Shown here: in pieces, positions 1-64,000 of the stretch
Position numbering within the stretch: the first letter of the stretch is position 1
How the letters are laid out: every line of letters starts with the position of its first letter
IMG/VR virus record: IMGVR_UViG_3300020045_001036
Location: 1 to 64,000 of that record
Direction: 5' to 3' (one strand)
DNA length: 64,000 bases
Source of the DNA: a virus
Notes under the pieces: model-generated
The model's input: only the letters and a program-made list of their open reading frames with translations
Database searches by the model: none
Told to the model about the DNA's origin: nothing
Translations under genes and position numbers: made by a program

Positions 1-584
1 ACTACTCTTAGTTCTCCTGTAGCTGTTTTGTACCAATTATCTACTACAAGTCCTCCTGTAATAGCTGATGCATTATCTGCATATGTAGACAAGGGTGCTT
101 GTATATCGTCTAAAGTGGCTAAAGTGTAAGTTCCACCAGAAGCTTTGGCAGGAAATAAAAGTTCCACATCGTTACCTGTATCAGGTATCATATCAGCTAG
201 TTTTATAATAGTGCCAGAACCTGATATACCTTCCTCTAAAATGAATTTACCATTTTTAACTTCTACTGTACACATACCTCCTACAACTCTACTAGTCATA
301 ACAGCTCCCTCTTTTCTTACATCGATATCTCCATTAGGTCTATCTCCACTTTCTGCATCGGTTATAGAAAAATAAATGTGTTTATTATTTCCCGTTCCTG
401 CCCCTATTTCTACATAAACTTCACCATTATCCAGTGCCGCAGTCCTTCCTTCATTCAATACACTTTGTAAATCCTGAGAACCTCCACTGCCTCCACCAGA
501 TTCTAATTTATTAACTCTAAGTAGTAGTTCTTTTAAATATTGAGAAACTCTACTTCTATTTTTTATTGCACTTTCTAAATTCAT
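1..584 (-). CDS. Virion/tail-associated protein, runs off window (not in ORF track)
   Basis: Open frame from ATG at 584 (MNLESAIKNRSR...YADNASAITGGLVVDNWYKTATGELRVV) to the window edge; lies in the structural operon. Confidence 0.6.
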   Translation of the reverse strand, partial: MNLESAIKNRSRVSQYLKELLLRVNKLESGGGSGGSQDLQSVLNEGRTAALDNGEVYVEIGAGTGNNKHIYFSITDAESGDRPNGDIDVRKEGAVMTSRVVGGMCTVEVKNGKFILEEGISGSGTIIKLADMIPDTGNDVELLFPAKASGGTYTLATLDDIQAPLSTYADNASAITGGLVVDNWYKTATGELRV

Positions 585-651
585 AATTTTATTATTTTAT
601 TGTTTGACTTATTTCATTACATTCTATTATCATTATATGTATTATTTTTAA

Positions 652-957
652 TTAACATTCAGTAGCAAAATGAGGTATTACAGATCCAACAATTGCCGTA
701 AATGATACACATATAGTTGCATCAGGATCTAAGCAAGTAGAATATAAATTTATAGTTTGTGGATTATTATCAGCATCTAAATAATCTACAGAGGGTGGAT
801 GAAATCCTGGATTACATTGCTCATTATTTTCTGGTCCACAATCACAAAAATCTTGACTACCGTCTCTGACATAACTATAAACTTGTGTATCAAAAGGAGG
901 TGGTATAGGTATATCATCTGTAATAGTTCTGTATATATTTCTTTTAAAATTATTCAT
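652..957 (-). CDS. Hypothetical Cys-containing structural-region protein
   Basis: 101-aa ORF coupled to the tail fibre gene. Confidence 0.5.
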   Translation of the reverse strand: MNNFKRNIYRTITDDIPIPPPFDTQVYSYVRDGSQDFCDCGPENNEQCNPGFHPPSVDYLDADNNPQTINLYSTCLDPDATICVSFTAIVGSVIPHFATEC

Positions 958-959
958 AA

Positions 960-2198
960 TTATGCTTTTGTGTTACCAAGTAAATAATAAGATGAGGTTG
1001 CAAGTTTTCTTTCTATAAAAGTTTGATACCCTTGTCCTTTACTCTTAAGTCCTATTGGATTTGTTACACCAGTAAATGTGACATCAGCAGTTCCTTCTTG
1101 AATAAATCCTACACAAAAATTAGGTATAGTAATAGCCCCTAAGGATATAGTTATAGCTGTAGCTCCATTATTTACAAATATGGTGTACCCATTATCTACA
1201 TCTGTTAATGCAAATGAGGCAGCTTCTGTTCTTTGTGGATTTAATTCACTTACACCACCATCAGCCATTAAATACTGTGAAGAAGTTCCACCAGTTTTAA
1301 TAAATGATTTTCCAGTTATATCCCCAAATTTATTTATTCTTGATATAACAATACCGTTATCTAATAGATTAAAAGCATCTCCTCCTGAACCAATATTTCC
1401 TTGATTTACAGTTATTGCAACTCTACCATACCCATTTAATACTTCTAATCCTTTACTATTAACTGCTCCTCCATTTTGTACAGATAATGCAACACCTGTA
1501 CTAAGAGTATTATTGCTAAATTGTCCTCCTATACCTCCAGCATTATTTGTAACCATAAGAGCAGTATCTCCAATACCTTGTATTCCAGAAGAATGTACCC
1601 ATAAGGCACTACTAGCACCATCCGATTCCATATATGCACCTCTAACTGTAGGTGAAGCATATATTAACATTGCAGCATTAGTCTCTGCATGTCCAGTTCC
1701 TTTATTTATTTTTAAAATATTAGTACCACTTGCAGTTCCACCTGTAAAAAATTGTTTAATACCCGCAGTTACTGTCTCATTTCCAGTTAAATGAAAAGAT
1801 GTAGGAGTTGTTGGTAAATCTGCGGTTCCACCTAAATCATTTGTTAATTTTAAAATACCTTTTACAGTAGCTGTCGCATCTGGAATTATAGTGGGAGATA
1901 TTACTACCTTAGCAAAATTATAATGTTTATCTGAGTAATCTACATCATTTACAATTAATCCTGAAGGGTATATAAAATCAGAAGCAAGAAGTTTTATATC
2001 TCCTACTTCAACTTCTTTCCATTCATATTTAGTTCTTTCTTCAAGACAGGTTACTTCTAATCCTTTATGATAGGTATAAGCTAAATTATCGTTTACTCCT
2101 AAATCTTGCAATGAAGCTTCATTAAGACTATACCTTTTTATATCTAAAGGAATTTGAGTGGCTACTCTTAAACCTGTTTGTATATCATTAATATTCAT
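960..2198 (-). CDS. Tail/head fibre protein
   Basis: PDATATVKGILKL fibre repeat, Gly/Asn-rich beta region, SFIKTGGTSSQYLMADG motif. Confidence 0.7.
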   Translation of the reverse strand: MNINDIQTGLRVATQIPLDIKRYSLNEASLQDLGVNDNLAYTYHKGLEVTCLEERTKYEWKEVEVGDIKLLASDFIYPSGLIVNDVDYSDKHYNFAKVVISPTIIPDATATVKGILKLTNDLGGTADLPTTPTSFHLTGNETVTAGIKQFFTGGTASGTNILKINKGTGHAETNAAMLIYASPTVRGAYMESDGASSALWVHSSGIQGIGDTALMVTNNAGGIGGQFSNNTLSTGVALSVQNGGAVNSKGLEVLNGYGRVAITVNQGNIGSGGDAFNLLDNGIVISRINKFGDITGKSFIKTGGTSSQYLMADGGVSELNPQRTEAASFALTDVDNGYTIFVNNGATAITISLGAITIPNFCVGFIQEGTADVTFTGVTNPIGLKSKGQGYQTFIERKLATSSYYLLGNTKA

Positions 2199-3214
2199 TA
2201 AAAATTAGTTTTAAATTTATAATATAAAACACTAGGGGCAATTATGTTAATGGATACAAACACAGCTGTTTTCAAACTAACATCATATTGATAGTCAAAT
2301 TCATCTGTTATATCATTACCCATACTATCAGTGATAGTATAATTAGCATCCGGTGTTTCTTGTATAGCAAAAGCATTTCTACCTGTTACAGCATAAGTGA
2401 CTTTTTTACCTTGTTGAAACTCTGAAATATTTACAAAAGGTTTTGTATCTAAAAAAACTTGTGTTAAATTGGCCATTACATCATCTATATCTGTAGTGAT
2501 ATCTGGTTGTTGCCAATAGAATACATTCATATTTGTATAAGAATCAACTATAGTTTGTACATCTATACCTATTTTCTTAAAGCATTTAGCTATATTATTA
2601 TAGTTATATTTCTCTTTAACATATGTTACTTCATCAGCATCTATTGCTTTATTTACTTCACTTAAATAAAAAGAAGTATAATAACTAGCAATAATTTTAT
2701 TCATTATATCTAAGATTTCTTCATCTCCTGATATTTGAGTTTGTGCAACAAAATCAGCTACAACACTGCTTAAATCACATTGCAAATTAATACTCATATG
2801 TTTTAAATAAACTTCGTAAGATACAAAGTCTAATAGCATATATGCATTAGTTGCTCCTAGTAAGTTTAAGTATGTATCTGATCTGATATTATCACAATCT
2901 TTACAGGATCCACACTCACTACATTTACAGTAGAGAGTATTAATTACATCTACAATATACAATAAGAAGTTCTTATAAAATAAAATATCAGGCAATTTTT
3001 CCGTAGAAATACTGTCTGATACTGTTACTTGATAGATCCCATCTTTGTAATTTATTGGTAATGTAATTGTTTCATTTGGAATTATACTACCTGATGATAC
3101 TTGTGTAGTAGACCCACACCCTCCTAAAGAGAGAGTGTAGGTTAAACTAACTACACCTGTATTTTTTATGGTGTATACATCCTTGTATTTATTTAAGGTG
3201 TATGCTATGGCCAT
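2198..3214 (-). CDS. Structural protein with Cys cluster
   Basis: Position in the virion operon; CKCSECGSCKDC. Confidence 0.5.
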   Translation of the reverse strand: MAIAYTLNKYKDVYTIKNTGVVSLTYTLSLGGCGSTTQVSSGSIIPNETITLPINYKDGIYQVTVSDSISTEKLPDILFYKNFLLYIVDVINTLYCKCSECGSCKDCDNIRSDTYLNLLGATNAYMLLDFVSYEVYLKHMSINLQCDLSSVVADFVAQTQISGDEEILDIMNKIIASYYTSFYLSEVNKAIDADEVTYVKEKYNYNNIAKCFKKIGIDVQTIVDSYTNMNVFYWQQPDITTDIDDVMANLTQVFLDTKPFVNISEFQQGKKVTYAVTGRNAFAIQETPDANYTITDSMGNDITDEFDYQYDVSLKTAVFVSINIIAPSVLYYKFKTNF

Positions 3215-3226
3215 ATATTACAGTTA

Positions 3227-4456
3227 TTAAGATATACCATCAGTATCAGCAACAAAACTAGAAGTTAGTTCCTGATCTGTATCATCAGCTCCAAAAGTAG
3301 CAGCTCCACCAAAGTCATTAGCTAGAGGATTAAAGCCTTTACCAGCTAACATAACATCTAACATAGTTGCAAAAGCAGCTGCTGTTACAGTGTCACCATT
3401 AGGTATTGCAACTATTGTTGCTTCATTGTTGAAAAATTGTTCCCATCCACCTTCTGATTGTTCATCATATGTTAGTATGTATTGAGTATACTTTTCAGTC
3501 TTAACTGCATTGTAATTAATATCATTTGCAACACCATTTAATGTAGACAATCTGTAAGGAGAGTCAATCCAGCCATTAGCTTCATATTCTAATTGTTTGA
3601 TATCATACCCAGAACCTTCCTCAAAAATAGCCTCTTGAATTACAGTAAAAGTACTATTATTTTGGAAACCAATTACTGGAGAAGTTATAACTACAGATTC
3701 TCTAGGATAAAAGTATTTCAAGTTTATAGAATTAAAATCTTTTGCTACTTGGGTGATAGTAGTGATTTGTATATCTGTGTATACATAATCTGCTGTATCT
3801 ACTTGCAATTTATTAAATGCAATAAGTGCATCTACTTCAGCTTCTGTAACTACATCTCCTGCAGTTTTAGCAGCTACTCCTGGAATTGCTAAAGCAGCAA
3901 TGTCAGTTCTTGCTATAGCCTCAGCTTTAACTAGAGCATGTGGTTCACTATTAATTTGAAATACCAAATCTTTAGTAATATAGTTAGCATCACTAGAAGG
4001 ACATTGAGTGCTACAAAGATCTGTTGCAGGAGTTTTAGTAATATACGTTTGTGTATATTGGTTATACCCTTGGCTTCTATAAATCTCTTGATTTCTCATC
4101 TCAAGTTTAACACCATATTCAGTTTCACTTTCAGCTAAATAATCACCTAACTTTACTATCATTGCTTGACCAGGGTTATAAGGTCTAACACTTGCGTATT
4201 TTATATTTTTATTTTGAATGGAACTTCCTGAAGATTTGGCAATATTGTCAATTACAGTATCACCATCTAAATCAAGACCTACACCTATGTAAAAATTTCT
4301 AATATTAGTATCAGCGGCACCTATAGATAAACCCGTATTCCCATCAAAGAAACCTATTTGTCCTACACCTAAAGCGGTAGGTTTTGAACCAGAGGCCAAT
4401 AGCCCTTGATTATCTTTAGAAACGAGTACTTTATATACATCATTATTTCTACTCAT
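3227..4456 (-). CDS. crAss-like conserved virion protein (auxiliary capsid protein-like)
   Basis: Third gene downstream of MCP, as in the crAss-like capsid module; EEGSGYDIKQLEY motif. Confidence 0.6.
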   Translation of the reverse strand: MSRNNDVYKVLVSKDNQGLLASGSKPTALGVGQIGFFDGNTGLSIGAADTNIRNFYIGVGLDLDGDTVIDNIAKSSGSSIQNKNIKYASVRPYNPGQAMIVKLGDYLAESETEYGVKLEMRNQEIYRSQGYNQYTQTYITKTPATDLCSTQCPSSDANYITKDLVFQINSEPHALVKAEAIARTDIAALAIPGVAAKTAGDVVTEAEVDALIAFNKLQVDTADYVYTDIQITTITQVAKDFNSINLKYFYPRESVVITSPVIGFQNNSTFTVIQEAIFEEGSGYDIKQLEYEANGWIDSPYRLSTLNGVANDINYNAVKTEKYTQYILTYDEQSEGGWEQFFNNEATIVAIPNGDTVTAAAFATMLDVMLAGKGFNPLANDFGGAATFGADDTDQELTSSFVADTDGIS

Positions 4457-4467
4457 AATTTTTAATT

Positions 4468-5178
4468 TTAATTATTTAAATTCAATTTTGCTTGCTTTAT
4501 TTGATAATCTGGAATCTGCAAGTTACCAGTAAGTATAAGTACAGCTATATCTACAATTTCTCTGTGTGTGTGTTCAGGAAGTTCACAATCTTGTGTACCA
4601 CTCAATATTGTACCATCAGGTAATTTATAAGATTGAGTAGGTAAGAAGTCTTCAGCATTATGTATATAAGCAGGTTTTCTTATGTAATCTAATATTAGTT
4701 TAGGAGTAGTGAATGTAGTATCATTAAAGATTCTTATTCCAGCACTATAAAATCTAATATTTACTGTTCCCCATTCATATGAGGATTTGTATAAATAATT
4801 ACCTAAAAGATAATCATCATGTTGTTTCAATAAACCTTTAACTTTCCTATCACCACAGGAAGGTTTATTCATTATAATATCACTAGATAAATAGAACATA
4901 TAATCTACAGGAAGAGGAGCATAAGTTAAAGTTGCATTAGTTACTGTGTTAATTTCAACAGCGTCTTCTACTAATACTCTAATATCGTCTATACTTCTTT
5001 GACTTGTTTCAAAGCCTAAGTTATTCTTCTGTCTAGGCTCTGCAATAGATTTTATGTATATCTCATAGGCCTCATTAAGTACCCAATCAATTTCAGGTAC
5101 TCTCAGATTTCTATATTGTTGAGAATCTACTTTATTAAGCTTGTACTTTAAATCATAGTGCATTCCCTTTATATCCAT
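4468..5178 (-). CDS. crAss-like ring/adaptor (tail tubular) protein
   Basis: EIDWVLNEA, YIRKP and CELPEHTHREIVDIAV motifs; synteny. Confidence 0.65.
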   Translation of the reverse strand: MDIKGMHYDLKYKLNKVDSQQYRNLRVPEIDWVLNEAYEIYIKSIAEPRQKNNLGFETSQRSIDDIRVLVEDAVEINTVTNATLTYAPLPVDYMFYLSSDIIMNKPSCGDRKVKGLLKQHDDYLLGNYLYKSSYEWGTVNIRFYSAGIRIFNDTTFTTPKLILDYIRKPAYIHNAEDFLPTQSYKLPDGTILSGTQDCELPEHTHREIVDIAVLILTGNLQIPDYQIKQAKLNLNN

Positions 5179-5179
5179 A

Positions 5180-5977
5180 CTATTTGTTTAGATTTTCTAG
5201 AATTTGGGCTTTTAATGTTTGATTTTTTGGATTGATAAAATAGTCTATAGTAGACTCAACATCAAATCCTAATTGATCATCCATAAAGTAGATAGCAGTA
5301 CCATCTTTTCTTAAAATGTTTTTGTATAAAGCCTCTAATATTAATGAGTTTAGTGACACTCTAGTTTTATCTCTTTGGATAAGTGTAAGAACTTTTTCAG
5401 CTCCTTCACTATCTATAGCATCATCTAATTTAAGATCTACAAAATCTTCTGATTGTTCTCTCACAGAGACACCGGTTAAAATTTGTACTATCTCCGCTTT
5501 TCTAAGTTTAGTTAACTTGGAAGCTTCAATAACTACTTTTCTTTTAATAGATGCTTTGGATGCTCTAATATCTGTATCTTCTTGTTCATCAAATATCACA
5601 AATAAAGCCTCAGGGTATTTACCATCTTCATATTCTTTTTGTGAATTAGCTACTAAATCAGATTCTTTCATTACCTTAACTTTAATTTCCTCTAATGGAT
5701 TATCTGTATTGAAGATATTAGTCTTAAATGCCAATTTAATTAAAGCTGCTGGTGAATTCCAAAATTCGTGAGGTGTTCCTAGTTTATACTCAGGAGACAA
5801 GTTATAACCTGTAATCTTTTCTAATCTATTTTTATCTTCTTCTGTTAGTCCTGTTGCATACTGTCCTGTTCTTGTACTAACTAAAGCTTCAATTGTTGTA
5901 GGTCTAGTAAACACATCTTTACCTTTAACTTTATGCCATCTTTCTTTTTCAATGGGTCTTACTTCTACTATTGCCAT
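5180..5977 (-). CDS. Conserved crAss-like protein downstream of MCP
   Basis: Synteny; 265-aa ORF. Confidence 0.55.
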   Translation of the reverse strand: MAIVEVRPIEKERWHKVKGKDVFTRPTTIEALVSTRTGQYATGLTEEDKNRLEKITGYNLSPEYKLGTPHEFWNSPAALIKLAFKTNIFNTDNPLEEIKVKVMKESDLVANSQKEYEDGKYPEALFVIFDEQEDTDIRASKASIKRKVVIEASKLTKLRKAEIVQILTGVSVREQSEDFVDLKLDDAIDSEGAEKVLTLIQRDKTRVSLNSLILEALYKNILRKDGTAIYFMDDQLGFDVESTIDYFINPKNQTLKAQILENLNK

Positions 5978-6000
5978 TTTCTATTTTTTATTTATTTTTA

Positions 6001-6034
6001 ATAAAAGACCTTCCACTTAAGAGAGGCCTTTATC
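6001..6034 (-). terminator. Intrinsic terminator after MCP
   Basis: Imperfect hairpin AAAGGCCTCTC...GGAAGGTCTTTT on the minus strand, immediately after the MCP stop. Confidence 0.55.
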
Positions 6035-6040
6035 TATTTA

Positions 6041-7507
6041 TTATCCAATTTTTCTTTTCAAGATCAACTCACCACATTTAGTGATATCTTCAATATGTAC
6101 ACCACATATTTTAGATACGTGCATACTGTAGTGTTCACCTGAGTGAGACATTAGACCACCTTTGTTAGCTCCATAAGGATTAACTAATCCACCTACATAT
6201 CCAAATTTGTAACCATCTTTTTTAGATACAAGTTGAACATTTGAATTTCCAGAATCTCCAGAGAAATCTAAGAAAGTAAATCTCATAGATTCTACAGGAT
6301 AACCTGTAATAGGATCAATTTCAAAGTTGATTTGTCTATCATCATACAAAGGATTATGAACTAATTCTAGTTCAGCACCATTATGCATTTTATATTGTAC
6401 GAATTGGTATCCAATAGAATAAGCATTAGAGTGAACTGCAGAAGAAGCTGATTGTACTGGATTGAAGTTTTGATTAGCAATAACCCAACCTCTTTTATCC
6501 ATCAAATCTTGCATAGCTCTGTTGAACAACAACATACCATACTCTCCTGTAAATACTTTAATTTTTCTTCCGGAACCTGGCTTAACTCTAGAGTAGAAGA
6601 TATCTAACAAGAATTCTTCAATAAGTTTAGCTGTTAGTTCTGTGTAATAGTGAACATGAGAATCTTCTAGTTTTTCTTGTATACCTGAGAATGAATCTAC
6701 AGATCTACCAGTTGAACCTTCAATACTTCTAGCTTTTCTATTATACCAATAGGCTCTTTCAAGTTCTCTATACCATTGTTGCCAGTATTCTACCTCAGCG
6801 TATTTGATCCATGAATCATGCATTCCACCTTTAGAATCTTGCATTTTAACTGCCAATACTTCTTCAGAAGCATAATCAGTAACTTCATATTTCTTTCTGA
6901 ATTTACCCATAGAGTCTCTTAAAGTAAGAGGCATACTGTATTGGGTAGATCCATCTTGGTTAGAACCCTCTTCTGCTGTAGAGTACAATTTAGCCCATTG
7001 TTGACCTGGAGTAAGATAAGTTACAGGTAAGAATGCTTGGAAATCATCTGATACCAATCTTACTGTGTAAACCCAACCATTACCATGTCTTTGTGGATCT
7101 TCCATGATTCTACATTGATACTTCTGGCCTGCTGTACCTGGACTAATAACGTCTGTTGCTTGGAACCAATTCTCATCTAGTTTAATCTTAAATGCTGTTT
7201 TACCTTGACCTGGAGTTGTATCTGCAGATGGTAAAACATTTTCAAGAACTACAAGAGGTCTAGTTGTAGCACCTTTCAACTGCCATTCCCATTCCATTGT
7301 TCCAATTACTTTTTCAGATCCTGAAGCCCAAGCAATACTTGAAAGTGGATTATCTGAGTAATAGTTTTGTGCTGAGAAGAGTTGATTCATCTTCCCTTCA
7401 AACACAGTAGGCTTAGCAGACAAGTTAGCTCCTAAGTGGTTAAGCTCTGTCATGTTAGCATGCCATGGCATTTGTTTTGTTTTAAATTTACTTCCTAATG
7501 TTGCCAT
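6041..7507 (-). CDS. Major capsid protein (crAss-like)
   Basis: 488 aa; EWEWQL, KLDENWF, TGEYGM..F and HNPLYDD motifs; downstream of portal and scaffold. Confidence 0.9.
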   Translation of the reverse strand: MATLGSKFKTKQMPWHANMTELNHLGANLSAKPTVFEGKMNQLFSAQNYYSDNPLSSIAWASGSEKVIGTMEWEWQLKGATTRPLVVLENVLPSADTTPGQGKTAFKIKLDENWFQATDVISPGTAGQKYQCRIMEDPQRHGNGWVYTVRLVSDDFQAFLPVTYLTPGQQWAKLYSTAEEGSNQDGSTQYSMPLTLRDSMGKFRKKYEVTDYASEEVLAVKMQDSKGGMHDSWIKYAEVEYWQQWYRELERAYWYNRKARSIEGSTGRSVDSFSGIQEKLEDSHVHYYTELTAKLIEEFLLDIFYSRVKPGSGRKIKVFTGEYGMLLFNRAMQDLMDKRGWVIANQNFNPVQSASSAVHSNAYSIGYQFVQYKMHNGAELELVHNPLYDDRQINFEIDPITGYPVESMRFTFLDFSGDSGNSNVQLVSKKDGYKFGYVGGLVNPYGANKGGLMSHSGEHYSMHVSKICGVHIEDITKCGELILKRKIG

Positions 7508-7529
7508 AATTTAATCTTATTGTTTTTAT

Positions 7530-8657
7530 TTAAATAAAGTATTCAGCTAAGCTTTTTCCCTCTGCTGAACTTCCAGAAGCAGCTGGTCTTAGTGATTTTC
7601 TTTGTTCTAAGTTTGTTTTAATTTTCTTTGTATTCTTAGTAGTTACTTTCTTTTCAAAACTAGACATATCAAAATCACTATTAATTAATTTAGCTAGTAA
7701 TACTAATTTATCTGTGTCTTGAAACACTTCACCTAATTTCTTTTGGAAGCCTGTAATACTTTTATCACTACCAGCTTTATATTCCTTTCTGGTAAGGAAG
7801 TTAATTAAATCAGTTTTTTCTTTAGCATTTATCTTAAATCCTGAAATTTCATCTTTATCCTCTAGTACAGTTTTAACATTGAGTTTAAACTTATCCTCTT
7901 GTGCTTTAGCTGCTAATTTCTGAGCATTTGCTTGAGTAAGTAATTCTTGTTTCTCATCGGCAATTAACTGTTTAGCTCTAGCATCATATTTCTTAGCTAC
8001 TTTTTCTTTTCTATCAGTTTCAGTTAGATATTTAAGTCTATCTTCAATTTCTTCTCTGTCCCATCCATCTTCAGCTAATTGAAATCTAATGATGGCATCT
8101 TGATAATCCTCATCTTCTAAATCTCCTGTAGGTATTTCAGATGCTCCTGCATAAGTATTGAAGAAATCTTCTGTAGAACCACCTTCTCTTTTAAATTTAA
8201 TAAAAGCTTTAGCGTCTGCATCTAAATCCTTAGTGGCCCAAGCTTCTAATCTAGCTGATACTTCAGCTTCATATTCTTCATCTTGTAACTCAGCAAATCT
8301 ATCTGCATCTATTTCTTCATCTTCATTAATTTCAATATGCTTAAATAATCCTGATTCTTTAGAATCTAGAATAAGATCTTTATAGATTGAACCTTCTACT
8401 TTATTAGTATCTTTCTCTTTAGGTTCATCTTCTTCGTCTTCTTCATCTTCATTTGGAATACCTTTATTTTTGATTTCATCAAAGAAAGCATCATCTTCAT
8501 CTTCCTCCTCTTCTTCCTCTTCAGCTTTAGTAGGTTCTACTTTAGCTACAGGTACTTTAGGTTCTGCCTTTTTAGGCTCTACAGGTTCTGCGCCTGGTGT
8601 TGGTACTCCGAAGAAATCTTCGTTTTCTTCCCAATCAAAATCTCCTAGTTTACTCAT
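7530..8657 (-). CDS. Acidic scaffold-like protein
   Basis: Very acidic N-terminus and coiled coil; lies between portal and MCP. Confidence 0.65.
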   Translation of the reverse strand: MSKLGDFDWEENEDFFGVPTPGAEPVEPKKAEPKVPVAKVEPTKAEEEEEEEDEDDAFFDEIKNKGIPNEDEEDEEDEPKEKDTNKVEGSIYKDLILDSKESGLFKHIEINEDEEIDADRFAELQDEEYEAEVSARLEAWATKDLDADAKAFIKFKREGGSTEDFFNTYAGASEIPTGDLEDEDYQDAIIRFQLAEDGWDREEIEDRLKYLTETDRKEKVAKKYDARAKQLIADEKQELLTQANAQKLAAKAQEDKFKLNVKTVLEDKDEISGFKINAKEKTDLINFLTRKEYKAGSDKSITGFQKKLGEVFQDTDKLVLLAKLINSDFDMSSFEKKVTTKNTKKIKTNLEQRKSLRPAASGSSAEGKSLAEYFI

Positions 8658-8673
8658 ATCTTTATTTCTTGTG

Positions 8674-8681
8674 CAAAATTA
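8674..8681 (-). promoter_or_regulatory. Bacteroidota sigma-A -7 element upstream of scaffold/MCP
   Basis: TAATTTTG (TAnnTTTG) followed by CAC, 16 nt before the ATG; terminator-like hairpin at ~8718-8736 after the portal gene. Confidence 0.6.
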
Positions 8682-8743
8682 ACTCTTTTCTTTAAAATAT
8701 TAAAGATTAAAACTTAACCCCTAAAAGTTAGGGGCTAATAGCT

Positions 8744-11179
8744 TTATTTTGGTTTACTTGCTTGTTGTTTCTTTTTTATGTTTATTTCTTCGTCTTTTTG
8801 CTTAGCTTTTATACTGTCAGACTCTATTTGGTGGTCTAACTTTCTATTATCTAAAGCAATTTTCTTAGCTTTTATATCAGCATCTACTCCAAATTTAGCA
8901 ACCTCTAATACATCAGGAGTGCCATCACCATCTGAATCTTTATCTTCATTGAATCCTAAAGATAAGATAGTTTGTTTTTGAATATCAATCTCTCCTTTAA
9001 GTTGAATTTCTTCCATGTTATTACCATGTTCAATATCCATTTTCTCTCTTTCCCAAGCTCTAGCTTTTTCAGCTATTTCTTGTGAAGATTGTATAGCTGC
9101 ATTAGCAGATTGTTGTTCTCTTTCTATTCTATCGTTTTCTGCAACTTGTAATAGTTCTTCAGCTTCTTGAATAGATTCAGATCTCATAATCTTGATAACA
9201 TCAGATAATTCAATTTTTTGATTTTGTAATGCAGCATGAGATAACTGTTGTACCATCTGTAATGCCTCATGAGATTTCATAGAGTTAGATACAAATATAC
9301 CATATTCTGAATTTTCTAGTAAATCATAGTCCAGAGTTAACATCTGTCTTGACATATCATCTAATACATAAGATAAATATCTAGGTTGAAATTCAGAGTA
9401 AGCTACTTTGGCCACCTCTATTAAAGCTTGTAATGCATTCCTTTTTACATTGTTATGTAATTCAAAATAAGGTTCTAAAATGTTAGCAGACTGTACTATC
9501 GCTTGTTGTGTATTAGATACTGCATCATTAGCACCAATTTGTCCTTCAATAGCTTTAGTAATACCTACCGATTCTCCGCATCTCTTTTCTATATACTCAG
9601 CTAACTGTATATACTTTTGTATATCTGAAGCTAGAGACATATCTATTTCTTTGGCCGCTGTAGTAATATCAGAAACTCCTTTATTACCTTCTTCATTAGG
9701 ATCCATCCAACCTATCTTACTAGACTCAAAATAATGCATCCATTTTTCTAAAGTTATACCGGATTTTCTAGGTACTAGATTCATATTCAGTAAAAGTTGT
9801 TTACCTTTATCTGATGCTGTAAGTAGTTCTATTCTGTACATTAAGATATTATAGAAGTACTGATAGTACTTCATTCTATCTACTAAAGAAGTTACTTGTG
9901 AATTTAAATCATCAAATGCAGCTCCAATATAAGATAATCTACAATCATATAAATTTTCTAAATCTCTATGTTGGCCAGGTACTTCTCTCATGAATGCATA
10001 CTTGTCTTTACCTATTTTATAAGTCTCAAACTTAGCTACAATCCATTCTTCTTGTATTGAGATATCTCCAGCTTCTCTATTTAACTGATAACTTTCATCA
10101 ACTATATCTTCTTCTGGTTCACCTGTTTCTGGATCTATATAAGTAAGAAATTTGATAAGTTTTAATGCTTTATATTCTGCATGTATTACTCTAATACCAT
10201 AAGTAACTTCTGAGTATTCATCTTGAAATGTAAAAGCACTATCAGGTATAGATGATGCATGAGTAAAATCTGTATAGATTTCATCAATTTCTTTTAAAGT
10301 AAGTTCTGTACCAAAATGTCTTACTACTTCTGAAGGTGTCATATACATTTCATATATAGCCCACTCTCCTTGTTCTATGTAATCTAGATCAGGAGACTTA
10401 TCATAGTCAAATCTAATAGGGTTAACTACTCTTAAAGTAGGTTCCCCATTTACTACACCAGTCCAGTATATCTCTCTACCTGCTATAAGACCGTGTTTCC
10501 AACCTTTATTAAACTTCATCTTAATATCTTGTCTCTGTATTAAGTACTCTAATATTTGATGTGCTAATGCTTCAGCGGGATCTTGATGTTCTCTAGACAT
10601 ATATCTTTTAACTTCTTCTGGAGTCATAGCTTTTAATTCTTGTTGAATTTGTTCGTCTATTTTTTGTTGCTCCTCAGGTGTTAAAGGTTTACCTTTTTTC
10701 TCTGCTTGATACTTTTTCTCAATCTCCTGTTGAATAGGAGTCATGATACTATTATATACAAAGTCTTTTAATTTTTTAAATTCTTCTTGTTCTCTTCTAG
10801 TTGTAGCTTCTTCATTAGTTGCCACTACTTTCCAAGAAAAGGGTCTTTTCATTTCCATACCTAGTAAAGCTTTTACTTTACCGGATAGTATATCTTTATT
10901 AGTAAAGTCAGCAGGCAATTCTCCTACTTCTTTACCAAATGGTGAGCATACATGTTCAAAATCAGCTTTATTAATCCTATTATTAAACAGATCATAATTC
11001 ACTCTCATTTTTCTATACTCTGAAATACCTGTATTACTATTGTTATTGGAATACAGATTTCCATTCATAAAGGAAAGTCCATCTAGACCATCTACTTTCT
11101 TTTTGTACCATTCATTATCATTAGCTTCTCTTTCAGCTCTAGTTACCCTACTGTCTTGTGGGGTGCTTGATTCTCTCAT
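8744..11179 (-). CDS. Portal protein
   Basis: 811 aa; follows TerL; SLVDRMKYYQY and crAss-type C-terminal DxDGDGTPDVLE. Confidence 0.85.
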   Translation of the reverse strand: MRESSTPQDSRVTRAEREANDNEWYKKKVDGLDGLSFMNGNLYSNNNSNTGISEYRKMRVNYDLFNNRINKADFEHVCSPFGKEVGELPADFTNKDILSGKVKALLGMEMKRPFSWKVVATNEEATTRREQEEFKKLKDFVYNSIMTPIQQEIEKKYQAEKKGKPLTPEEQQKIDEQIQQELKAMTPEEVKRYMSREHQDPAEALAHQILEYLIQRQDIKMKFNKGWKHGLIAGREIYWTGVVNGEPTLRVVNPIRFDYDKSPDLDYIEQGEWAIYEMYMTPSEVVRHFGTELTLKEIDEIYTDFTHASSIPDSAFTFQDEYSEVTYGIRVIHAEYKALKLIKFLTYIDPETGEPEEDIVDESYQLNREAGDISIQEEWIVAKFETYKIGKDKYAFMREVPGQHRDLENLYDCRLSYIGAAFDDLNSQVTSLVDRMKYYQYFYNILMYRIELLTASDKGKQLLLNMNLVPRKSGITLEKWMHYFESSKIGWMDPNEEGNKGVSDITTAAKEIDMSLASDIQKYIQLAEYIEKRCGESVGITKAIEGQIGANDAVSNTQQAIVQSANILEPYFELHNNVKRNALQALIEVAKVAYSEFQPRYLSYVLDDMSRQMLTLDYDLLENSEYGIFVSNSMKSHEALQMVQQLSHAALQNQKIELSDVIKIMRSESIQEAEELLQVAENDRIEREQQSANAAIQSSQEIAEKARAWEREKMDIEHGNNMEEIQLKGEIDIQKQTILSLGFNEDKDSDGDGTPDVLEVAKFGVDADIKAKKIALDNRKLDHQIESDSIKAKQKDEEINIKKKQQASKPK

Positions 11180-11181
11180 AC

Positions 11182-13401
11182 TTAGTTTCTTTTGTAAAAA
11201 TTATCCATCATTCCAATTATCTCTGTAGCCCTACTATTAGTGTTATCAGAGTATTCTTTACCTAAGTCATCTTCTTGTACTGCGAACATACACATCATAA
11301 ATGACATGACCCTGTCAAAGTTACCTTTCTTGTTATACTGTATGAGCTCTTCTAACAACCCTATAGAATAAATAGTTTCTAAATTTAAAATAGCACTGCC
11401 ATTTTCATCATAGTCTCTAATTTCTAATAACCAGTCTTTGATGTATTTCTCTCCATCATCTTTAATCTTATCTGGCATATGTATTCCATATACCCTAGCT
11501 ACTGTAGAATTCTTTACAGATTTAGATATAACAGCATCCGGTTGGATAGCTAATTGATCTAATCTTCTAATTCTTCTAAAGTAATTCTTTACATGAGTTA
11601 CTTCATTCTCATGCATTATCTCTGCATTATATAAATCTGCAAGTTGTGAAGCTATTCTATTTACATCATCTGCTTCTTGTGGTCTACCTACATATTCTGC
11701 TACTATCATATTTCTGTTATAAGAGAACTTATGAGAGCTCTTATAGACGTATATAGAGGCTAAAGATACCCCAGAGGATAAATCCTGTCTGTAAGGGTCA
11801 TATCCTATCTTATATAGCCCCTTAGGGGCATTGTCGATAGGGTATTCATATATGATAGGGCAACCAGATAGATCATCTACTTTAGGTCTATAATTTAGTA
11901 TAGGTTGTAACTTACCTTGTAAGTCAGGTCTTGCTACAACTTTACCATCTGTTCTATCTAAGTATACAGGTGTTCCTTTTGCAAATTGTAATTTTTCATG
12001 TATTACTTTATTTAGTTGGTTTCTCAATTCTACTACAGGAAAGTTATTTGTACTTACTGTTAAGAATGCCTCACTAGGACAAAATGGAAATTCCTGAATA
12101 TGCTTTTGTAATGTAGCACTACTAGATGATTTTTCTAAGATTGCTCTTCTTCTGTTGTCTTCAAAATTAGTAGCAGCTTGTATATCAGAGTTACCATTTT
12201 CATCATAGAACCCTTCCATATTCCAAGTTACAGGATGGAAGAATCCACAATTAGAATTCTCTGCATCTGTGTCCCAAGTGTTAATAAAAGGTAATAAACC
12301 ATATACTTCAGGATTATAGAACATATCAGCAAAATCTACTGTACCAGATTCCATATCTCCACCAGTACCAAATATAATAATTTGTCCGGTAATATAAGAA
12401 CCTGCAGTTAATGCCGGTACTATAGCAGCAAATGAATCTTTTAGATTAGGGAATGCTCCAGCTTCTTCTAGAAGAATAATCTTAGCATCTTTTCCCCTTG
12501 CAGCATCAGGATTATCTTTAAATGATAATGCAAATATCTCAGATTTATAACCTTTCTCAATAATAGTACCATTAACGGTAGTTTTATAAGAAGCTCTTTT
12601 ATGATCTTGTTTATCTACATAGTCTCTAGATTTAGCCCAACCGGTATGTTCATTTAGAAAGTTTAAGTAATCAGATGCCATACCCATAGTACCTTTAGGA
12701 TACAGGAATTTCTTCTCTGTAGCTCCAATAATAATTTGGCAATTCCTAACTGTATTGTATACATTAGCACATATAGCTCCATCCTTATAGGAATAACCCT
12801 TTCTTCTAGATTTACCTACAATCATGTGGTAACCTCCATTTAGATAATCAGGATGTATTTTTACTTTAAGACCTAATCTGTTTAATACTGTTGTAGAAAT
12901 TTTGTTTCTTTTTGCAGCTAGTATACTATATTCTTCAGTGTTTACTGCTTTACCTGTGCCTAATTTCATTTTTAGTTCATCCATCTCCTGATGAACAATT
13001 TCCCAAGCATTCTTTTCTTCTACTAAAGTTATGACTTGTGAATCTTCACTAAATAATCCATTCTTAGCTATCTCTAAACTCCAAAAATAATCATAATCCC
13101 CATCCCAAAAATCCGGTTGTTGTGTTATCTTCTTAGATGCTTTAGAACCTTTAATTTGTTCTACAATTTGAATCTGTGTAAAGTTAAGATAAAAATAATG
13201 ATGTCCAGTAATTTTTTGACCATTAATTTCATATCCTTCTATACATCTTCTCAATTGTTCTTCCCAATATGTATACCAATCAGGAGAGTAATCCGGTGCA
13301 TTACAAAATGCTCCATTCATTTGAAACCTTATGGCCTCTTCTCTAAATACTGCTGAATTTAACCATTTACCATTTTCTGTGTTTCTAATCTTTTGTGACA
13401 T
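11182..13401 (-). CDS. terL: Terminase large subunit (likely start MSQK at 13401)
   Basis: Walker A-like GKSRRKGYSY, Walker B ILLEEAG, FGTGG, nuclease IGYDPY and GNFDRV. Confidence 0.9.
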   Translation of the reverse strand: MSQKIRNTENGKWLNSAVFREEAIRFQMNGAFCNAPDYSPDWYTYWEEQLRRCIEGYEINGQKITGHHYFYLNFTQIQIVEQIKGSKASKKITQQPDFWDGDYDYFWSLEIAKNGLFSEDSQVITLVEEKNAWEIVHQEMDELKMKLGTGKAVNTEEYSILAAKRNKISTTVLNRLGLKVKIHPDYLNGGYHMIVGKSRRKGYSYKDGAICANVYNTVRNCQIIIGATEKKFLYPKGTMGMASDYLNFLNEHTGWAKSRDYVDKQDHKRASYKTTVNGTIIEKGYKSEIFALSFKDNPDAARGKDAKIILLEEAGAFPNLKDSFAAIVPALTAGSYITGQIIIFGTGGDMESGTVDFADMFYNPEVYGLLPFINTWDTDAENSNCGFFHPVTWNMEGFYDENGNSDIQAATNFEDNRRRAILEKSSSSATLQKHIQEFPFCPSEAFLTVSTNNFPVVELRNQLNKVIHEKLQFAKGTPVYLDRTDGKVVARPDLQGKLQPILNYRPKVDDLSGCPIIYEYPIDNAPKGLYKIGYDPYRQDLSSGVSLASIYVYKSSHKFSYNRNMIVAEYVGRPQEADDVNRIASQLADLYNAEIMHENEVTHVKNYFRRIRRLDQLAIQPDAVISKSVKNSTVARVYGIHMPDKIKDDGEKYIKDWLLEIRDYDENGSAILNLETIYSIGLLEELIQYNKKGNFDRVMSFMMCMFAVQEDDLGKEYSDNTNSRATEIIGMMDNFYKRN

Positions 13402-13675
13402 AAAATATACTTGATTCAAAATCTCTAAAATATAAATAGGACTCCCCATTTATTTTCATCTCTTCGGTATCTGCATAGTTAGCTCTAAACTTAACTTTAC
13501 ATAATTGATACTTAGTTACATTATCTCCTGTAAATACAATTGTTCCTGTATTAGGTTTTTCAGGTTTTTTATCTATCTCATCCATAGATAGAATAAGACT
13601 AGAGATTGCTGTTTTTTCTTTTACTATTGCTTCATCTTGTAAGACCATAAAAGCCTCTTTAGGTAATATAATCAT
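13385..13675 (-). CDS. GroES/Cpn10-like co-chaperonin
   Basis: EKTAISSLIL mobile loop, KPNTGTIVFTG and KINGESYLYFR follow the Cpn10 pattern. Confidence 0.6.
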   Translation of the reverse strand: MIILPKEAFMVLQDEAIVKEKTAISSLILSMDEIDKKPEKPNTGTIVFTGDNVTKYQLCKVKFRANYADTEEMKINGESYLYFRDFESSIFYVTKD

Positions 13676-14230
13676 TTATTGTTCAAATGGGTTAATTTGT
13701 TTATTACTTCTTGTTCTTGTTTGATCAAATAGCTCTTGTTCTACTTTCTCTTTAATAGAATGTATATTTTGTAATACTTGATCTGTATCTTTCATAGACC
13801 TGGTGATATCACTTACTTTATGTAAGTACATCCCATTTCTTTCATTTTTTTCTTGTAGATCTACATCTCTTAGATATGTTTTGATTTTTTCAGCAGCTGT
13901 AAGGATATCTATATAATAAGAATATGTAGGAGATCCCTCTGTCATAAACTCTACTATCTTAGCTAAACCTTGTTCTACTAATGGATCTGGAGTCCATTCA
14001 TCTGTGAAATATATCTTCTTTAGAGTTTGTAACCTATTAGCATCTGAATATCCACCATAAGGATTAGTCTTCTTTTTAGAAGTCATAAACTCTATAAAGG
14101 TAAACTCTTTAATTGCTTGTGTTTTAAATTTAGAAGTATCTCTCTCCCATATCTCTTTGAATGGACTTACTAGTAAAGTCTCTGTGTTAGGCTTTACTAC
14201 ACCATTCTCTACTATAAATAAATATGCCAT
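13676..14230 (-). CDS. Conserved crAss-like protein (possible small terminase)
   Basis: Helical 184-aa ORF upstream of TerL. Confidence 0.4.
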   Translation of the reverse strand: MAYLFIVENGVVKPNTETLLVSPFKEIWERDTSKFKTQAIKEFTFIEFMTSKKKTNPYGGYSDANRLQTLKKIYFTDEWTPDPLVEQGLAKIVEFMTEGSPTYSYYIDILTAAEKIKTYLRDVDLQEKNERNGMYLHKVSDITRSMKDTDQVLQNIHSIKEKVEQELFDQTRTRSNKQINPFEQ

Positions 14231-14233
14231 TTT

Positions 14234-14497
14234 TTAAAATATTACTGCTGTATAGGTTTCTAAAAATATTTCTGGTTTACAAGGGTAAAATTCTCCTTTA
14301 ATACCTTTAATAATGTAATCACCTACACTAGCTTCCATAACACCTTCTAATGTTGTTATTAATAGTTTGGGATTTTTTGAATCTTTATAACTAAGATGCA
14401 AATCTTGATCCATATGTTCTTGAAGAATTGTAAGTTGTTCTGCATTATCTGTAAAAACAACAGCTTCAATCTCTACTGGTAATTTTCTATATTTCAT
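14234..14497 (-). CDS. Widespread small phage protein (KYRKxPV...GEFYPCKP family)
   Basis: MKYRKLPVEIEAV, TLEG, GDYIIKGIKGEFYPCKPEIF. Confidence 0.7.
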   Translation of the reverse strand: MKYRKLPVEIEAVVFTDNAEQLTILQEHMDQDLHLSYKDSKNPKLLITTLEGVMEASVGDYIIKGIKGEFYPCKPEIFLETYTAVIF

Positions 14498-14498
14498 A

Positions 14499-15038
14499 TT
14501 ATTTTAAGTTAAAAGTTTTCATATCATTAAGTCTATTATTCCATCCTTTTCTAAAGACTTCTAGTTTAGTATTTTTCTTAATTATATCTTTTATAAATTG
14601 TTCTCTAGCTAGATATAGTTGTTGTATAAATTTCTTTTCATCTTTAGCTATAGTAGCATTCACTGCTTCAATAGTTTTTGGTCCAACTACTCCATCTTCT
14701 ACAAGACCTAGTAATCTTTGAGGTATCTTAATACCCCATGCTCCGGAACACCATGTCCAGTCTACTAGAATATTAGCTACTACTTGAGAATCTATTTGAC
14801 TAGCTTTCCATCTACCCCAATACCCTTTCTCCATGATTTTAGTAGCATCTACTACAGTAATAGCTTTTAAATCTACTACATCAATATCATGGTCTCCATC
14901 TTTATCGTATCCTTGTGTTTGCCATACTTCAAGTGTTACCCCCATATTAGTAGCTCCTCCTGGATCATTCACATTGTTGGAAAATCCACCCTCCCATTTT
15001 AATACAAATGGCATTAACTTACTTACTTCTGCTTTCAT
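14499..15038 (-). CDS. Endolysin, glycoside hydrolase family 108 with PG-binding domain
   Basis: WEGGFSNNVNDPGGATNMGVT, DGVVGPKT, FRKGWNNR. Confidence 0.9.
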   Translation of the reverse strand: MKAEVSKLMPFVLKWEGGFSNNVNDPGGATNMGVTLEVWQTQGYDKDGDHDIDVVDLKAITVVDATKIMEKGYWGRWKASQIDSQVVANILVDWTWCSGAWGIKIPQRLLGLVEDGVVGPKTIEAVNATIAKDEKKFIQQLYLAREQFIKDIIKKNTKLEVFRKGWNNRLNDMKTFNLK

Positions 15039-15337
15039 TATTTTATAATTTTTCCAGAGAAAGATAAAGTATCACTAGTGTCGTCCTCATATTTAATTGT
15101 TATTGTTTTTTTAATGGTAACATGGTAAAATGTTCCTGCTAAGTGTTTAGGTAATTTACCTGGATTATAAATAACTTCTACTTTATTTGTTGCAACTTTA
15201 TAGTTAGCTGTTGTACATCCTGGGCAACTAGGTATAACTTCTGTTATCTTCTTGTCTCCTTTGTAGATGTAATTTATTGTGACACTTGTTCTTTCTTTAA
15301 TAGTTCCTAAATCTATATGATTTTTTTCCCACTTCAT
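15038..15337 (-). CDS. DUF1573-like Ig-fold protein
   Basis: IDLGTIKE...ITEVIPSCPGCT. Confidence 0.55.
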   Translation of the reverse strand: MKWEKNHIDLGTIKERTSVTINYIYKGDKKITEVIPSCPGCTTANYKVATNKVEVIYNPGKLPKHLAGTFYHVTIKKTITIKYEDDTSDTLSFSGKIIK

Positions 15338-15339
15338 AA

Positions 15340-15690
15340 TTATTTAAATTTTAAATTCTCTACATCTAATACCCATATTTTATTAGTTGTTGCATCGTAA
15401 ATAAGTTTAAGATCTTTAGCATATCTCCATGTTTTTTTATTAAACATTTTCGGATAACATGGTTTATCACAAGCTTTATTGGCCATTTGTAATGCAGTAG
15501 TTTTACAACCACACATTATACAAGAACCTCCTGTGTAACATTCCATATTCATAGAATTTATTCTGTAGATAATTTGTTCTCTAATGTGCAAGGGTATTAA
15601 CTTTTTATATTTAGAGTAAAATAACTCATATCTAATATTTCCTTGGGTATAATAGTACATATCTATTACTTCTATTCCTCTAATTTTCAT
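15340..15690 (-). CDS. Conserved Cys-rich (Zn-binding) crAss-like protein
   Basis: GSCIMCGC...ACDKPCYPKM. Confidence 0.55.
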   Translation of the reverse strand: MKIRGIEVIDMYYYTQGNIRYELFYSKYKKLIPLHIREQIIYRINSMNMECYTGGSCIMCGCKTTALQMANKACDKPCYPKMFNKKTWRYAKDLKLIYDATTNKIWVLDVENLKFK

Positions 15691-15976
15691 AGCTATTTAA
15701 TATTTTAAGTCTATCTAGATACCTCTGTTCAGTTATAACACCACTTTCAAAATTTTCTATTAAAGTTTTTTTAGAATATTTAACTCTAGATTGAGATACT
15801 TCAAACACTCCTAGAAATTGTAATCTTATATCTTTTAGTACTCCGGAAGACATTACTCTCTTTACTTGTTTAAAAGGAGCAGTACATATAATCTTAAAGT
15901 GTTCTAAGGTTATATTTGGATACTGCTCTTTTACTTGCTCGTAGTACTGTTCTATATTGCTAGCACTAGATTCCAT
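15680..15976 (-). CDS. IHF/HU-like DNA-binding protein
   Basis: DIRLQFLGVFEV resembles the HU beta-hairpin; typical crAss position. Confidence 0.55.
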   Translation of the reverse strand: MESSASNIEQYYEQVKEQYPNITLEHFKIICTAPFKQVKRVMSSGVLKDIRLQFLGVFEVSQSRVKYSKKTLIENFESGVITEQRYLDRLKILNSYEN

Positions 15977-15985
15977 CGTAGTCCA

Positions 15986-16402
15986 TTATATAATTAATTT
16001 ACCTTTACTATTTTCTAGATCAGATTTAGCTACAGACATTAGATTAATATCCACTGGTTGTCTAGCTTGTTCTACAATAGATTCTGCTTTCATTCTTTCT
16101 ACTACAGCTTTCATTTTCTCATCTATCTCTAGCAACTGCTCTAAGAAGTTTTTCATGAAATGTTCTAACTCTGTAATAGTTGCTTCAAATAAAAGGTATT
16201 CCCAGTTAAGATCTAATACTTCTCTGGAGATTATACTACCATCTACTGCTATATCTTCATCATCAAAATACTTAAAGAAATACTTGTTCTTCTGATACTC
16301 ATTTGCTTTAGCATACATCATATCTTTGTCTAACATTCTCATATATTCTAAAATAAACATTCTAGAGATTAAGGACTGTGGGTGTTGTGTTTTAAAAATC
16401 AT
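15986..16402 (-). CDS. Hypothetical protein
   Basis: 138-aa ORF in operon. Confidence 0.55.
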   Translation of the reverse strand: MIFKTQHPQSLISRMFILEYMRMLDKDMMYAKANEYQKNKYFFKYFDDEDIAVDGSIISREVLDLNWEYLLFEATITELEHFMKNFLEQLLEIDEKMKAVVERMKAESIVEQARQPVDINLMSVAKSDLENSKGKLII

Positions 16403-16404
16403 AA

Positions 16405-17100
16405 TTATTGTTGTCTTGAAATTAAATCTAAATAATCCATTGCGGATATTTCTCCTCTTTGTAATTGTCTTTGTGCTTCATCTAAAAGTCTTCTTTTTAT
16501 AACTTCTAATGAGTCAGATGTTTCATGTTGTCTATCTCTTTCTTCTCCTACTAATTGATCTAATCTAGATCTTACTATATCATAATGTCTTTGATATGGC
16601 ACCATTCTTTCCATTAAGTTAGTTCCTTGAACTATACTATTTTGTATAGATCTAGTTCTATTATCTACAATAGGTGCATCAATGTAACCTATAGTTACAG
16701 TACCATCACTATCATAAGGATCTATACCAGCTATATAAGTTCCATTACTAGTACTAAAAGTGGTTGTAGATGCAAGTGTATCAGTATTTACTCCTATAGT
16801 ACTAGATCCAGTTATTAATTGATCTCTAAAAGAATCTTGCATAGCTCTTTCAAATTGAACCATTCCTGCAGGACCTGTATGGAAAATCATTCTTCTTTCT
16901 GGTGCAAAGACTTCATTAACTACTTCTTCTAATCTTCCTAATGTAAGATTTTCATAAGGAATATGATTACCTTCTCTAACTTGTTCCATTAAACCTGGTC
17001 CAGTAATTTTATTAGTAACACTAGCCTTAGTAGTTATCCCAAATAAACCATTTGTGGTAACTGTATAAAAAGGTTTCTCAAATAGGTCTGTGTTATTCAT
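16405..17100 (-). CDS. Mosaic protein with MCP-like and TerL-like segments
   Basis: aa 31-89 align by eye to the MCP; aa 120-130 GTYIAGIDPYD resemble the TerL nuclease motif. Confidence 0.65.
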   Translation of the reverse strand: MNNTDLFEKPFYTVTTNGLFGITTKASVTNKITGPGLMEQVREGNHIPYENLTLGRLEEVVNEVFAPERRMIFHTGPAGMVQFERAMQDSFRDQLITGSSTIGVNTDTLASTTTFSTSNGTYIAGIDPYDSDGTVTIGYIDAPIVDNRTRSIQNSIVQGTNLMERMVPYQRHYDIVRSRLDQLVGEERDRQHETSDSLEVIKRRLLDEAQRQLQRGEISAMDYLDLISRQQ

Positions 17101-17443
17101 TGCAGATTAGTTTAAATTGATAACCTTGTTCTTTATTATCAGGTATAAGTTTGGGAGCTATATGTAATTTGTTATCCTCTTCATATATAAATCCTTTACT
17201 TTTTAACTGGTCTAGATAATTACCTAGGCCTCCGGCAGATATGTTTACTTTAGTTCTAACTATCTTTCTACCTGAAGTACCAAAAGGATCTTGTTGAATA
17301 TCTCCTGTTAAACTCATAAAGGCAGCTAATACTTCTGCTTCTTTAGTTGTCATTTGTACTGGCAATATGTAATTGATAATTAGTAAATGTTTCTTATAGT
17401 ACTCCTCTCTAGACAGTACTAGTGCTTTTTTAATTATGTTCAT
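17093..17443 (-). CDS. Winged-helix DNA-binding protein
   Basis: MTTKEAEVL...ISAGGLGNYLDQLKSKGFI. Confidence 0.6.
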   Translation of the reverse strand: MNIIKKALVLSREEYYKKHLLIINYILPVQMTTKEAEVLAAFMSLTGDIQQDPFGTSGRKIVRTKVNISAGGLGNYLDQLKSKGFIYEEDNKLHIAPKLIPDNKEQGYQFKLICNE

Positions 17444-17462
17444 GTCATAGATGTTGTTTTAA

Positions 17463-17774
17463 TTATTCTGCTATATAAATATTAGATGGCCTAACTATAT
17501 CTAGTACTACTCCATCATGTACCCTATAGTCTTTAACAGGTTCTGAGCTAGGTTTCTTATCACATTTTACAGAGTAGTGTATTTGACATCCTGCTATAAT
17601 AACATGGTTATCTTTACTTCCTACTTTAGCGTACCAATTAGTGGCTCTAGCATTTGTTTTGATTCCCAGTAAAGAATCTGATAGTATCTCCACTTCTCCC
17701 CAAACTGCTGCATATGTTTTTCCATCTGGAGCATAGAACCAATTATCTGTTGTTATTAAGTATTTACCTTTCAT
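17463..17774 (-). CDS. Conserved hypothetical phage protein (start re-assigned to MKGKY)
   Basis: The upstream ATG at 17810 lies inside the promoter. Confidence 0.6.
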   Translation of the reverse strand: MKGKYLITTDNWFYAPDGKTYAAVWGEVEILSDSLLGIKTNARATNWYAKVGSKDNHVIIAGCQIHYSVKCDKKPSSEPVKDYRVHDGVVLDIVRPSNIYIAE

Positions 17775-17796
17775 ATTCTGTTGTTTTAATTCTTTG

Positions 17797-17827
17797 CAAA
17801 GATAAGACATAATTTTAACTGTGCAAA
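17797..17827 (-). promoter_or_regulatory. Bacteroidota sigma-A promoter for the leftward structural operon
   Basis: TTTG-N19-TATCTTTG consensus on the minus strand. Confidence 0.75.
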
Positions 17828-17942
17828 TAAATCTTTAAAAAAGTTAATAATAATATTAACATATTTTATAGTACTACCTGTTCTAGTGTATTATGAATAT
17901 GTTAAAGTTTCTTAGATAGCACTGTTTTTAATTTAAAAACGT

Positions 17943-17950
17943 TACCTTTG
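17943..17950 (+). promoter_or_regulatory. Sigma-A -7 element (TACCTTTG)
   Basis: TAnnTTTG match followed ~70 nt later by a terminator. Confidence 0.5.
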
Positions 17951-18021
17951 TATGGCCATGCTGATAAGCAGGTAGGTCTCACAAAGGTTAAAAATAGATA
18001 TAATTCGTAATACAATAAGGT

Positions 18022-18049
18022 ACCCGCACAGAAATGTAGCGGGTTTTTT
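18022..18049 (+). terminator. Intrinsic terminator
   Basis: ACCCGCACA-GAAA-TGTAGCGGGT followed by a T-run. Confidence 0.7.
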
Positions 18050-18281
18050 GTGACCTAATCCTTCCAGTCTTGTATCTGCTCTTATAAGGTAATAATACAA
18101 AACTGGAAGGATTTTTTATGTATTATAATTAGTAAACATTACAGTGGGATTACAAGTAAACCTCTACTGAAATTTTTTATAAAATTTTTGAGAGTGTGAA
18201 TGACCCTATAAAGTACCCCCACTTATTTTTGCAATGGGAAATACCCCCGCCAATTCTTGTATAACTTAATCTTTTCTGGCC

Positions 18282-18434
18282 ATGAAATATATTGCTTCTC
18301 TTTATCTAGTTGCTATGCTATGTCTTATCTTAATCAATGTGTACAACATTGTAGACATGTTTAGTTTTGTATGTTTAGTTGTAGCATCTGTTACATCAGT
18401 TGTATATGTATGTAAGTCTAGTATTAACTACTAG
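18282..18434 (+). CDS. Small two-TM membrane protein (50 aa)
   Basis: MKYIASLYLVAMLCLILINV...; follows motif copy 2. Confidence 0.5.
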   Translation: MKYIASLYLVAMLCLILINVYNIVDMFSFVCLVVASVTSVVYVCKSSINY

Positions 18435-18592
18435 ATTTATATTATACATCATTACACTAAATACCCACAATTATTCTTGCATTAATATTAATACATAATA
18501 ACTCAAAATCATGTGGTAGAGCCTGTGCGAGTTAGTATTATTATACGTATAACTATAACTATTAACTAGTATTAACCTTTAAACCAAATGCT

Positions 18593-18667
18593 ATGAGCTA
18601 TTATGTTCTGCCTGATGGATCTGTAACTACAGACCAAACTGAAGCTATTCGTTATGACAACAAATAG
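18593..18667 (+). CDS. 24-aa peptide
   Basis: MSYYVLPDGSVTTDQTEAIRYDNK between motif copy 3 and a terminator. Confidence 0.4.
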   Translation: MSYYVLPDGSVTTDQTEAIRYDNK

Positions 18668-18673
18668 TCTAAT

Positions 18674-18702
18674 AAGCCAATCCTAATAAGATTGGCTTTT
18701 TT
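18674..18702 (+). terminator. Intrinsic terminator
   Basis: AAGCCAATC/GATTGGCTT plus T-run. Confidence 0.7.
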
Positions 18703-18803
18703 ATTTTCCATTTATCCCTACACTAATTACCCTCACTTATTCTTGCACTTATAGGTTATATGTGTAAACAAATCTTTAATAATCCTTAAATAATCTTTTT
18801 ATC

Positions 18804-19214
18804 ATGGTACACTTAAAAGCACACCCAGTTACAAATCTTGTTATTACTCCATCTACAAATAACCCAGAATGGGGTACAGTACGTTTAGAGTCTGAACAAG
18901 TTACATTTGCAAATAATGTAATGAATAAAAACAAAAGAGTAGCCTTCATTAGAGGTGAAATTAAAAACCTTGAACAAGTGTTCAAATCAGCAGAACAACC
19001 TTTTGCTGGTAAAATCATCTACAGAAATAGCTTTACTCCTCTATATGACGGACACAAGCCTAAGATTAACCCAACAACTCAAGAAGCTGTCTTAACAGAC
19101 GGTAAACTTAGTTACATGGAGTCTATCTATACTGAAGACATGAATGCTTTTGATTATTGGGTTGCATTAACTCCTGTTGTTTCTGAAACTCCAGTTGTTG
19201 CACAAACAATCTAA
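18804..19214 (+). CDS. Early hypothetical protein
   Basis: 136 aa; follows motif copy 4; hairpin terminator ~19228-19260. Confidence 0.65.
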   Translation: MVHLKAHPVTNLVITPSTNNPEWGTVRLESEQVTFANNVMNKNKRVAFIRGEIKNLEQVFKSAEQPFAGKIIYRNSFTPLYDGHKPKINPTTQEAVLTDGKLSYMESIYTEDMNAFDYWVALTPVVSETPVVAQTI

Positions 19215-19931
19215 TAACTAGACTTGACACTCTTACTTAATTGTAGGAGTGTCTATTCTTTGTGGTTACGTTATGGTTACTGTATGTCCCTTTTTTGTGG
19301 TTACTACATGTTTACAGTGTCATAATATGACGCCAAGCTGTTTACAATGTGGTTACTATGTGCAGATTTTAATATGCCCAATGGGCTCACTACGGATTGC
19401 TCTAGGATACAAACTATTATTACGTGTAATGTTGATACAATAAAACAGTTTAGTGAAGTCTTCTGTATTCTTGACATAAATTTGATGTGTACGTGCTGCT
19501 GAGATGCAATAGAGTCATTTTATCTACATTTGATAAATCATCAAAATCAACATTACATAGTAATATAGCGTTATTGTGTTTAGTATAAAAGAATACAGAG
19601 ATAGATTAAAGATCTTAGAGGTTTAACTATTGACACTTTTATACGATACACAAATAACAAAGTAACAAAACTAGTAAACTAAATCAAATACAATACCAAT
19701 ACCCAGAATATTTAATAGAATAGTGGTGCTAATACAGCACACATTTTGGACATACTGCATTAAATTGCGCTTGTACTATTCTAATAAAAATTAAACTCTC
19801 ATCCAATTGACGGTTTGTACTATAGTACATATCAAGGATAAGACAGCAGGTAGCCTTGTGAGAGTTTATTTTTAAATCATTGACAAATCACATTTAAAAT
19901 CATTTATTAATCGTTAATACACTAATACGCC

Positions 19932-20093
19932 ATGAATATAGATCTTAATACTTGTACACTAATTACATCAAAACAATATTGTGAATTAGATAACCCTAAA
20001 TTTGAAGGACAGACTAGAATGGATGAAAATGATCAGTATTATATGGTATTCTCTTGTAATGGTGTAATGTATAAAACATTAAATACATTATGA
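19932..20093 (+). CDS. Hypothetical 53-aa protein
   Basis: ATGA overlap with the next ORF. Confidence 0.5.
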   Translation: MNIDLNTCTLITSKQYCELDNPKFEGQTRMDENDQYYMVFSCNGVMYKTLNTL

Positions 20094-20272
20094 CAATAAT
20101 AGGTCAAAGATTAACTGATAAGAATAGAATAGTATTCTATTGTCTAAGTAAGAATGGTTGGTATTCATCAATGATAGTAATGAATATCTTTGGAGCCTTA
20201 GATGTAGCTAATAGTTTACCTACTATGTCTGAAGAAACATTTAAAGAAATAGCTGGTGATATGCTAGCTTAA
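20090..20272 (+). CDS. Hypothetical protein
   Basis: 60-aa ORF. Confidence 0.5.
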   Translation: MTIIGQRLTDKNRIVFYCLSKNGWYSSMIVMNIFGALDVANSLPTMSEETFKEIAGDMLA

Positions 20273-20307
20273 CTAATAAAATTGTTAAACATTAATAAAT
20301 ATAGATC

Positions 20308-20790
20308 ATGCCTGAAACAACAACAACAACAGAATCAACAACAGCAGTATCAACAGCTGTTCAATTCACACAAAATGATATTCCTGCTCTATTAGAGACA
20401 GTGAATGAGAAAATACGGCTATTAAGCAGAGCAGATAAAACTGAAGCTGCTATTACTGTAGCATTACCAGGATTTGGTGATCTATCTAAAATAGATGACT
20501 TATCAGTATTAATACAAGCTTGTGCTAATATTGATGGTAAAGTAGAAGCTTTTAAAACATCAGCTACTAAACATTTACCTGAAAGTGTTAAAGCACCAGA
20601 ATTCAAAATTGCAGGACATTCCCCAAAAGTATGGATTAGTTTTATCGAGTCTAAGATAGCTAAAGTAGCACATGCTAAAGAGCTAACTAAACTTAAAACA
20701 GTTAAAGACACATTAGAATCTAATTTATCCCGAGAGATGAAGTTAGCTAATGATCTTAAGAAGATTAGTGAACTTTTAAATGAAGATTAA
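20308..20790 (+). CDS. Coiled-coil hypothetical protein
   Basis: 160-aa ORF with a helical C-terminus. Confidence 0.6.
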   Translation: MPETTTTTESTTAVSTAVQFTQNDIPALLETVNEKIRLLSRADKTEAAITVALPGFGDLSKIDDLSVLIQACANIDGKVEAFKTSATKHLPESVKAPEFKIAGHSPKVWISFIESKIAKVAHAKELTKLKTVKDTLESNLSREMKLANDLKKISELLNED

Positions 20791-21059
20791 TGGCAGCTCC
20801 CAAATTTAAGAATGGAGATTTAATTAGACCCATTCCAGGAAAAAAGACTAGTCGTGAAATTAAGTTATCTAAACTTATTAAACTTGAAGTTCTTAGAGTT
20901 GATCCAGAATCATATGGTAAAAGAGAACTACATGTTAAAATAAGAGAAGGCTCTACATCTACAACTTATAGAAATTATAAGCCTGGAGATACTATTTCAA
21001 TCTATGAAGATGCTTTTGAGTTATGTGATCCTGCAGAACCGGAATATGAAATCTTTTAA
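20790..21059 (+). CDS. SH3/KOW-like protein ending EPEYEIF
   Basis: KFKNGDLIR start. Confidence 0.6.
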   Translation: MAAPKFKNGDLIRPIPGKKTSREIKLSKLIKLEVLRVDPESYGKRELHVKIREGSTSTTYRNYKPGDTISIYEDAFELCDPAEPEYEIF

Positions 21060-21061
21060 TT

Positions 21062-21310
21062 ATGTCAAAACTTAAAGTAGGAGATAGAGTAGAGAGTAAA
21101 ACTACTGTGGGTAATAAACACATAAAAAGAGCTATAGGAACAATTATTAATATTCCAACTATAGGTTACGTATGTGTTGAATTTGATATAAATATTGATG
21201 GACATGATGGAAGTGGAATAGGTAGAGATAAACATTGTTGGAATGTTACTATACCAGACTTAATCTTATTAGATCCTATCAGTATAGAACCAGAATACGA
21301 AGTATTCTAA
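21062..21310 (+). CDS. SH3/KOW-like protein ending EPEYEVF
   Basis: KLKVGDRV, VEFD...GHDG...CW. Confidence 0.6.
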   Translation: MSKLKVGDRVESKTTVGNKHIKRAIGTIINIPTIGYVCVEFDINIDGHDGSGIGRDKHCWNVTIPDLILLDPISIEPEYEVF

Positions 21311-21740
21311 ATTAATAGTAATATAAGCGTAGGGATTATTCAGAGTTTAGAAAACTCATTATATTATTATAACTAAACTTCTAATACAGGTGTCACATTC
21401 CAGCCCTGAAGATAAGATTATAGTACACCTATTAATACATATTAAATTGTAACTAGTGATAGTATTAGGTCAAGACTAATAGAATATAACAGCCATTTGA
21501 AAATTACAATGGTTATAAGTTATATTATAGAGCTATTAGAAGTTTTAAACTACATACACCTAGTGAATATTGTATGTAGTTGCAATGATGCCTGATATAT
21601 TGCTCAGATCCTGAAATATATCACAATAAGTGATTAGTACATTGACTTCAAAAATGTGTTTGAAACTAATTTAAATGGTAAATCCAATACATTCAGCTTA
21701 TTATATTTTAATCTATTAATAATCTTTAAAAATCCTTATA

Positions 21741-21860
21741 ATGAGAGAATTATATTTCCCAATATTTATTAAATGGGCCATTGTAATACTATGGATCATT
21801 TTAATTATACTATGTGCATGGGCATGTAGTTATGTACATGGACATGTAGCTAATAAATAG
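21741..21860 (+). CDS. 39-aa membrane peptide
   Basis: MRELYFPIFIKWAIVILWIILIILCAW... Confidence 0.45.
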   Translation: MRELYFPIFIKWAIVILWIILIILCAWACSYVHGHVANK

Positions 21861-21867
21861 CTTTATT

Positions 21868-21954
21868 ATGAAAATATCAATATTTGATTGGATATCTCTT
21901 ATACTATGTATAGTAGGTGTAATAATGTTATTGTATTTAATAGCAATAGTTTAG
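21868..21954 (+). CDS. 28-aa membrane peptide
   Basis: MKISIFDWISLILCIVGVIMLLYLIAIV. Confidence 0.4.
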   Translation: MKISIFDWISLILCIVGVIMLLYLIAIV

Positions 21955-21956
21955 TT

Positions 21957-22175
21957 ATGGATTACACCAATTTAGAGATCAGGTTAGCACTATACTCATT
22001 AATGGGTATCAGTGGCTACATATATTCATTAGAAATAATGAATACGAGAGGATTATGTCATGACAGTTATACTGCAGTAATGAACGGTATAAGAGACATC
22101 AAGTCTAATCAAAACTTACCACATATTAAAATGTTACAGTATTATTACTGGACAGATGAACCAATAAACAGATAG
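21957..22175 (+). CDS. Hypothetical protein (start MDYTNL)
   Basis: ATG 2 nt after the previous stop. Confidence 0.5.
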   Translation: MDYTNLEIRLALYSLMGISGYIYSLEIMNTRGLCHDSYTAVMNGIRDIKSNQNLPHIKMLQYYYWTDEPINR

Positions 22176-22253
22176 CTTTATGAATGAAGAATTAGAACAA
22201 GAGCCAATCATAGCTCATGATTACAACGGTAATCTAATATTAATACACTGTTA

Positions 22254-22511
22254 ATGGATACTCAAACTCTATCTATGTTCATTATAAATGGACTCAGCGC
22301 TTTAGTATGTATTATACAAGGTGTATACTTTATAATATTAGGTAAAGCAGAAGATGCTAAAGAAGCATTTGGATTTGCATTCATTATGGCTATAATAGGA
22401 TTTGTTTTATGGACTATAGCTATTATAGCTGGAATTATCATCTTTATGTTATTTCTTTGCGACAGATCAGTAGAGTGGCTATGTAGTTTTTCTAAGAATA
22501 ATAAAAGATGA
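22254..22511 (+). CDS. Membrane protein
   Basis: Two or three hydrophobic helices. Confidence 0.55.
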   Translation: MDTQTLSMFIINGLSALVCIIQGVYFIILGKAEDAKEAFGFAFIMAIIGFVLWTIAIIAGIIIFMLFLCDRSVEWLCSFSKNNKR

Positions 22512-23059
22512 TAACACATGTGAAAATATTTAAGTATAAGATACTGAAAGTATTACCACTCAGTGATCTTGAAAAACATAAAAAGCATAGAAGACTACAA
22601 GTCTTTTATCATAAAGGATGTAAATGTGTATCTTGTCCAAGAGAAGGTACACAACTAATTAAAGGTTTAGCAAAAAATAGTGGAATACATTTAGATGTAT
22701 ATACATTCGATTTACATCCAATGACAGTTGACCATATAATACCAAAAAGTAAAGGTGGTTCTGACACATTAGATAATCTACAACCAATGTATTCTGAATG
22801 CAATACACGTAAAGGTAATGGGGAGAATACACATAAACACATAATAATACCTATTAAATTCTTATTTACTAATGTAAATATATCAGTAGGGGATATTGTA
22901 TATGTTAAAAGTGGAAAAAGGAGAAAAGGACATAGACTACTAGGAATAGTTAGTAATATCCTAATTAATCCATATACTGATAAACAATCAGTAATGATAA
23001 AAGGTAATCTAATATCAATGTATAACATTAAATCAGTTTATAAACTAAAAAACAACTAA
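22508..23059 (+). CDS. HNH endonuclease-domain protein
   Basis: CVSC...MTVDHIIPKSKGGSDTLDNLQPMYSECNTRKG (one Zn-ligand Cys replaced by Tyr). Confidence 0.8.
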   Translation: MITHVKIFKYKILKVLPLSDLEKHKKHRRLQVFYHKGCKCVSCPREGTQLIKGLAKNSGIHLDVYTFDLHPMTVDHIIPKSKGGSDTLDNLQPMYSECNTRKGNGENTHKHIIIPIKFLFTNVNISVGDIVYVKSGKRRKGHRLLGIVSNILINPYTDKQSVMIKGNLISMYNIKSVYKLKNN

Positions 23060-23060
23060 A

Positions 23061-23252
23061 ATGGCGCACCGTAAAGTATTACAAATAATAATGTCAGCTC
23101 CTAAAAGAGTTAAAGTAGGTACAAGAACTACCAAATCAGGAAATGTAGTAGGAATATGGATGAATAATCCAGCTGGTTCAGTACCTTTTATCACCAGTAT
23201 TAATGGTGTACAAAGAGTGAAAACTATTACACACCAAAGAGCATTTAATTAA
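23061..23252 (+). CDS. Small basic hypothetical protein
   Basis: 63-aa ORF in operon. Confidence 0.5.
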   Translation: MAHRKVLQIIMSAPKRVKVGTRTTKSGNVVGIWMNNPAGSVPFITSINGVQRVKTITHQRAFN

Positions 23253-23281
23253 TCAACAATAACCTTTTAAAATCTAGAGAG

Positions 23282-23617
23282 ATGAAAGCATTACAAATAT
23301 TGGAGAAAAACCAATCAACAAAAGAAAGAGCTTCAGAGTATTTAAAATCAATCAAACGAAATCTTCAAAAGAAAGTAGTTGATGTTCTTGAAGAGAAAAT
23401 CGAAGCTATTGAAGACAAAATCTATGGCTTATTAGATATGTCTTTAAACACAGACCTTAATAAGGGTGTGAAAACTGTTACTAGAGATCAAGCTGAAGCT
23501 AGATTCTCTGAAGTGATAGAGCTAGAGTACGAACTTGAATTACTTAACAAAGAATTAGATGTTAAAAGAAAATCTTTTGACAACTATTTCGGAGGAGTAG
23601 AAGAAGCTGTACAATAA
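23282..23617 (+). CDS. Coiled-coil protein
   Basis: Heptad pattern. Confidence 0.6.
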   Translation: MKALQILEKNQSTKERASEYLKSIKRNLQKKVVDVLEEKIEAIEDKIYGLLDMSLNTDLNKGVKTVTRDQAEARFSEVIELEYELELLNKELDVKRKSFDNYFGGVEEAVQ

Positions 23618-24231
23618 TGTGTAGAATTTATTTATCTATCCCTGTTACAATAGATAACAGGGATAAAGTTATAGATACTATGATAAGTAATATTGTAGGC
23701 CTTAAAGTTGGTCCTACATTAATACTTGATCATTGGAAACCGGGATGGATATATGACAAACAATCTGTTAGTAAAGCAGATATATTTATATTCGCACATC
23801 CTAGCAATAGCTTTAAATTCAATTTAATGACATTACCAAGTGGTGTATTACGTGAATTTGAACAAGCTCGTATGTTAGGTAAACAAATATTTCTAGCTTA
23901 TAAAAATACAGCTAATGAAATTAACTTCTACAAGATAACTGCAAATGGTTCTACTATATCAGGAATGGCTGGTACTACAAATGGTCTAGCTATAAGATTA
24001 GAACAAGAAATCTTCTTAAAAACTTCTAATAAAGTACAAGAACCTAAAGGATATGTTGCACCAAATACATACAAAGCGACTAATCCATGTGCTGAAATAC
24101 CATTAGATTATAATCTAGGTGTATTTGAACCTTCAAAAATGGATGTAACATCAATACCAGTAAAAGAACACTCAATAGAACTACATAAAACTGTACAAGG
24201 TACAGCTTATGATAGAAGACTTCTATTGTAA
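23617..24231 (+). CDS. Nucleoside 2-deoxyribosyltransferase/TIR-like fold protein with C-terminal extension
   Basis: IYLS, ADIFIF, SGVLREFEQARMLGKQIF. Confidence 0.55.
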   Translation: MCRIYLSIPVTIDNRDKVIDTMISNIVGLKVGPTLILDHWKPGWIYDKQSVSKADIFIFAHPSNSFKFNLMTLPSGVLREFEQARMLGKQIFLAYKNTANEINFYKITANGSTISGMAGTTNGLAIRLEQEIFLKTSNKVQEPKGYVAPNTYKATNPCAEIPLDYNLGVFEPSKMDVTSIPVKEHSIELHKTVQGTAYDRRLLL

Positions 24232-24266
24232 TTAAAACGAATTATTAACAACAAATACAAGACGTT

Positions 24267-24422
24267 ATGGAAAGAGATCCTCAACAAGAAAAGTATAATC
24301 GTGGTACTTACCTTTTATTGCTATGTATAGTCTTAGCAATAGTAGGTACAATGGTTATTAAGAGAAATCTTAGTAAAGTACCTGTAAAAATAACACCTCA
24401 ACATGAGCTTACCGTTAAGTGA
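24267..24422 (+). CDS. 51-aa membrane peptide
   Basis: YLLLLCIVLAIVGTMVI. Confidence 0.45.
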   Translation: MERDPQQEKYNRGTYLLLLCIVLAIVGTMVIKRNLSKVPVKITPQHELTVK

Positions 24423-26388
24423 TCTTAGAAAAGGAGATAGAGTCGTAATATCTAGATCTTCTCACTATTATGGTATAAGTAACTCTAATCCAAAAGATGA
24501 TGTAATAGGTACTGTTCAAGCAGATCGTTCAGGTAGTGTTAAGTGGGATAATGGTACTACTAATGGTTATAGTAGTGGAGATTTAGTTAGAGTTTCTGCT
24601 AATAAAGCAAGAAGTCTTAAAGAGGGAGATAATGTTTTAATAGATAAATCCTCTAGGCATTATGATCTTAGTAATTCAAAAACAGGCTCCAACCCACCAG
24701 ATACAATAGGTAGAATTAAAACTATTACAGCAAGTACAAGTTATAACATATCTGTTGAATGGAATAATGGTACATTTAATACTTATTCAGCAGAAGATTT
24801 AATACTAAGTACAAGTACAAGTACAGTTACTTCTAGTTCAAGTGAACTAACTAAATCTCCTATTGTAGGTAAATGGTACATTAATCCAGGATGGTCCAGA
24901 GGTTCTATGGCTAAATTTAGAAATATAATTAGTGGTGAATTTGGTTATTCTGATAGAATATATTTAGGGGATAGTTCATCTACTAAAACTATAGGTAGTT
25001 GGGGATTAGGTTCTGGTGTTAGACTAGCAACAGAGGAAGAATTAAGAAAATTACCTAAAAACCATTGTGATCATCCTGATTATGATACTTCTTCTTCTCC
25101 ATATGAGAAAGGTGTATGGTATACTGCTTCAGGTTGGAGACGTGGTTCTGTAGCTAAAGCTACTGGTCCTTACAGTACTACTTATTTTCATTTTGAACAA
25201 GCTTTTATAGAAGGTTCAAGTAAATCTTCAGCTAGTCGTTGGAGTACAACTCCCGGAATAAGAAAAGCTACTATTAGTGAATTGAGTAATTGGTTACCTA
25301 AGGATCATCCTGATAACCCATCAAAAGTAATTTATACTCCTAAAACAGGAGATAAAGTTAAAGTTGTAGCTAATAGATCTGGTTCTTGTAACCAAATCGG
25401 TGATATTGGTATAGTTGGGATGATTTATGGGAGTAACTGTGAAGTTAAAGTAGGTACTAGATCTGGGGGTAATTGTCATTACTTTGATGATCTTGAACTT
25501 GTATCTACATTTGCTGTTCCTACATATAAACCTCAAAAAGGTGATAAAGTTAAACTTATTGCTAATAGAGCTAAATCTGGTATGACTATAGGAGCTATTG
25601 GTATTGTTAGTACTATGTATAGTGATCATTGTTGTATCCAAGTAGAAGGTAGAGGAAGTTATTATAACTATTTTGATGATTTAGAATTTGTTTCAGGACC
25701 AACTAAAAGTACTCCTAGTACATCTAAATTTAAAGTGGGAGATACAGTAAAAATTACTGCTAATACAAATAGTTCTGTTAACAGAGTAGGAGATATAGGT
25801 ATCACTAAAAAGTATGAAACTAGTAGTGATACTTGGAAAGTACTAGTACCTGGAAGACCTGATCTCAGTAATTGGACTAGAGCAGATGAAATGGTACTCC
25901 ATACTGATTCTAAAACTCCTTCTATCACATCAGCTTTTTGGAGAATTAAAACTCAAAAAGAAATGATCAATGATGGCACTATACCTCCTGGATGTAAAAG
26001 ACCTATTACTTGGGGTAGTCAAATGGATAAACATTTTGGTGAAACAATACCTTCTAAATTTTATCCAGCTATTGAAAGAATGGGAGAAGGTGGAAGTGTA
26101 GATTTATGGGATGATTTCTGTTATAGGAAATTCCATTTTACTACTAATCTTACACCTGTAAGCATACCATGGGAAACAGATGACGACGATGATGAAGAAG
26201 ATGAAACATCTTCTTGGGATTCTGATGTCAAAGATGGCTCTTATGATTCAGATCTAGATAGATTAGATGCCATATCAGGAGAATCGGCAAGATTTATAGG
26301 GATGGATTTTGGTGCAAAAGAAACAAGTTCCAAAAGACCAAAAAAAGAGGTTGAAATTATACCTCAAAAAAAAAGAATGATTTATTAA
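24403..26388 (+). CDS. Multi-repeat beta-barrel (SH3-like) protein
   Basis: Three repeat families (2x, 2x, 3x) and an acidic tail. Confidence 0.7.
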   Translation: MSLPLSDLRKGDRVVISRSSHYYGISNSNPKDDVIGTVQADRSGSVKWDNGTTNGYSSGDLVRVSANKARSLKEGDNVLIDKSSRHYDLSNSKTGSNPPDTIGRIKTITASTSYNISVEWNNGTFNTYSAEDLILSTSTSTVTSSSSELTKSPIVGKWYINPGWSRGSMAKFRNIISGEFGYSDRIYLGDSSSTKTIGSWGLGSGVRLATEEELRKLPKNHCDHPDYDTSSSPYEKGVWYTASGWRRGSVAKATGPYSTTYFHFEQAFIEGSSKSSASRWSTTPGIRKATISELSNWLPKDHPDNPSKVIYTPKTGDKVKVVANRSGSCNQIGDIGIVGMIYGSNCEVKVGTRSGGNCHYFDDLELVSTFAVPTYKPQKGDKVKLIANRAKSGMTIGAIGIVSTMYSDHCCIQVEGRGSYYNYFDDLEFVSGPTKSTPSTSKFKVGDTVKITANTNSSVNRVGDIGITKKYETSSDTWKVLVPGRPDLSNWTRADEMVLHTDSKTPSITSAFWRIKTQKEMINDGTIPPGCKRPITWGSQMDKHFGETIPSKFYPAIERMGEGGSVDLWDDFCYRKFHFTTNLTPVSIPWETDDDDDEEDETSSWDSDVKDGSYDSDLDRLDAISGESARFIGMDFGAKETSSKRPKKEVEIIPQKKRMIY

Positions 26389-26463
26389 GCATACAATAAG
26401 GGGTTAAAGACAGCACCTCATCAAAGCTGTCACAAACAATTTTTATATTTAAATACATTTATT

Positions 26464-26943
26464 ATGTCAAATTCAGGAAAACAAGCAACTCCAGCAACAA
26501 TCGTAACTCCAACTTCTAAATTCTCAATCGTGAGATCAATTTGTGCACTTTTAAACCTAGGTGAAGAAGGTAAATTGGAAAGCTTTTTAGATAAAGTTGT
26601 AAAACAATTGAAAAAAGAGATTACTGTTGTTAAAAAGAATCAAGATACTGCTGTATTCTTGCACGAACAAGAACTTGAAGAGTTAAATGATAAACTTGTA
26701 GATGCACAAGATGCATTGAAAGATTCTTATCTATCAGTGAATGTAGATGCTATTCAAACTAAAGAACAACAAAACAGCTACATCGATACTTATTTGAGTA
26801 AAATTGATGCTAAGAAAGCTGCCGTTATTGCAATTGAAGCTAGAATCGAGGATGCTGTTGAGAAATACAACAAGAAATTTGAAGCTTCTACAGCTGAAGT
26901 TGCATCTCTTACTGAGAGATTAGATACTATTGCAAAAGGATAA
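26464..26943 (+). CDS. Coiled-coil protein
   Basis: Heptads; hairpin terminator ~26957-26986. Confidence 0.65.
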   Translation: MSNSGKQATPATIVTPTSKFSIVRSICALLNLGEEGKLESFLDKVVKQLKKEITVVKKNQDTAVFLHEQELEELNDKLVDAQDALKDSYLSVNVDAIQTKEQQNSYIDTYLSKIDAKKAAVIAIEARIEDAVEKYNKKFEASTAEVASLTERLDTIAKG

Positions 26944-27026
26944 TTAGTTCCTTGTAACCAACCCTCATTCGTGAGGGTAGGTTTCTTAAACTAATAAACC
27001 ATTTTATAATCTATTAAAGACAACAC

Positions 27027-27422
27027 ATGATTACAGTTGACAAAACACAAGAATCTATATCATTAGCTATAGGTATGACTCAAGAAGAGTTTGATACTTT
27101 TGGAGATAAAATTACTAAACTTTGCACAGAGTATGCAGACATTATACTGTCAGGTAAAGGAGCTACAATTACGAGATTAGATTTTTTAGAAACTTTAACT
27201 TCTCAATTAAATGAGAAAGAATTGTTACTATTAGCTTTAACTACATTTGAAGGAACTATTCAGCAAACTATTACGTTTGTTGAAACAGAAAAACCTGGCT
27301 CAACTAATGCTATAACTGTTGATGATTTAATAGAAGATCCTGTTATTGCTGATAAAGATGAATTGACTACTGAAACAATAGTAGCTGAAGTCATTGCACC
27401 AGATTCAACAACAGAATCATAG
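27027..27422 (+). CDS. Acidic hypothetical protein
   Basis: 131-aa ORF. Confidence 0.55.
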   Translation: MITVDKTQESISLAIGMTQEEFDTFGDKITKLCTEYADIILSGKGATITRLDFLETLTSQLNEKELLLLALTTFEGTIQQTITFVETEKPGSTNAITVDDLIEDPVIADKDELTTETIVAEVIAPDSTTES

Positions 27423-27789
27423 ATTACAAAAACCCTATGAAAATAGGGTTTTATTAAAAATGAAAAACAAAAACATACAAGGTAACAAACTGAAGGATAG
27501 TAAGTTTCAACCAAGCTCAGAGATGCTACAATCTCTACAAGCAGTGGATCCAAATGTAGGTACAACAGTTACTTATACATTCCAAACCCCTAGGAGCAAG
27601 TTCAATAGAACTACTCAAGAAGTTACAGATTATGTGCATGAATCAAGAATGATTCAATCACTTAATCCTAGTGCTTTATTAAGTGTTGGATCTACCGGTA
27701 AAAAGTTAAAAAGAAATGATGTAGAAGTTTGTAGAATGTTAGAAGACATTCGTAACGATCTTGGTGCTACGTTCTTTACAATTAACTAA
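27394..27789 (+). CDS. Hypothetical protein (start uncertain, possibly 27460)
   Basis: ORF followed by hairpin ATAAGGGGAT/ATCCCCTTAT. Confidence 0.5.
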   Translation: MHQIQQQNHRLQKPYENRVLLKMKNKNIQGNKLKDSKFQPSSEMLQSLQAVDPNVGTTVTYTFQTPRSKFNRTTQEVTDYVHESRMIQSLNPSALLSVGSTGKKLKRNDVEVCRMLEDIRNDLGATFFTIN

Positions 27790-27850
27790 ACTGAATAAGG
27801 GGATGAAATAAAATCCCCTTATATTATTGTCAATAAATAATTGAACTGAA

Positions 27851-29488
27851 ATGAGTAAATCAAATACAAAACTCGCAAGTACCATAGGTACACTAAAGCC
27901 TAAACCTGCACTAGTTGCATCTAAGGCTATTCCAAAACCCGATACTACAAATATATCGGGCCATTCTGCTTATACTCAAGATAAATGGAGGAGATTATTG
28001 ACAATATTGAATACATCAAAGTTACAATCCCAATACTATAGAAGTGAATCTGCTACATTGAAAGATTTACACACTTTAATTGCTGATTGTGCTCAAGAAA
28101 ATTTATATTTAACTTGTCAATGCATTGTCTATTCTAGATGTGTAGGAGAAGGTCTTAGGACTATATCCCATGCTGCATCTGTATTTATATCCTCATATTT
28201 AGCTGGCGCTGAATTCTCAAAGAGATTTTACTCTCAATGGGATAAAGGTAAAAAGCAAGGTGGCGTTATATTTAGACCAGATGATATGTCTGAAATTATG
28301 CAAGGTTTTATTGCTTTGAATACTTCAACAGAATCCAGTCCTAAACTAACTAATGCAATGAAAAAAGGTTTTGCTAACGCTATTGAATCTTATGATTCCT
28401 ATCCGTTATTAAAATACAAATCTTCACTGATTGACGTTATAAATCTAGTTAGACCGAGTTCAGCTAGATCTAAAGCTACTGTTGAGGTGAATAATGAATC
28501 TATTAAAACAATAGATGCTATTATGAGAGGCCTTAAAGTGTCTGCTGACACATGGGAAGTAAATCAAGTAAAAGCTGGCCAAATTGTTGCTGAAGCTGTT
28601 AAAGAAGGTAAAGTTGATATTATTGAAGCTAAAACTATTTTAACAGATGCTAAAGCAGAAAATTGGGATGAACTGTTATCTAATGATAAATTAGGGATTC
28701 TAGCCGCTATTAGGAATATTAGAAATATTCTATTAAACAATCCTAAAAAATCTACAATAGCTACATTAGATACTCTATTATCTAATCCGGATAGAATTAG
28801 AGCTGGTAAAATATTCCCGTATCAATTAGATATGGCAAATGAACTTATCATGCAAGAATTTCCACATAATCCAGATGCTAGACAGTTACAAGTAGCATTA
28901 CTTAAAGGCTACATGCATGCTATACCTAATCTTGCTGCTATTCTACCGGGTAGGAATGTCGTATTTTTAGACCAATCTGGTTCTATGGATAAAGTAATTA
29001 GATATGGTACTAAAAATGGTTCACAAAGCTGTTCTAAAAAAGCATCAATGCTAGCTGCTACCATAGCGTTAGCTACTAATGCTGACATTATTAGATTTGG
29101 TTCCAATGCAATGTACACTAATTACAGTTCTGTTGTAGATGTGTTTACACTAGCAGGACAATTAGATAACCCAAGAATGGGTGGTACTAGCTTATCGAGT
29201 GCTTGGAAGTTAGCTTCAAAGAAAGAAATTGGATATGATAGAGTTTTTATCTTATCTGATAATGAATGTAATATAGGATCTTCTTATGATAGATACAAAC
29301 AGTATGTAGAAAAAGTTGGTGATCCTTATATATATTCAGTAGATCTTGCAGGATATGGCACTGATTGTATGGCGGGAGACAAAGTAAAGTATTTTTATGG
29401 TTATGGTATGGCTATGTTTGAAGATATTGCTAAATTAGAGTATAATCCTGATCACCATATGGATAAAGTTAAACAAATAATAATCTAA
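27851..29488 (+). CDS. rsr: Ro60/Rsr-like TROVE + vWA domain RNA-binding protein
   Basis: TTN.SG..AY N-terminus, RPDDM, LLKY, DTWE, LAAIRNIRNI, KIFPYQ, MIDAS DQSGSM, GGT, ILSDNE. Confidence 0.9.
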   Translation: MSKSNTKLASTIGTLKPKPALVASKAIPKPDTTNISGHSAYTQDKWRRLLTILNTSKLQSQYYRSESATLKDLHTLIADCAQENLYLTCQCIVYSRCVGEGLRTISHAASVFISSYLAGAEFSKRFYSQWDKGKKQGGVIFRPDDMSEIMQGFIALNTSTESSPKLTNAMKKGFANAIESYDSYPLLKYKSSLIDVINLVRPSSARSKATVEVNNESIKTIDAIMRGLKVSADTWEVNQVKAGQIVAEAVKEGKVDIIEAKTILTDAKAENWDELLSNDKLGILAAIRNIRNILLNNPKKSTIATLDTLLSNPDRIRAGKIFPYQLDMANELIMQEFPHNPDARQLQVALLKGYMHAIPNLAAILPGRNVVFLDQSGSMDKVIRYGTKNGSQSCSKKASMLAATIALATNADIIRFGSNAMYTNYSSVVDVFTLAGQLDNPRMGGTSLSSAWKLASKKEIGYDRVFILSDNECNIGSSYDRYKQYVEKVGDPYIYSVDLAGYGTDCMAGDKVKYFYGYGMAMFEDIAKLEYNPDHHMDKVKQIII

Positions 29489-29490
29489 TC

Positions 29491-29721
29491 ATGAGTGTAT
29501 TCAAAATAACTCCAAAATCTCTTCAAAAAAAGAGTACATCTATACTTAACGTATTTAAAAATACTGTAAACGATCTTAATAAGATCAATACAGCAATTTT
29601 TGCAGAAACTCTCAGAAAATCTGAAGAAATAGTTAAACTAGAAGCTGAAACTGAAGAATTAACAACTCTACACAAAGCCAATAGCAAAATTGTAGATAAA
29701 ATTAATCAATTCCTTAGTTAG
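29491..29721 (+). CDS. Small coiled-coil protein
   Basis: Directly after Ro60. Confidence 0.55.
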   Translation: MSVFKITPKSLQKKSTSILNVFKNTVNDLNKINTAIFAETLRKSEEIVKLEAETEELTTLHKANSKIVDKINQFLS

Positions 29722-29723
29722 GT

Positions 29724-30044
29724 ATGTTTGTAAAAGTAGGAATGCAAGAATACCTAGTGTCATTTAATCATAACACAGAAGGTACTCCTATCTTTAACAA
29801 AAAAGGTAAAATTATTCAAAAAGAGAATAGACACACTAGGTGTATTATTAAGGAAGTGAATAATAGAATCAAAGGTGATGTCATAGGGGTTGGTTATTCA
29901 AAATGCCACCCTGAAGACTTCTTTGTTAAAGAAGAAGGAAGAATGCTATCTCTAATAGCAGCATTAAATGATGCTGAGTTTAGTAGAGAAGCAAAACAAA
30001 CGGTGTGCAATGCATACAAAAACAGAAAATCAATTAAATCATAA
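29724..30044 (+). CDS. Conserved phage hypothetical protein
   Basis: GYSKCHPEDFFVKEEGR motif. Confidence 0.6.
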   Translation: MFVKVGMQEYLVSFNHNTEGTPIFNKKGKIIQKENRHTRCIIKEVNNRIKGDVIGVGYSKCHPEDFFVKEEGRMLSLIAALNDAEFSREAKQTVCNAYKNRKSIKS

Positions 30045-30046
30045 GT

Positions 30047-30355
30047 ATGAAAAAAATATTATCATTATTAGTGCTTATTCTTATCTTTAGCTCTTGTACA
30101 GATGCTAATAAAGCTAAGTTATATGGCTATGGAAAAGATTTTAAAATTGAAATGCTTAGTTCTGCTACAGGACAAGTAATAAAAATTTATCATAGTTCTG
30201 GTAAAGTGAGTTCAGAGGGTCAATCTGATGGATATTATTTTATGGATCAAGAAACTGGTAAGCTGACAGAAATAGCAGGAGGTATAATTGTTATAACTCC
30301 TGAAGAATATGTTGCAACAGGAACCTTAATTCAGAAAGTAGATTCAATACAGTAA
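30047..30355 (+). CDS. Lipoprotein
   Basis: MKKILSLLVLILIFSSC lipobox. Confidence 0.75.
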   Translation: MKKILSLLVLILIFSSCTDANKAKLYGYGKDFKIEMLSSATGQVIKIYHSSGKVSSEGQSDGYYFMDQETGKLTEIAGGIIVITPEEYVATGTLIQKVDSIQ

Positions 30356-30712
30356 ACCAGTAAACATCAAACCTAAACATGATTCTAGTTGCGAGAGTGG
30401 AACAGATAAAAAGAGAGACCTACGTGTTAATGCCACACTAGTTAGGATGATTACAAAGAATACAACTAAGGGACCAAGCCTGCTTATATTTTTGGTGTGA
30501 GTTGCTAGTAAGTAGTTGTAATGTGTTGCCTCGTAAGAGGGAAGTATGAAGGAGATAGTTGAAATCTACCCAACACAATAATCTAATAACCCCAAGCACC
30601 ATAACTGATAACTTGGTATGCTGGGGTTAGAAGGTTATAAATAAGTTAAACAAGTCTTGTAGCTTCTCAGAGAGAGGGAAGGTTAGATTTTATAACTAAA
30701 TATAATACATAA

Positions 30713-31080
30713 GGGCCCGACTGGTTTTGAGGTGGGATTAGTAAGTACAAAAGGACAGCCAGAGAGACAACTGTAAACTAAGGTGAATTTATTTAAACGG
30801 AAAAGCACAAATCAAAGCCAATATGGCTAAAGTTATGACATTACTTAATGGTGGAACCTCTGTAGAGAGTGATACTGAAATGTTAATGGCAGCATAATTT
30901 AATACGCATGAGTTTCCTTGAACTATAAACAAGGTGGTGGAATCCAACTAAATCAGTTGGCTCTAATCTTCCACATTTAGTAGTGTTTAAAGGAAGTAAA
31001 AGATTAAATACTACAATAAGCTGTAATATCCTTAGTAATGAACGTTGCTATCGACCGGAGTTCGAATCTCCGCGGGTCCA
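30713..31080 (+). ncRNA. ssrA: tmRNA
   Basis: Acceptor GGGCCCG/CGGGTCC-A with G3-U70; GGTTTTGA; GAC-CGGAG-TTCGAAT-CTCCG T arm; tag ORF 30799-30897 ending AA-stop. Confidence 0.9.
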
Positions 31081-31096
31081 CTAAAACAATAGAGAT

Positions 31097-31303
31097 ATGA
31101 AAATATTTGAAATTCGTGAATACTCTAATGGAGGATTTCATGACCAAGGAGAAGCTATAGGTTATGCTAAAGAAAACTCTTTAGAAGAAGCTGAGGCAAA
31201 GCATAAACCAAATAATTGGTTTAGAGTTAGAGAAATCACTCAACAGAGATATGATTTTCTAAAGAAACAAGCTGAGGAAAACATGAAAAGGTTTACCTTA
31301 TAA
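31097..31303 (+). CDS. Hypothetical protein
   Basis: 68-aa ORF. Confidence 0.55.
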   Translation: MKIFEIREYSNGGFHDQGEAIGYAKENSLEEAEAKHKPNNWFRVREITQQRYDFLKKQAEENMKRFTL

Positions 31304-31321
31304 AATAAAAAGATTAAAATG

Positions 31322-31353
31322 TTTGTTTGTAAAGATTAGTATTTATATCTTTG
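31322..31353 (+). promoter_or_regulatory. Bacteroidota sigma-A promoter for the ncRNA/tRNA cluster
   Basis: TTTG-N20-TATCTTTG, 7 nt before Y-like copy 1. Confidence 0.8.
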
Positions 31354-31360
31354 CACAACA

Positions 31361-31439
31361 AAATAGAGTAGTTAAAGTTAAGTTACTTCAAAAAATATGG
31401 ATTTTTAAACAACAAACTTAACTCCTGTTCTCTCTATTT
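31361..31439 (+). ncRNA. Y-RNA-like element, copy 1
   Basis: AAATAGAG/CTCTATTT and AGTTAAGTT/AACTTAACT stems with TAGTTA, ACTTC and TTCT core. Confidence 0.7.
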
Positions 31440-31443
31440 AAAT

Positions 31444-31517
31444 TCCTCTCTAGCTCAATTGGTTAGAGCTCCGCACTGTTAATGCGGAGGTTCCTGGTTC
31501 GAGCCCAGGGAGAGGAG
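31444..31517 (+). tRNA. tRNA-Asn(GTT)
   Basis: Full cloverleaf, loop CTGTTAA. Confidence 0.95.
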
Positions 31518-31527
31518 CAATAAAAAC

Positions 31528-31602
31528 TGGGGGAAACGATAGTTCGAACCTATCTGGGGCCACAATAGTGTGGTTCTATCGTCTAGGGGATAGGACGCCC
31601 TA
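31528..31602 (+). ncRNA. Circularly permuted tRNA-like RNA (T arm - closed acceptor stem - D arm)
   Basis: The 3' half precedes the 5' half and all stems pair. Confidence 0.8.
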
Positions 31603-31610
31603 AAATTACA

Positions 31611-31733
31611 AATACAAGGTAGTTATAACTAAGTTACTTCAACTTTAGCTCATAGAGCAAATAACTTTTAATTATTCGGAACCAGTTAAATCTGGTATTT
31701 TGCAAACACCTTAGTTAGCATTCTCCTTGTATT
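31611..31733 (+). ncRNA. Y-RNA-like element, copy 2, with degenerate tRNA-Lys(TTT) insert
   Basis: AATACAAGG/CCTTGTATT and TAACTAAG/CTTAGTTA stems; internal D-, anticodon- and T-like arms. Confidence 0.75.
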
Positions 31734-31789
31734 ATTATTTCTTTATGTGAATTATATGTTGTACCTTTGTACATATTAATTCACATGTT

Positions 31790-32254
31790 ATGAACACAGA
31801 ACAATTTATACCTTGGTTTACAGGGTTATTTGAAGGAGAAGGATCCTTCTACATTACAAAAGGTATAGCAAAAGGCTTATCCTTGACATCTACAGATTTA
31901 GATGTGTTAGAGAGAATACAAGAGCATTTAGGTGGCAATATCTGTGCAAGTACAACAAAGAGAGAGCATTGGAAACAAGCCTATATTTGGACTATACACG
32001 GTATAAATGCTAAAAGGGTTGTAGAAAATATGCAACCATACCTTTTAAATAGAAGATTAAATAGATCCCAGGAATGGATATCTTTATATGATGCTAATGT
32101 AGAAATACAAGCAACTAAGAAATTAGAACAAGAACAAAAAATTCAACAAATTTTAATTTTAAGTGAAACAGGTTTAACACATTCTCAAATAGCTTCACAA
32201 ATGGGTTATGAAAGAAGTAGTGTAACTAAGATCATTAACAAGATTAGACCTTAG
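31790..32254 (+). CDS. Free-standing LAGLIDADG homing endonuclease with C-terminal HTH
   Basis: WFTGLFEGEGSF motif; TACCTTTG at 31762-31769. Confidence 0.85.
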   Translation: MNTEQFIPWFTGLFEGEGSFYITKGIAKGLSLTSTDLDVLERIQEHLGGNICASTTKREHWKQAYIWTIHGINAKRVVENMQPYLLNRRLNRSQEWISLYDANVEIQATKKLEQEQKIQQILILSETGLTHSQIASQMGYERSSVTKIINKIRP

Positions 32255-32283
32255 TCTCACCTTTCACACTAATCTTTATTATT

Positions 32284-32469
32284 ATGAGCAGAACTTTAAG
32301 AAGATCAAAAAAAGATAATAAAATATATCCAGAAGGACAATTTCCTAAAGTCTTTAGATATGTATGTAGATGTTCTTATTGTACAGGAGTAGATAAACAG
32401 ACTCTAGTTAATAAGATTCAAAAAAAAGAGTTAAAACAATTAATAAACTACAATGCAACATGGATTTAA
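32284..32469 (+). CDS. Small basic Cys-containing protein
   Basis: MSRTLRR...CRCSYC. Confidence 0.5.
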   Translation: MSRTLRRSKKDNKIYPEGQFPKVFRYVCRCSYCTGVDKQTLVNKIQKKELKQLINYNATWI

Positions 32470-32554
32470 ATAAATATCTAGTATTAGGAATATTAGGTTT
32501 AAATATTGCATTATATCTTTATATCTATATCGTAGATATAAAGAAAAATAAGAT

Positions 32555-32635
32555 AACACAATAGTAATGAGAAAGTTACTTCAACAAAATCTGTAACATT
32601 TTATAAAACCAACTTTCTTAAATGTTCTTTGTGTT
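32555..32635 (+). ncRNA. Y-RNA-like element, copy 3
   Basis: AACACAA/TTGTGTT and TGAGAAAGTT/AACTTTCTTA stems, same core. Confidence 0.7.
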
Positions 32636-32638
32636 TAT

Positions 32639-32712
32639 GGCCCTTTAGCTCAGCTTGGTAGAGCAGTTGACTCATAATCAAAAGGTCTCAGGTTCAAATC
32701 CTGGAGGGGCCA
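32639..32712 (+). tRNA. tRNA(CAT), likely Ile2
   Basis: GGCCCTT acceptor and GA-CTCATAA-TC, typical of Ile2. Confidence 0.85.
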
Positions 32713-32743
32713 CAACTAATTAATTAACTAAACAATTAAAATC

Positions 32744-32887
32744 ATGCCTAAAGTAAAAATAAAACAACAGACTCCACAAGAACGCGCTGATGCGTTCCAT
32801 AATTGGATGCAAAATAAAGTCAAATCTGTACATCTAGCTGATAATGCTAAAATGTCGGAAGCTTATGTAAAAGTATATAAAGCATAG
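32744..32887 (+). CDS. 47-aa hypothetical protein
   Basis: MPKVKIKQQTPQERADAFHNWM... Confidence 0.45.
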   Translation: MPKVKIKQQTPQERADAFHNWMQNKVKSVHLADNAKMSEAYVKVYKA

Positions 32888-32992
32888 CCCTATACTTGAT
32901 GGCTATAGGGTTTAAGTAAGCACATACATTCAGATAACATTACACACTAAGAACAATTGAATGTTCATTCTGACGTATGTGCTTTAAAATAT

Positions 32993-33063
32993 AGGATATA
33001 GTTATAAGTAAGTTACTTCAAAAACGCTATTTTTAAAAAAAACTTACTTAGCTTTCTTATCCT
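32993..33063 (+). ncRNA. Y-RNA-like element, copy 4
   Basis: AGGATA/TATCCT and TAAGTAAGTT/AACTTACTTA stems, same core. Confidence 0.7.
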
Positions 33064-33187
33064 TAAACTTAATGAGAGAACCGTGATATGCACCTTTAGG
33101 TAGTATAGAGCAAACGTCATACTCATTACAATACTAGTCCATACGGGTAGATGGTTAACTTGCTAATACCATGCAAGCTAGTAAAAT

Positions 33188-33258
33188 TGGGATATGGTGT
33201 AATGGTAACACAACTGTTTTTGGTGCAGTCTTTCAAGGTTCGAGTCCTTGTATCCCTA
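33188..33258 (+). tRNA. tRNA-Gln(TTG)
   Basis: Cloverleaf, loop TTTTGGT. Confidence 0.9.
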
Positions 33259-33442
33259 CTACTCTGTTTACACCTTTGTCATACAAAGTGGGGAGCCATG
33301 CCCAGAACACTGGTGAGTTTTGTATGTTATGTAGAAATTTAAACATTCAGGTCTTAGTTACTTGCAAATAACTAAGATAACAGTTAAGAAGTATATATCA
33401 GTATGTGCGAGTACACAGAACTATAGAGAGCTTAACTTTAAT

Positions 33443-33524
33443 GGCTATGTGGCGGAATTGGTAGACGCACTAGATTTAGGATCTAGCACCGTAAGGTTTG
33501 TGGGTTCGAGTCCCACCTAGGCCA
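33443..33524 (+). tRNA. tRNA-Leu(TAG)
   Basis: Cloverleaf with variable arm; two acceptor-stem mismatches. Confidence 0.85.
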
Positions 33525-33649
33525 CAGCAGTTACTTGATTCTCGTATAGTACAGTAACAATTATCAGGATATGAGATGTCCATGGATAGTCCTTTAGTGA
33601 TGTGGAATTCCATCCTAACATGCCTGAGTAGGAAAGCTTAGGCACCAAT

Positions 33650-33720
33650 GCGTGGGTGATGTAATGGTAACATGGTGGTCTCCAAAACCATTCTTAGAGG
33701 TTCGAGTCCTTTCCTGCGCG
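33650..33720 (+). tRNA. tRNA-Trp(CCA)
   Basis: Cloverleaf, loop CTCCAAA, G73. Confidence 0.9.
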
Positions 33721-33837
33721 CAAAGAGATAGTATATTTAAGTATATAGTAACTAGTATAACTGTTAGAGTAATTAATAATGTATGCGAAATAGTTATTCA
33801 ATTCTGAAAGCAATTTCTCTTTTTAAATGAAAAGTAT

Positions 33838-33999
33838 ATGGGATACAAAGATGAAAATACAAAGCACAGAGTAGGAGTGTTAACACCTAAAAAAGGTTTT
33901 AAATGTCCTAAATGTGGCGATGATAAAATTAAAGTTAAAGCTACACTTGTAGTATGTCCTTCTTGTAAGAAGATAGTAGACGGTAAATATTTAAAATAA
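33838..33999 (+). CDS. 53-aa zinc-ribbon protein
   Basis: CPKC...CPSC. Confidence 0.55.
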   Translation: MGYKDENTKHRVGVLTPKKGFKCPKCGDDKIKVKATLVVCPSCKKIVDGKYLK

Positions 34000-34066
34000 A
34001 GATTAAGGGTCTTGTAATGTATACACATCTAAGATTGTCACTTATCCATGTGGGTATCTTTATTAT

Positions 34067-34139
34067 GGTCCTGTAGCTCAGTTGGTAGAGCACCTGCCTG
34101 AAGAGCGGGGTGTCAGAAGTTCGAGTCTTCTTGGGACCA
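34067..34139 (+). tRNA. tRNA-Phe(GAA)
   Basis: Cloverleaf, loop CTGAAGA. Confidence 0.9.
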
Positions 34140-34200
34140 CAAATGTGATTAAACTTTTTCTATGGGGTCACAAAGAGATATATCTCTACATAGAAGCAAT

Positions 34201-34272
34201 GGCCTATTCGTCTATTGGTTAGGACCCCAGGTTTTCAGCCTGGTAAGAACAGTTCGACTCTGTTATAGGCTA
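34201..34272 (+). tRNA. tRNA-Glu(TTC)
   Basis: Cloverleaf, loop TTTTCAG. Confidence 0.9.
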
Positions 34273-34277
34273 CAAAT

Positions 34278-34351
34278 CGTGAGGTAGAGCAGATGGTTAG
34301 CTTGCTGGGCTCATAACCCAGAGGTCGGTGGTTCGAATCCACCCCTCGCAA
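34278..34351 (+). tRNA. Initiator tRNA-fMet(CAT)
   Basis: C1:A72 mismatch and three G-C pairs in the anticodon stem. Confidence 0.92.
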
Positions 34352-34407
34352 CTAAAGTGGAGTATACGTGTAGTAACCACAAGATTGATATCATCTACTA
34401 CACTCTA

Positions 34408-34486
34408 GGGTTTATGGCAGAGCGGTCGAATGCGGCAGACTGTAAATCTGTTATCCCACACCGTGGTTCGAATCCACGTGGACCCA
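34408..34486 (+). tRNA. tRNA-Tyr(GTA)
   Basis: Cloverleaf, loop CTGTAAA; unpaired 10-nt variable region. Confidence 0.88.
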
Positions 34487-34534
34487 CAACAAGTCCCTCT
34501 AGACATGGATTGTTAAGTTTGTTATTAGTTAATT

Positions 34535-34564
34535 AACCCTGCATAGCAATATGTGGGGTTTTTT
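34535..34564 (+). terminator. Terminator ending the tRNA cluster
   Basis: AACCCTGCATA-GCAA-TATGTGGGGTT followed by a T-run. Confidence 0.75.
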
Positions 34565-34597
34565 GTGTCTAGTAGGTCAAGATTAAATTTGAGAATT

Positions 34598-35263
34598 ATG
34601 TTGAAGAAGAATAAAAAAAGTAGAGTACTAATAATAGGAGATCTACATGAACCTTTTAGTTTAAAAGGGTATATGAAACATTGTAAAGATGTTTACAAAA
34701 AACACAATTGTGATACAGTAGTATTTATAGGCGATATCATTGACAATCATGCTAGTTCTTATCATGAGTCTGACCCTGATGGGCATAGTGCGGGGAGTGA
34801 GTTAGATTTAGCAATTAATAAAATTAAATGTTGGTATAGAGCTTTTCCTAAAGCCACTGTGATTATAGGTAATCATGATAGACTAATATTCAGAAAAGCA
34901 TTTAGTTCCGGCATTCCAAAAAGATGGATTAAGAACTATTCAGAAATATTAAAAACTCCAGGATGGGATTTTAGGGAATCTGTTGAGATAGATGGTATAT
35001 CTTATATTCACGGAGAAGGTGGTACAGCTAGAAATAGAGTTAGAAAAGATCTTTGTTCTATAGTGCAAGGTCACTTACATACACAATCTTATACAGAATG
35101 GGTAGTAGGTAAAAACTTCAAAATATTTGCTATGCAAGTAGGTTGTGGTATTGATGCTAAGGCCTATGCTATGGCTTATGCTAAAAACTTTCCAAAACCT
35201 GCAATTAGTTGTGGAGTAGTCTTAGAAGGAGACACAGCATTAAATGAAATGATGAATTTATAA
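34598..35263 (+). CDS. Calcineurin-like metallophosphoesterase
   Basis: GDLH, GDIID, GNHD, HG, GHLH; GTG at 34553 lies within the terminator, so ATG 34598 is preferred. Confidence 0.85.
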   Translation: MLKKNKKSRVLIIGDLHEPFSLKGYMKHCKDVYKKHNCDTVVFIGDIIDNHASSYHESDPDGHSAGSELDLAINKIKCWYRAFPKATVIIGNHDRLIFRKAFSSGIPKRWIKNYSEILKTPGWDFRESVEIDGISYIHGEGGTARNRVRKDLCSIVQGHLHTQSYTEWVVGKNFKIFAMQVGCGIDAKAYAMAYAKNFPKPAISCGVVLEGDTALNEMMNL

Positions 35264-35709
35264 TTTTCATAAAAAGTTAAAAACAAGTTGGTGATACTAC
35301 ACACCTAAGCTCTATGCATCTCAACAAATAGTATAAATTATAGTACAAACTTGTCTGAAAGGACTTGGCTTTTATCTATTAGATAGAAGCTGAGTCCTTT
35401 ACAGAAGAAGGTATTGGTGTCTTTTGTATTAGACAGATGGTTGAACATGATCCAACTTGGTTTTATTTATTTTGAGTATTTCTTCCCAGTTATATTTACC
35501 CCGTTAGAAACTGTATGCACTTGTGCTACACTAACAAAAATTTAGTTTCTAACAGTATTCTTTGGAAACCCTCTATTTACAATATCTTATTTATTGATAA
35601 CACTCTCTGCTTAGAGTGTTTACCAATGATCAGATAACGTAGATTTAGGGTTTCCTTTTTTCTTTTTCTCAAGGGATACTAGAAGGAATGTAAATTAAAT
35701 TGAGGAAAT

Positions 35710-37578
35710 ATGAGATATTGTGTATTTGACCTTGAGTCAGACGGTCTTATAGATACTGTAACTAAAATACATTGTCTTAGTTATGCTATTTATGTAGACA
35801 ACATACTTATAAGCAAAGGTTCACTAAGAAACTATATTGAAATTGGTAACTTCATATTAGGTCAAACCATATTAGTGGGCCATAATATTATTAGGTATGA
35901 TGTACCGGTATTAGAAAAAATACTAGGTATTAAGATTACAGCCAGGCTTATAGATACATTGGCATTGTCATGGTATTTATATCCTAACAGAATTAAACAT
36001 GGATTAGAAGGATTTGGTGAAGAGTTTGGCATACTAAAACCAACTATTAACGATTGGACTAATTTAAGTGTAGAAGAGTATATACATAGATGTAATAGAG
36101 ACGTTGAGATTAATTCAAAACTTTTTATTAATCAGATGCATTATCTAATGAGAATTTATATTGGTGATACAATTAAAGTTAATCAATTATTAGATTATTT
36201 AACATTTAAGTTGGATTGTGCTAGAGAGCAAGAAGAAATAGGGTGTAGAATAGATCTAGAATTGATTAACAAATCATTAGATGAGTTATATGTACTTCAA
36301 AATGAAAAAACTCTAGCTCTTATAGAAGCAATGCCAAAAAACATTACTTATAAAGAGTATAGAAAACCTAGTAAAATGTATAAGAAAGATTTAAGTCTAT
36401 CTAGTACAGGTTATAAATGGTTAACTTTATTAGAACAAAATAATTTATCTGAAGATTTTAATGATGTGCTAACTTTACCTATACTTGAAGAAGATGGTAA
36501 TCCTAGTTCTACACAACAATTGAAAAGCTGGCTAGATTCATTAGGTTGGGAACCTTGTACATTTGTCTTTAATAAAGATAAAGATGGGAATCCTAAATCA
36601 GTACCACAAATTTATGTGAGTGATGAAGTATGTATATCTATTAAAAGATTATATAGTATAGAACCGGCATTAGAGAATCTAGATATGCTATCCTTGATTA
36701 AGCATAGAATAGGAATCTTTAAAGGTTTATTAGAAGCTCAATATAAACCAGGTTGGGTAAGAGCTGAAATAGCTGGGCTAACCAATACATTAAGGTTTAA
36801 ACATAAGAAGCCTATAGTAAATCTTCCTAAAGTTTTTAAATTCTATGGGGAACAAATTAGAGGTAGTATAGTAGCACCTAGTGATAGTTATGTACTGTGC
36901 GGTAGTGATATGAGCTCATTAGAAGATAGTACTAAGCAGCACTATATGTACTTCTATGATCCAGATTATGTGATTCAAATGAGGACACCAGGTTTTGATC
37001 CTCACTTAGATATTGGAATCTTAGCTAATATGTTAACTGTTGAACAAGCAGATAGACATAAGGCTAAAGAAGAAGATTTCTCACAGATAAGAAACCTAGC
37101 TAAAGTAGTAAACTTTAGTGCAGTATATGGAGCAGGACCACCTAAAATTGCCCAATCTACTGGCATGTCTCTACAGGAGGCTCAGGCTCTACATAGAACT
37201 TATTGGAATAGAAATAAATCAGTAAAGTTTATAGCTAGAGATGCTGTAACTAAGACAGTAGATGGCCAGATGTGGCAGTTCAATCCAGTATCAGGATTTT
37301 GGTATACTCTAAGATTTGAAAAAGATAAATTCAGTACATTAAATCAAGGTACGGGAGTATTTTGTTTTGATATGTGGGTTAGACAACTTAGAGCTAGAGG
37401 TATTAAAATTATGATCCAATACCATGATGAAGTAGTTATACCACTAGAGAAAGGTAGAGAAGAAGAGATTAAAGAAAAAATTGAAGAGTCTATTCAAACT
37501 GTTAATAGTATAGTCAAATTGAATGTACCATTAGGAGTATCCGTAGACTTAGGTATTAATTATGCAAAAATTCACTAG
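35710..37578 (+). CDS. polA: DNA polymerase family A with 3'-5' exonuclease (T7-like)
   Basis: FDLESDG, GHNI..YD, DMSSLE, R..AK..NF...YG, HDE. Confidence 0.92.
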   Translation: MRYCVFDLESDGLIDTVTKIHCLSYAIYVDNILISKGSLRNYIEIGNFILGQTILVGHNIIRYDVPVLEKILGIKITARLIDTLALSWYLYPNRIKHGLEGFGEEFGILKPTINDWTNLSVEEYIHRCNRDVEINSKLFINQMHYLMRIYIGDTIKVNQLLDYLTFKLDCAREQEEIGCRIDLELINKSLDELYVLQNEKTLALIEAMPKNITYKEYRKPSKMYKKDLSLSSTGYKWLTLLEQNNLSEDFNDVLTLPILEEDGNPSSTQQLKSWLDSLGWEPCTFVFNKDKDGNPKSVPQIYVSDEVCISIKRLYSIEPALENLDMLSLIKHRIGIFKGLLEAQYKPGWVRAEIAGLTNTLRFKHKKPIVNLPKVFKFYGEQIRGSIVAPSDSYVLCGSDMSSLEDSTKQHYMYFYDPDYVIQMRTPGFDPHLDIGILANMLTVEQADRHKAKEEDFSQIRNLAKVVNFSAVYGAGPPKIAQSTGMSLQEAQALHRTYWNRNKSVKFIARDAVTKTVDGQMWQFNPVSGFWYTLRFEKDKFSTLNQGTGVFCFDMWVRQLRARGIKIMIQYHDEVVIPLEKGREEEIKEKIEESIQTVNSIVKLNVPLGVSVDLGINYAKIH

Positions 37579-38684
37579 TGAGTACAGAGAATGCCCAAAT
37601 AACTATTTTAAATAGTTTAGCTGTGAATCCGCATGGCATTCTTAATCTAAGTCCCAGATTTGGTAAGACTAAGCTTGTCTTAGATCTCATCAAAAGAGAT
37701 AAACCAAAGAAGATACTTTGGGTAACTCCTAATGCTCAGTTAAGAGATGTGGACATACCAGCAGAGTATAAAAAGTGGAAAGCATTGTTATATCTAAAAA
37801 AAACAGATATAGTGTGTTGGGGAAGTTTACATAGAGTTAGAGGTAGTTATGATTTAGTAGTTCTAGATGAAATACAATTTATAACTATCAACAATTCTAT
37901 TGGATTGCTAAATAAGATTAAGATTAAATATAAGAATATTATAGGACTCACAGGTACAATGCCTAAACATAAAGAGAAACTTAAGTTGTATCAAACATTA
38001 AGACTTGAAGTGTTAAATAGTGTATCAATAGAGGAAGCTGTAGATCAAGGTCTAATAGCAGACTATAATATTACAATTGTAGAATGTATGCTTGACAATA
38101 AAGACAAGTATATATCTGCAGGCTCAGCAGCAGTAAAGTTTAAACAAACCGAACAAGGCCAATATGACTATTATTCTAAAACTATATCTAAGTTTAAGGA
38201 TGCAGACAGATTAGTTCCTACATGGTTACTTTTACAAAGAATGAGATTCATGTATACATTGAAGTCTAAATATCTAATAGCTAAAAGGCTGATTAGTAAA
38301 TTAGAAGGTAGAACTTTAATATTTACAGGTGGAATACCTCAAGCTGAGTTCATGTGTCCACATTATTATCATTCCAAAACTGATACAACTAGTTTAGATA
38401 AATTCTTAGCAGGAACTATAAATATACTAGCTTGTGTTAATGCCGGAGGAGTAGGGTTTACCTACAGAGGAGTTGATAATTTTGTTATTGTACAAGTGGA
38501 CAGTAATAAAAGTGGGAACTCAATTCAAAAGATTGCAAGATCACTAGTTCTTCAAGATGACTATAAAGCTAATATCTACATTTTAGTAGTAAAAAATACG
38601 GTTGATGAACAGTGGAAAGATTTAGCATTAGAAGAATTGAATCCTGATAAGATAACATACATAAGTTATAAAAATTATGAGTAA
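37578..38684 (+). CDS. Superfamily 2 helicase
   Basis: RFGKT, LDEIQ, GLTGT, QKIAR. Confidence 0.8.
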   Translation: MSTENAQITILNSLAVNPHGILNLSPRFGKTKLVLDLIKRDKPKKILWVTPNAQLRDVDIPAEYKKWKALLYLKKTDIVCWGSLHRVRGSYDLVVLDEIQFITINNSIGLLNKIKIKYKNIIGLTGTMPKHKEKLKLYQTLRLEVLNSVSIEEAVDQGLIADYNITIVECMLDNKDKYISAGSAAVKFKQTEQGQYDYYSKTISKFKDADRLVPTWLLLQRMRFMYTLKSKYLIAKRLISKLEGRTLIFTGGIPQAEFMCPHYYHSKTDTTSLDKFLAGTINILACVNAGGVGFTYRGVDNFVIVQVDSNKSGNSIQKIARSLVLQDDYKANIYILVVKNTVDEQWKDLALEELNPDKITYISYKNYE

Positions 38685-39210
38685 AGAAGTAATGCTAAAA
38701 CCTAATTCTAGGATTAAGGTTTTACTTGATACACACAACATACCCTATTCAGATGGTTTAGCATATTTAATATGCTTACATTATGGTATAAGACCTTCAT
38801 ATTTACCAGAAGGACTCGAAAGGAAGGTACTGGCTACTGGAATAATTTCTATAGATTATAGCAATAGTGTGATAAAATGGAATGAATCTCTTTTTGAAGA
38901 GACAGAAATAGGATTTGAATGGGTAACTGAATGGATGGATTTATTCAAAAGAGTTGGTGGCCCAGATAGAAGAGGTACAAAAGCAGATGTGATTAGAAGA
39001 ATGAAAAAATTCTTTATTAATCATCCAGCTGTTAGAAAAGATGATGTATTTGCTGCAACTAACAAGTATTTGTTAACTGTTAGCAACCCTATTTACTGTA
39101 AAAAGTCACACAAGTTTATCTATGAAATGGATGGTAGTTCAATGTTATTGGATTATGTAGAACAAACAAAAGAAGCTAGCTCAAGCGACTATAATGATGA
39201 TGTAATATGA
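38677..39210 (+). CDS. Replication-module protein upstream of helicase
   Basis: Synteny; 177 aa. Confidence 0.55.
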   Translation: MSKEVMLKPNSRIKVLLDTHNIPYSDGLAYLICLHYGIRPSYLPEGLERKVLATGIISIDYSNSVIKWNESLFEETEIGFEWVTEWMDLFKRVGGPDRRGTKADVIRRMKKFFINHPAVRKDDVFAATNKYLLTVSNPIYCKKSHKFIYEMDGSSMLLDYVEQTKEASSSDYNDDVI

Positions 39211-40361
39211 ATTTTCAAGACATCATAGGAGAAATCCAACAGAATAGTGCTAACCATGCTACCGGTTATTACAATTGTATTCCATTCGTAGGAATGGACA
39301 GATTAGAAAGGTATATACCCGGTATTGAAAACAGTACTTATTATGCAATAATAGCAGGTACTGGAGTTGGTAAAAGTAAGTTAGCTAGATATTTGTTCAT
39401 GCATAACCCAATGATGTATATGGAAGAACATCCAGATTCAGGAGTTGAAGTAACAATTAAATACTTCTCATTAGAAGAATCTAAGAAAAAGATTATTCTA
39501 GCTGAAATAAGTAAATATTTGTTTACTAAGTATGAGATGGTAATTAGTGTAAAACAATTACAATCTATTGGTAGGTACAATACACTTACTGCGGAACAAC
39601 TAGAAAAGATTAGAGAGGCTGAACAACATATAAATTCTTTTTTAAGTAAAGTAGATATTATAGATACAATAAAGAATCCTACAGGTATATTTAAATATAT
39701 CAGAGATTTTGCATTGACTATTGGTAAATACTACACTAAAGAAGGTAGAGCATTAACTCCACAAGAACATGAAAATGTTAGGAATGGTAAAGAAGATGCA
39801 TATAAGTTGGTAGCGTATTATAAGAAGGATAATCCTAAGCACTTTGTTATTGTGCTTATAGATCATATTTCTTTAATACAACCAGAATTATCAGATGGTA
39901 AAATGTTAACTCAGCATCAAGCTATGAGTAAACTATCTTCTGATTATTGTCTAACTTTCAGAGACAAATTTGGATTTACCCCTGTAGTAGTTCAACAACT
40001 AGCTATGGATAAAGAAAATGTAGAAACAAATTTTCAAGGTAAAACCATAGAACAAAAACTAGAACCTAGCTTAAATGCCCTAGGAGACAATAAGACCATA
40101 GGAAGAGATTACAATGTAGTGTTAGGTCTGTTTAATCCAGAAAGGTATGGTATCAACAGTCATAATGGATATGATTTAAGCTTACTGAAAAGTAGGTATA
40201 GATCTCTTAGTATCTTAAAGGATAGAGAAGGTGTAGCTGATAAAAAAGTTCCCTTATTCTTTAATGGTGCAGTAGATTTCTTTAAAGAGTTACCAAAATC
40301 TGATGATGCCCCAAGACTAGCTATAGTCCACGCACATGTAGCAGAATTAAACAGAATATAA
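39207..40361 (+). CDS. DnaB-like replicative helicase
   Basis: AGTGVGKS, FSLEES, IDHISL, VQQL, KDREG. Confidence 0.85.
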   Translation: MNFQDIIGEIQQNSANHATGYYNCIPFVGMDRLERYIPGIENSTYYAIIAGTGVGKSKLARYLFMHNPMMYMEEHPDSGVEVTIKYFSLEESKKKIILAEISKYLFTKYEMVISVKQLQSIGRYNTLTAEQLEKIREAEQHINSFLSKVDIIDTIKNPTGIFKYIRDFALTIGKYYTKEGRALTPQEHENVRNGKEDAYKLVAYYKKDNPKHFVIVLIDHISLIQPELSDGKMLTQHQAMSKLSSDYCLTFRDKFGFTPVVVQQLAMDKENVETNFQGKTIEQKLEPSLNALGDNKTIGRDYNVVLGLFNPERYGINSHNGYDLSLLKSRYRSLSILKDREGVADKKVPLFFNGAVDFFKELPKSDDAPRLAIVHAHVAELNRI

Positions 40362-40372
40362 ATAAAAAGATT

Positions 40373-41086
40373 ATGGCAAATGCAATTGCAATTGTTGGGG
40401 AAAGTGGCTCTGGGAAGAGTTCTAGTATAATGCCCGACGAAACTTTAGGACTGATAGGTTTAAACCCTACAGAAACATTTATTATCAATGTGAAAGATAA
40501 ACCTCTTCCAATGAGAGGATATAAGAAGATGTACACTCCAATTCCAGTTGGTGCACCACCTACAACAGGTAATTATTTTGCATCTACAGATTCACAAGCT
40601 ATCATTAAAGTGATAGGGTATCTGGGAGCAAATAGACCTGATATTAAGAATGTTGTATTAGATGATGGACAGTATATTATGTCAGAAGAATTCATGGCTA
40701 ATGCATTAAAAGCAGGTTATGATAAGTTTAATAAGATGGCTAAGAACATGTATGATGTAATCAATGCAGGTTTATCATTGCCAGTTAATAAAAACTTTAT
40801 CTTATTGACTCACTCAGAAGAAAATGATGGTAAAACAGAGATTAAGACTTTAGGTAAGATGTTATCTGATAAAGTGAATCTATCTGGTCTATTTACTTTA
40901 GTGTTATACACTAATGTTAAGACAAATATGCAAGGTTCCACTTATAGTTTTATTACCAATCAACATATTGATGATAGAGGAATTTACATTATGGCTAAAT
41001 CTCCTAGAGGAATGTTTGAAGAAAAACTAATCCCTAATGATATGGGAGTAGTATTAAAACAAATTGAAGATTACAATAACGGTTAA
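40373..41086 (+). CDS. P-loop ATPase (AAA_24/Sak4-like)
   Basis: GESGSGKS, VLDD, AKSPRGMF. Confidence 0.8.
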   Translation: MANAIAIVGESGSGKSSSIMPDETLGLIGLNPTETFIINVKDKPLPMRGYKKMYTPIPVGAPPTTGNYFASTDSQAIIKVIGYLGANRPDIKNVVLDDGQYIMSEEFMANALKAGYDKFNKMAKNMYDVINAGLSLPVNKNFILLTHSEENDGKTEIKTLGKMLSDKVNLSGLFTLVLYTNVKTNMQGSTYSFITNQHIDDRGIYIMAKSPRGMFEEKLIPNDMGVVLKQIEDYNNG

Positions 41087-41096
41087 AATAAATAAA

Positions 41097-41447
41097 ATGG
41101 CAAGAGAAATCACAATTAGTGACCTTAAATCTAAGGTAGATGAAGGATGGAAAAAAATAGCTTTGGCAGATCATTATGGTCTACCTATGGCCCAAATGAC
41201 TAGATTGTTACAAGAAGCAGGACTTAAAATTAGAAAGTTTCATGCACCATTATACACATTAGTGGATGATACTACAACAGTAGTTGAGAATACAAGTGTT
41301 ACTGCTCAAGAATCACAAGATATGTCTGTAGGACAAGAAGTAGACATTATTCCTGTAATAACACCTGAACATCAAACAATACCTATCCAAGAAGAAGAAC
41401 AAGTATTGGAGACAGTAGATTCAGCAGTAGCTAATCAAACATGGTAG
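41097..41447 (+). CDS. HTH-like protein with acidic tail
   Basis: LADHYGLPMAQMTRLL. Confidence 0.55.
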   Translation: MAREITISDLKSKVDEGWKKIALADHYGLPMAQMTRLLQEAGLKIRKFHAPLYTLVDDTTTVVENTSVTAQESQDMSVGQEVDIIPVITPEHQTIPIQEEEQVLETVDSAVANQTW

Positions 41448-41671
41448 TCAGTAGTAAAAAAAAAGAAGAAACTTTTAAACCTTTTACAATAGAGCTCTTA
41501 ATAGAGACAGAAGAGGAAAGAGCAGCTCTTGAAAATATCGTAGGTAGAACTTCAGTAATAGCATTATTAAAGTGTAGTGCCACTGAGGCAGTTCCTTATC
41601 ACGGTATAAGAACTAGAGTTAGTACTACATTTTTAGATGGTATATATAAAGCTCTAAAAGACAATAAATAA
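41441..41671 (+). CDS. Hypothetical protein
   Basis: FKPFTIELLIETEEE. Confidence 0.5.
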   Translation: MVVSSKKKEETFKPFTIELLIETEEERAALENIVGRTSVIALLKCSATEAVPYHGIRTRVSTTFLDGIYKALKDNK

Positions 41672-41701
41672 AAGAACAAAACAACAATTAAATATATAAA
41701 T

Positions 41702-42430
41702 ATGTACGGATTTCAAGAAAGCGCAGAAGTAGGACCAGGAAAAGAAGGTGGAAAATTTGGTTTAAACCAAGGAGTAGTTACCAAATTTGAATATAATCCT
41801 CTATCTGGAGCGGGTAAAACAGCAGGTGATGCTATTGATATTACTGTTCAAATAGGAGAAAAAGAATTTATGAAAAGATTCTTTCCAGTAGGTAAAGTAT
41901 ATGCTAAAAAAGGTGGAGGAGAATTAACTGATGTTACTAGTGATGCTTATAAAGCAGCACATAAAGAAGCAATGGATTTATTTAATGCTACATTGACTGA
42001 TATTGTATTAACCTTTGTTGAGAAAGCTGACTTAATGGCAGCATTAGCTCATCCAATAGCTGACTTTAAAGCTTACGCTTCATTGCTACAAAGACTAGTA
42101 CAATCTAGTCCAGCATTTATTGCTAAAGCACCGGTGGATATCTTCTTAGAATATCAATCTAAACCATCTGGAGAAAATACAAGGACATTTTTACAACTAC
42201 CTAAAGATGTAAAACATGGTCAATGGATTTGTAGACATCAAGGACCTGGATTTGTAGAGGATAAAGCTACAACTCACATAAGATATAATTTAGGTGAAGT
42301 TGTACACCCTTTCAAAAGAGGTGAATGGTATATGGGTTCTACATTTGCTAAAGTAATTAACTTAGGTAATGATGGAGAAGCAGCACCAGCAGGTGCACCA
42401 GCAGCAACTACCGGAGGAACAGGTTGGTAA
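41702..42430 (+). CDS. Putative single-stranded DNA-binding protein
   Basis: Lies between ATPase and primase; flexible tail ending in W. Confidence 0.5.
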   Translation: MYGFQESAEVGPGKEGGKFGLNQGVVTKFEYNPLSGAGKTAGDAIDITVQIGEKEFMKRFFPVGKVYAKKGGGELTDVTSDAYKAAHKEAMDLFNATLTDIVLTFVEKADLMAALAHPIADFKAYASLLQRLVQSSPAFIAKAPVDIFLEYQSKPSGENTRTFLQLPKDVKHGQWICRHQGPGFVEDKATTHIRYNLGEVVHPFKRGEWYMGSTFAKVINLGNDGEAAPAGAPAATTGGTGW

Positions 42431-42443
42431 AATAATATAGAGT

Positions 42444-43511
42444 ATGTATGGTTATAAAGAGTTATCACCTCTAACAAATGAGGATATCTTAAATGAAGTA
42501 TCTGAAGAAGATATTTTCAAAATAATCATTAAGGAACCTATATTAAAAGATAAAGGGGCCCTTTATAGAGCCCCTTATAGAGAAGATAGTAACCCAGAAT
42601 GTTACTTTGAAAATTATAATGGTGTACTTACATTTGTAGATTTTGCAGATTATCAAAGTAGTAAAAACTGCTTTATGTTTCTGCAAAGAGTGTTAAAACT
42701 AACACATAATGAAGTACTACAATACATATATAGTCATTTTAATCTTGGTACAGGTGATAGCAAGTTTAGATTAAAAGATAAACAAGAAAATGACTATGTA
42801 GAAGAAGAGAAATTAGTAAAATCCTTTAAGGAAAGAACCATCACCATCTTACCAAGAGAGTTTGGGCACAAAGATAAGCAATTCTGGTCACAATATGGTA
42901 TAAGTAAAGAAAATTTAATTCAAGATGGAGTTATAGCTATACAAATGTATAGATCAACTTCTAAATATGGTAAGTATTTTACCATATCTTGTATGGACGA
43001 ATCTTATGCTTATACTAAATTTGTTACTCTTAAGGGTAAAATAAAACCAGGGAAGGTTAAGATCTATAGACCACATGCAGGTAAGGATGCCAAATGGTTT
43101 ACTAACTGTAATCAAAATGATATAGGGTCTTTAGAGAAATTACCTACTGAAGGAGATTTACTTCTTATTACTAAAGCTTATAAAGATTGTAGAATTGCTG
43201 CAAACTTTGGTATAATATCTTGTTGGTTTCAAGCAGAAGGTATATTTCCGAGTAAAGAAATTCTCTTAGAATTATGTATTAGATTTAAAAAAATCATAGT
43301 ATGGTTTGATAATGATAGTACAGGTATAGCTCATAGTGCTAGGTTAGTATCTATTATTAATAATATTGTCCCTGATAAGGCAAGTTTAATGATGGTGCCA
43401 CCAAAACTATTAAAAGAATCTGTGAAAGACCTATCAGATTTTTATGCAAAGAAAGGCAGAGAAAAAACAATTAAATTCCTCTTAGATAGAGGTATAACAA
43501 TAAATATATAA
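42444..43511 (+). CDS. DNA primase (TOPRIM, crAss-type)
   Basis: PYREDSNP, ITKAYKD, FDNDSTG, KDLSD. Confidence 0.85.
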   Translation: MYGYKELSPLTNEDILNEVSEEDIFKIIIKEPILKDKGALYRAPYREDSNPECYFENYNGVLTFVDFADYQSSKNCFMFLQRVLKLTHNEVLQYIYSHFNLGTGDSKFRLKDKQENDYVEEEKLVKSFKERTITILPREFGHKDKQFWSQYGISKENLIQDGVIAIQMYRSTSKYGKYFTISCMDESYAYTKFVTLKGKIKPGKVKIYRPHAGKDAKWFTNCNQNDIGSLEKLPTEGDLLLITKAYKDCRIAANFGIISCWFQAEGIFPSKEILLELCIRFKKIIVWFDNDSTGIAHSARLVSIINNIVPDKASLMMVPPKLLKESVKDLSDFYAKKGREKTIKFLLDRGITINI

Positions 43512-43514
43512 ATT

Positions 43515-43829
43515 ATGTCAAATACAAGACCAGCTACTGCTGTAGCAAAACCAACTTACTTAGAGTTAATTTCACAAGATGAAAAAGAAGTAAAAATTGA
43601 AGGATTGAAAATTGAAGCTCAAAGAGCATCTATTGGGGTACAAACAGTTGTTTTGGAACTAAATGGTAAAATCTCATTAGCTAAAATTGCACTTTCTGCA
43701 GCTCAAAAAAGAGTTCCTTATAGTGTACAAGCAGAATTTGATGCAGTTCAAGCTTTAGAGAGCTTAGAATCTAAATTAGAGTTTGCTAAAACTATCAAAG
43801 ATGAAAGATTCTCAGATGTAACAATCTAA
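43515..43829 (+). CDS. Coiled-coil protein
   Basis: Heptads; directly upstream of the Ubl gene. Confidence 0.6.
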   Translation: MSNTRPATAVAKPTYLELISQDEKEVKIEGLKIEAQRASIGVQTVVLELNGKISLAKIALSAAQKRVPYSVQAEFDAVQALESLESKLEFAKTIKDERFSDVTI

Positions 43830-43875
43830 GAATAAAAAGTTAAGTTAAGTATTAAATAAATTAAATAAGAATAAG

Positions 43876-44295
43876 ATGAGAGTTATTAAAGTATATTCAA
43901 CAGTAGGTGCATCAGGAGAAGTTGTAACAAATGTAGAAACATTAAGAGAATTGAAGCCAATTCTAACAAGTAAAGGTATTGATATTACTGGTATGAAACT
44001 AGTGGTAGGGGAAACAAGAAATGAGTTATCTATTGATGAAGCAGTTCTTCCAACGGGGGATTTCAAATTATATTTGATGCCTCAAAAGACTAAATCTGGT
44101 AGCCTTGAGGATCAAGTAGAAGAAGTTGAAAGTATTGTGTATAGAATTGAAGGTAAGTTAGATACTGTTTTATCTATATTACAAAAAGGAGTAGGAGCTT
44201 CTAGCAGCCCATCTTTAAAAGTTCTAAGAAGTGCAGAAGATGAAGCAGCTATGAGAGATATGGCAGCATTATCTGGTGAAAACAGAGAATGGTAA
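43876..44295 (+). CDS. Ubiquitin-like (beta-grasp) protein precursor
   Basis: 75-aa domain ending KTKSG, plus a 64-aa extension; first gene of the E2/JAB/E1 cluster. Confidence 0.7.
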   Translation: MRVIKVYSTVGASGEVVTNVETLRELKPILTSKGIDITGMKLVVGETRNELSIDEAVLPTGDFKLYLMPQKTKSGSLEDQVEEVESIVYRIEGKLDTVLSILQKGVGASSSPSLKVLRSAEDEAAMRDMAALSGENREW

Positions 44296-44303
44296 TAATA
44301 ACT

Positions 44304-44345
44304 AAGAGAGAGGCTATCCATTAGGGTGGTCTCTTTCTTTTTTTT
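44304..44345 (+). terminator. Intrinsic terminator between Ubl and E2
   Basis: AAGAGAGAGGCTATCC-ATTA-GGGTGGTCTCTTTCTT followed by a T-run. Confidence 0.7.
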
Positions 44346-44354
44346 AACTACAAC

Positions 44355-45557
44355 ATGAATATAGAAATATTAGAAAGAAAGTTAAGAACTGGGTCTAGAT
44401 CTAGAGATTTTCAATGGTATAGAAAATTGTTTGTAAAAGATCGATTGTATATAGGAGCTGATCCTATGACTGCGGCAGTTTTTGAACATTTTAGACTAGC
44501 AGTAAAAACTGTAGAAGAAATATACCCGGGAGCTTGGGATATAGAATTTGGTGTGGATAGTTATCAATACCTAGATAATAAAGTTATAATAAATCTTAGA
44601 GGTATAAATATAAAATTTCCAGAAGTTACAATAAGAAATTCTGTAAGAAAAAGTCATTTAATTAAAGATCTATTTATATTGACTAGATTTAGAATCTATG
44701 ATAATAAATTAAGAATAGAAGGTGTGTATGGTACCAGAACTACTTTAACCTATGCAGAATATAATAGTAGATACCTACATAGTCACCTAAATAAAAATAG
44801 AATAGATCCTTCGTATGAACATTTTTATTTCCAAAAATTCTGTACAGGATCTGGTTCTATTAATATTGCTATGGCGGATTTGAATGCCCAAGGATTTAAT
44901 GCTGAAAGATTTATAAGTTATCTTTTAAATTTAGATACATTAGCTTCATGGGAATCTTTAGAGGGAGTACCTTATGTAAAGATAGCTAGTATTAATTCTT
45001 TAGAAGAAGGTACACAAATGTATAACTCAGCTAGAAGTGATGTTGCAAAAATGTTTATTACTGCTTTAAAAAGATTTGCAACTAGTGTTTATAAACCGGA
45101 AATTGATTTTATGTTAGAACACTCTGGAGTATCTCTTGCAGATAATGATAGGTATAAAGAATTTTTACACAGAGTGCCTTTAACAGACACAGATAAGAAA
45201 TACTTATTATGCTTTAAGAGTGAAGAGGGTGTATATTACTCTTATGGACAAACTCCAAGAGCTGCACCATTACTTTTATATCCTAATAAATATCTATTTC
45301 AAGGAGAAGAAATAGAAATTAAAATAACAAATCCTCCAGAAAATGCAACTACTGAAATACAGTATGAGTTTCATCCAAAAATTAAATTAGAAATTAAAAA
45401 ACAATTAGAATATGCAGCCAATAAAGCAATCCTTAGAAAGACTACAGTTGACAGATACAAAAATTCAACTAGTGATATCAGAGAGAATCCTCAACCAGAT
45501 CCAGTACCTGTGCCAACAGATAGCGAAAGTGGAGTGGAGTGGGATATTGTATTATAG
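44355..45557 (+). CDS. E2-like (UBC fold) conjugating enzyme candidate
   Basis: YLHSHL...FC163TGSG resembles the E2 HPN...C motif; operon context. Confidence 0.6.
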   Translation: MNIEILERKLRTGSRSRDFQWYRKLFVKDRLYIGADPMTAAVFEHFRLAVKTVEEIYPGAWDIEFGVDSYQYLDNKVIINLRGINIKFPEVTIRNSVRKSHLIKDLFILTRFRIYDNKLRIEGVYGTRTTLTYAEYNSRYLHSHLNKNRIDPSYEHFYFQKFCTGSGSINIAMADLNAQGFNAERFISYLLNLDTLASWESLEGVPYVKIASINSLEEGTQMYNSARSDVAKMFITALKRFATSVYKPEIDFMLEHSGVSLADNDRYKEFLHRVPLTDTDKKYLLCFKSEEGVYYSYGQTPRAAPLLLYPNKYLFQGEEIEIKITNPPENATTEIQYEFHPKIKLEIKKQLEYAANKAILRKTTVDRYKNSTSDIRENPQPDPVPVPTDSESGVEWDIVL

Positions 45558-46626
45558 TATAAATGGGTCAATTAAAGATCCTGGTGCTATGATATTAACA
45601 GTAGAAGATATTCTACCAATGAATAAAGGTACACAAGCTTACACAGAATATAATTTAGATGAAAGAGTTATCGATTATATGATGGATAATGAAACTATGG
45701 AAAAAGGTTGGAAAATGGGGCACATACATAGCCATAATACCATGGGAGTATTCTTTAGTGGTACAGATTGGTCTGAACTAGAAGATAATGCACCACATCA
45801 TAATTTCTATTTATCTCTTATTGTAAACAACTTTATGGACTTTTGTGCTAAAGTATGTTTCATATCTGAAGTAAAAGGTACTAAAGATTTTGAGTTCATG
45901 GCTAAAGATGAGGAAGGTAATGAATATGTGTATATGGCCAAACCTTATGAAGTTAAACAAAAGAAACTAATAGTATTTGACTGTGATATTAAATCACCAG
46001 TATCAGCTATAGCAATAGAAGAAAGTTTCAGAACTAAAGTAACAGGTATTATTACAGATGCAGAAAAGAAAGCTGCAGCACTTGTAGCAGCTAGAGCTGC
46101 TAATCCATCTACTACATCTTATGCTGGATGGGATGGAGGACAAAGAGGTGTTATTCAAGACCCTAAGAAACATATGGGTAAAGTTATTCCAATGACTCCT
46201 GCACATGGCTCAGAGATTAAAAGATGGACACAAGCAGATTTTAGTTCTTCTGTAAAAACATCTGTGGGAGATGCACAAGATTTAGAAGATACAATAGAAG
46301 ATTTTGCTCAACATATACTATTATTAGGTAAAGATTTGGAAACTTTTGTAGACTTAGAAGATGTATGTGAACATTATGCTAAATATAAAGTGTCCCATGA
46401 TTTTGTAGCGGGAGAAGTTGTAAAACAATATTTTGAGTTGTATAGTAGTTTCTTTAAAGATTCTAAAGAAGAAGATGAGATGACTGCATTTATAGTTAAC
46501 ACTGAACTAGTAATAGATGAGTATAGACATGAAGTTAAAATGGCAGATTCTGACGATGTATCCGGATTACTTACTAAAGTAGCTGATAGTTTAGATATTA
46601 TGCTATCTGCATTTAAAACAATTTAG
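45412..46626 (+). CDS. JAB/MPN+ metalloprotease
   Basis: JAMM motif E41...H106-S-H108-x7-S116-x2-D119. Confidence 0.88.
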   Translation: MQPIKQSLERLQLTDTKIQLVISERILNQIQYLCQQIAKVEWSGILYYSINGSIKDPGAMILTVEDILPMNKGTQAYTEYNLDERVIDYMMDNETMEKGWKMGHIHSHNTMGVFFSGTDWSELEDNAPHHNFYLSLIVNNFMDFCAKVCFISEVKGTKDFEFMAKDEEGNEYVYMAKPYEVKQKKLIVFDCDIKSPVSAIAIEESFRTKVTGIITDAEKKAAALVAARAANPSTTSYAGWDGGQRGVIQDPKKHMGKVIPMTPAHGSEIKRWTQADFSSSVKTSVGDAQDLEDTIEDFAQHILLLGKDLETFVDLEDVCEHYAKYKVSHDFVAGEVVKQYFELYSSFFKDSKEEDEMTAFIVNTELVIDEYRHEVKMADSDDVSGLLTKVADSLDIMLSAFKTI

Positions 46627-46627
46627 T

Positions 46628-46741
46628 ATGAAATGTGAACATTGTAAAAAAGAAAAAGAGACAGTAGAAACAAGACCTACCAGAAATGGAGATTGTAACT
46701 ATTGTGAAGAATGTTATGAGGTACAAATATTAATGAGTTAA
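46628..46741 (+). CDS. 37-aa zinc-finger microprotein (not in ORF track)
   Basis: MKCEHCKKEKETVETRPTRNGDCNYCEECYEVQILMS fills the JAB-E1 gap exactly. Confidence 0.55.
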   Translation: MKCEHCKKEKETVETRPTRNGDCNYCEECYEVQILMS

Positions 46742-46744
46742 AAT

Positions 46745-47470
46745 ATGAATTTAGAACAAGCAGGTAGATTTAAAGATGCACCATGGTTCCCTCTAGATGA
46801 GGTAAATGTAATTGTAGGTGGTGTAGGTGGTATAGGTTCATGGTTAACATTAATGTTATCTAGAGCCGGATTTATACCAATGGTGTATGATTTTGACACA
46901 TTTGAGATACATAATATGTCAGGTCAGTTAGTACCGGAAAGATTAATAGGTACAATTAAAGTAGATGCAGTAGCAGAAGTAGTAAAAGAATTTACTGGAA
47001 CTACGATACATACCTTCAATGAGAAGTATACAGCTGAGTCAATGTCTCATCACTATGTATTCTCTGGGTTTGATAATATGCAAGCTAGAAAGGATATGTT
47101 TAAAGCTTGGTGTGATTATGTAGTAGATTGGCAAGCTGAAGGGCATAAAGCTAAAATGTTAGACACTACATATCTTCAAGACATACCAATCTTTATAGAT
47201 GGTAGACTCTTAATGGAGCAAATGCAGATATTCTGTGTTACTCCAGATAGAATTGAAGACTATAAGAAACATTTGTTTGATGATGCTGAGGTAGCAGAAG
47301 CTCCTTGTACATTGAAACAAACATCACATTCAGCAGCTATGATAGCTTCTCATATGGTAGGCTTCTTTACTAACCACATGACTAATGTATATGCTAAGGA
47401 TGTGATTAGAAATGTTCCATTTCAATGGGAATACTTTATTCCTCTTGATTTAATAACAGTAGAAGAATGA
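46745..47470 (+). CDS. ThiF/E1-like adenylating enzyme
   Basis: GVGGIGS, DFD..E.HN, K, FDN..AR, DGR, APC188T. Confidence 0.9.
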   Translation: MNLEQAGRFKDAPWFPLDEVNVIVGGVGGIGSWLTLMLSRAGFIPMVYDFDTFEIHNMSGQLVPERLIGTIKVDAVAEVVKEFTGTTIHTFNEKYTAESMSHHYVFSGFDNMQARKDMFKAWCDYVVDWQAEGHKAKMLDTTYLQDIPIFIDGRLLMEQMQIFCVTPDRIEDYKKHLFDDAEVAEAPCTLKQTSHSAAMIASHMVGFFTNHMTNVYAKDVIRNVPFQWEYFIPLDLITVEE

Positions 47471-48147
47471 CAGCATCACAAATAATTTACATTCCAGATC
47501 TTTCCAGTTATGTATATACCAACTCTACTTACTTAACTCATTTTAGAGGTTCTAAAACAGGAACCTCTGATTGTAACTTTTATGTGCCACTACATGCTAT
47601 AATGGCACATGAATTACTTACATTTGATGTTGGTATTAGAGTGATGGAATATAAAACTTGTAGTATACCTATAGACTATCAAAGGTCATGTTTTAGTAGA
47701 TATGATGCATTTTTAAGTATACTACTAAATGGTACTTATGCAGGAAGTTTTAAGTACTCTGTAGCAGGAGAGATCTGCTATGTTATAGTACAAAGAGGTA
47801 TTATTTTAAATACTGAAGGAGAGATTCTTATGTGCTTAGCACTAGATAGGGATTATGTGATGAATACAGATACAAATACAATTAGGAATAACCCTGATGC
47901 AAAGAAAGGTGCTGTATTTATTAGTAATGACTATGTAAACAATCCTAAATATAAGAATTTAAAAAAGAAAATAGACGCAATATATGTAGCTGAATGTTTA
48001 GCTTTAGGTATGGATGTTATCCAAACTGAGAAGATAGATAAATGGCTATATAAGAACAACTTTAGTGCAATGAAATTTAAAACAGTTGCTGCACAGCAAA
48101 AGTTTTTAAAAGAAGATGTGCCTAAAGAAATGATAAAAGAATTATAA
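47467..48147 (+). CDS. Hypothetical protein coupled to E1
   Basis: ATGA overlap with the E1 gene. Confidence 0.6.
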   Translation: MTASQIIYIPDLSSYVYTNSTYLTHFRGSKTGTSDCNFYVPLHAIMAHELLTFDVGIRVMEYKTCSIPIDYQRSCFSRYDAFLSILLNGTYAGSFKYSVAGEICYVIVQRGIILNTEGEILMCLALDRDYVMNTDTNTIRNNPDAKKGAVFISNDYVNNPKYKNLKKKIDAIYVAECLALGMDVIQTEKIDKWLYKNNFSAMKFKTVAAQQKFLKEDVPKEMIKEL

Positions 48148-48581
48148 TGGCAGAAGAAGTAAAATTAACTCCAAACAAGGAGGTTAATAGAGCAAAATTG
48201 GGTAAAACTAACAAAAGAAAAGGTTCTAATGCTGAAAGGCATTATGCTATTATCTTTAGAGATGATTTAGGATTTAAGCACTGCAAAACTGCAAGAATGG
48301 GTTCTAAGCTACATGATGATGCTGGGATAGATTTAATATTTATCCCATACAATATTCAAATTAAAGCTGGAAAACAAGTTGGCTTAAACTTTGGAAGAGA
48401 ATTGACTTATATGAAGACTAGGATGATTGAATTATTCCCAGAAACTTCATTAGAGCATGGATATCCAAGACTAGTTATTCATAAAAAAGAGGTAGGAGCA
48501 GGTAAAAGAAGAACCGATGAAGATGAGTTAGTTTGTATGACCTTTGTTGATTTCTGTAGAATAATTAAAGCACAAGGATAA
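48147..48581 (+). CDS. PD-(D/E)XK nuclease, Holliday junction resolvase-like
   Basis: KRKGSNAER, GIDL, IQIK. Confidence 0.75.
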   Translation: MAEEVKLTPNKEVNRAKLGKTNKRKGSNAERHYAIIFRDDLGFKHCKTARMGSKLHDDAGIDLIFIPYNIQIKAGKQVGLNFGRELTYMKTRMIELFPETSLEHGYPRLVIHKKEVGAGKRRTDEDELVCMTFVDFCRIIKAQG

Positions 48582-49210
48582 TGGAGGTAAGTAATGGGAA
48601 GTTATACGCCAATAGGACTTGGAAATATCTAGTACCTTGTTTAAAGGATTATGAAGCAGATTTAGTATTGAATTTAGCTTCATTCTTTAAATTAGGAGTA
48701 GGTATAGCAGATTTTAATTTCAAGACAGAAGAAGAGAATTGTATTTATATATTAATAGATACAAAAACTTTAGTTTCTAGTGACAGAACTCTTCAAGAAT
48801 ATCAGGAGAGATTTGCTAGATTTTTAGATTGGTTGACACATAAATATTATTTTGTAGCAGAGTATCCTTATGATACTAGTGGCAAACATATGGTAGTCCT
48901 AAGAATACCTCTAAAACATAGAGATATATTAGGTAAATTCATAGAAGGTAAGTACAGTGAATTATACACAAGTACAGATATGAATGCATATTTTAAATTT
49001 TGTGTGATAGCTAATAAGAAAACTGAAGAAGAAAAAAATAAATCTATTACACATACTAGAAATATTTTAACTAAAGATAAGAAATATATTTCTATCTTTG
49101 TAGATATTGTGAAAGAAAAATATGTATGTGATGCATATGTAGAAGACTTTCAAGAATGTGAATTAGATTTTCCACCTAAATTAGAAGAAGAAATTTTTAA
49201 TTATGAGTGA
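48581..49210 (+). CDS. Hypothetical protein
   Basis: 209-aa coupled ORF. Confidence 0.6.
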   Translation: MEVSNGKLYANRTWKYLVPCLKDYEADLVLNLASFFKLGVGIADFNFKTEEENCIYILIDTKTLVSSDRTLQEYQERFARFLDWLTHKYYFVAEYPYDTSGKHMVVLRIPLKHRDILGKFIEGKYSELYTSTDMNAYFKFCVIANKKTEEEKNKSITHTRNILTKDKKYISIFVDIVKEKYVCDAYVEDFQECELDFPPKLEEEIFNYE

Positions 49211-49397
49211 ATTTAAACCAGGTCAAGTAGTAACAGTACTAAATACTGATAATTACAAAGCAAGTTATGCTGAACCTGTACCATTTCAAGCAAGGATAAG
49301 TGAGGTTACTCCTCATCCTTGTGTTTGGGTGGTAAGTTTAGTAACTGAGAAGCTTTATGAATTGTATTTAGATCAAGTAGAAGAAAACAATGAGTAG
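49203..49397 (+). CDS. Small SH3-like hypothetical protein
   Basis: FKPGQVV. Confidence 0.5.
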   Translation: MSEFKPGQVVTVLNTDNYKASYAEPVPFQARISEVTPHPCVWVVSLVTEKLYELYLDQVEENNE

Positions 49398-49758
49398 TAA
49401 AAAAGAAATGGGTGCAAGAGCCAATATAGGTAAACCAAAATGGTCTTTATTACCACAGTCTACCTTAATACCTATGATTAGAGTGTTAGAGTTTGGGGCT
49501 GTAAAATATGGAGCACTTAATTGGCAAAAAGGATTAAGTGTCACAGAGATATGTGAGAGTCTTAAAAGACACTTAGATTCCTTTATGGAAGGAGAAGATT
49601 TTGATAAAGAATCTTTAATTCATCATGTTGGGCATATACAGTGTAATGCTATGTTTTTAGCATGGATGTTACAACATAGAACAGATTTAGATGATAGAGT
49701 TTTTTCTATGGAAGATACTATTTCTATAGAATATAAAATACCAACACATGAAGAATAA
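49390..49758 (+). CDS. dATP/dGTP diphosphohydrolase (DUF5664)
   Basis: GKPKWSLLP, FGAVKYG..NW.KG, SLKRH, D.ES..HH. Confidence 0.8.
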   Translation: MSSKKEMGARANIGKPKWSLLPQSTLIPMIRVLEFGAVKYGALNWQKGLSVTEICESLKRHLDSFMEGEDFDKESLIHHVGHIQCNAMFLAWMLQHRTDLDDRVFSMEDTISIEYKIPTHEE

Positions 49759-50470
49759 AATAGAATTATTAGGTTATTATGGTTCAGATGAAATCATAGC
49801 TTGTTCAGCTTGGACAAGTACCTCTAGAGATTTATCAGAAGATAAGAAAGCCAGAGTACCGGCTTTAATCAATATGTTATGGAGTGATGGACATGAAACT
49901 CCTTTTGAAAAAGGTATAGTTCATTTTTTAGTAGATACAGATATAGCTAGTCACATTCATTTATTGAAGCACAGGATTAGTTCTATGAATGCCGAATCAG
50001 CTAGGTATAAAGAACTTAAAGAGGATAAAACATATCTTCCAGAAGATTGGATAGGTATTACATTGTCTGAACCTTTATTTATACACGATGATGCTCCGGA
50101 TGGAGCTGAATTGTCTTGGAATGCAGGTTCTGAATGGATAGGTGTATTAGAGGAATATACTGCAATAGGAAATTATTTATATCATAACGCTTTAAAAGAC
50201 TTGACACCAGTATTAGGTAGAAAGAGAGCTAAAGAATCAGCTAGATATTTTAAAACTTATAACAGTATGATTCAAGCAGATGTTAGTTTTAATATGAGAA
50301 GTTTTGCTAATTTCTTAAAATTAAGAAATAGTGAGCATGCACAAGTTGAAATTAGAGAGATAGCTGCTGCAATGCTTAAAATAGTACAAGAAATTCCAGG
50401 AAATCCTTTTGAGTATACCTTAAAAGCATTTGAAACAAAAAATAAAAAACATACACTATGTGGGAAATAA
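49748..50470 (+). CDS. thyX: Flavin-dependent thymidylate synthase
   Basis: GHETPFE, KHRISSMNAESARY, ESARY, LR...HAQ.EIR. Confidence 0.9.
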   Translation: MKNKIELLGYYGSDEIIACSAWTSTSRDLSEDKKARVPALINMLWSDGHETPFEKGIVHFLVDTDIASHIHLLKHRISSMNAESARYKELKEDKTYLPEDWIGITLSEPLFIHDDAPDGAELSWNAGSEWIGVLEEYTAIGNYLYHNALKDLTPVLGRKRAKESARYFKTYNSMIQADVSFNMRSFANFLKLRNSEHAQVEIREIAAAMLKIVQEIPGNPFEYTLKAFETKNKKHTLCGK

Positions 50471-50631
50471 TTATAACAATACTTATACTGTATATTTTAC
50501 TCTATTTAACTACTGGATCAGTGTTTACTATAGATAGTGAAGGCTTTTCTTTGTGGTATTGGAAAAAGGATGCAATAGGTATTTGGAGGCCAAAACAAAT
50601 CCTCCTATGGAAAAGGAATAATAAAAAGTAA
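50458..50631 (+). CDS. 57-aa membrane protein
   Basis: MWEIIITILILYILLYL... Confidence 0.45.
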   Translation: MWEIIITILILYILLYLTTGSVFTIDSEGFSLWYWKKDAIGIWRPKQILLWKRNNKK

Positions 50632-50636
50632 ATAGA

Positions 50637-52814
50637 ATGAACAAAGGGAAGAATTTATTAGGGAATCTTAAATTTTATGATTCATATAGCAAGTATTTAG
50701 AGGATAAAGGTAGAAAAGAAACTTGGAAAGAGTCTGCTGTAGATGTAATGTCTATGCACTATAACAAATTTGGCCACATAAAAGAGGTAGTACCTTATCT
50801 AGATCTTGCAACAGAGGCTTATATAAATAAGCAGGTATTAGCCTCACAAAGAAATTTACAATATAGAGAAACACAGATCTTAAAACATAACACAAGATTA
50901 TTTAACTGTAGTTCAACTTTCATAGATAGACCTGAAGTATTTAAGCAGATACTTTATATCTTATTGACTGGTTGTGGTGCCGGATATTCTGTAGAACAAA
51001 GATTTATTGACAAATTACCTTCTATTCAAAAGAGAATGGATCATACCGTAACTCATGTAATAGAAGATACTATAGAAGGATGGGCACTAGCACTAGATGC
51101 ATTAATGAACTCATTCTTTTATGGTACAGAACAAATTAGATTTGATGGTTCTCTTGTTAGAGCCGAAGGTTCATTCATATCAGGAGGATTTAAAGCTCCT
51201 GGATATGCTCCTTTGAAATTAGCTTTAGAAAAGATTGAGAGTTTATTACAATCTAAAGTACATGCTGGTGAAACTAGATTAACATCATTAGATGCACATA
51301 GAATTATTTGTTTCTCTGCAGATTCAGTACTTAGTGCTGGAGTGAGAAGATCCGCATTGATTTGTTTGTTTGACAAAGATGATTTGTTAATGAGAAACTG
51401 TAAGACTGGTAATTGGTTTGATACCAATCCAGAATTATCTAGAGCTAATAATACTATCAAATTAATTGAAGGAGAGTTTACTAAAGAAGAATTTGATGGA
51501 TTAAAAGAATCTGTTAAACAATTTGGTGAACCGGGTATAGCTTTGGTTAAAGATAGAGATTTTACAACTAATCCGTGTTTTGAAATAGGATTTATTCCTA
51601 TTAATCCAAATAATGGTAAGTCTTGTATTAGTTTCTGTAATCTTAATGAAGTTAATGGAGGTCATTGTGATACTGAAGAAAAGTTTTATGCGGCATGTAA
51701 AGCAGCTGCTATTATTGGAACTTTACAGGCATCATATACTGATATGCCATTCTTAGGACAAGATACTAAAGAGCTTATAGAGCATGAGGCTTTATTGGGT
51801 ATATCTATTACAGGTATAATGGATAATCCACATATCTTACTTAACCCTACTATCTTACAAGAAGGCGCTAGAATTGTTAAAGAAACAAATGCTTTTATAG
51901 CTGAATTGATTGGCATTAATCCAGCAGCTAGAACTACTTGTGTTAAACCATCTGGTAATGCGTCTGTATTATTAGGTACTTCATCAGGTATTCATCCAGC
52001 TCACTCTAAAAGATATTTTAGAGTTATGCAAATGAACAGACATACAGAGATGGCTAAGTTCTTAAAAGACTTTAATCCTGTATTATTAGAAGATTCAGCA
52101 TATGGCCCAGAAGACTACGCAACTTATATTCCTACTATAGAGCCAGAAGGTTCCATTACTAAAGATGAATTAAGAGATGTAGAATTTACTGCGCATGTTA
52201 AAACAGTGTATCAAAACTGGGTTCTTCCAGGCACTAATTGGGAGAGAGGATATTCTAACAGAGTAACTCACAATGTATCTAATACTATCACTGTATCTGA
52301 CTGGGATAAAGTCTTTGACTATATCTATGAGAACAAAGAATCATTCTGTGGTTTATCTTTTATAGGTGCTTCAGGTGGTAGACAATACAGACAAGCTCCT
52401 ATGACTGAAGTAGCAACCTTTGAAGAGATAGTATCTAAATATGGTAAAGGAGTTTTATTTGCTTCTGGATTGATTGTAGATGCTATACATGCATTTAGAG
52501 GAGATTTGTGGGGAGCTTGTGAAGCTGTAGAAGATAAAACTATAGAATTTACAGGTGATAGAGTTACTGTATTAGTGAAGAAGGATATTGTAAAAAGAAT
52601 TAAAAAGTTTGCTAAAAATAACTTTAAAGGAAATTTAAGTAAAACTGTATTATGCCTTAAAGATGTGCATCTACTTCATAAGTGGGAGTTAGTAGATAGA
52701 GAATTCAAGGAAATTGATTTCACTAAACTAGATATGAAACCATCTTATAAAGATGCTAATAGTTTTGCTGGAGCAGCTTGTGCTGGTGGAGCATGTGAAT
52801 TAGAAGTATTATAA
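50637..52814 (+). CDS. Ribonucleotide reductase, class II RTPR/NrdJ-like
   Basis: FNCS, TNPCFEI, FCNL, CVKPSG, C-terminal ACAGGACE; no beta subunit in the window. Confidence 0.85.
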   Translation: MNKGKNLLGNLKFYDSYSKYLEDKGRKETWKESAVDVMSMHYNKFGHIKEVVPYLDLATEAYINKQVLASQRNLQYRETQILKHNTRLFNCSSTFIDRPEVFKQILYILLTGCGAGYSVEQRFIDKLPSIQKRMDHTVTHVIEDTIEGWALALDALMNSFFYGTEQIRFDGSLVRAEGSFISGGFKAPGYAPLKLALEKIESLLQSKVHAGETRLTSLDAHRIICFSADSVLSAGVRRSALICLFDKDDLLMRNCKTGNWFDTNPELSRANNTIKLIEGEFTKEEFDGLKESVKQFGEPGIALVKDRDFTTNPCFEIGFIPINPNNGKSCISFCNLNEVNGGHCDTEEKFYAACKAAAIIGTLQASYTDMPFLGQDTKELIEHEALLGISITGIMDNPHILLNPTILQEGARIVKETNAFIAELIGINPAARTTCVKPSGNASVLLGTSSGIHPAHSKRYFRVMQMNRHTEMAKFLKDFNPVLLEDSAYGPEDYATYIPTIEPEGSITKDELRDVEFTAHVKTVYQNWVLPGTNWERGYSNRVTHNVSNTITVSDWDKVFDYIYENKESFCGLSFIGASGGRQYRQAPMTEVATFEEIVSKYGKGVLFASGLIVDAIHAFRGDLWGACEAVEDKTIEFTGDRVTVLVKKDIVKRIKKFAKNNFKGNLSKTVLCLKDVHLLHKWELVDREFKEIDFTKLDMKPSYKDANSFAGAACAGGACELEVL

Positions 52815-52885
52815 TGAGTTGGGTAGTAGATTTATACCATAAAGAACAAAGAGCCTTGAAAGAGGCTCTTTTAAAAAAAGAAAAG

Positions 52886-53110
52886 ATGAAAACAATTAAA
52901 GTATTTACAAAAGAGGGTTGCCCTCCATGTGCAGCATTAAAACCTATAATTAGTGAGTTTAAGAATGTAACATTTCATGATGCTATAGAGAATATGTCAT
53001 TGTATGGTCTAAGACAAGCACCAACTACTATTGTATATGAAGGTGGTGTAGAAGTCTGTAGATTTACTGGATTTAGAACTAAAGAAGAAATAGAATTATT
53101 AATAGCTTAA
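52886..53110 (+). CDS. Thioredoxin/glutaredoxin-like protein (start MKTIKV)
   Basis: CPPC motif; terminator-like hairpin 52849-52872 upstream argues against the 52814 start. Confidence 0.75.
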   Translation: MKTIKVFTKEGCPPCAALKPIISEFKNVTFHDAIENMSLYGLRQAPTTIVYEGGVEVCRFTGFRTKEEIELLIA

Positions 53111-53111
53111 G

Positions 53112-53357
53112 ATGACTAAAGAACAGTATATAAGTTTTAGGCAAACAAATGATTTCTTAAGTATTGCATTTGAATCCTATAAGGAAAGATTAAAAGAGAA
53201 AGGAATACAAACAGGAATGGGTAAAGATTTATTTAGTACCACATTCAGTATATGGCCTTTCAATCAACAAGCTATTAATGACGTCATTGCTTATTATGAT
53301 GCACAATTTAGTGTAACTACAATAGATAAAGACGGTAAAACAATTAAAATATCATGA
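53112..53357 (+). CDS. Hypothetical protein
   Basis: 81-aa ORF. Confidence 0.5.
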   Translation: MTKEQYISFRQTNDFLSIAFESYKERLKEKGIQTGMGKDLFSTTFSIWPFNQQAINDVIAYYDAQFSVTTIDKDGKTIKIS

Positions 53358-54067
53358 CAGAAATACAAAAATTTAAAGTAAAAGCTATATCAGTAATGTT
53401 ACTTGTAATATTTGGAATTGTGTACTTATTATTACAGGTACCTTCAAATCCTAAAACTAATGGTACAGAACATGTAGCTGTAGCTCCCAAAGTATGGAAA
53501 GATAAGGATAGTGCCATTCATCATGTGAGTGCTCCTATTATGGCTAGCAATCCTAAAGAATTTCTTAAGATTCAAGCACAAGATAAAATCATTCAAGATC
53601 TACAAAAAGAAGTAACTAAGTATAAGAGACAACTAGGTAAGAAAGGATCTGCTACTGTAGTGCAAGGTACTAACAGTATAGATACTGTATATGTAAAAGT
53701 AATGACACCTAGTCCTAATTTTATATGGAGTGATAGTATACATAATAAGTACATTGATTGGACTTATACAGTAAATAAAGATTCCACTAAAGCTCAAATA
53801 GGATTTAAGCTTAAAACTGTTGATGACTTAGTTATTATTAACAAAGTACAATCTAATGGTTGGTTTAAAGCTAAAACAGTAGTTACAGAAGTGATTAATA
53901 AGAACCCTTATTCTAAGACAGTTAATTCTGCTACTTTTAATATAGATACTAAGGTCCCTAAAAGACCTTGGAGTGTAGGTCCATACGTAGGATATGGATT
54001 TAGTGATGAATTAACACCTAAAGTTAATTTTGGTGTAAGTTTACAATATGGATTTATAAGATTCTAA
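53354..54067 (+). CDS. Membrane-anchored protein (spanin-like candidate)
   Basis: N-terminal TM, coiled coil, C-terminal beta strands ending YGFIRF. Confidence 0.5.
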   Translation: MTEIQKFKVKAISVMLLVIFGIVYLLLQVPSNPKTNGTEHVAVAPKVWKDKDSAIHHVSAPIMASNPKEFLKIQAQDKIIQDLQKEVTKYKRQLGKKGSATVVQGTNSIDTVYVKVMTPSPNFIWSDSIHNKYIDWTYTVNKDSTKAQIGFKLKTVDDLVIINKVQSNGWFKAKTVVTEVINKNPYSKTVNSATFNIDTKVPKRPWSVGPYVGYGFSDELTPKVNFGVSLQYGFIRF

Positions 54068-54576
54068 TGAGCACTTTTTATATTTCAGACCTTCATCTTG
54101 GCCATTTAAATATGGCCATTAAAAGAGGTTTTGCAACAGTGGAAGAACATGATAATCATATTATTAAATGTTGGAATAAGGTAGTACATAAAAAGGATAC
54201 TGTTTATATTCTAGGAGATCTTACAATGGAAAGAGATACTTATAGTATCTATTTACCTAAATTACTAGGGTATAAGAAAGTTATACTTGGTAATCACGAT
54301 AAACCTCAACATATACCTTCATTACTTAGATATGTGAATAGTGTATGTTCTTGTCTTTATGTTAAAAATAAAGAGTTTGGTAAATTTGTGTTATCACACA
54401 TACCAATACATCCTACAGAGTTATCTTATAGATATGGTACTAATATACATGGCCATGTTCATGAGAAAACATTAGAAGACAGTAGGTATATTAATGTATC
54501 TTGTGAAGTAGTGGATTTTACTCCACAAACATTAGAACAATTAATAGATAGACAATTTAAAAAAGAATTAATATGA
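54067..54576 (+). CDS. Metallophosphoesterase
   Basis: SDLHLGH, LGD, GNHD, SHIP, HGHVH. Confidence 0.85.
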   Translation: MSTFYISDLHLGHLNMAIKRGFATVEEHDNHIIKCWNKVVHKKDTVYILGDLTMERDTYSIYLPKLLGYKKVILGNHDKPQHIPSLLRYVNSVCSCLYVKNKEFGKFVLSHIPIHPTELSYRYGTNIHGHVHEKTLEDSRYINVSCEVVDFTPQTLEQLIDRQFKKELI

Positions 54577-54776
54577 GATATTTAGTAACAGAAGAATTAA
54601 AAACTTCTTTCCTTTTGAAGGTAAAGAGGTTTTTTAGATTAGCAAAACCTCGAATGGAATTTTTTGCAAATTCTTATGCTACAGGATTTTATCCTGAAGA
54701 CAAGTCCTACTATATGTGTAGGAATACAGTAAAAATAATTAAAAGAGCAAAACAAAGATTAGTATGGAAGCAGTAA
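54573..54776 (+). CDS. Hypothetical protein
   Basis: Coupled 67-aa ORF. Confidence 0.45.
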   Translation: MRYLVTEELKTSFLLKVKRFFRLAKPRMEFFANSYATGFYPEDKSYYMCRNTVKIIKRAKQRLVWKQ

Positions 54777-55933
54777 TTTTAGTGACAATAAAAAATAAAA
54801 TTCCTTTATTTAAGGGGAAAGATAAGGCAACTTCAATTGAGTTAATTGAATTAGAAGAAGTAGGTTATGAACTAGTTTCTCAAAAAGATTTATATGCGGT
54901 AGGAGATAAAGCTATATTAGTACAGCCAGATTATTGTGTAAGTGATACAGAATTGTTTGAATCGTTTATTAGACCAGATGGTAATGAGTCCAAATCTATG
55001 TTGGGTAAAGTAGGAGGATTACCAAGAAGAATTAGAGCTAAGAAATTTACTCTATCTAAAGAACCTGAAGGAGCTCCCGTATATTCTAATGGTATCTTAC
55101 TGAGATACAAAGATGTAGTTAGATATATTGGTAAAGAAATGGATAGCACTACTATTACAGCAGACTTAGGAATCACTAAATATGAAGAACCAGAAGCTGG
55201 TACTCCAGGGTTAGCTGGTAGAGGTGGTAGAGATTTTCCAACATGGTTGTATAAAACAGATGAAACTAACATCAATAACTTGTGGAATCATTTAGAGAAA
55301 GTTGTTAAGTGGCCTGTATTCCTTGTGGGTACAGAAAAAGAAGATGGTTCTAGTATTACTATAGGTAGAAAGGATATGGATGAATACGTATGTTCTAGAA
55401 ACTTAATTAAACCTTTTGTAGAGACTAGATTTAGTCATATGAGAGATCTTACACTTAAGGAAAGATTTAATAAGTTCTTTACTGGTTTAACACCTAACTT
55501 AGCTACTTATAAAAAGGTACCTACTACAGACACATTTGTATTGCAAGGTAAGCCTTACTTAGAACAATTAGAAGGTTATGATAATTTCTTCTTAAGAGGA
55601 GAGTTAAATGGTTCTAGTGCTAAAGGATCCGGAAATAAAAACAATCCCGCAGCTAAAAGAGAATTAAACATCAAATTCTTTGGATTAGATTATATCAATG
55701 AAGTTGGTATAGCTGTTAAAGCTAGTAAAGAACAATTTGATAAGTTCTGTGTAATCAATGAACTACCTCAAGTTAAAACAGTGTTTAGAAAGAAATTCAA
55801 AAACAAAGCAGCTCTTGTAAAAGAATGTGAAGCTTATTTCAAAAAGAATCTTATTGAAGGTATTGTTGTTAGAACTTTGGATAGCTCTTTTAGTGCTAAA
55901 TACATGAATCTAGAGTATGATTCTAAAAAATAA
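54764..55933 (+). CDS. RNA ligase, Rnl2/DRB0094 family
   Basis: N-terminal OB-like domain, LGITKYE, FP.W..KTDE, TEKEDGSS, RGELNG, EGIVVR, SAK. Confidence 0.85.
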   Translation: MEAVILVTIKNKIPLFKGKDKATSIELIELEEVGYELVSQKDLYAVGDKAILVQPDYCVSDTELFESFIRPDGNESKSMLGKVGGLPRRIRAKKFTLSKEPEGAPVYSNGILLRYKDVVRYIGKEMDSTTITADLGITKYEEPEAGTPGLAGRGGRDFPTWLYKTDETNINNLWNHLEKVVKWPVFLVGTEKEDGSSITIGRKDMDEYVCSRNLIKPFVETRFSHMRDLTLKERFNKFFTGLTPNLATYKKVPTTDTFVLQGKPYLEQLEGYDNFFLRGELNGSSAKGSGNKNNPAAKRELNIKFFGLDYINEVGIAVKASKEQFDKFCVINELPQVKTVFRKKFKNKAALVKECEAYFKKNLIEGIVVRTLDSSFSAKYMNLEYDSKK

Positions 55934-55938
55934 AAATT

Positions 55939-56385
55939 ATGTCAGGAAGAGCACCACATAAAGTGTATGAGTATGACTTTGAGGGTAATTACCTTCAAAG
56001 TTATGCTAACATACAATTAGTAAGAGTAAAGTATTATTCAGAAGATCAAGGTTCTAGACCTATTTTTGTTAAACAGGAAATGGGGGAAGATTACCATATT
56101 ACATTTAATAATACAATACTAATTAAAAATAGAATAGGTAGAGAAAATATTGTATTTCTATTAAGAAGGATACAATCTCAATATTCATATCTATCAGAAT
56201 GGGAGGATAGGCCAGTAGAAGTTTACAATATTAGAGGTGAACTTTTAGCTGAATTTCCTAATGCATTAACGGCATCTAGATTGATGCCACAAATATCTTA
56301 TAACTTAATAATGAAACATCTTAGATCTCCTAGAAGAGCTAGATATCATAAGAGTTTAGATTTAACCTTTAAATACAAAGAGTAA
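55939..56385 (+). CDS. NUMOD1-type DNA-binding repeat protein
   Basis: KVYEYDFEGNYLQSY and PVEVYNIRGELLAEFPN..A. Confidence 0.6.
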   Translation: MSGRAPHKVYEYDFEGNYLQSYANIQLVRVKYYSEDQGSRPIFVKQEMGEDYHITFNNTILIKNRIGRENIVFLLRRIQSQYSYLSEWEDRPVEVYNIRGELLAEFPNALTASRLMPQISYNLIMKHLRSPRRARYHKSLDLTFKYKE

Positions 56386-56600
56386 TGGTAGGTATACAAA
56401 AACACGAATACTTATTAAAAGAGGAATTTTATGAGTTTCAACATGTAGGTACTAGAGCTAGATCAGATAAACAGTGTGGTCATTGTGGAAAAATTATACC
56501 TAAAGGTGAACCACACTTAAGGGCTAAATTCTATCCTGAGTTTGAAGGTCCTGCAATACATGAAGAGTGTGAAAAAGATTTTTTAAAAAGTTTAAACTAA
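56385..56600 (+). CDS. Small Zn-finger protein
   Basis: CGHC...HEEC. Confidence 0.55.
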   Translation: MVGIQKHEYLLKEEFYEFQHVGTRARSDKQCGHCGKIIPKGEPHLRAKFYPEFEGPAIHEECEKDFLKSLN

Positions 56601-56605
56601 AAGAT

Positions 56606-57433
56606 ATGCTAATAGATTTAACACAAGGTTATGGTGAGTTTAGTACTCACAAGCTATTCCAATTTCCTGATGGTTCAATTAAATTTGAATTATCAGTGTA
56701 CATAGATCCTTCTGACAGTTTTAGAGGAGATACTATTGTAAAAACTAGGTTAAGAAATCATGAGGATATTTTCACTCTAGCATTAGTAAAAGATGTATTA
56801 GACAGAAGATTACCTACACAAACACATAGAGTTAAGATAGATTATATGATGTATCAACAAGATGATAGATTATTTGATATTAAAGAATCTTTTGGTCTTA
56901 AAGTTGTATGTAAATTCATTAATGATATGAAGTGGGATGAAGTAATTATATTTGCTCCACATTCTGATAAAGTAGAATTTATTGACAAGGTAAGAATTGT
57001 AGATAACGAATTATTTGTAGCTCAGGCTTTAAGAGAAATAGAATTTGGGCATGGAGCTGTATGGGTAATACCTGATGCTGGAGCTTTTAAAACTCAAATG
57101 AAGATGATTCAAAAAATGCATCATAAAAGATTTATTTCTTGTTCTAAGTCTAGAGATTCTAAAACAGGTGTCATAACTACTAGTATACCAGATGGGGATT
57201 TAGGTGGACAAGATTGTTTTATAGTAGATGATATTTGTTTAGGTGGAGCTACATTTGTAGCTATAGCTGAGAAATTAAAAGCGCAGAACTGTGGTAAAAT
57301 ATATCTTGTAATATCTCATGGTATATTTAATAGAGGTTTAACACATTTATTTGATGAATTTGAATATATCTATACTACAAATTCTATCTGTGATTATGAA
57401 GGATCTGGTAACTTAAAAGTATTCAAGATATGA
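56606..57433 (+). CDS. Ribose-phosphate pyrophosphokinase-like protein (NARP1 Adps candidate)
   Basis: FPDG, QQDDR, PHS, PDAGA, K.RD..TG, IVDDICLGGATF, SHGIF. Confidence 0.85.
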   Translation: MLIDLTQGYGEFSTHKLFQFPDGSIKFELSVYIDPSDSFRGDTIVKTRLRNHEDIFTLALVKDVLDRRLPTQTHRVKIDYMMYQQDDRLFDIKESFGLKVVCKFINDMKWDEVIIFAPHSDKVEFIDKVRIVDNELFVAQALREIEFGHGAVWVIPDAGAFKTQMKMIQKMHHKRFISCSKSRDSKTGVITTSIPDGDLGGQDCFIVDDICLGGATFVAIAEKLKAQNCGKIYLVISHGIFNRGLTHLFDEFEYIYTTNSICDYEGSGNLKVFKI

Positions 57434-57579
57434 AAAAACAATTAGAAAGAGAGTATTTAGAATGCCCTAGATGTAAACTAAACAACTTCGATGAGTCTGA
57501 ATTTTGGGGTTGTCCTAGAGGTTCTTGTGAAGTAGAGTGTAAAGGAACTTTAGTAACTACAGTAGAAGTTATAGAATGA
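57430..57579 (+). CDS. 49-aa Cys-rich protein
   Basis: CPRC...CPRGSCE; overlaps both neighbours by ATGA. Confidence 0.5.
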   Translation: MKKQLEREYLECPRCKLNNFDESEFWGCPRGSCEVECKGTLVTTVEVIE

Positions 57580-57767
57580 TGAAAGACTATAATAAGCTGG
57601 TTAGAGAAATAGAAAAAGATCCTGCTTATGTCCTTAATAAATCTGGAAGAAGGAATACGATGAAGTTAACTCATATTGAGACTAATCAAATGTATTCCAT
57701 TCATCCGGGTAATAACGCAGTAATGCCATTAAAAAGATGGATGGCTAAAATAAAAAACAATGAGTAA
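57576..57767 (+). CDS. Small basic protein, HicA-like fold candidate
   Basis: Helix-3 strands-helix pattern, KLTH...SIHP. Confidence 0.4.
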   Translation: MMKDYNKLVREIEKDPAYVLNKSGRRNTMKLTHIETNQMYSIHPGNNAVMPLKRWMAKIKNNE

Positions 57768-58548
57768 AAGATTTGTAATGGGAGACATTCATGGGAATTA
57801 TAAAGCTCTTATGCAATGTCTAGAAAGATCTGGTTTTGATTATGAAAAAGATACACTAATCCAATTAGGAGATGTAGTAGATGGTCATTCAGAATCTTTT
57901 GAAGTAGTAGAGGAACTACTTAAAATAAAAAACCTCATAAGTATTAAAGGTAATCATGATGATTGGTTCTTTAAGTGGATACAAACTGGAATTAATCCTT
58001 CGGGATGGGCACAAGGTCAAAAGGCCACGGGATTAAGTTACTTAACTCAAGCTAAACCAGCTTGGCCTTGGATGGTTTCTAATGAAGATTTATCAGGATT
58101 TACAGAAGCTATAGTAGTAACAGATATACCTTACAGACATAAAGAATTCTTTAAAAATCAGTTATCTTATTATAGAGATGAAGAGAATAATCTCTTTATC
58201 CACGGTGGATTTAATAGACATTTCTATCTTAAAGAACAAATTCAAGAAACTTTTTGGTGGGATAGAGACTTATGGAATGCGGCTCTATCTTTTGGGCACA
58301 TGTCAGAAATGGAAGGTACACCCAAGTATAAGTTTAAGATGATAGAGAACTTTAAAGAAGTTTTTATTGGTCATACAACTACAGAATGTTGGAAGAAAAC
58401 AGTACCTATGCATGCAGCTAATATCTGGAATTTAGATACTGGTGCTGGAATGTTTGGTAAGTTATCTATCATGAATGTAGACACTAAAGAATATTTCCAA
58501 AGTGATACAGGAAAAGAGTTGTATCCAGAATATACAGGAAGAAACTAG
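57760..58548 (+). CDS. Ser/Thr protein phosphatase-like metallophosphoesterase
   Basis: GDIHG, LGDVVD, GNHD, HGG, GHT, LDTGAG. Confidence 0.88.
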   Translation: MSKRFVMGDIHGNYKALMQCLERSGFDYEKDTLIQLGDVVDGHSESFEVVEELLKIKNLISIKGNHDDWFFKWIQTGINPSGWAQGQKATGLSYLTQAKPAWPWMVSNEDLSGFTEAIVVTDIPYRHKEFFKNQLSYYRDEENNLFIHGGFNRHFYLKEQIQETFWWDRDLWNAALSFGHMSEMEGTPKYKFKMIENFKEVFIGHTTTECWKKTVPMHAANIWNLDTGAGMFGKLSIMNVDTKEYFQSDTGKELYPEYTGRN

Positions 58549-59600
58549 TGGAACAAACAGTTTATAAAATAGATAGTAAAGGTAAATTAAGATTTATTAC
58601 TATTTCAGCAGTAGATGATACTATAGTACAAATAAGTGGATTACTGGGTGGTAACCCAGTTTCCAATATAAGTAAGTGTGAAGGAAAAAATATAGGAAAA
58701 ACTAATTCTACAACACCTCAAGAACAAGCTATAGTAGAAACTGCAGCTAAGATTAAGAAAAAACTTGATGAAGGTTACTATATAACTACAGAAGAAGCTA
58801 TTCAAGGTACTCTTATCTTACCAATGTTAGCTAAGGAATTTCAAGATGATAAAGTAATTTATCCTTGTTATGTACAACCTAAACTAGATGGTATGAGATG
58901 CTTAAAGGAGAGAGCTTCTATGAGATCCAGAAAAAATAAAGAGATAGAAACTGTAGGCCATATAGCCAAAGAAGATAGTGGAGATATTATTCTAGATGGA
59001 GAATTATATTCTCATGGATTAAGTTTTCAAGAAAATATGAAGCTTATTAAGAAGTATAGAAAGAATGTGACTGAAGCCATAAGATATCATGTGTATGATG
59101 TAGTTCTAGATAAACCTTTTAGAGAAAGAATGATAATCTTACAAGAATTACTACTTACTTTAAAATCTAATGTTATACTACTTGTACCTACATATACGGT
59201 GAATAATAAGAAGGAGTTAGAAGCATATCATATTCAGTTTATACAAGAAGGATATGAAGGTACTATAGTAAGACATACAGAGGCTTCTTATGAAATTAAT
59301 AAAAGAAGTTCACAATTGCTTAAGTATAAAGATTTCTTAGATGAAACTTTTACTATTGTAGATATATTACCTTCTGAAAGTAGACCGGAGCAAGGTGTTA
59401 TACATTGCGTAGGAATAGGTAATCAAAACCAAGCTTTTACTTTTGGTTGTGGTATGAAATTTTCTCATGCTGAAAGAGAAGAATTTTTAATTAATAAAAT
59501 AGACTACATAGGAAAGACTGCTGAGGTAAGATTCTTTGAACTTACTGATAATGGTATACCAAGATTTCCTGTATGTGTAGGTATAAGGTTAGATAAATAA
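58548..59600 (+). CDS. ATP-dependent DNA ligase
   Basis: PMLA, QPKLDGMR, LDGELY, YEGTIVR, LLKYK, PRFP. Confidence 0.92.
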   Translation: MEQTVYKIDSKGKLRFITISAVDDTIVQISGLLGGNPVSNISKCEGKNIGKTNSTTPQEQAIVETAAKIKKKLDEGYYITTEEAIQGTLILPMLAKEFQDDKVIYPCYVQPKLDGMRCLKERASMRSRKNKEIETVGHIAKEDSGDIILDGELYSHGLSFQENMKLIKKYRKNVTEAIRYHVYDVVLDKPFRERMIILQELLLTLKSNVILLVPTYTVNNKKELEAYHIQFIQEGYEGTIVRHTEASYEINKRSSQLLKYKDFLDETFTIVDILPSESRPEQGVIHCVGIGNQNQAFTFGCGMKFSHAEREEFLINKIDYIGKTAEVRFFELTDNGIPRFPVCVGIRLDK

Positions 59601-59612
59601 TAAAGATAAAAA

Positions 59613-59909
59613 ATGCAAACTAGTAAAGAGTATAAGGCAATTAAAAATTTCTTTCACAATGATCTTGGATTAAGTAGAGAAGAAATTAGAAAAATAGCTG
59701 TTGAAGCTATTAAAGAAGAAGCTCAATCTGTAGTTCATAGATTTGTACAAACAAAAGAAATTAGTGTAAGCACTATTTTAGAGGATCAACTTAAAAAAGA
59801 AATCAATAGACTTTTAAATGGATCTACGTACAACTCTCAATCTAGAGAATTAATGGGTATGATTGGTACACAGATAGCTAAACAAATTGAAATAAAAGTT
59901 AAGGTATGA
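59613..59909 (+). CDS. Hypothetical protein
   Basis: 98-aa helical ORF. Confidence 0.55.
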   Translation: MQTSKEYKAIKNFFHNDLGLSREEIRKIAVEAIKEEAQSVVHRFVQTKEISVSTILEDQLKKEINRLLNGSTYNSQSRELMGMIGTQIAKQIEIKVKV

Positions 59910-60199
59910 CAGCAACAGAATTTAATACTAAATACGATAAGTTCATAGAGAGAAGAACTTACTTGAATAAGTACAGTGAACTTATAGAACAAAAATTTGA
60001 TGGATTAGAGTTTGATATTCCTGAAGTAACAGAGTATTTAGATGTGGCATTCACACCTTTAGTTCTAATGCCAGGATTTACATTTACTCAAATTAAGTTA
60101 AAATTTGGAAGTGCTAGAGTTTATACTACAGCCCCTGGGGATATTAATCTTACAATAGAAAGAACAATCGATAAAATAATCAAAGAATTAAAAGTATGA
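59906..60199 (+). CDS. Conserved phage hypothetical protein
   Basis: QIKLKFGSARVY motif. Confidence 0.55.
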   Translation: MTATEFNTKYDKFIERRTYLNKYSELIEQKFDGLEFDIPEVTEYLDVAFTPLVLMPGFTFTQIKLKFGSARVYTTAPGDINLTIERTIDKIIKELKV

Positions 60200-61755
60200 T
60201 AGCAATGATAGCAGCCTTCCTTGCAGATGGCTACAAATTTGGCCATGCGCCAATGTTTCCTGTTGGAACAGAATATGCATATAGTAACTTTACTCCTAGA
60301 AGTAATAAATACGCACCTAAAGGATGTGATGAAGTAGTAGTATTTGGTACTACTTATGCAATGAAACAAATTCATAATGCATTTAAACATAGTTTCTTTG
60401 ATATTCCTAAGAGTCTTGTATTAGATCAAATTGAAGAAGTGTTAACTCCATACTTTGGTATGCCGTATGATTCAACTCCATTTGCTAAATTACATGATTT
60501 AGGTTATTTACCTATCAGGGTTAAAGCTTTACCGGAAGGTAGCTTATGCCCTATGAAAGTACCTATGTTGACTATAATAAATACTCATAAAGAGTTTTAT
60601 TGGTTACCTAACTTCTTAGAAACTATTCTTAGTAATTCTATGTGGAAACCAATGACATCTGCTACTATAGCATTTGGTTACAAGAAACTGTTAACTAAAT
60701 GGGCTTTAGCTACAGATAAGGATAATGTCGGATTTGTAGACTTTCAAGCACATGATTTCTCTATGAGAGGACTTGATAGTGTAGATGCTACTATTGCTTC
60801 AGGATTGGGCCATTTAACTTCATTTAAAGGAACAGATAGTCTACCTGCTATTATAGGAGCTAGACAATATTACAATGCTACTGGATTTGTAGCTGGTAGT
60901 GTACCTGCTTCTGAGCATTCAGTAATGTGTGCAGGAGGTAAAGAATCTGAGATTGAAACATTCAGAAGACTACTTAGAACTTTTGCTAAAGCTCCTGTAT
61001 TATCTGTAGTTTCAGATACATGGGACTTATGGAAAGTAGTAGGACCTGGTGGATATGTAGAGCAACTTAAAGAAGAGATACTAGCTGGTAATACTAAGTT
61101 AGTTATTAGGCCTGATAGTGGTGATCCAGTAGATATTATCTGTGGAGAACAAGTATTTGAGCATAAAGGTAAACTTTGTGTCGAAAGAGAAGTTAATCAT
61201 TTTCCAGGTTTAGAAACAATACCATTAACTGATGAAAGAGTTTCTACTAATCAAGTAAAAGGAGTAATTGAACTTCTATGGGATACTTTTGGAGGTACCG
61301 TTAATGAACAAGGTTATAAAGTATTACACCCTAAGATTGGAGCTATCTATGGTGATAGTATTACTCTTGATAGAGCTGAAGCTATATGTTCTAGATTAGC
61401 AGCTAAAGGATTTGCTAGTACTAATATTGTATTAGGAGTAGGTTCTTATACCTATCAAATGAATACTAGAGATACTTTTGGATTTGCTATGAAAGCTACT
61501 TGGGTTCAAGTAAATGGATTAGGTATTAGTATCTTTAAAGATCCTATTACTGATGATGGTATGAAGAAATCTGCTAGAGGTTTAATTCAAATTATCAAAC
61601 AAGATGGAAAACTTAAACTTAGAGATGGTATTGGTTGGAAAGAAGAGAGAGAAGGAGAATTAAAAGATCTTTATGTAGATGGAGTATTTTCTAATAAAGT
61701 AACTCTAGATCAAATTAGAGAGAAACTAAGTGATAAAGTATTAGGATGGACATAA
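60196..61755 (+). CDS. Nicotinamide phosphoribosyltransferase-like protein (NARP1 Namat candidate)
   Basis: DGYKFGH, HDFSMRG, SVPASEHS, VSDTWD, IRPDSG, IYGDSIT, GVGSY, RDT..FAMKAT, KKSARG. Confidence 0.92.
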   Translation: MIAMIAAFLADGYKFGHAPMFPVGTEYAYSNFTPRSNKYAPKGCDEVVVFGTTYAMKQIHNAFKHSFFDIPKSLVLDQIEEVLTPYFGMPYDSTPFAKLHDLGYLPIRVKALPEGSLCPMKVPMLTIINTHKEFYWLPNFLETILSNSMWKPMTSATIAFGYKKLLTKWALATDKDNVGFVDFQAHDFSMRGLDSVDATIASGLGHLTSFKGTDSLPAIIGARQYYNATGFVAGSVPASEHSVMCAGGKESEIETFRRLLRTFAKAPVLSVVSDTWDLWKVVGPGGYVEQLKEEILAGNTKLVIRPDSGDPVDIICGEQVFEHKGKLCVEREVNHFPGLETIPLTDERVSTNQVKGVIELLWDTFGGTVNEQGYKVLHPKIGAIYGDSITLDRAEAICSRLAAKGFASTNIVLGVGSYTYQMNTRDTFGFAMKATWVQVNGLGISIFKDPITDDGMKKSARGLIQIIKQDGKLKLRDGIGWKEEREGELKDLYVDGVFSNKVTLDQIREKLSDKVLGWT

Positions 61756-61964
61756 GAACGGATATAATTGGTAGAATAATAGAAATAGGTTGCAGGGTAG
61801 TTTATAATCCTCCTTATTATAAAGGTATAAAGGTTGCTATAGTTGTGGGCTTTGCTAAATCAGGCTTACCTATAATTGTGCCACAAGATCAGTATGAAGA
61901 GTATTTAGAAGATAATCACGGTTATAATGATACACCTAAAACAGGATTTGCAAGAATAGATTAA
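61746..61964 (+). CDS. Hypothetical protein
   Basis: 72-aa ORF. Confidence 0.5.
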   Translation: MDIRTDIIGRIIEIGCRVVYNPPYYKGIKVAIVVGFAKSGLPIIVPQDQYEEYLEDNHGYNDTPKTGFARID

Positions 61965-61968
61965 AACA

Positions 61969-62012
61969 AAAAAGAGAGATGTACCTTACGGTATGTCTCT
62001 CTTTATTTTTTT
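61969..62012. terminator. Bidirectional terminator between convergent gene blocks
   Basis: AAAGAGAGATGTACC-TTAC-GGTATGTCTCTCTTT flanked by A- and T-runs. Confidence 0.8.
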
Positions 62013-62013
62013 T

Positions 62014-64000
62014 CTAATATGAACTTTTTCTTTTCTTATGTCCAACTGAACCTTGTTGTCCTGATTCTATTCTTTCCATTATAGAAATATTAGACTCATC
62101 TTTTTTCTTTCTTGGGAATTTCTTTCTCATAGCTTTCTTAACAGCTTTATCTTTTTCTTCTTGAGGTAAGTTTGAATATTCTTCTTCAAATACAGTTCTA
62201 GCATCTTCTCTAAGAGCTTCATATCTCTTAGTAGCAATATATTCATCACCACCTTCACCATGTGTCTTAGCATAAGTATCAGTCCATTGAGTTTGATTAA
62301 ACTCATAAGAATCATGCCAAGGTAATTCTCCTTTAGTTAAAATACTAGGTAATGGAGATATTTTAGCTAAATCTTTCATAAATTTACCCTTCTCATTACC
62401 TGTCATTATATCTCCCATAACCTTCTTAGTATTTACTAGATATTCAAAGAAAGCTAATCTTTGAGCTGTAGTATATAATGCAGTAGGATCTGACCAAAGA
62501 TTAAATGAATCCACCATTCTAGATACTTGATTATCAAAGAAGGTGGCTAATTTTTTATCCTCATCGTCATCATCCGGACCAGTTAATAATGACTTACCTG
62601 CCCATAATAGAGCTACAAAAGTTAACTTAATAGCTACTTCTTTAGAGATAGCTTGTAGATTATTAATATCTGTTTGATTTAAATTAGTTCTTTCATCTAA
62701 AGGAACTTGTTCCTCAAGGCCTACCATTTTCTTTAAAGATACATTAGCATTGACAAATTCTAATGGATAATTTAAAGTATTGAATACCACATCAATAGCA
62801 AAATCAGTTAGACTATATAAAGTTTGAGCTTCAGCTACTAAATTTTTCTTATTATAATATTTTTTAGCCTGATCATAGCCTACACCTATAGCAATAGAAC
62901 TTGCAGCTATACTCACTGGGATAGCACCTATACCAAAACCAGCAATAGCACTTAATCCTAATACAGGAAACATGATATTCTTATTAGCCCATAAAGATCT
63001 ATATCTACCTTTTAATTTAGCCTCTCCTGTAGTTAAATCAAATCCTTCCCCAGAAGCATATCTTTGCATAAAATGCTCAGGCATCCATCTCATAAACATA
63101 GTAGACATTTTACCTAATAGATTGTTGGTAGCTTGAGTTACATCTAAGTTATCATAATTACCTTGTGATCTAGAGATAGCATTCTTAATCTTCATCCTAG
63201 TTAGGAAGTAAGAGTTATTTGAGGCATCTTGTTCATCTATATTAAAGTACTCCCAAGTAGTTAAATTCTTCTCTGTGGCAAATTCAGATTTAAGAACTAA
63301 GTTACCCTCTTTTACCTCATGTGCTGGGAATCCTTTTCCATCAAATATGGAAACTTCATTACCATCTTTATCTGTAATTTTAGTATCTTTTAAAATACTT
63401 AATAGGATAGCTCCTTGATTTTTCATTTCAGGATTATCTACAGCAAATTGAAAAGGATTTAACTTCTCTTCTATAATACCTGTTATACCAGATCCTGTAC
63501 TTTTTTCTAAATCACTTTTTCTATCTTGTATAAGACCCATACCATTAACAAGCATTTGAAACTTCTTTAATTCCTGTATGTGTTTATTTTTTAAACTATC
63601 TAAACCTGTAACTTTCATAAAATTACTACCAGCCATAAATTGATTAGCTTCTTGTAAATTACCTTTAGTCCAATACTTACCGGAAGCATCCATTATAAGT
63701 CCGGAATTCATACCTTCAATTCTATTAAAGACACCTGAAATAGGATTTAAGGCCATAGACTTTAACATTATTATTTTCATAATACCTTGAGCTATACCTG
63801 CAGCACTTGTATGTAATCCTAAAGATTCTATATGAGCATCAATTGTAGCTTTATCTAAACCTTCTATATCTCTACCTTTTAAATCTTGTAAATGTTTAAG
63901 CAATTCCTTCTCATTATCTGAAAGTAAGGCAGTACTTTTTGTATTTAGATAGTCTTTAAGCCAAGGTATAGTACCTGTTTTATCTAGTATCATATCTAAT
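62014..64000 (-). CDS. C-terminal part of a large virion (ejected/internal) protein, partial
   Basis: Frame open to the window edge; G.Y...D and F.RW.P....RY helical pattern; crAss-like position. Confidence 0.6.
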   Translation of the reverse strand, partial: LDMILDKTGTIPWLKDYLNTKSTALLSDNEKELLKHLQDLKGRDIEGLDKATIDAHIESLGLHTSAAGIAQGIMKIIMLKSMALNPISGVFNRIEGMNSGLIMDASGKYWTKGNLQEANQFMAGSNFMKVTGLDSLKNKHIQELKKFQMLVNGMGLIQDRKSDLEKSTGSGITGIIEEKLNPFQFAVDNPEMKNQGAILLSILKDTKITDKDGNEVSIFDGKGFPAHEVKEGNLVLKSEFATEKNLTTWEYFNIDEQDASNNSYFLTRMKIKNAISRSQGNYDNLDVTQATNNLLGKMSTMFMRWMPEHFMQRYASGEGFDLTTGEAKLKGRYRSLWANKNIMFPVLGLSAIAGFGIGAIPVSIAASSIAIGVGYDQAKKYYNKKNLVAEAQTLYSLTDFAIDVVFNTLNYPLEFVNANVSLKKMVGLEEQVPLDERTNLNQTDINNLQAISKEVAIKLTFVALLWAGKSLLTGPDDDDEDKKLATFFDNQVSRMVDSFNLWSDPTALYTTAQRLAFFEYLVNTKKVMGDIMTGNEKGKFMKDLAKISPLPSILTKGELPWHDSYEFNQTQWTDTYAKTHGEGGDEYIATKRYEALREDARTVFEEEYSNLPQEEKDKAVKKAMRKKFPRKKKDESNISIMERIESGQQGSVGHKKRKSSY

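What the first reader, a model, noticed from the sequence alone, without database searches (positions are those of the whole stretch)
27851..33063. Phage Ro60 with a four-copy, covarying Y-RNA-like ncRNA family in the tRNA cluster
Seen: four elements (31361-31439, 31611-31733, 32555-32635, 32993-33063) share one architecture: outer stem, TAGT(T/A)A, inner stem ending AAGTT, ACTTC, a variable cargo, the inner stem complement, TTCT, outer stem. Stem sequences differ but still pair in every copy (AAATAGAG/CTCTATTT; AATACAAGG/CCTTGTATT; AACACAA/TTGTGTT; AGGATA/TATCCT), while the loop motifs are near-invariant. That is the signature of a protein-bound structured RNA. Copy 1 begins 7 nt after a consensus sigma-A promoter, and copies 1 and 3 end 3-4 nt before tRNAs, so RNase P could release them. 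Established: Ro60/Rsr binds the 5'/3' terminal stem of Y RNAs, which are usually encoded near rsr and tRNAs. Inference: these are the phage's own Ro60 ligands, using a binding motif different from the metazoan GGUCCGA/UUGACC type, and they form modular RNPs with interchangeable cargo.
Basis: partly seen in the sequence, partly recalled or inferred. Interest (0 to 1): 0.9.

Follow-up and report, generated by a model that had tools for sequence, protein, structure and literature searches.

The report
Phage Ro60 with four partner RNAs
A marine crAss-like phage encodes its own Ro60 ring protein and, in its tRNA cluster, four small RNAs that share one conserved "handle"; the same handle sits beside Ro60 genes in dozens of other phages, so this looks like an uncatalogued type of Y RNA.

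Summary
Four + strand elements (31361-31439, 31611-31733, 32555-32635, 32993-33063) share one architecture: outer stem, UAGUWA, 10-bp inner stem ending GUU, ACUUC, variable cargo, inner 3' strand, UUCU, outer 3' strand. They are the only four in the 95-kb phage genome.

A covariance model built from short-cargo copies found 137 matches in 81 phage loci that encode a relative of the window's Ro60 (27-61% identity). All 137 lie on the Ro60 strand and most lie within 1 kb of the gene. Both stems covary: 84.5% of cells are paired against 58% in shuffles, and 16 of 17 pairs show double changes.

Two DNA-pattern scans of IMG/VR that ignored the protein recovered true elements almost only on contigs that carry this Ro60. 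The exceptions are small fragments.

Cargo is modular: short loops, tRNA-like bodies, or back-to-front tRNA mimics of the YrlA type.

The handle lacks the published CGAA/GNCGAA Ro60 motif and matches no Rfam family. ORF 27851-29488 is a genuine Ro60 homolog.

Verdict: very likely phage Y RNAs with a new Ro60-docking handle, a new variant of a known kind. Binding and discrete transcripts are untested.

This scan has already noted similar handle-RNA and Ro60 pairings in other phages.

The parts
27851..29488 (+). Ro60 (TROVE + vWA) homolog, 545 aa, with a DxSxS MIDAS motif at D374/S376/S378
   Evidence: Pfam TROVE 23.1 bits (cut-off 23) and vWA_Ro60 24.2 bits. Profile A2 against the PDB: phiLo Ro60 9KOP 2.2e-9, Xenopus Ro60 1YVP 1.7e-8, human RO60 5.4e-6. 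The top 13 Foldseek hits of the AF2 model are all Ro60/Rsr. There are 1612 homologs, many carrying PF05731 and PF25045. The invariant columns of the alignment include D374, S376 and S378.
31322..31353 (+). Candidate Bacteroidota-type promoter (TTTG-N20-TAtcTTTG) ending 7 nt before copy 1
   Evidence: One of 5 matches to TTTG-N18-21-TAnnTTTG in 64 kb, against 2.1 expected. The consensus itself comes from general knowledge of Bacteroidota sigma-A promoters. This is a motif match only.
31361..31439 (+). Handle RNA copy 1, 25-nt A/U-rich cargo
   Evidence: R1 73.3 bits; fold; sequence.
31444..31518 (+). tRNA-Asn(GUU), 4 nt after copy 1. RNase P cleavage at its 5' end would set the 3' end of copy 1
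   Evidence: ARAGORN and Rfam 65.9 bits. The processing step is inferred.
31611..31733 (+). Handle RNA copy 2, whose cargo is a degenerate tRNA-like body (31639-31704, Lys-UUU-like)
   Evidence: R1 46.5 bits. tRNA model 36.3 bits with a shortened D loop and T loop and a mispaired acceptor. ARAGORN does not call it.
32555..32635 (+). Handle RNA copy 3, 28-nt cargo with a 5-bp hairpin and a 7-nt loop
   Evidence: R1 64.9 bits; fold.
32639..32713 (+). tRNA-Met(CAU), 3 nt after copy 3
32993..33063 (+). Handle RNA copy 4, 21-nt cargo
   Evidence: R1 68.2 bits; fold.
34535..34560 (+). Intrinsic-terminator-like hairpin at the end of the tRNA cluster, the likely end of the RNA operon
   Evidence: 11-bp stem followed by a T run. 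This is a motif match only.

Best explanation
The four elements are phage-encoded Y-RNA-like partners of the phage's own Ro60 protein. They are probably transcribed with the tRNA cluster from the promoter-like site at 31322-31353 and released by tRNA-processing enzymes; RNase P cuts 3-4 nt after copies 1 and 3. Each folds into a constant handle. The handle is an outer stem, a bulged U, two conserved pairs (A-U, G-C), an asymmetric internal loop (5' Y-n-A-A, 3' A-Y-U-U-U), an inner stem of about one helical turn ending G-U-U, and an unpaired ACUUC at its top. Ro60 is inferred to dock on this handle. The variable cargo would be the working end that brings other factors to Ro60, or presents a decoy. 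By analogy with the Deinococcus Rsr-Y RNA-PNPase complex and the phiLo Ro60-Yrl-PNPase complex, such factors could be a host exoribonuclease or tRNA-binding enzymes. Shown here: the architecture, the covariation, and the exclusive strand-matched co-occurrence with Ro60. Inferred: transcription and processing, direct binding, and the effector.
For: Structure. RNAalifold on a plain MAFFT alignment predicts both helices, and 12 of 13 pairs show compensatory changes. On 122 distinct model hits, 84.5% of cells are paired against 57.9% in shuffles and 39-59% with slid partners; 16 of 17 pairs have double changes. An extra pair covaries: A-U in 94 rows, G-C in 12.

Conserved unpaired bases: U 94%, A 89%, G 99%, ACUUC 99-100%, UUCU 78-98%.

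Partner. All 137 hits lie on the Ro60 strand. 60 of 81 sources searched have a hit, mostly within 1 kb of the gene and sometimes 9-80 nt away. Protein-blind DNA scans gave true elements on Ro60 contigs in 3 of 3 cases and about 30 of 36. No other ORF neighbouring the window's Ro60 is conserved across these loci. 14 element-bearing loci have no free tRNA gene, so the link is to Ro60 and not to tRNA clusters.

Kinship with Y RNAs. Cargo includes T-arm, capped acceptor and D-arm mimics in the YrlA order. Rfam YrlA matches two handle-bearing elements at 36-37 bits.

Protein. It is a Ro60 homolog.
Against: There are no expression, end-mapping or binding data. The handle lacks the CGAA/GNCGAA motif that phiLo Ro60 and bacterial Rsr are reported to use (PMC12135203, PMC4201824). 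In the window the RNAs lie 1.9-3.6 kb from Ro60, not adjacent to it. 21 of 81 sources gave no model hit, although some are truncated and long cargo is penalised by the model. Six element-bearing contigs show no Ro60, but all are 2-37% complete fragments. The pair counts come from a model-fitted alignment. ACUUC conservation is inflated because the model selects for it.
Confidence: 0.78

Rival explanations
1. The hairpins are processing signals, for example RNase III or RNase E sites, that punctuate the polycistronic tRNA transcript. They would have no specific tie to Ro60.
For: They are roughly 18-20-bp interrupted duplexes lying between genes and tRNAs in what looks like one promoter-to-terminator unit. 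Some relatives enclose tRNA-like bodies that ARAGORN calls as tRNAs; 40 such calls lie inside elements.
Against: 14 element-bearing Ro60 loci have no free tRNA gene. In L007 three elements follow Ro60 directly, are followed by a terminator-like hairpin, and no tRNA is called in 14 kb. Protein-blind scans return elements almost only on Ro60 contigs. Near-invariant unpaired bases and a fixed 10-bp spacer are not typical of host nuclease sites in phages of very different hosts.
Confidence: 0.08
2. The handle is a leader-trailer clamp for phage tRNAs and tRNA mimics. Ro60 would act as a folding or quality-control chaperone on these precursors, and the short-cargo copies in this window would be degenerate remnants.
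For: About 36 of 122 distinct elements carry a normal-order tRNA-like body and 18 a permuted one. Several embedded bodies score 51-62 bits on the tRNA model (L068 sequence). Ro60 is known to bind misfolded small RNAs (general knowledge; introduction of PMC12135203).
Against: 57 of 122 elements, including three of the four here, have 11-45-nt cargo with no tRNA shape, yet their handles are the best conserved. The tRNA-like body of copy 2 is too degenerate to be a working tRNA.
Confidence: 0.1
3. The handle binds a different, unidentified phage or host protein. Its linkage to Ro60 would reflect a shared operon and not direct contact.
For: No binding data exist, and the handle differs from every published Ro60 site.
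Against: None of 14 neighbouring window ORFs is conserved across the 80 Ro60 loci. Hosts must be diverse, since the contigs run from about 95-kb crAss-like genomes to 360-kb records and the matched elements have 21-55% GC, while the handle stays constant.
Confidence: 0.04

Closest known systems
Bacterial Rsr (Ro60) with YrlA/YrlB Y RNAs (Salmonella, Mycobacterium and mycobacteriophages; Chen et al. 2014, PMC4201824; Rfam RF02553)
   Same: The small RNAs are encoded on the Ro60 strand near the gene. The 5' and 3' ends form a long stem with an internal loop, and the distal module is often a tRNA mimic in the order T arm, capped acceptor, D arm. Several RNAs occur per locus, some without a tRNA-like domain, as with YrlB.
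   Different: There is no GNCGAAN0-1G motif; the handle reads UAGYNA / GUU-ACUUC / UUUCU instead. The window has no RF02553 hit at E<=10, and relatives reach only 35-42 bits against a gathering score of 69. Many members carry a tRNA-like body in normal order. Copy number reaches 6 or more per locus. The RNAs are embedded in phage tRNA clusters.
Thermus phage phiLo Ro60 with Yrl1/Yrl2 (PMC12135203; PDB 9KOP, 9L5Y)
   Same: A phage-encoded Ro60 has phage-encoded stem-bulge-stem RNAs next to the gene. It is the closest solved structure to the window's protein. It gives a worked example of a phage Ro60-RNA complex engaging host PNPase.
   Different: The phiLo RNAs were picked by their CGAA motif, which contributes to binding. 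The handle here has no CGAA. The proteins are only about 18% identical in the structural alignment.
Metazoan Y RNAs (Rfam RF00019)
   Same: A terminal stem carries a single-nucleotide bulge on the 5' strand and conserved bases around it. A variable loop region lies beyond the stem, and there are two to four paralogs per genome.
   Different: The sequence motif differs; GGUCCGA/UUGACC is recalled from the literature and quoted in PMC4201824. Those RNAs are Pol III transcripts, there is no Rfam match here, and there is no tRNA-like cargo.

Membership tests
Y RNA (functional class: Ro60-bound small RNA) | Encoded with or near a Ro60/Rsr gene, on the same strand | tested here: met
   In the window the RNAs lie 1.9-3.6 kb downstream on the same strand. 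All 137 hits in Ro60 loci are on the Ro60 strand and most are within 1 kb. Protein-blind scans agree.
Y RNA (functional class: Ro60-bound small RNA) | The 5' and 3' ends pair into a long stem with a conserved bulge or internal loop, and a variable module lies beyond it | tested here: met
   Covariation of both helices. Bulged U plus a covarying A-U/G-C pair. Cargo of 11-108 nt in several classes.
Y RNA (functional class: Ro60-bound small RNA) | Physically bound by Ro60 and present as a discrete stable transcript | not testable with these tools
   This needs RNA-seq or Northern blots, a pull-down and EMSA.
YrlA (Rfam RF02553) | Match to the RF02553 covariance model at its gathering score (69 bits) | tested here: not met
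   No hit at E<=10 in 30500-35000 and none at gathering score in the whole window. Handle-bearing relatives reach 36-37 bits.
YrlA (Rfam RF02553) | GNCGAAN0-1G (CGAA) motif in the 5' strand of the Rsr-binding stem | tested here: not met
   The consensus of 122 distinct elements has UAGYNA at that position and no CGAA. The motif definition is from PMC4201824.
YrlA (Rfam RF02553) | tRNA-like domain in the order T arm, closed acceptor stem, D arm | tested here: inconclusive
   Copies 1, 3 and 4 lack it, like YrlB. Copy 2 has a normal-order degenerate tRNA body. 18 relatives have the YrlA order.
Ro60 / TROVE protein family | TROVE (HEAT-repeat ring) module followed by a vWA domain | tested here: met
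   Pfam TROVE 23.1 bits against a cut-off of 23; vWA_Ro60 24.2 bits, below its cut-off of 27.7. The profile matches phiLo, Xenopus and human Ro60. Foldseek gives full-length alignments to Ro60/Rsr structures only, but the N-terminal half of the model has low confidence.
Ro60 / TROVE protein family | MIDAS DxSxS motif in the vWA domain | tested here: met
   D374, S376 and S378 are invariant in alignment A2; the sequence is.
RNase III-type processing hairpins of phage polycistronic RNAs | Occurrence independent of any particular RNA-binding protein gene | tested here: not met
   True elements are found almost only on contigs with this Ro60.

The most novel reading that the evidence does not exclude
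The handle is a portable Ro60-docking tag that phages graft onto short loops, tRNA mimics, permuted tRNAs and near-canonical tRNAs. The resulting particles would act on the host's tRNA-targeting machinery, for example by decoying or sequestering anticodon nucleases and tRNA-modifying or repair enzymes, or by shielding phage tRNAs. In that case Ro60 with handle RNAs would be a widespread phage counter-defence or translation-takeover system and not a housekeeping RNA quality-control factor.
Probability: 0.15. Interest if true: 0.85.

Novelty: new variant of a known kind. Interest (0 to 1): 0.6.

Why it matters
Ro60 with Y RNA is a conserved ribonucleoprotein whose RNA recognition has been defined by one motif family (GGUCCGA in animals, CGAA in bacteria and phage phiLo). 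This is a second, sharply conserved handle that tracks a large, almost purely viral Ro60 branch. That branch has 1612 homologs in the protein search, but only one locus among 185,579 prokaryote species genomes matched the two peptide patterns scanned.

The handle has a fixed one-turn spacer between two invariant unpaired motifs and freely exchangeable heads. That gives a clean system for asking how Ro60 reads RNA and what the heads recruit. It also means that many "tRNAs" called in phage tRNA clusters are in fact heads of Ro60-type RNAs. ARAGORN made 40 such calls inside elements in the loci examined.

The general idea of phage Ro60 with phage Y RNAs is published, so the advance is a new family and motif, not a new principle.

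Tried and rejected
- Rfam: a direct match was sought and not found. No Y_RNA, YrlA or other family covers the handle at E<=10.
- MAFFT on the four window copies mis-aligned the 3' halves because the cargo lengths differ (A1). I therefore built the model from 17 short-cargo copies of several phages (A3).
- The sigma-70 promoter scan was uninformative: 28 sites found against 33 expected. I used a Bacteroidota-type pattern instead.
Long contigs of the closest protein homologs (83-86% identical) therefore could not be fetched.
- The genome search 'relatives' is not available for a virus record, so cellular genomes were not searched with the RNA model. The one genome contigs locus, L139 (an Erysipelotrichales MAG), has no convincing element (15.9 bits).
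- Published phages: Vibrio phage phiKT1024 and csAssE-Sib gave no R1 hit. LR745206.1 (35.6 bits) and crAss-like cr111_1 (30.0 bits, divergent motifs) each gave one hit upstream of Ro60.
- A link between Ro60 and the ubiquitin-like cassette elsewhere in the window was not supported. Only 1 fetched locus matched any of its ORFs.
- Repeat or mobile-element origin was rejected. The stem sequences differ between copies and covary, and the family spans Ro60 proteins down to 27% identity.
- About 49 of the 53 loci from the first DNA scan were chance or coding matches to the 16-base core. The strict architecture filter found nothing comparable there, with one borderline one-mismatch match in L020.
Full report
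**What the window is**

The window is the first 64 kb of a single-contig virus record of 95,350 bp with 31.6% G+C. Its nearest DNA matches among deposited phages are Cellulophaga phage phi14:2 and other phages of Flavobacteriia. It is most likely a marine crAss-like phage of a Bacteroidota host.

Positions 30.7-34.5 kb hold a tmRNA gene, nine tRNA genes and a free-standing LAGLIDADG endonuclease gene.

**Checking the observation**

- AAGTTACTTC occurs four times in the whole genome, all at these sites and all on the + strand. TAGT[TA]A-N5-9-GTTACTTC also occurs four times.
- Each copy folds alone into the proposed two-helix hairpin.
- All four lie outside the long ORFs.
- Copy 1 starts 7 nt after a TTTG-N20-TAtcTTTG site. 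That pattern occurs only five times in the window.
- Copies 1 and 3 end 4 and 3 nt before tRNA-Asn and tRNA-Met.
- A terminator-like hairpin closes the cluster at 34535-34560.
- Rfam has nothing for the handle even at E<=10.
- The cargo of copy 2 is a degenerate tRNA-like body. It scores 36.3 bits on the tRNA model, with a 3-nt D loop, a 6-nt T loop and a poorly paired acceptor stem.

**The protein**

ORF 27851-29488 only just reaches Pfam TROVE (23.1 bits, cut-off 23) and falls short of vWA_Ro60. The wider evidence is clear.
- It has 1612 homologs, many with both Pfam domains recorded.
- A nine-sequence profile matches phage phiLo Ro60 (2.2e-9), Xenopus Ro60 (1.7e-8) and human RO60 (5.4e-6) in the PDB.
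- The AlphaFold model is poor in its N-terminal half (mean pLDDT 60). Even so, its 13 best Foldseek matches are all Ro60/Rsr structures aligned over their full length.
- The vWA MIDAS residues D374, S376 and S378 are invariant in the alignment.

It is a divergent Ro60. The branch is essentially viral: a pattern scan of one genome from each of 185,579 prokaryote species gave a single MAG contig.

**Relatives of the RNA**

A DNA-pattern scan of IMG/VR for the 16-base core ignored proteins and returned 53 loci. Only L007, L021 and L022 held the full architecture. All three contigs encode a Ro60 that is 53-56% identical to the window's. In L007 the Ro60 ORF is followed directly by three elements and a terminator-like hairpin, and no tRNA gene is called in the 14-kb locus.

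Fetching 80 viral loci through the Ro60 alignment and scanning them with a strict ungapped descriptor gave 54 elements in 36 loci, all on the Ro60 strand.

I then built covariance model R1 from 17 short-cargo copies of ten phages. I searched 1.44 Mb on both strands, covering the window and the 80 loci. There were 137 matches at E<=1 and every one lies on the Ro60 strand. 60 of the 81 sources have at least one match. Typical distances from the gene are tens to hundreds of bases, on either side of it. In the crAss-like group that includes the window, the elements lie 1.6-6 kb downstream, inside the tRNA cluster.

A second protein-blind DNA scan followed by R1 found true elements on about 36 contigs. 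About 30 of these carry the Ro60 gene on the same contig, including a further Ro60 group only 35-38% identical to the window's protein. The six contigs without Ro60 are fragments estimated at 2-37% complete.

None of the window's 14 neighbouring ORFs is conserved across these loci. Fourteen element-bearing loci have no free tRNA gene. The constant companion is therefore Ro60, not a tRNA cluster.

**Structure**

RNAalifold on the plain MAFFT alignment predicts both helices, and 12 of 13 pairs show compensatory changes.

On the 122 distinct model hits, 84.5% of cells form standard pairs. The figure is 57.9% in column shuffles and 39-59% when partners are slid by 1-3 columns. Sixteen of 17 pairs show double changes. 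That alignment is fitted to the model, which favours the structure.

The unpaired positions are conserved:

| Region | Consensus (frequency) |
|---|---|
| 5' side of the internal loop | U (94%), A (89%), G (99%), Y, optional n, A, A |
| Top of the inner stem | G (94%), U (88%), U (100%) |
| Junction with cargo | ACUUC (99-100%, partly by selection), then usually G |
| 3' side of the internal loop | A, Y, U, U (94%), U (98%), C (86%), U/C |

The A after the first U covaries with the last base of UUCU: A-U in 94 rows and G-C in 12. When the 5' base is G, the partner is C in 12 of 13 rows. The next G pairs with C or U in 115 of 122 rows.

The handle is therefore a helix with a single bulged U, two conserved pairs, an asymmetric internal loop, a spacer helix of 10 (sometimes 11) bp, and an unpaired pentamer. 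One helical turn between the two invariant unpaired patches would place them on the same face of the RNA. That would suit a single protein footprint; this last point is inference.

**Cargo**

Among the 122 distinct elements, cargo falls into these classes:

| Cargo class | Count |
|---|---|
| Short cargo, 11-45 nt | 57 |
| tRNA-like body in normal order | about 36 |
| tRNA-like body in the order T arm, capped acceptor hairpin, D arm (some with an anticodon arm) | 18 |
| Other long forms | 11 |

The T-arm-first order is the YrlA arrangement. The Rfam YrlA model recognises two such handle-bearing elements at 36-37 bits, below its gathering score of 69. ARAGORN makes 40 tRNA calls inside elements.

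In L001, one copy of the handle appears circularly permuted and grafted into a tRNA-like body (sequence; read by eye).

In the window, copies 1, 3 and 4 are of the short type, like YrlB. Copy 2 carries a degenerate normal-order tRNA body.

**Comparison with what is known**

Chen et al. 2014 (PMC4201824) reported YrlA-type RNAs next to Ro60 in more than 250 bacteria and phages. They proposed GNCGAAN0-1G as the Rsr-binding motif.

The 2025 study of Thermus phage phiLo (PMC12135203) found two Y-like RNAs by their CGAA motif. It showed that single substitutions in CGAA weaken binding three- to four-fold, and that the complex engages host PNPase.

The crAss001 TROVE protein is mentioned as an early gene in a review (PMC10136315), with no RNA partner described there.

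The concept of phage Ro60 with phage Y RNAs is therefore published. I found this handle neither in those papers' motif descriptions nor in Rfam 15, nor in two literature searches. I file it as working like a Y RNA. It is not a member of the YrlA family as defined, because the model score and the CGAA motif were both tested and not met.

**Earlier notes of this scan**

Earlier notes describe similar pairings in other phages. One is a freshwater phage with three handle RNAs after Ro60. Another is a 153-kb crAss-related phage with eight. A third note describes a related module grafted in permuted form into tRNAs. So the scan has seen this before on other DNA. Those notes are unpublished AI notes and I did not count them as evidence.

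**Verdict**

The most likely mechanism has four steps.
1. The RNAs are co-transcribed with the tRNA cluster.
2. They are released by tRNA-processing enzymes.
3. Ro60 docks on the bulged-U / ACUUC handle.
4. The variable heads recruit or decoy other factors.

Only the architecture and the co-occurrence are shown. Expression, binding and the effector are inferred. I put about 0.78 on "Ro60-partner Y-like RNAs". The remainder is split among a pre-tRNA clamp role, nuclease processing sites and another binding protein.

Noticed in passing
window 31528-31602 (+): Between tRNA-Asn and copy 2 lies a back-to-front tRNA-like module: T arm, acceptor hairpin closed by a 4-nt loop, D arm, and a short closing stem. 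It has no handle. It resembles the YrlA-type cargo carried on handles in related phages (L007 about 6068-6215, L001 15025-15165). RNAfold draws these arms. Rfam YrlA does not match it.
   Followed up: partly
window 30713-31083 (+): A phage-encoded tmRNA gene (Rfam 56.5 bits, above gathering score) lies just upstream of the handle RNA and tRNA cluster. ARAGORN did not call it. L001 has one at the equivalent place, below threshold at 34.5 bits.
   Followed up: no
L001 18551-18671 (+): The related 100-kb phage has an additional YrlA-like RNA (Rfam RF02553, 42.3 bits, below gathering score) with a T arm, capped acceptor and D arm. Its stem has neither the UAGYNA/ACUUC handle nor CGAA. It lies next to a CUA-anticodon (amber-suppressor-type) tRNA that ARAGORN labels tRNA-Pyl.
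   Followed up: partly
L001 about 14897-15020 (+): Here the handle is circularly permuted. The inner 3' strand, UUCU, a short capped 'outer' hairpin, UAGUUA, the inner 5' strand and ACUUC sit inside a tRNA-like body that has its own acceptor stem and T arm. This suggests the handle is a self-contained, transplantable module.
   Followed up: partly
L068 3264-3745 and other loci (L072, L089, L090): Some handles enclose near-canonical tRNA bodies scoring 51-62 bits on the tRNA model, with varied anticodons. ARAGORN makes 40 tRNA calls inside handle elements across the Ro60 loci. Such genes are probably annotated as ordinary tRNAs in phage genomes.
   Followed up: partly
window 32581-32612 (cargo of copy 3) and 31391-31411 (cargo of copy 1): The short cargos can form 5-bp hairpins with 7-nt loops that have U at loop position 2 and a purine at position 6, like anticodon loops (GUA in copy 3). 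An ortholog in L061 (16029-16106) keeps the UAUGG loop core of copy 1. I did not test this statistically.
   Followed up: no
window 31790-32254 (+): A free-standing LAGLIDADG homing endonuclease gene with a C-terminal HTH lies directly after copy 2, inside the RNA cluster (Pfam).
   Followed up: no
window 43876-48147 (+): Other first-stage notes flag a ubiquitin-like conjugation cassette here, and notes on other genomes link such cassettes to Ro60. In my set only one fetched locus (L097) matched any of its ORFs, so I saw no linkage at +/-10 kb.
   Followed up: partly
L225 7226-7293 (MT774387.1, crAss-like phage cr111_1) and L226 7543-7615 (LR745206.1, 635-kb uncultured phage): Two deposited phage genomes each have one weaker, divergent handle-like hairpin (30.0 and 35.6 bits) a few hundred bases upstream of their Ro60 genes. 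It is unannotated in cr111_1, and LR745206.1 has no annotation at all.
   Followed up: partly

What the first reader, a model, noticed from the sequence alone, without database searches (positions are those of the whole stretch)
31528..31602. Circularly permuted tRNA: 3' half before 5' half, acceptor stem capped, open at the anticodon
Seen, in order: TGGGG (anticodon stem 3' strand), GAAAC (variable), GATAG-TTCGAAC-CTATC (T arm), TGGGGCC, ACA-ATAG-TGT (cap hairpin), GGTTCTA (acceptor 5' strand), TC-GTCT-AGGGGAT-AGGAC (Glu/Asp-type D arm), G-CCCTA (anticodon stem 5' strand). All stems pair and no anticodon loop is encoded between the ends. Established: the order T arm / closed acceptor stem / D arm is the YrlA Y-RNA effector topology, and permuted tRNA genes are known from some algae and archaea. 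Here the long Ro-binding stem is missing, and the element sits between tRNA-Asn and Y-like copy 2. Inference: it is either a stand-alone uncleavable, unchargeable tRNA-elbow mimic (a decoy for anticodon nucleases or tRNA-modifying toxins), or a precursor circularised by the phage RNA ligase and re-opened.
Basis: partly seen in the sequence, partly recalled or inferred. Interest (0 to 1): 0.85.

Follow-up and report, generated by a model that had tools for sequence, protein, structure and literature searches.

The report
Handle-less tRNA mimic on a cassette
A phage that encodes its own Ro60 RNA-surveillance protein carries a 75-base RNA gene shaped like a tRNA turned inside out, with a sealed acceptor end and no anticodon; it is the tRNA-like half of a known Y RNA (YrlA) without the Ro60-docking stem, and it sits on a 91-base piece that close relatives lack.

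Summary
Window 31528-31602 (+) encodes a circularly permuted, tRNA-Glu-like body. In order it has the anticodon-stem 3' strand, a 5-nt variable loop, the T arm, a 7-bp acceptor helix sealed by 3 more pairs and a tetraloop, U8-C9, the D arm and the anticodon-stem 5' strand. It has no anticodon loop and no free 3' end. A strict pattern finds it once in the window and never in 300 shuffles. Re-permuted, ARAGORN calls it a tRNA 64 times out of 64.

[quoted passage not shown] It lies 2 kb downstream of a phage Ro60 (TROVE + vWA) gene. It lacks any Ro60-binding stem and does not match Rfam's YrlA model.

Contigs of near-identical relatives from two studies join tRNA-Asn directly to the next Y-like RNA and skip exactly 91 nt (31518-31608, flanked by CAA/CAA). 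Three more distant relatives show the same uninterrupted order, so the element is a recent, cassette-like gain.

In relatives, the same kind of module is almost always tethered to a Y handle or a YrlA stem.

The most likely role is a free, unchargeable tRNA-body mimic, but function and expression are untested. The circularisation idea has no support.

The scan has already noted YrlA-like RNAs beside phage Ro60 genes on other DNA; the handle-less cassette form was not among the notes I saw.

The parts
31528..31602 (+). Permuted tRNA-Glu-like body. 31528-31532: anticodon-stem 3' strand. 31533-31537: variable loop. 31538-31554: T arm. 31555-31561: acceptor 3' strand. 31562-31571: cap (3 bp + AUAG loop). 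31572-31578: acceptor 5' strand. 31579-31580: U8-C9. 31581-31596: D arm. 31597: G26. 31598-31602: anticodon-stem 5' strand.
31518..31608 (+). 91-nt cassette: the element plus its A/U-rich spacers. Cleanly absent from related phage contigs. Bounded by the direct repeat CAA (31518-31520 and 31609-31611).
   Evidence: joint 31517->31609 'skips 91', both=3, in runs X2 and X3 from two studies; record 8 of X2 is contiguous across the joint
31444..31518 (+). tRNA-Asn(GUU), the upstream neighbour. The cassette begins right after its discriminator base.
31611..31733 (+). Y-like RNA 'copy 2' (TAGTTA...ACTTC handle with a degenerate tRNA-Lys-like cargo), the downstream neighbour. It abuts tRNA-Asn in relatives.
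27851..29488 (+). Phage Ro60/Rsr homologue (TROVE + Ro60 vWA domains), 2 kb upstream on the same strand.

Best explanation
The element is a real, + strand RNA gene for a free-standing tRNA-body mimic. It is a tRNA-Glu-type core (elbow, T arm, D arm, acceptor helix) whose acceptor end is sealed by a hairpin. Its anticodon stem ends in the RNA's own 5' and 3' ends. Architecturally it is the effector (tRNA-like) domain of a YrlA-type Y RNA without the Ro60-binding handle.

It sits in the tRNA / Y-like RNA cluster downstream of the phage's Ro60 gene. It rides on a 91-nt cassette that this phage lineage gained recently between tRNA-Asn and a Y-like RNA.

Inferred mechanism:
1. It is co-transcribed with the cluster.
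2. It is released by cuts in the A/U-rich spacers.
3. It folds into the tRNA L-shape.
4. It binds factors that read the tRNA elbow or body, meaning the same kind of still-unidentified factor that YrlA modules are thought to present to Ro60, or tRNA-processing and modifying enzymes.
5. It cannot be charged, and it cannot be cut at an anticodon. It would therefore act as an untethered competitor or decoy rather than as a Ro60 tether.

Shown here: the structure, its strand specificity, its context, the indel, and the tethered counterparts in relatives.

Inferred only: transcription, processing, folding in vivo, and any binding partner.
For: - Structure and statistics.
- tRNA-Glu-type D arm: UCGUCUAGGGGAUAGGAC is identical to the D-arm segment of bacterial tRNA-Glu genes, and the nearest phage tRNAs for the 5' half are tRNA-Glu.
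- Ro60 gene 2 kb upstream on the same strand.
- Same module design in relatives: a model built only from five relatives' modules ranks the element first in the window (21.1 bits, E about 9e-4).
- Relatives' modules sit inside Y handles or in a YrlA homologue (L003:18551-18671, RF02553 42.3 bits over the full model), the latter with four compensatory double changes against L004.
- Clean 91-nt indel: flanks are 79/80 and about 96% identical in a relative.
- Direction of the indel: three outgroup phages also have tRNA-Asn directly followed by a Y-like RNA, so the cassette is a gain.
- Unit boundaries: the cassette ends fall just outside the closing stem, as expected if the closed cloverleaf is the unit that moved.
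- No stem pair is broken in 24 bp, although five pairs are G-U.
- A terminator-like hairpin follows the last tRNA at 34535-34560, consistent with one + strand RNA unit.
Against: - There is only one sequence, so covariation cannot be tested on the element itself.
- No homologue was found anywhere.
- Close relatives do without it, so it is dispensable.
- Folding energy alone is not exceptional (z -1.3 to -2.2).
- Tandem-tRNA junctions score nearly as well with the module model (17-18 bits).
- Expression is untested.
- The partner of YrlA tRNA-like domains is itself unknown in the literature, so a competitor role cannot be tied to a named factor.
Confidence: 0.45

Rival explanations
1. Neutral passenger. 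The 91 nt is a recent recombination product with no function of its own. It could be a piece cut from two tandem tRNA-Glu genes, or from a Y RNA / YrlA of a co-infecting phage. It may have arrived by gene conversion together with the nearby LAGLIDADG homing endonuclease.
For: - It is absent from close relatives and has no homologue elsewhere.
- The same cluster holds two other lineage-specific insertions, a 68-aa ORF region and the LAGLIDADG gene at 31790-32254.
- A segment running from the anticodon stem of one tRNA to the anticodon stem of the next identical tRNA would give exactly this order. This is the dimeric-tRNA origin proposed for YrlA, and tandem-tRNA junctions score close to the element.
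Against: - Both ends fall exactly so that a 5-bp closing stem forms.
- All 24 pairs and every tertiary-contact nucleotide are intact.
- The 10-nt linker is itself a 3-bp + tetraloop extension of the acceptor helix rather than a typical A/U spacer.
- The three acceptor G-U pairs keep pairing only in the + strand RNA.
Confidence: 0.27
2. RNase P substrate. The 7-bp acceptor helix stacked on the T stem makes the element a target for RNase P, as shown for M. smegmatis YrlA. Cleavage 5' of G31572 and trimming of the cap would open the acceptor end. The result would be a two-piece tRNA-like RNA, or a processing mark that sets the 5' end of the downstream Y-like RNA transcript.
For: - The 12-bp acceptor/T-stem stack and intact elbow are read from the sequence.
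- Chen et al. [quoted passage not shown]
- In relatives, some modules have long caps, and one encodes A-CCA after the acceptor 3' strand (L011:8002-8070).
Against: - Positions -1 to -3 are paired with 73-75 and closed by a tetraloop, which disfavours RNase P.
- No CCA is encoded.
- Relatives without the element have tRNA-Asn in that position, so no extra processing mark is needed.
Confidence: 0.1
3. Permuted tRNA precursor. The transcript is circularised by a ligase and re-opened at the cap to give a working tRNA.
For: - The 3' half precedes the 5' half.
- The phage encodes an Rnl2-family RNA ligase.
Against: - No anticodon loop would result, because the flanks give no U33 or anticodon.
- There is no bulge-helix-bulge motif.
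- There is no RtcB.
- No CCA or tRNase Z-type trailer lies in the cap.
- The phage already has a normal tRNA-Glu (34201-34273).
Confidence: 0.02
4. Assembly artefact. The 91 nt was spliced in from a co-occurring strain or organism when the metagenome was assembled.
For: - Only this assembly shows it.
- None of the three runs laid covers the element.
- The joint has 3-nt microhomology.
Against: - The insert is a complete, self-closed structured unit with spacers typical of this cluster, placed exactly between two genes.
- Even a chimera would mean the cassette exists in a related genome.
Confidence: 0.05

Closest known systems
YrlA (Y RNA-like A; Rfam RF02553), partner of bacterial and phage Ro60/Rsr (Chen et al. 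2014, PMC4201824; Wang et al. 2018, doi 10.1101/312249)
   Same: - tRNA-like domain with the T arm 5' of the D arm.
- Loop-closed acceptor stem and no anticodon loop.
- All elbow and core tertiary nucleotides present.
- Encoded within a few kb of the Ro60 gene, next to tRNA genes.
   Different: - No 5'/3' Ro60-binding stem and no GNCGAA motif.
- Not detected by RF02553, which does detect a relative's RNA at 42 bits.
- T and D stem sequences differ from the conserved YrlA ones.
- U8-C9 instead of the UA linker.
- 10-bp acceptor hairpin.
- Carried on an indel cassette.
Y-handle / tRNA chimeras of Ro60-encoding phages related to this one
   Same: - Same gene cluster.
- Same T arm / capped acceptor / D arm module.
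- Same strand and same spacing.
   Different: - In relatives the module lies inside the handle, often with a full anticodon arm.
- Here there is no handle and no anticodon arm, and a 5-bp stem closes the RNA.
Circularly permuted tRNA genes of Cyanidioschyzon merolae and some other algae and archaea
   Same: The 3' half is encoded upstream of the 5' half, joined through the acceptor ends.
   Different: - Those encode a complete tRNA, with the anticodon loop restored by circularisation at a bulge-helix-bulge motif and a linker removed by RNase P and tRNase Z.
- Here the anticodon loop does not exist.
- (Features of the algal genes are from established knowledge, not tested here.)
Small stable RNAs of unknown function in the phage T4 tRNA gene cluster (species 1 and 2); from my own knowledge, not checked here
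   Same: Non-tRNA structured RNAs encoded among phage tRNA genes and presumably matured from the same precursors.
   Different: - No sequence or architectural relation shown.
- No Ro60 in T4.

Membership tests
YrlA (RF02553) | tRNA-like domain: T arm, loop-closed acceptor stem, D arm in that order, with tRNA tertiary nucleotides | tested here: met
   the nucleotide inventory is read from the sequence
YrlA (RF02553) | Ro60/Rsr-binding module: long stem formed by the RNA's 5' and 3' ends, with the GNCGAA(N0-1)G motif in the 5' strand | tested here: not met
   The flanks are A/U-rich spacers with no pairing and no motif. Both neighbours are self-contained RNAs.
YrlA (RF02553) | Match to the curated covariance model (gathering score 69 bits) | tested here: not met
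   No RF02553 match on the element at E<=10. Best in the genome is 16.2 bits elsewhere. The model does find L003:18551-18671 at 42.3 bits and tethered modules at 20-33 bits.
YrlA (RF02553) | Encoded near a Ro60/Rsr (TROVE) gene | tested here: met
   TROVE + vWA_Ro60 ORF at 27851-29488, same strand, 2.0 kb upstream
YrlA (RF02553) | Bound by Ro60/Rsr; modified by TruB and DusA | not testable with these tools
   Needs immunoprecipitation and modification mapping
Phage Y-handle RNAs (TAGTWA ... ACTTC) | Handle: outer stem, TAGTWA opposite a TTCT loop, inner stem, ACTTC, all enclosing the cargo | tested here: not met
   No handle motif within 60 nt upstream. The next handle belongs to copy 2 downstream.
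Circularly permuted tRNA gene | Complete tRNA restored on circularisation (7-nt anticodon loop, bulge-helix-bulge at the termini) | tested here: not met
   The ends are the two strands of the anticodon stem. Neither flank gives U33 plus an anticodon.
Circularly permuted tRNA gene | 3' half upstream of 5' half, linked through the acceptor ends | tested here: met
Canonical tRNA (RF00005) | Detected in native order by tRNA finders | tested here: not met
   ARAGORN and Rfam tRNA give no hit at 31528-31602

The most novel reading that the evidence does not exclude
Closed, handle-less tRNA bodies are autonomous small RNA genes that move as cassettes between phage tRNA / Y-RNA clusters. They act free in the cell. 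One possibility is a decoy for host factors or defence nucleases that read the tRNA elbow, T loop or D loop. Another is a competitor that tunes which partner the phage's Ro60 / Y-RNA particles engage.
Probability: 0.2. Interest if true: 0.7.

Novelty: new variant of a known kind. Interest (0 to 1): 0.45.

Why it matters
YrlA-type Y RNAs are thought to work by tethering Ro60 to an unknown factor that recognises their tRNA-like domain. Here that domain occurs alone, as a separable cassette that nature has added to one phage and not to its near-identical relatives. This shows that the tRNA-like module and the Ro60 handle are independent building blocks.

It also supplies a natural plus/minus pair for experiments. 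A pull-down with a 75-nt closed tRNA body, or a comparison of phages with and without the 91 nt, could help find the long-sought partner of YrlA tRNA-like domains. The same experiments would show whether phages use free tRNA bodies as decoys.

If the cassette proves inert, it is still a caught-in-the-act example of how permuted tRNA-like RNAs arise and spread in phage tRNA clusters.

Tried and rejected
I therefore could not fetch the contigs of the closest Ro60 relatives (83-86% identical, P0002-P0005).
- Exact and gapped DNA patterns of the element found nothing in IMG/VR or in JGI metagenomes.
- A pattern for the 3' end of tRNA-Asn plus CAA, meant to fetch close relatives of either form, found nothing in IMG/VR or JGI metagenomes.
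- blastn of the cassette against GenBank phages: no match.
- Cassette against the fetched loci and nine relatives' whole records: only chance-level 10-19-nt matches.
- The D-arm pattern in genome contigs found only ordinary tRNA-Glu genes of Atribacterota MAGs and one unrelated Prevotella stretch. None is a credible donor.
- No RNA holder was listed among public runs, so expression could not be examined. The three DNA runs hold only small shares of the stretch, and none covers the element itself.
- Rfam Y_RNA RF00019: nothing in the genome.
- Sigma-70 promoter scan: not above chance.
- The module model R1 does not separate true modules cleanly from tandem-tRNA junctions, so I did not use it for wider searches.
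- Considered and dropped: a long-range stem enclosing tRNA-Asn plus the element (none). Also dropped: pairing of the A-rich flanks with the U-rich loops of Y-like copies 1 and 4, which gives only 6 A-U pairs, chance level in this A/T-rich DNA.
- Considered and dropped: a permuted tmRNA. There is no tag frame, a true D stem is present, and a standard tmRNA lies at 30713-31083.
- Literature searches for crAss + Ro60 and for permuted tRNA + phage found no description of such RNAs.

Full report
**What is there.** The window belongs to a complete 95,350-bp phage record with direct terminal repeats. A + strand RNA cluster runs from about 30.3 to 34.5 kb. It holds a tmRNA (30713-31083), nine tRNAs and an extra degenerate tRNA-like hit at 31639-31704. 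A terminator-like hairpin follows at 34535-34560. Two kilobases upstream, on the same strand, ORF 27851-29488 encodes a Ro60/Rsr homologue with TROVE and Ro60-vWA domains. It has more than 1,600 relatives in metagenomes.

Its minimum-energy fold is a four-helix junction (with flanks). The junction consists of:
- a 5-bp closing stem (UGGGG/CCCUA);
- a 5-nt variable loop;
- a T arm (GAUAG-UUCGAAC-CUAUC);
- a 7-bp acceptor helix, extended by 3 pairs and closed by AUAG;
- U8-C9;
- a D arm (GUCU-AGGGGAUA-GGAC) and G26.

All 24 pairs are standard or G-U, and five are G-U. On the opposite strand these become A-C mismatches, and the reverse strand does not form the cloverleaf. The nucleotides behind the tRNA elbow and core are all in place: U8, A14, G15, G18-G19, A21, C48, G53-C61, U54-A58, U55 and C56.

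A strict pattern for the whole architecture hits once in the window, at these coordinates. It hits nothing on the minus strand and nothing in 300 dinucleotide-preserving shuffles. After in-silico re-permutation with any anticodon, ARAGORN calls it a tRNA in 64 of 64 constructs. In native order, no tRNA finder sees it.

The 5' half is of the tRNA-Glu type. UCGUCUAGGGGAUAGGAC is identical to the same segment of bacterial tRNA-Glu genes. The nearest phage tRNAs for that half are tRNA-Glu.

**Relatives tether the same module.** I fetched ten loci around Ro60 homologues (54-61% identical) from IMG/VR. Their tRNA clusters contain many T arm / capped acceptor / D arm modules. Nearly all lie directly 3' of the handle motif TAGTWA...ACTTC that also marks this window's four Y-like RNAs.

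Folding confirms that the handle encloses the module in L003:15024-15172 and L005:15110-15256. Several of these also carry a full anticodon arm after the D arm.

A second class has no such handle but has a closing anticodon stem that continues into a further helix: L003:18551-18671 and its L004 counterpart. Rfam's YrlA model (RF02553) matches the L003 RNA over its full length at 42.3 bits, E 2e-8, below the curated 69 bits. Between L003 and L004, four stem pairs change on both sides while pairing is kept.

A strict scan shows that closed modules without a handle occur only in the window, L003 and L004. The window's element is the only one whose closing stem simply ends.

A covariance model built from five relatives' modules ranks the element first in the window (21.1 bits, E about 9e-4). 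Junctions between tandem tRNAs reach 17-18 bits, so this is modest support. RF02553 does not match the element.

**The element is a cassette.** Logan contigs from three metagenome runs were laid on 30300-33100. In two runs from two studies, one soil and one wastewater, a contig joins position 31517 directly to 31609 ('skips 91'). No letters lie between, and 3 letters are ambiguous.
- In the 1,958-nt contig of run X2, the two sides are adjacent in the record.
- That contig matches tRNA-Asn at 79/80 and the Y-like RNA 31609-31736 at about 96%.

Near-identical phages therefore lack exactly 31518-31608. The missing piece is the element with 10 nt and 6 nt of A/U-rich spacer, flanked by CAA on both sides.

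In L003, L004 and L005, tRNA-Asn is also followed at once by a Y-like RNA. In L003 the spacer CAAATA is even the same. The uninterrupted order is therefore ancestral, and the cassette is a gain in the window's lineage.

The same laying shows two more lineage-specific pieces nearby. One is the region with the 68-aa ORF (31074-31345). The other is the LAGLIDADG homing endonuclease gene (31759-32243). I found no second copy or homologue of the cassette anywhere I could search.

**How it most likely works.** Shown here:
- a strand-specific, complete tRNA body with a sealed acceptor end and no anticodon loop;
- its position in a Ro60-linked RNA cluster;
- its recent acquisition as a unit whose borders lie just outside the closing stem.

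Inferred: it is transcribed with the cluster, freed by cuts in the spacers, and folds as an L-shape. It then binds proteins or RNAs that read the tRNA elbow or body. It cannot be aminoacylated, since it has no 3' end and no anticodon. It cannot serve as an anticodon-nuclease target.

Because it lacks a Ro60 handle, it would act untethered, as a competitor or decoy for whatever recognises such modules. The literature itself does not yet know the partner of YrlA tRNA-like domains, so the factor cannot be named. I give this reading 0.45.

The main rival, at 0.27, is that the cassette is a neutral by-product of recombination, possibly co-converted with the homing endonuclease. It fits the dimeric-tRNA origin model for YrlA. 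It is weakened by the perfect closure, the intact tertiary set and the structured linker.

RNase P opening of the acceptor, as in M. smegmatis YrlA, is possible, but the paired -1 to -3 positions disfavour it (0.1).

Circularisation into a tRNA is not supported (0.02). No anticodon loop would arise, and there is no RtcB, only a distant Rnl2-family ligase.

An assembly chimera cannot be excluded without the source reads (0.05).

**Comparison and novelty.** The topology is that of YrlA, which its discoverers already describe as a circularly permuted tRNA with a closed acceptor stem. Membership in YrlA fails on two defining features that I tested, the Ro60-binding stem and the covariance model. 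The claim is therefore 'works like the YrlA effector domain', not 'is a YrlA'.

This scan has already reported YrlA-like and handle-bearing tRNA mimics beside phage Ro60 genes in many other genomes, so the family as such is not new to the scan. The new points here are the handle-less form and the direct evidence that it is a separable, recently gained cassette. I rate it a new variant of a known kind, of moderate interest.

Noticed in passing
L003:18551-18671 and L004:17068-17195: A YrlA homologue (RF02553 42.3 bits, full model length) with an 18-21-nt cap loop. Four stem pairs change on both sides between the two phages while pairing is kept. It lies inside a roughly 290-nt block that is 91% identical between them. 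The window's phage has no counterpart.
   Followed up: partly
L005:15110-15256, L007:11745-11905, L010:12600-12700, L005:15919-16060, L003:15024-15172: Handle-bearing Y-like RNAs whose cargo is a whole permuted tRNA. After the D arm comes an anticodon arm: loops CUUAAGA, CUUAUAA, CUCAUAA, CUUUUAA, and possibly CUUUAAA, which would read UAA. The handle emerges at the variable-loop position or at position 26.
   Followed up: partly
L011:8002-8070: A permuted module in which the acceptor 3' strand is followed by A-CCA and a 15-nt A/U spacer before the acceptor 5' strand. It looks built for RNase P and 3' processing, which would open a free CCA end on a handle-tethered tRNA.
   Followed up: no
L003:14895-15023 (similar in L005 around 15076): The opposite permutation: a tRNA-like RNA with an open acceptor stem (GGGGAAG/CTTCCCC) and a T arm. 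Its D/anticodon side is replaced by a loop-capped Y handle.
   Followed up: no
window 31074-31345 and 31759-32243: Two further lineage-specific pieces in the RNA cluster, absent from related contigs. One is the region with the 68-aa ORF 31097-31303. The other is the LAGLIDADG homing endonuclease gene 31790-32254 (Pfam).
   Followed up: partly
window 31611-31733: Y-like copy 2 carries a tRNA-Lys-like cargo in normal order (RF00005 36.3 bits at 31639-31704), with weakened D and T loops. L005:15919-16060 and L006:14444-14600 carry a Lys-UUU-type cargo in permuted order.
   Followed up: no
L003:18726-18802: A tRNA with anticodon CUA (ARAGORN labels it 'Pyl'). It is an amber suppressor candidate, which hints at stop-codon recoding in that relative.
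   Followed up: no
window 55325-55903: A 396-aa ORF with an RNA_ligase (PF09414, Rnl2-type) domain at 33.4 bits. No RtcB is found in the genome.
   Followed up: no

What the first reader, a model, noticed from the sequence alone, without database searches (positions are those of the whole stretch)
31641..32602. Y-like RNAs display anticodon stem-loops (Lys-UUU, Tyr-GUA) as cargo
Seen: the copy 2 cargo is a stripped tRNA-Lys. It has TA-GCTC-ATA-GAGC-A (D arm lacking GG), an intact AATAA-CTTTTAA-TTATT anticodon arm, ACCAG-TTAAAT-CTGGT (T arm lacking C56) and no acceptor stem. The copy 3 cargo is AAAAT-CTGTAAC-ATTTT (32586-32602), a 5-bp stem with a 7-nt C-U-GUA-A loop. Copies 1 and 4 carry A5/T5 hairpins with less convincing loops. 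Established: tRNA-Lys(UUU) is cut by PrrC and PARIS AriB, and tRNA-Tyr by retron Ec78 PtuAB and colicin E5. No intact tRNA-Lys is present in this window. Inference: Ro60-stabilised anticodon baits could titrate host anticodon nucleases or route them to degradation.
Basis: partly seen in the sequence, partly recalled or inferred. Interest (0 to 1): 0.75.

Follow-up and report, generated by a model that had tools for sequence, protein, structure and literature searches.

The report
Phage Y-like RNAs displaying tRNA anticodon arms
Next to its Ro60 gene this phage encodes four small structured RNAs built on one conserved two-stem frame, and two of them present what look like the anticodon arms of tRNA-Lys and tRNA-Tyr, a design that recurs in many related phages and may serve to engage proteins that read tRNA anticodon loops.

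Summary
Four elements (31362-31438, 31613-31731, 32555-32635, 32992-33064, all +) share a covarying outer stem, a UAGUnA / UUCU internal loop, an inner stem, ACUUC, then a variable cargo.

A covariance model of this frame found 140 of 141 matches on the Ro60 strand in 77 Ro60-anchored phage loci, clustered within about 1-4 kb of Ro60. Conversely, 16 of 18 contigs found through the RNA motif alone encode Ro60. The elements are therefore a phage Y-RNA-like family. Rfam YrlA misses it, and the window copies lack the CGAA Ro motif.

Copy 2 carries a reduced tRNA-Lys(UUU) body: Rfam tRNA 36.3 bits, 3-nt D loop, 6-nt T loop, 4 of 7 acceptor pairs, perfect anticodon arm. Copy 3 carries a 5-bp/7-nt hairpin with loop CUGUAAC.

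Family-wide, 69 of 145 cargos hold an anticodon-type hairpin (reversed 10, shuffled 5.5). Among hairpin-only cargos, 11 of 17 perfect 5/7 hairpins fit YU-NNN-RN, against a 10% background. Lys triplets are about 2-4 fold over-represented.

These stems are A/U-only, and the triplets vary freely inside conserved bodies, so decoding looks unlikely. The anticodon-nuclease decoy idea is plausible and untested. This is a new variant of a known kind.

The parts
27851..29488 (+). Ro60 (TROVE + vWA/MIDAS) ortholog, the presumed protein partner
   Evidence: Pfam gives weak TROVE and vWA_Ro60 hits. A profile of 11 relatives hits solved Ro60 structures 9kop/9l5y, 1yvp, 9nen and 2nvo at E 1e-19 to 1e-6. The MIDAS D374-S376-S378 is invariant.
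31362..31438 (+). Y-like RNA copy 1: frame plus a short hairpin cargo with an AUAUGGA loop (UGG-loop class)
   Evidence: Fold. Model R1 scores it 81.4 bits, as a training sequence. Relatives carry UUAUGGU and UUUGGAU loops.
31613..31731 (+). Y-like RNA copy 2: frame plus a reduced tRNA-Lys(UUU) body
   Evidence: R1 scores it 40.6 bits, E 7.5e-5, and it was not in the training set. The fold has z -4.0.
31639..31704 (+). Cargo of copy 2: tRNA-like, with D arm, anticodon arm AAUAA-CUUUUAA-UUAUU (31660-31676) and a T arm with a 6-nt loop
   Evidence: Rfam tRNA 36.3 bits, with alignment shown. ARAGORN at relaxed threshold calls tRNA-Lys(ttt).
32555..32635 (+). Y-like RNA copy 3: frame plus the hairpin AAAAU-CUGUAAC-AUUUU (32586-32602)
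   Evidence: R1 scores it 55.9 bits, E 3e-8, and it was not in the training set. Fold. The phage's own tRNA-Tyr loop is CUGUAAA.
32992..33064 (+). Y-like RNA copy 4: frame plus a short A/U hairpin with loop ACGCUAU
   Evidence: R1 scores it 67.7 bits, as a training sequence. Fold.
31528..31602 (+). Free-standing circularly permuted tRNA-like element (T arm, capped acceptor, D arm), directly 5' of copy 2. It has the YrlA-type domain layout but sits outside any frame. Whether it belongs to the system is uncertain.
   Evidence: Read from the sequence and folded. No Rfam YrlA hit at E<=10. No sequence relatives in the fetched loci.

Best explanation
The four elements are phage Y-RNA-like non-coding RNAs. 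The conserved frame is an outer stem, a UAGUnA/UUCU internal loop, an inner stem ending GUU, and ACUUC. It is most likely the handle bound by the phage's Ro60 ring protein, and the variable cargo is a display module derived from tRNA.

In copy 2 the cargo is a tRNA-Lys(UUU) body that has lost its acceptor stem and its D/T elbow contacts but keeps a perfect anticodon arm. In copy 3 only an anticodon-type hairpin (GUA triplet) remains.

These RNAs cannot be charged, and their A/U-only anticodon stems are unlike decoding tRNAs. I therefore infer that they present an anticodon-arm look-alike to proteins that read tRNA anticodon loops. In a phage the most likely readers are host tRNA-cleaving defence nucleases, so the Ro60-bound RNAs would act as competitive baits.

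Shown here:
- The structure family and its covariation.
- The tight two-way genomic link to Ro60.
- The tRNA descent of the cargos.
- The enrichment of anticodon-type loops.

Inferred, not shown:
- Ro60 binding.
- Expression as discrete stable RNAs.
- The identity of the cargo's partner.
- The decoy effect.
For: Frame:
- The exact 11-mer occurs only at the four sites and all four share one fold.
- On a 10-sequence alignment, 93% of cells pair against 63% after shuffling and 38-56% after sliding, and 13 of 16 pairs show double changes.
- In 145 unique members UAG.A, GUUACUUC and UUCU are near-invariant.

Link to Ro60:
- 140 of 141 model hits lie on the Ro60 strand in 77 Ro60-anchored loci.
- 35 of 73 hits lie within 1 kb of Ro60 and 59 of 73 within 4 kb.
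- 16 of 18 contigs found through the RNA motif alone encode Ro60, including all 8 that are at least 90% complete.
- 51 loci that match the 5' motif by chance gave 0 model hits.

The same frame houses a YrlA-type tRNA-like domain in some members: Rfam YrlA 33.1 bits, E 3e-5, over the domain only.

Cargo:
- Copy 2 scores 36.3 bits as tRNA.
- 69 of 145 cargos carry anticodon-type hairpins, against 10 when reversed and 5.5 when shuffled.
- Among hairpin-only cargos, 11 of 17 perfect 5/7 hairpins are anticodon-type, against a 10% background.
- The Lys loops CUUUUAA and CUCUUAA, identical to those of the phages' free tRNA-Lys, sit on differing, compensating stems in normal, permuted and hairpin-only cargos.

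Against a decoding role:
- Scaffolded anticodon stems are 14% GC against 55% in free tRNAs.
- 39 of 71 scaffolded triplets duplicate a free tRNA in the same locus.

Context from papers:
- Y RNAs lie near Ro60 on the same strand and mimic tRNA (PMC4201824).
- A phage Ro60 binds Y-like RNAs (PMC12135203).
- A Ro60-like protein of phage Bas63, encoded upstream of its tRNA genes, counters the ppl defence (PMC11482910).
- Phage tRNAs rescue infection from PARIS and from retron Ec78 PtuAB (10.1101/2024.01.02.573894; PMC11555353).
Against: - There are no expression or binding data.
- The window copies lack the CGAA/GNCGAAN0-1G motif shown to matter for Ro60 binding elsewhere. They read ACUUCAA. In the family, CG follows ACUU in 101 of 145 members and exact CGAA in only 20 of 145.
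- Rfam YrlA does not match the window.
- Triplets vary freely inside conserved bodies. They include UUA and UCA, which no ordinary host tRNA has, and are A/U-rich. This fits relaxed constraint plus AT bias as well as an arms race.
- Lys enrichment shrinks from 3.8-fold (against free tRNAs) to about 2-fold against position-wise composition (14 observed, 7.4 expected), and it is not corrected for relatedness.
- Once the UGG-loop class and one near-duplicate are removed, the short-cargo excess is 5 against 1.4 expected (p 0.015).
- YU-NNN-R loops are also the general U-turn design of RNA kissing loops.
- Anticodon nucleases often need base modifications and a tRNA body that these hairpins may lack.
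Confidence: 0.5

Rival explanations
1. RNA-repair or quality-control platform rather than decoy. The frame binds Ro60, and the tRNA-like cargo recruits tRNA-handling enzymes (ligase, end-healing enzymes, PNPase, RNase P, CCA enzyme) so that the complex repairs or clears damaged tRNAs during infection. The triplet's identity would be irrelevant.
For: - In bacteria Ro60 and YrlA sit in the rtcBA RNA-repair operon, which is induced by damaged tRNAs (PMC7790460). Comparative genomics calls TROVE plus a tRNA-like partner a repair platform (PMC7824862).
- Y RNA tethers Ro60 to PNPase, and the phiLo phage Ro60 forms such complexes (PMC4201824, PMC12135203).
- The phage encodes an RNA-ligase-family protein at 54764-55933 and a metallophosphoesterase right after the tRNA array at 34553-35263.
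- Free variation of the triplet inside conserved bodies fits a partner that reads tRNA shape rather than the anticodon.
Against: - Hairpin-only cargos such as copy 3 keep just the anticodon-type arm, which most tRNA-body-binding enzymes would not recognise.
- Copy 2 has lost the elbow and the acceptor, the parts those enzymes read, while keeping the anticodon arm.
- No RtcB in the genome.
- The ligase family hit is modest and could be a DNA-end enzyme.
Confidence: 0.25
2. The scaffolded tRNA-like cargos are working or maturing tRNA genes, and copy 2 is the phage's tRNA-Lys. The frame is a leader-trailer helix used for processing, protection or timed release, as with M. smegmatis YrlA, which RNase P cuts and which then receives CCA.
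For: - Some relatives carry complete tRNAs inside the frame, scoring 56-66 bits over the full Rfam model. ARAGORN at default settings embedded tRNAs.
- The window genome has no other tRNA-Lys, while the relative L001 has a free one.
- 32 of 71 scaffolded triplets are not duplicated by a free tRNA in the locus.
Against: - Copy 2 has 4 of 7 acceptor pairs, a 3-nt D loop without G18 G19 and a 6-nt T loop without C56.
- 55 of 145 members carry only short hairpins and about 32 are circularly permuted, so none of these can be charged.
- Anticodon stems are 14% GC against 55% in free tRNAs, and A32 is frequent.
- 39 of 71 triplets are redundant with a free tRNA.
Confidence: 0.12
3. The elements are cis-acting punctuation of the tRNA operon (nuclease entry sites or insulators), or selfish repeats, and their cargo loops carry no meaning.
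For: They are interleaved with tRNA genes on one strand, with a single terminator-like site after the last tRNA at 34535-34560. A LAGLIDADG endonuclease gene lies between copies 2 and 3.
Against: - The copies differ in stem sequence yet still pair, which is unlike recent repeats.
- The loop motifs are invariant across phages whose Ro60 proteins are only 40-60% identical.
- Linkage is to Ro60, often directly abutting the gene even away from tRNA arrays.
- Cargo loops are strongly non-random.
Confidence: 0.05

Closest known systems
YrlA / bacterial and phage Y RNAs (Chen et al. 2014, PMC4201824; Rfam RF02553)
   Same: - Encoded within a few kb of Ro60 on the same strand, several per genome.
- A long stem formed by the two ends, then a large internal loop, then a tRNA-like module.
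- In some family members the cargo is a YrlA-type domain (V hairpin, T arm, capped acceptor, D arm) that RF02553 recognises at 33 bits.
   Different: - The stem module is different: conserved UAGUnA/UUCU loop and GUU-ACUUC.
- RF02553 matches neither the window nor any full element at its gathering score.
- The GNCGAAN0-1G motif is absent from the window copies.
- Cargos are far more varied: whole tRNAs, acceptor-less tRNA bodies, two kinds of permuted tRNA that keep the anticodon arm, and bare hairpins.
Deinococcus radiodurans Yrn1
   Same: It was modelled with a tRNA-like part that includes a 5-bp 'anticodon arm' (PMC4201824), so a Y RNA carrying an anticodon-arm analogue has a precedent.
   Different: The Yrn1 loop has 6 nt and no tRNA identity was proposed for it. 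Here the loops have 7 nt with the C/U32-U33...R37 frame, and some are identical to tRNA-Lys loops.
Thermus phage phiLo Ro60 with Yrl1 and Yrl2 (PMC12135203)
   Same: A phage-encoded Ro60 with adjacent stem-bulge-stem RNAs. Binding was shown by gel shift and cryo-EM. The window's Ro60 family profile hits this structure best (9kop/9l5y).
   Different: The phiLo Yrls depend on a CGAA motif and have no reported tRNA-derived cargo. Their proposed role is to dampen host PNPase.
Phage Bas63 gp130 (Ro60-like) counter to the ppl defence (PMC11482910)
   Same: A Ro60-like phage gene directly upstream of a tRNA gene block with a measured counter-defence phenotype. The authors guessed that some of the 'tRNAs' are Y RNAs.
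   Different: No RNA partner was defined there, and ppl is not known to target tRNA. Homology of gp130 to the window protein was not tested here.
Phage tRNAs that overcome tRNA-cleaving defences (PARIS, retron Ec78 PtuAB, PrrC)
   Same: Same conflict and the same tRNA species, Lys and Tyr (10.1101/2024.01.02.573894; PMC11555353; PMC2610378).
   Different: Those are functional replacement tRNAs that escape cleavage. The elements here cannot be charged, so they would have to work as baits or adapters.

Membership tests
YrlA / Y RNA-like (RF02553) | Encoded close to (about 4 kb or less) and on the same strand as a Ro60/TROVE gene | tested here: met
   The copies lie 1.9-3.6 kb downstream of Ro60 (27851-29488) on the + strand. 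Family-wide, 140 of 141 hits are on the Ro60 strand and 59 of 73 lie within 4 kb. The reciprocal test gives 16 of 18.
YrlA / Y RNA-like (RF02553) | Scores at or above the Rfam gathering score (69 bits) | tested here: not met
   Best match in the whole genome is 16.2 bits, E 0.065. None at gathering in 6 related loci. The best relative scores 33.1 bits, over the tRNA-like domain only.
YrlA / Y RNA-like (RF02553) | GNCGAAN0-1G (CGAA) motif on the 5' strand of the Ro60-binding stem | tested here: not met
   All four window copies read ACUUCAA. In the family, ACUUCG occurs in 101 of 145 members and ACUUCGAA in 20 of 145. This is only a partial resemblance.
YrlA / Y RNA-like (RF02553) | Long stem formed by the 5' and 3' ends, enclosing a large internal loop or module | tested here: met
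   Folds, covariation of both helices and the consensus of 145 members.
YrlA / Y RNA-like (RF02553) | tRNA-like domain with T arm, capped acceptor stem and D arm, opening at the anticodon-stem position | tested here: not met
   Copy 2 has the normal tRNA order (D, anticodon, T), opens at the acceptor position and keeps the anticodon arm. Copies 1, 3 and 4 carry only hairpins. An element with the YrlA layout exists at 31528-31602 but lies outside any frame.
YrlA / Y RNA-like (RF02553) | Bound by Ro60 in vivo or in vitro | not testable with these tools
   Needs immunoprecipitation or a gel shift.
tRNA (RF00005), for the cargo of copy 2 | Covariance-model score above gathering (29 bits) | tested here: met
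   36.3 bits over model positions 1-71.
tRNA (RF00005), for the cargo of copy 2 | Seven-pair acceptor stem that allows processing and charging | tested here: not met
   4 of 7 pairs. ARAGORN at default settings does not call it.
tRNA (RF00005), for the cargo of copy 2 | D-loop G18 G19 and T-loop U54 U55 C56 elbow contacts | tested here: not met
   The D loop is AUA. The T loop is UUAAAU, 6 nt with no C56.
tRNA (RF00005), for the cargo of copy 2 | 5-bp anticodon stem with a 7-nt loop, Y32 U33 NNN R37 | tested here: met
   AAUAA-CUUUUAA-UUAUU. The loop is identical to that of 30 free phage tRNA-Lys genes in related loci.

The most novel reading that the evidence does not exclude
A widespread phage system in which one conserved Ro60-binding frame serves as a plug-in display stand for interchangeable tRNA parts. 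The parts are whole tRNAs, acceptor-less bodies, permuted tRNAs, bare anticodon arms and UGG-loop hairpins. The displayed anticodon triplet turns over rapidly between phages as programmable bait, or as a sensor, against host nucleases that cut specific tRNA anticodon loops. It would be an RNA-based counter-defence, distinct from replacement tRNAs and from RNA repair.
Probability: 0.25. Interest if true: 0.85.

Novelty: new variant of a known kind. Interest (0 to 1): 0.66.

Why it matters
Ro60 and Y RNAs are conserved from bacteria to humans, yet what the tRNA-like part of bacterial Y RNAs is for is still open. This family adds well over a hundred new phage Y-like RNAs that the Rfam YrlA model misses. 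It shows that one protein-binding frame can carry many different tRNA-derived modules, and it isolates the anticodon arm as the piece kept when everything else is stripped away.

That gives a concrete, testable lead. The cargo may be read by anticodon-loop-binding proteins, possibly the tRNA-cleaving defence nucleases now known to shape phage-host conflicts. It also warns that some genes annotated as 'tRNA' in phage arrays are probably Y-RNA cargo.

Tried and rejected
- Rfam YrlA on the window, and on 31500-31760 at E<=10: no usable match.
- blastn of the region against INPHARED phages: only generic tRNA matches.
- First pattern scan of IMG/VR with 14 specified bases: mostly chance hits. It was useful only after filtering with my descriptor and the covariance model.
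- Window-type 23-nt pattern in IMG/VR and in the metagenome collection, aimed at close relatives: 51 loci, all chance matches, 0 model hits. I therefore could not compare copies 2 and 3 with near-identical genomes. These loci served as a negative control.
- The alignment of 29 Ro60 relatives was too diverse for the locus finder. I replaced it with 11 sequences.
- blastn-short of the permuted element 31519-31612 against all loci: nothing.
- RtcB and T4 Rnl1 families are absent from the genome. The Rnl1 control search rang in no genome, so that negative is weak.
- Selfish repeat or MITE: rejected because the stems covary.
- 'Copy 1 is an anticodon mimic': rejected, because its relatives conserve UGG rather than a loop frame.
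- Lys enrichment as strong evidence: toned down after the composition control.
Full report
**Setting.** The window is the first 64 kb of a complete 95,350-bp viral record with direct terminal repeats. Another follow-up note of this scan calls the genome crAss-like; I did not verify that.

On the + strand, in order:
- An ORF at 27851-29488. Pfam gives weak TROVE and Ro60-vWA hits. A profile of 11 relatives hits the solved Ro60 structures of Thermus phage phiLo, Xenopus, human and Deinococcus (E 1e-19 to 1e-6). Its MIDAS Asp-Ser-Ser is invariant.
- Three small ORFs.
- A tmRNA at 30713-31083.
- A cluster of nine tRNA genes at 31444-34487, ending at a terminator-like hairpin.

**Observation.** The 11-mer AGTTACTTCAA occurs exactly four times in the window, all on + and all inside this cluster. 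Each copy folds the same way:
- an outer stem of 6-8 pairs;
- an internal loop, 5' UAGU(U/A)A(n) against 3' (n)UUCU;
- an inner stem of 8-10 pairs ending GUU;
- ACUUCAA;
- a variable cargo.

The stems differ between copies but still pair.

- Copy 2 has a D arm GCUC-AUA-GAGC, an anticodon arm AAUAA-CUUUUAA-UUAUU (31660-31676) and a T arm ACCAG-UUAAAU-CUGGU. Rfam's tRNA model scores it 36.3 bits against a gathering score of 29. ARAGORN calls it tRNA-Lys(ttt) only at a relaxed threshold, with 4 of 7 acceptor pairs.
- Copy 3 carries AAAAU-CUGUAAC-AUUUU at 32586-32602.

The whole genome has no tRNA-Lys gene.

**Is the frame a real RNA family, and is it tied to Ro60?** I first wrote a descriptor scan. 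I then aligned ten short-cargo members from the window and from IMG/VR contigs.

On that alignment 93% of cells pair, against 63% after shuffling and 38-56% after sliding the partner. Thirteen of 16 pairs carry compensatory double changes. One caveat: the members had been picked by a descriptor that demands pairing.

A covariance model (R1) was run over 77 loci fetched solely through Ro60 protein similarity, oriented with Ro60 on +.
- It gave 141 matches at E<=1, of which 140 are on the Ro60 strand.
- Window copies 2 and 3, which were not in the training set, score 40.6 and 55.9 bits.
- In loci with full flanks, 35 of 73 elements lie within 1 kb of Ro60 and 59 of 73 within 4 kb, many directly abutting the gene.

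Conversely, 16 of 18 contigs found only through the RNA motif encode a Ro60 homologue. That includes all eight records at least 90% complete; the two without one are 8-11% fragments.

Fifty-one loci that match the 5' motif by chance gave no model hit.

Across 145 unique members UAG.A, GUUACUUC and UUCU are near-invariant, while the stem positions vary in a paired manner.

Same-strand proximity to Ro60 is the criterion by which bacterial and phage Y RNAs were originally recognised (PMC4201824).

**Relation to known Y RNAs.** Rfam's YrlA model does not detect the window copies (best 16 bits), nor any full element in six related loci at gathering. In members whose cargo has the YrlA layout it does recognise the cargo: L137:9841-9926 scores 33.1 bits, E 3e-5, over model positions 23-89, which is the tRNA-like domain and not the stem. 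The family therefore shares the tRNA-like module with YrlA and uses a different stem module.

The CGAA/GNCGAAN0-1G motif matters for Ro60 binding in bacteria and in phage phiLo (PMC4201824, PMC12135203). It is only partly echoed here: ACUUCG in 101 of 145 members, ACUUCGAA in 20 of 145, and ACUUCAA in all four window copies.

**What the cargos are.** Of 145 unique cargos:
- 55 are short hairpins.
- 50 are tRNAs in normal order. Some are complete tRNAs scoring 56-66 bits. Others are bodies trimmed by two acceptor pairs and followed by a GNRA hairpin.
- 32 are circularly permuted. These either have the T arm first with the anticodon arm last, or have an anticodon arm or V hairpin first.
- 8 are other long forms.

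Copy 2 of the window is the most reduced of the tRNA-like cargos. Acceptor, D-loop GG and T-loop C56 are gone, while the anticodon arm is perfect.

I counted perfect 5-bp/7-nt hairpins, excluding T loops, whose loop fits Y-U-NNN-R-N.
- All cargos: 69 of 145 carry one. The same sequences reversed give 10, and 200 shuffles give a mean of 5.5 and a maximum of 12.
- The 56 short cargos: 11 of 17 such hairpins fit, against 0 of 17 reversed and a shuffle mean of 1.0, maximum 4.
- Background in the same loci, with tRNAs and elements masked: 10% of such hairpins fit, at 1.03 per kb against 7.95 per kb in short cargos (binomial 7e-8).
- Six of the eleven belong to a separate class whose loops conserve UUGG/UGG. 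Copy 1 of the window belongs to this class, with a related AUGG-type loop (AUAUGGA) that has A32 and so is not one of the eleven.
- Without that class, and counting one near-duplicate pair once, 5 remain against 1.4 expected (p 0.015). Four of these five are Lys (UUU three times, CUU once). The fifth is the window's copy 3.

A second Tyr-type hairpin (ACAAU-CUGUAAA-AUUGU) turned up in L100 in the permissive scan only. Related short cargos carry CUUGUAA. The Tyr reading of copy 3 is therefore reasonable but thin.

**Lys.** Lys triplets make up 14 of 79 scaffolded anticodon-type loops, against 44 of 932 free tRNAs in the same loci (Fisher 6e-5). They occur in 14 of 58 loci.

The loops CUUUUAA and CUCUUAA are identical to those of the phages' free tRNA-Lys. 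They sit on many different, compensating stems in normal, permuted and hairpin-only cargos.

Two caveats apply. The members are related, and the loops are A/U-rich. Position-wise composition predicts 7.4 Lys triplets where 14 are seen.

**Are they decoders?** Probably not.
- Scaffolded anticodon stems are 14% GC, against 55% in free tRNAs.
- A32 is common in one class.
- 39 of 71 scaffolded triplets duplicate a free tRNA in the same locus.
- Hairpin-only, permuted and acceptor-less forms cannot be charged.

Within classes that share body and stem the triplet varies widely. One class shows six different triplets among 12 members, eight of which have the identical stem AUUUU/AAAAU. Another shows ten triplets among 15. 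The triplets include UUA and UCA. This is either diversifying turnover of what is displayed or indifference to the triplet. I cannot separate the two, because close relatives could not be fetched.

**Mechanism.** Shown:
- a structured RNA family;
- its two-way linkage to Ro60;
- the tRNA descent of its cargos;
- preferential retention of the anticodon arm with a conserved loop frame.

Inferred:
- Ro60 binds the frame.
- The cargo presents an anticodon-arm look-alike to proteins that read anticodon loops.

In a phage the most likely readers are host tRNA-cleaving defence nucleases, which would make the RNAs baits. Three kinds of context support this.
- tRNA-Lys and tRNA-Tyr are targets of PrrC, PARIS and retron Ec78 PtuAB, and phages counter these with their own tRNAs (PMC2610378; 10.1101/2024.01.02.573894; PMC11555353).
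- A Ro60-like protein of phage Bas63, encoded just upstream of its tRNA block, has a measured counter-defence phenotype (PMC11482910).
- Ro60 with a tRNA-like partner is linked to tRNA damage responses in bacteria (PMC7790460, PMC7824862).

The main rival is a repair or quality-control platform in which the cargo recruits tRNA-handling enzymes. The phage does encode an RNA-ligase-family protein and a metallophosphoesterase next to the array.

**Verdict.** Relative to what is known, this is a new variant of the Y RNA kind, with a new stem module and a much broader, modular set of tRNA-derived cargos.

Noticed in passing
window 31528-31602 (+): Free-standing circularly permuted tRNA-like element between tRNA-Asn and copy 2. 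It reads T arm GAUAG-UUCGAAC-CUAUC, acceptor stem capped by an AAUA loop, then a D arm with GG. This is the YrlA domain layout but without the conserved frame. Rfam YrlA gives no hit and no relatives turned up in the fetched loci.
   Followed up: partly
window 31362-31438; L121:16029, L122:18022, L147:1282, L141:1407, L150:1806 and others: A distinct cargo class: short hairpins whose loops conserve UUGG/UGG. 20 of 56 short cargos contain TGG. UGG could mimic the D-loop G18 G19, or pair with the CCA end of tRNAs. Neither idea was tested.
   Followed up: partly
L125:12230-12364, L124:12384-12519, L143:12317-12449, L132:1602-1733, L151:13504-13635 and others: Complete tRNAs (Rfam 56-66 bits) embedded in the Y-like frame. 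They share one acceptor stem (GUAAAAU-type) but carry different anticodons between phages: UGG, CAG, GUG, UUG, GCU, UAG and UCA. They often have A32 and G37.
   Followed up: partly
L137:9160, L124:11798, L172:11877, L131:11928, L132:1602, L001:15024: Scaffolded anticodon-type loops with stop-codon-reading triplets (UUA, UCA). These could be suppressor-like RNAs or simply products of A/U drift.
   Followed up: no
window 32591-32597 versus 31383-31387 and the other copies: GUAAC in the copy 3 loop is the exact complement of the invariant GUUAC of the frame. The CUUGUAA loops of relatives keep four of these bases. This may be a kissing contact or a coincidence.
   Followed up: no
window 31790-32254 (+): LAGLIDADG homing-endonuclease-like ORF with a C-terminal helix-turn-helix, lying between copies 2 and 3.
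   Followed up: no
window 34553-35263 and 54764-55933 (+): A metallophosphoesterase (phrog_221, E 2e-52) directly after the tRNA array, and an RNA-ligase-family protein (PF09414, 32 bits). Together they could be RNA end-healing and sealing functions. No RtcB in the genome.
   Followed up: partly
window 30713-31083 (+): Phage-encoded tmRNA (Rfam 56.5 bits, full length) between the Ro60 operon and the tRNA/Y-like cluster.
   Followed up: no
L001:14935-15170: Two frames in tandem or nested, with T-arm plus acceptor-strand fragments. GGGGAAG lies upstream and pairs with CUUCCCC after a T arm. This is a composite element that my descriptor and the model split in different ways.
   Followed up: no
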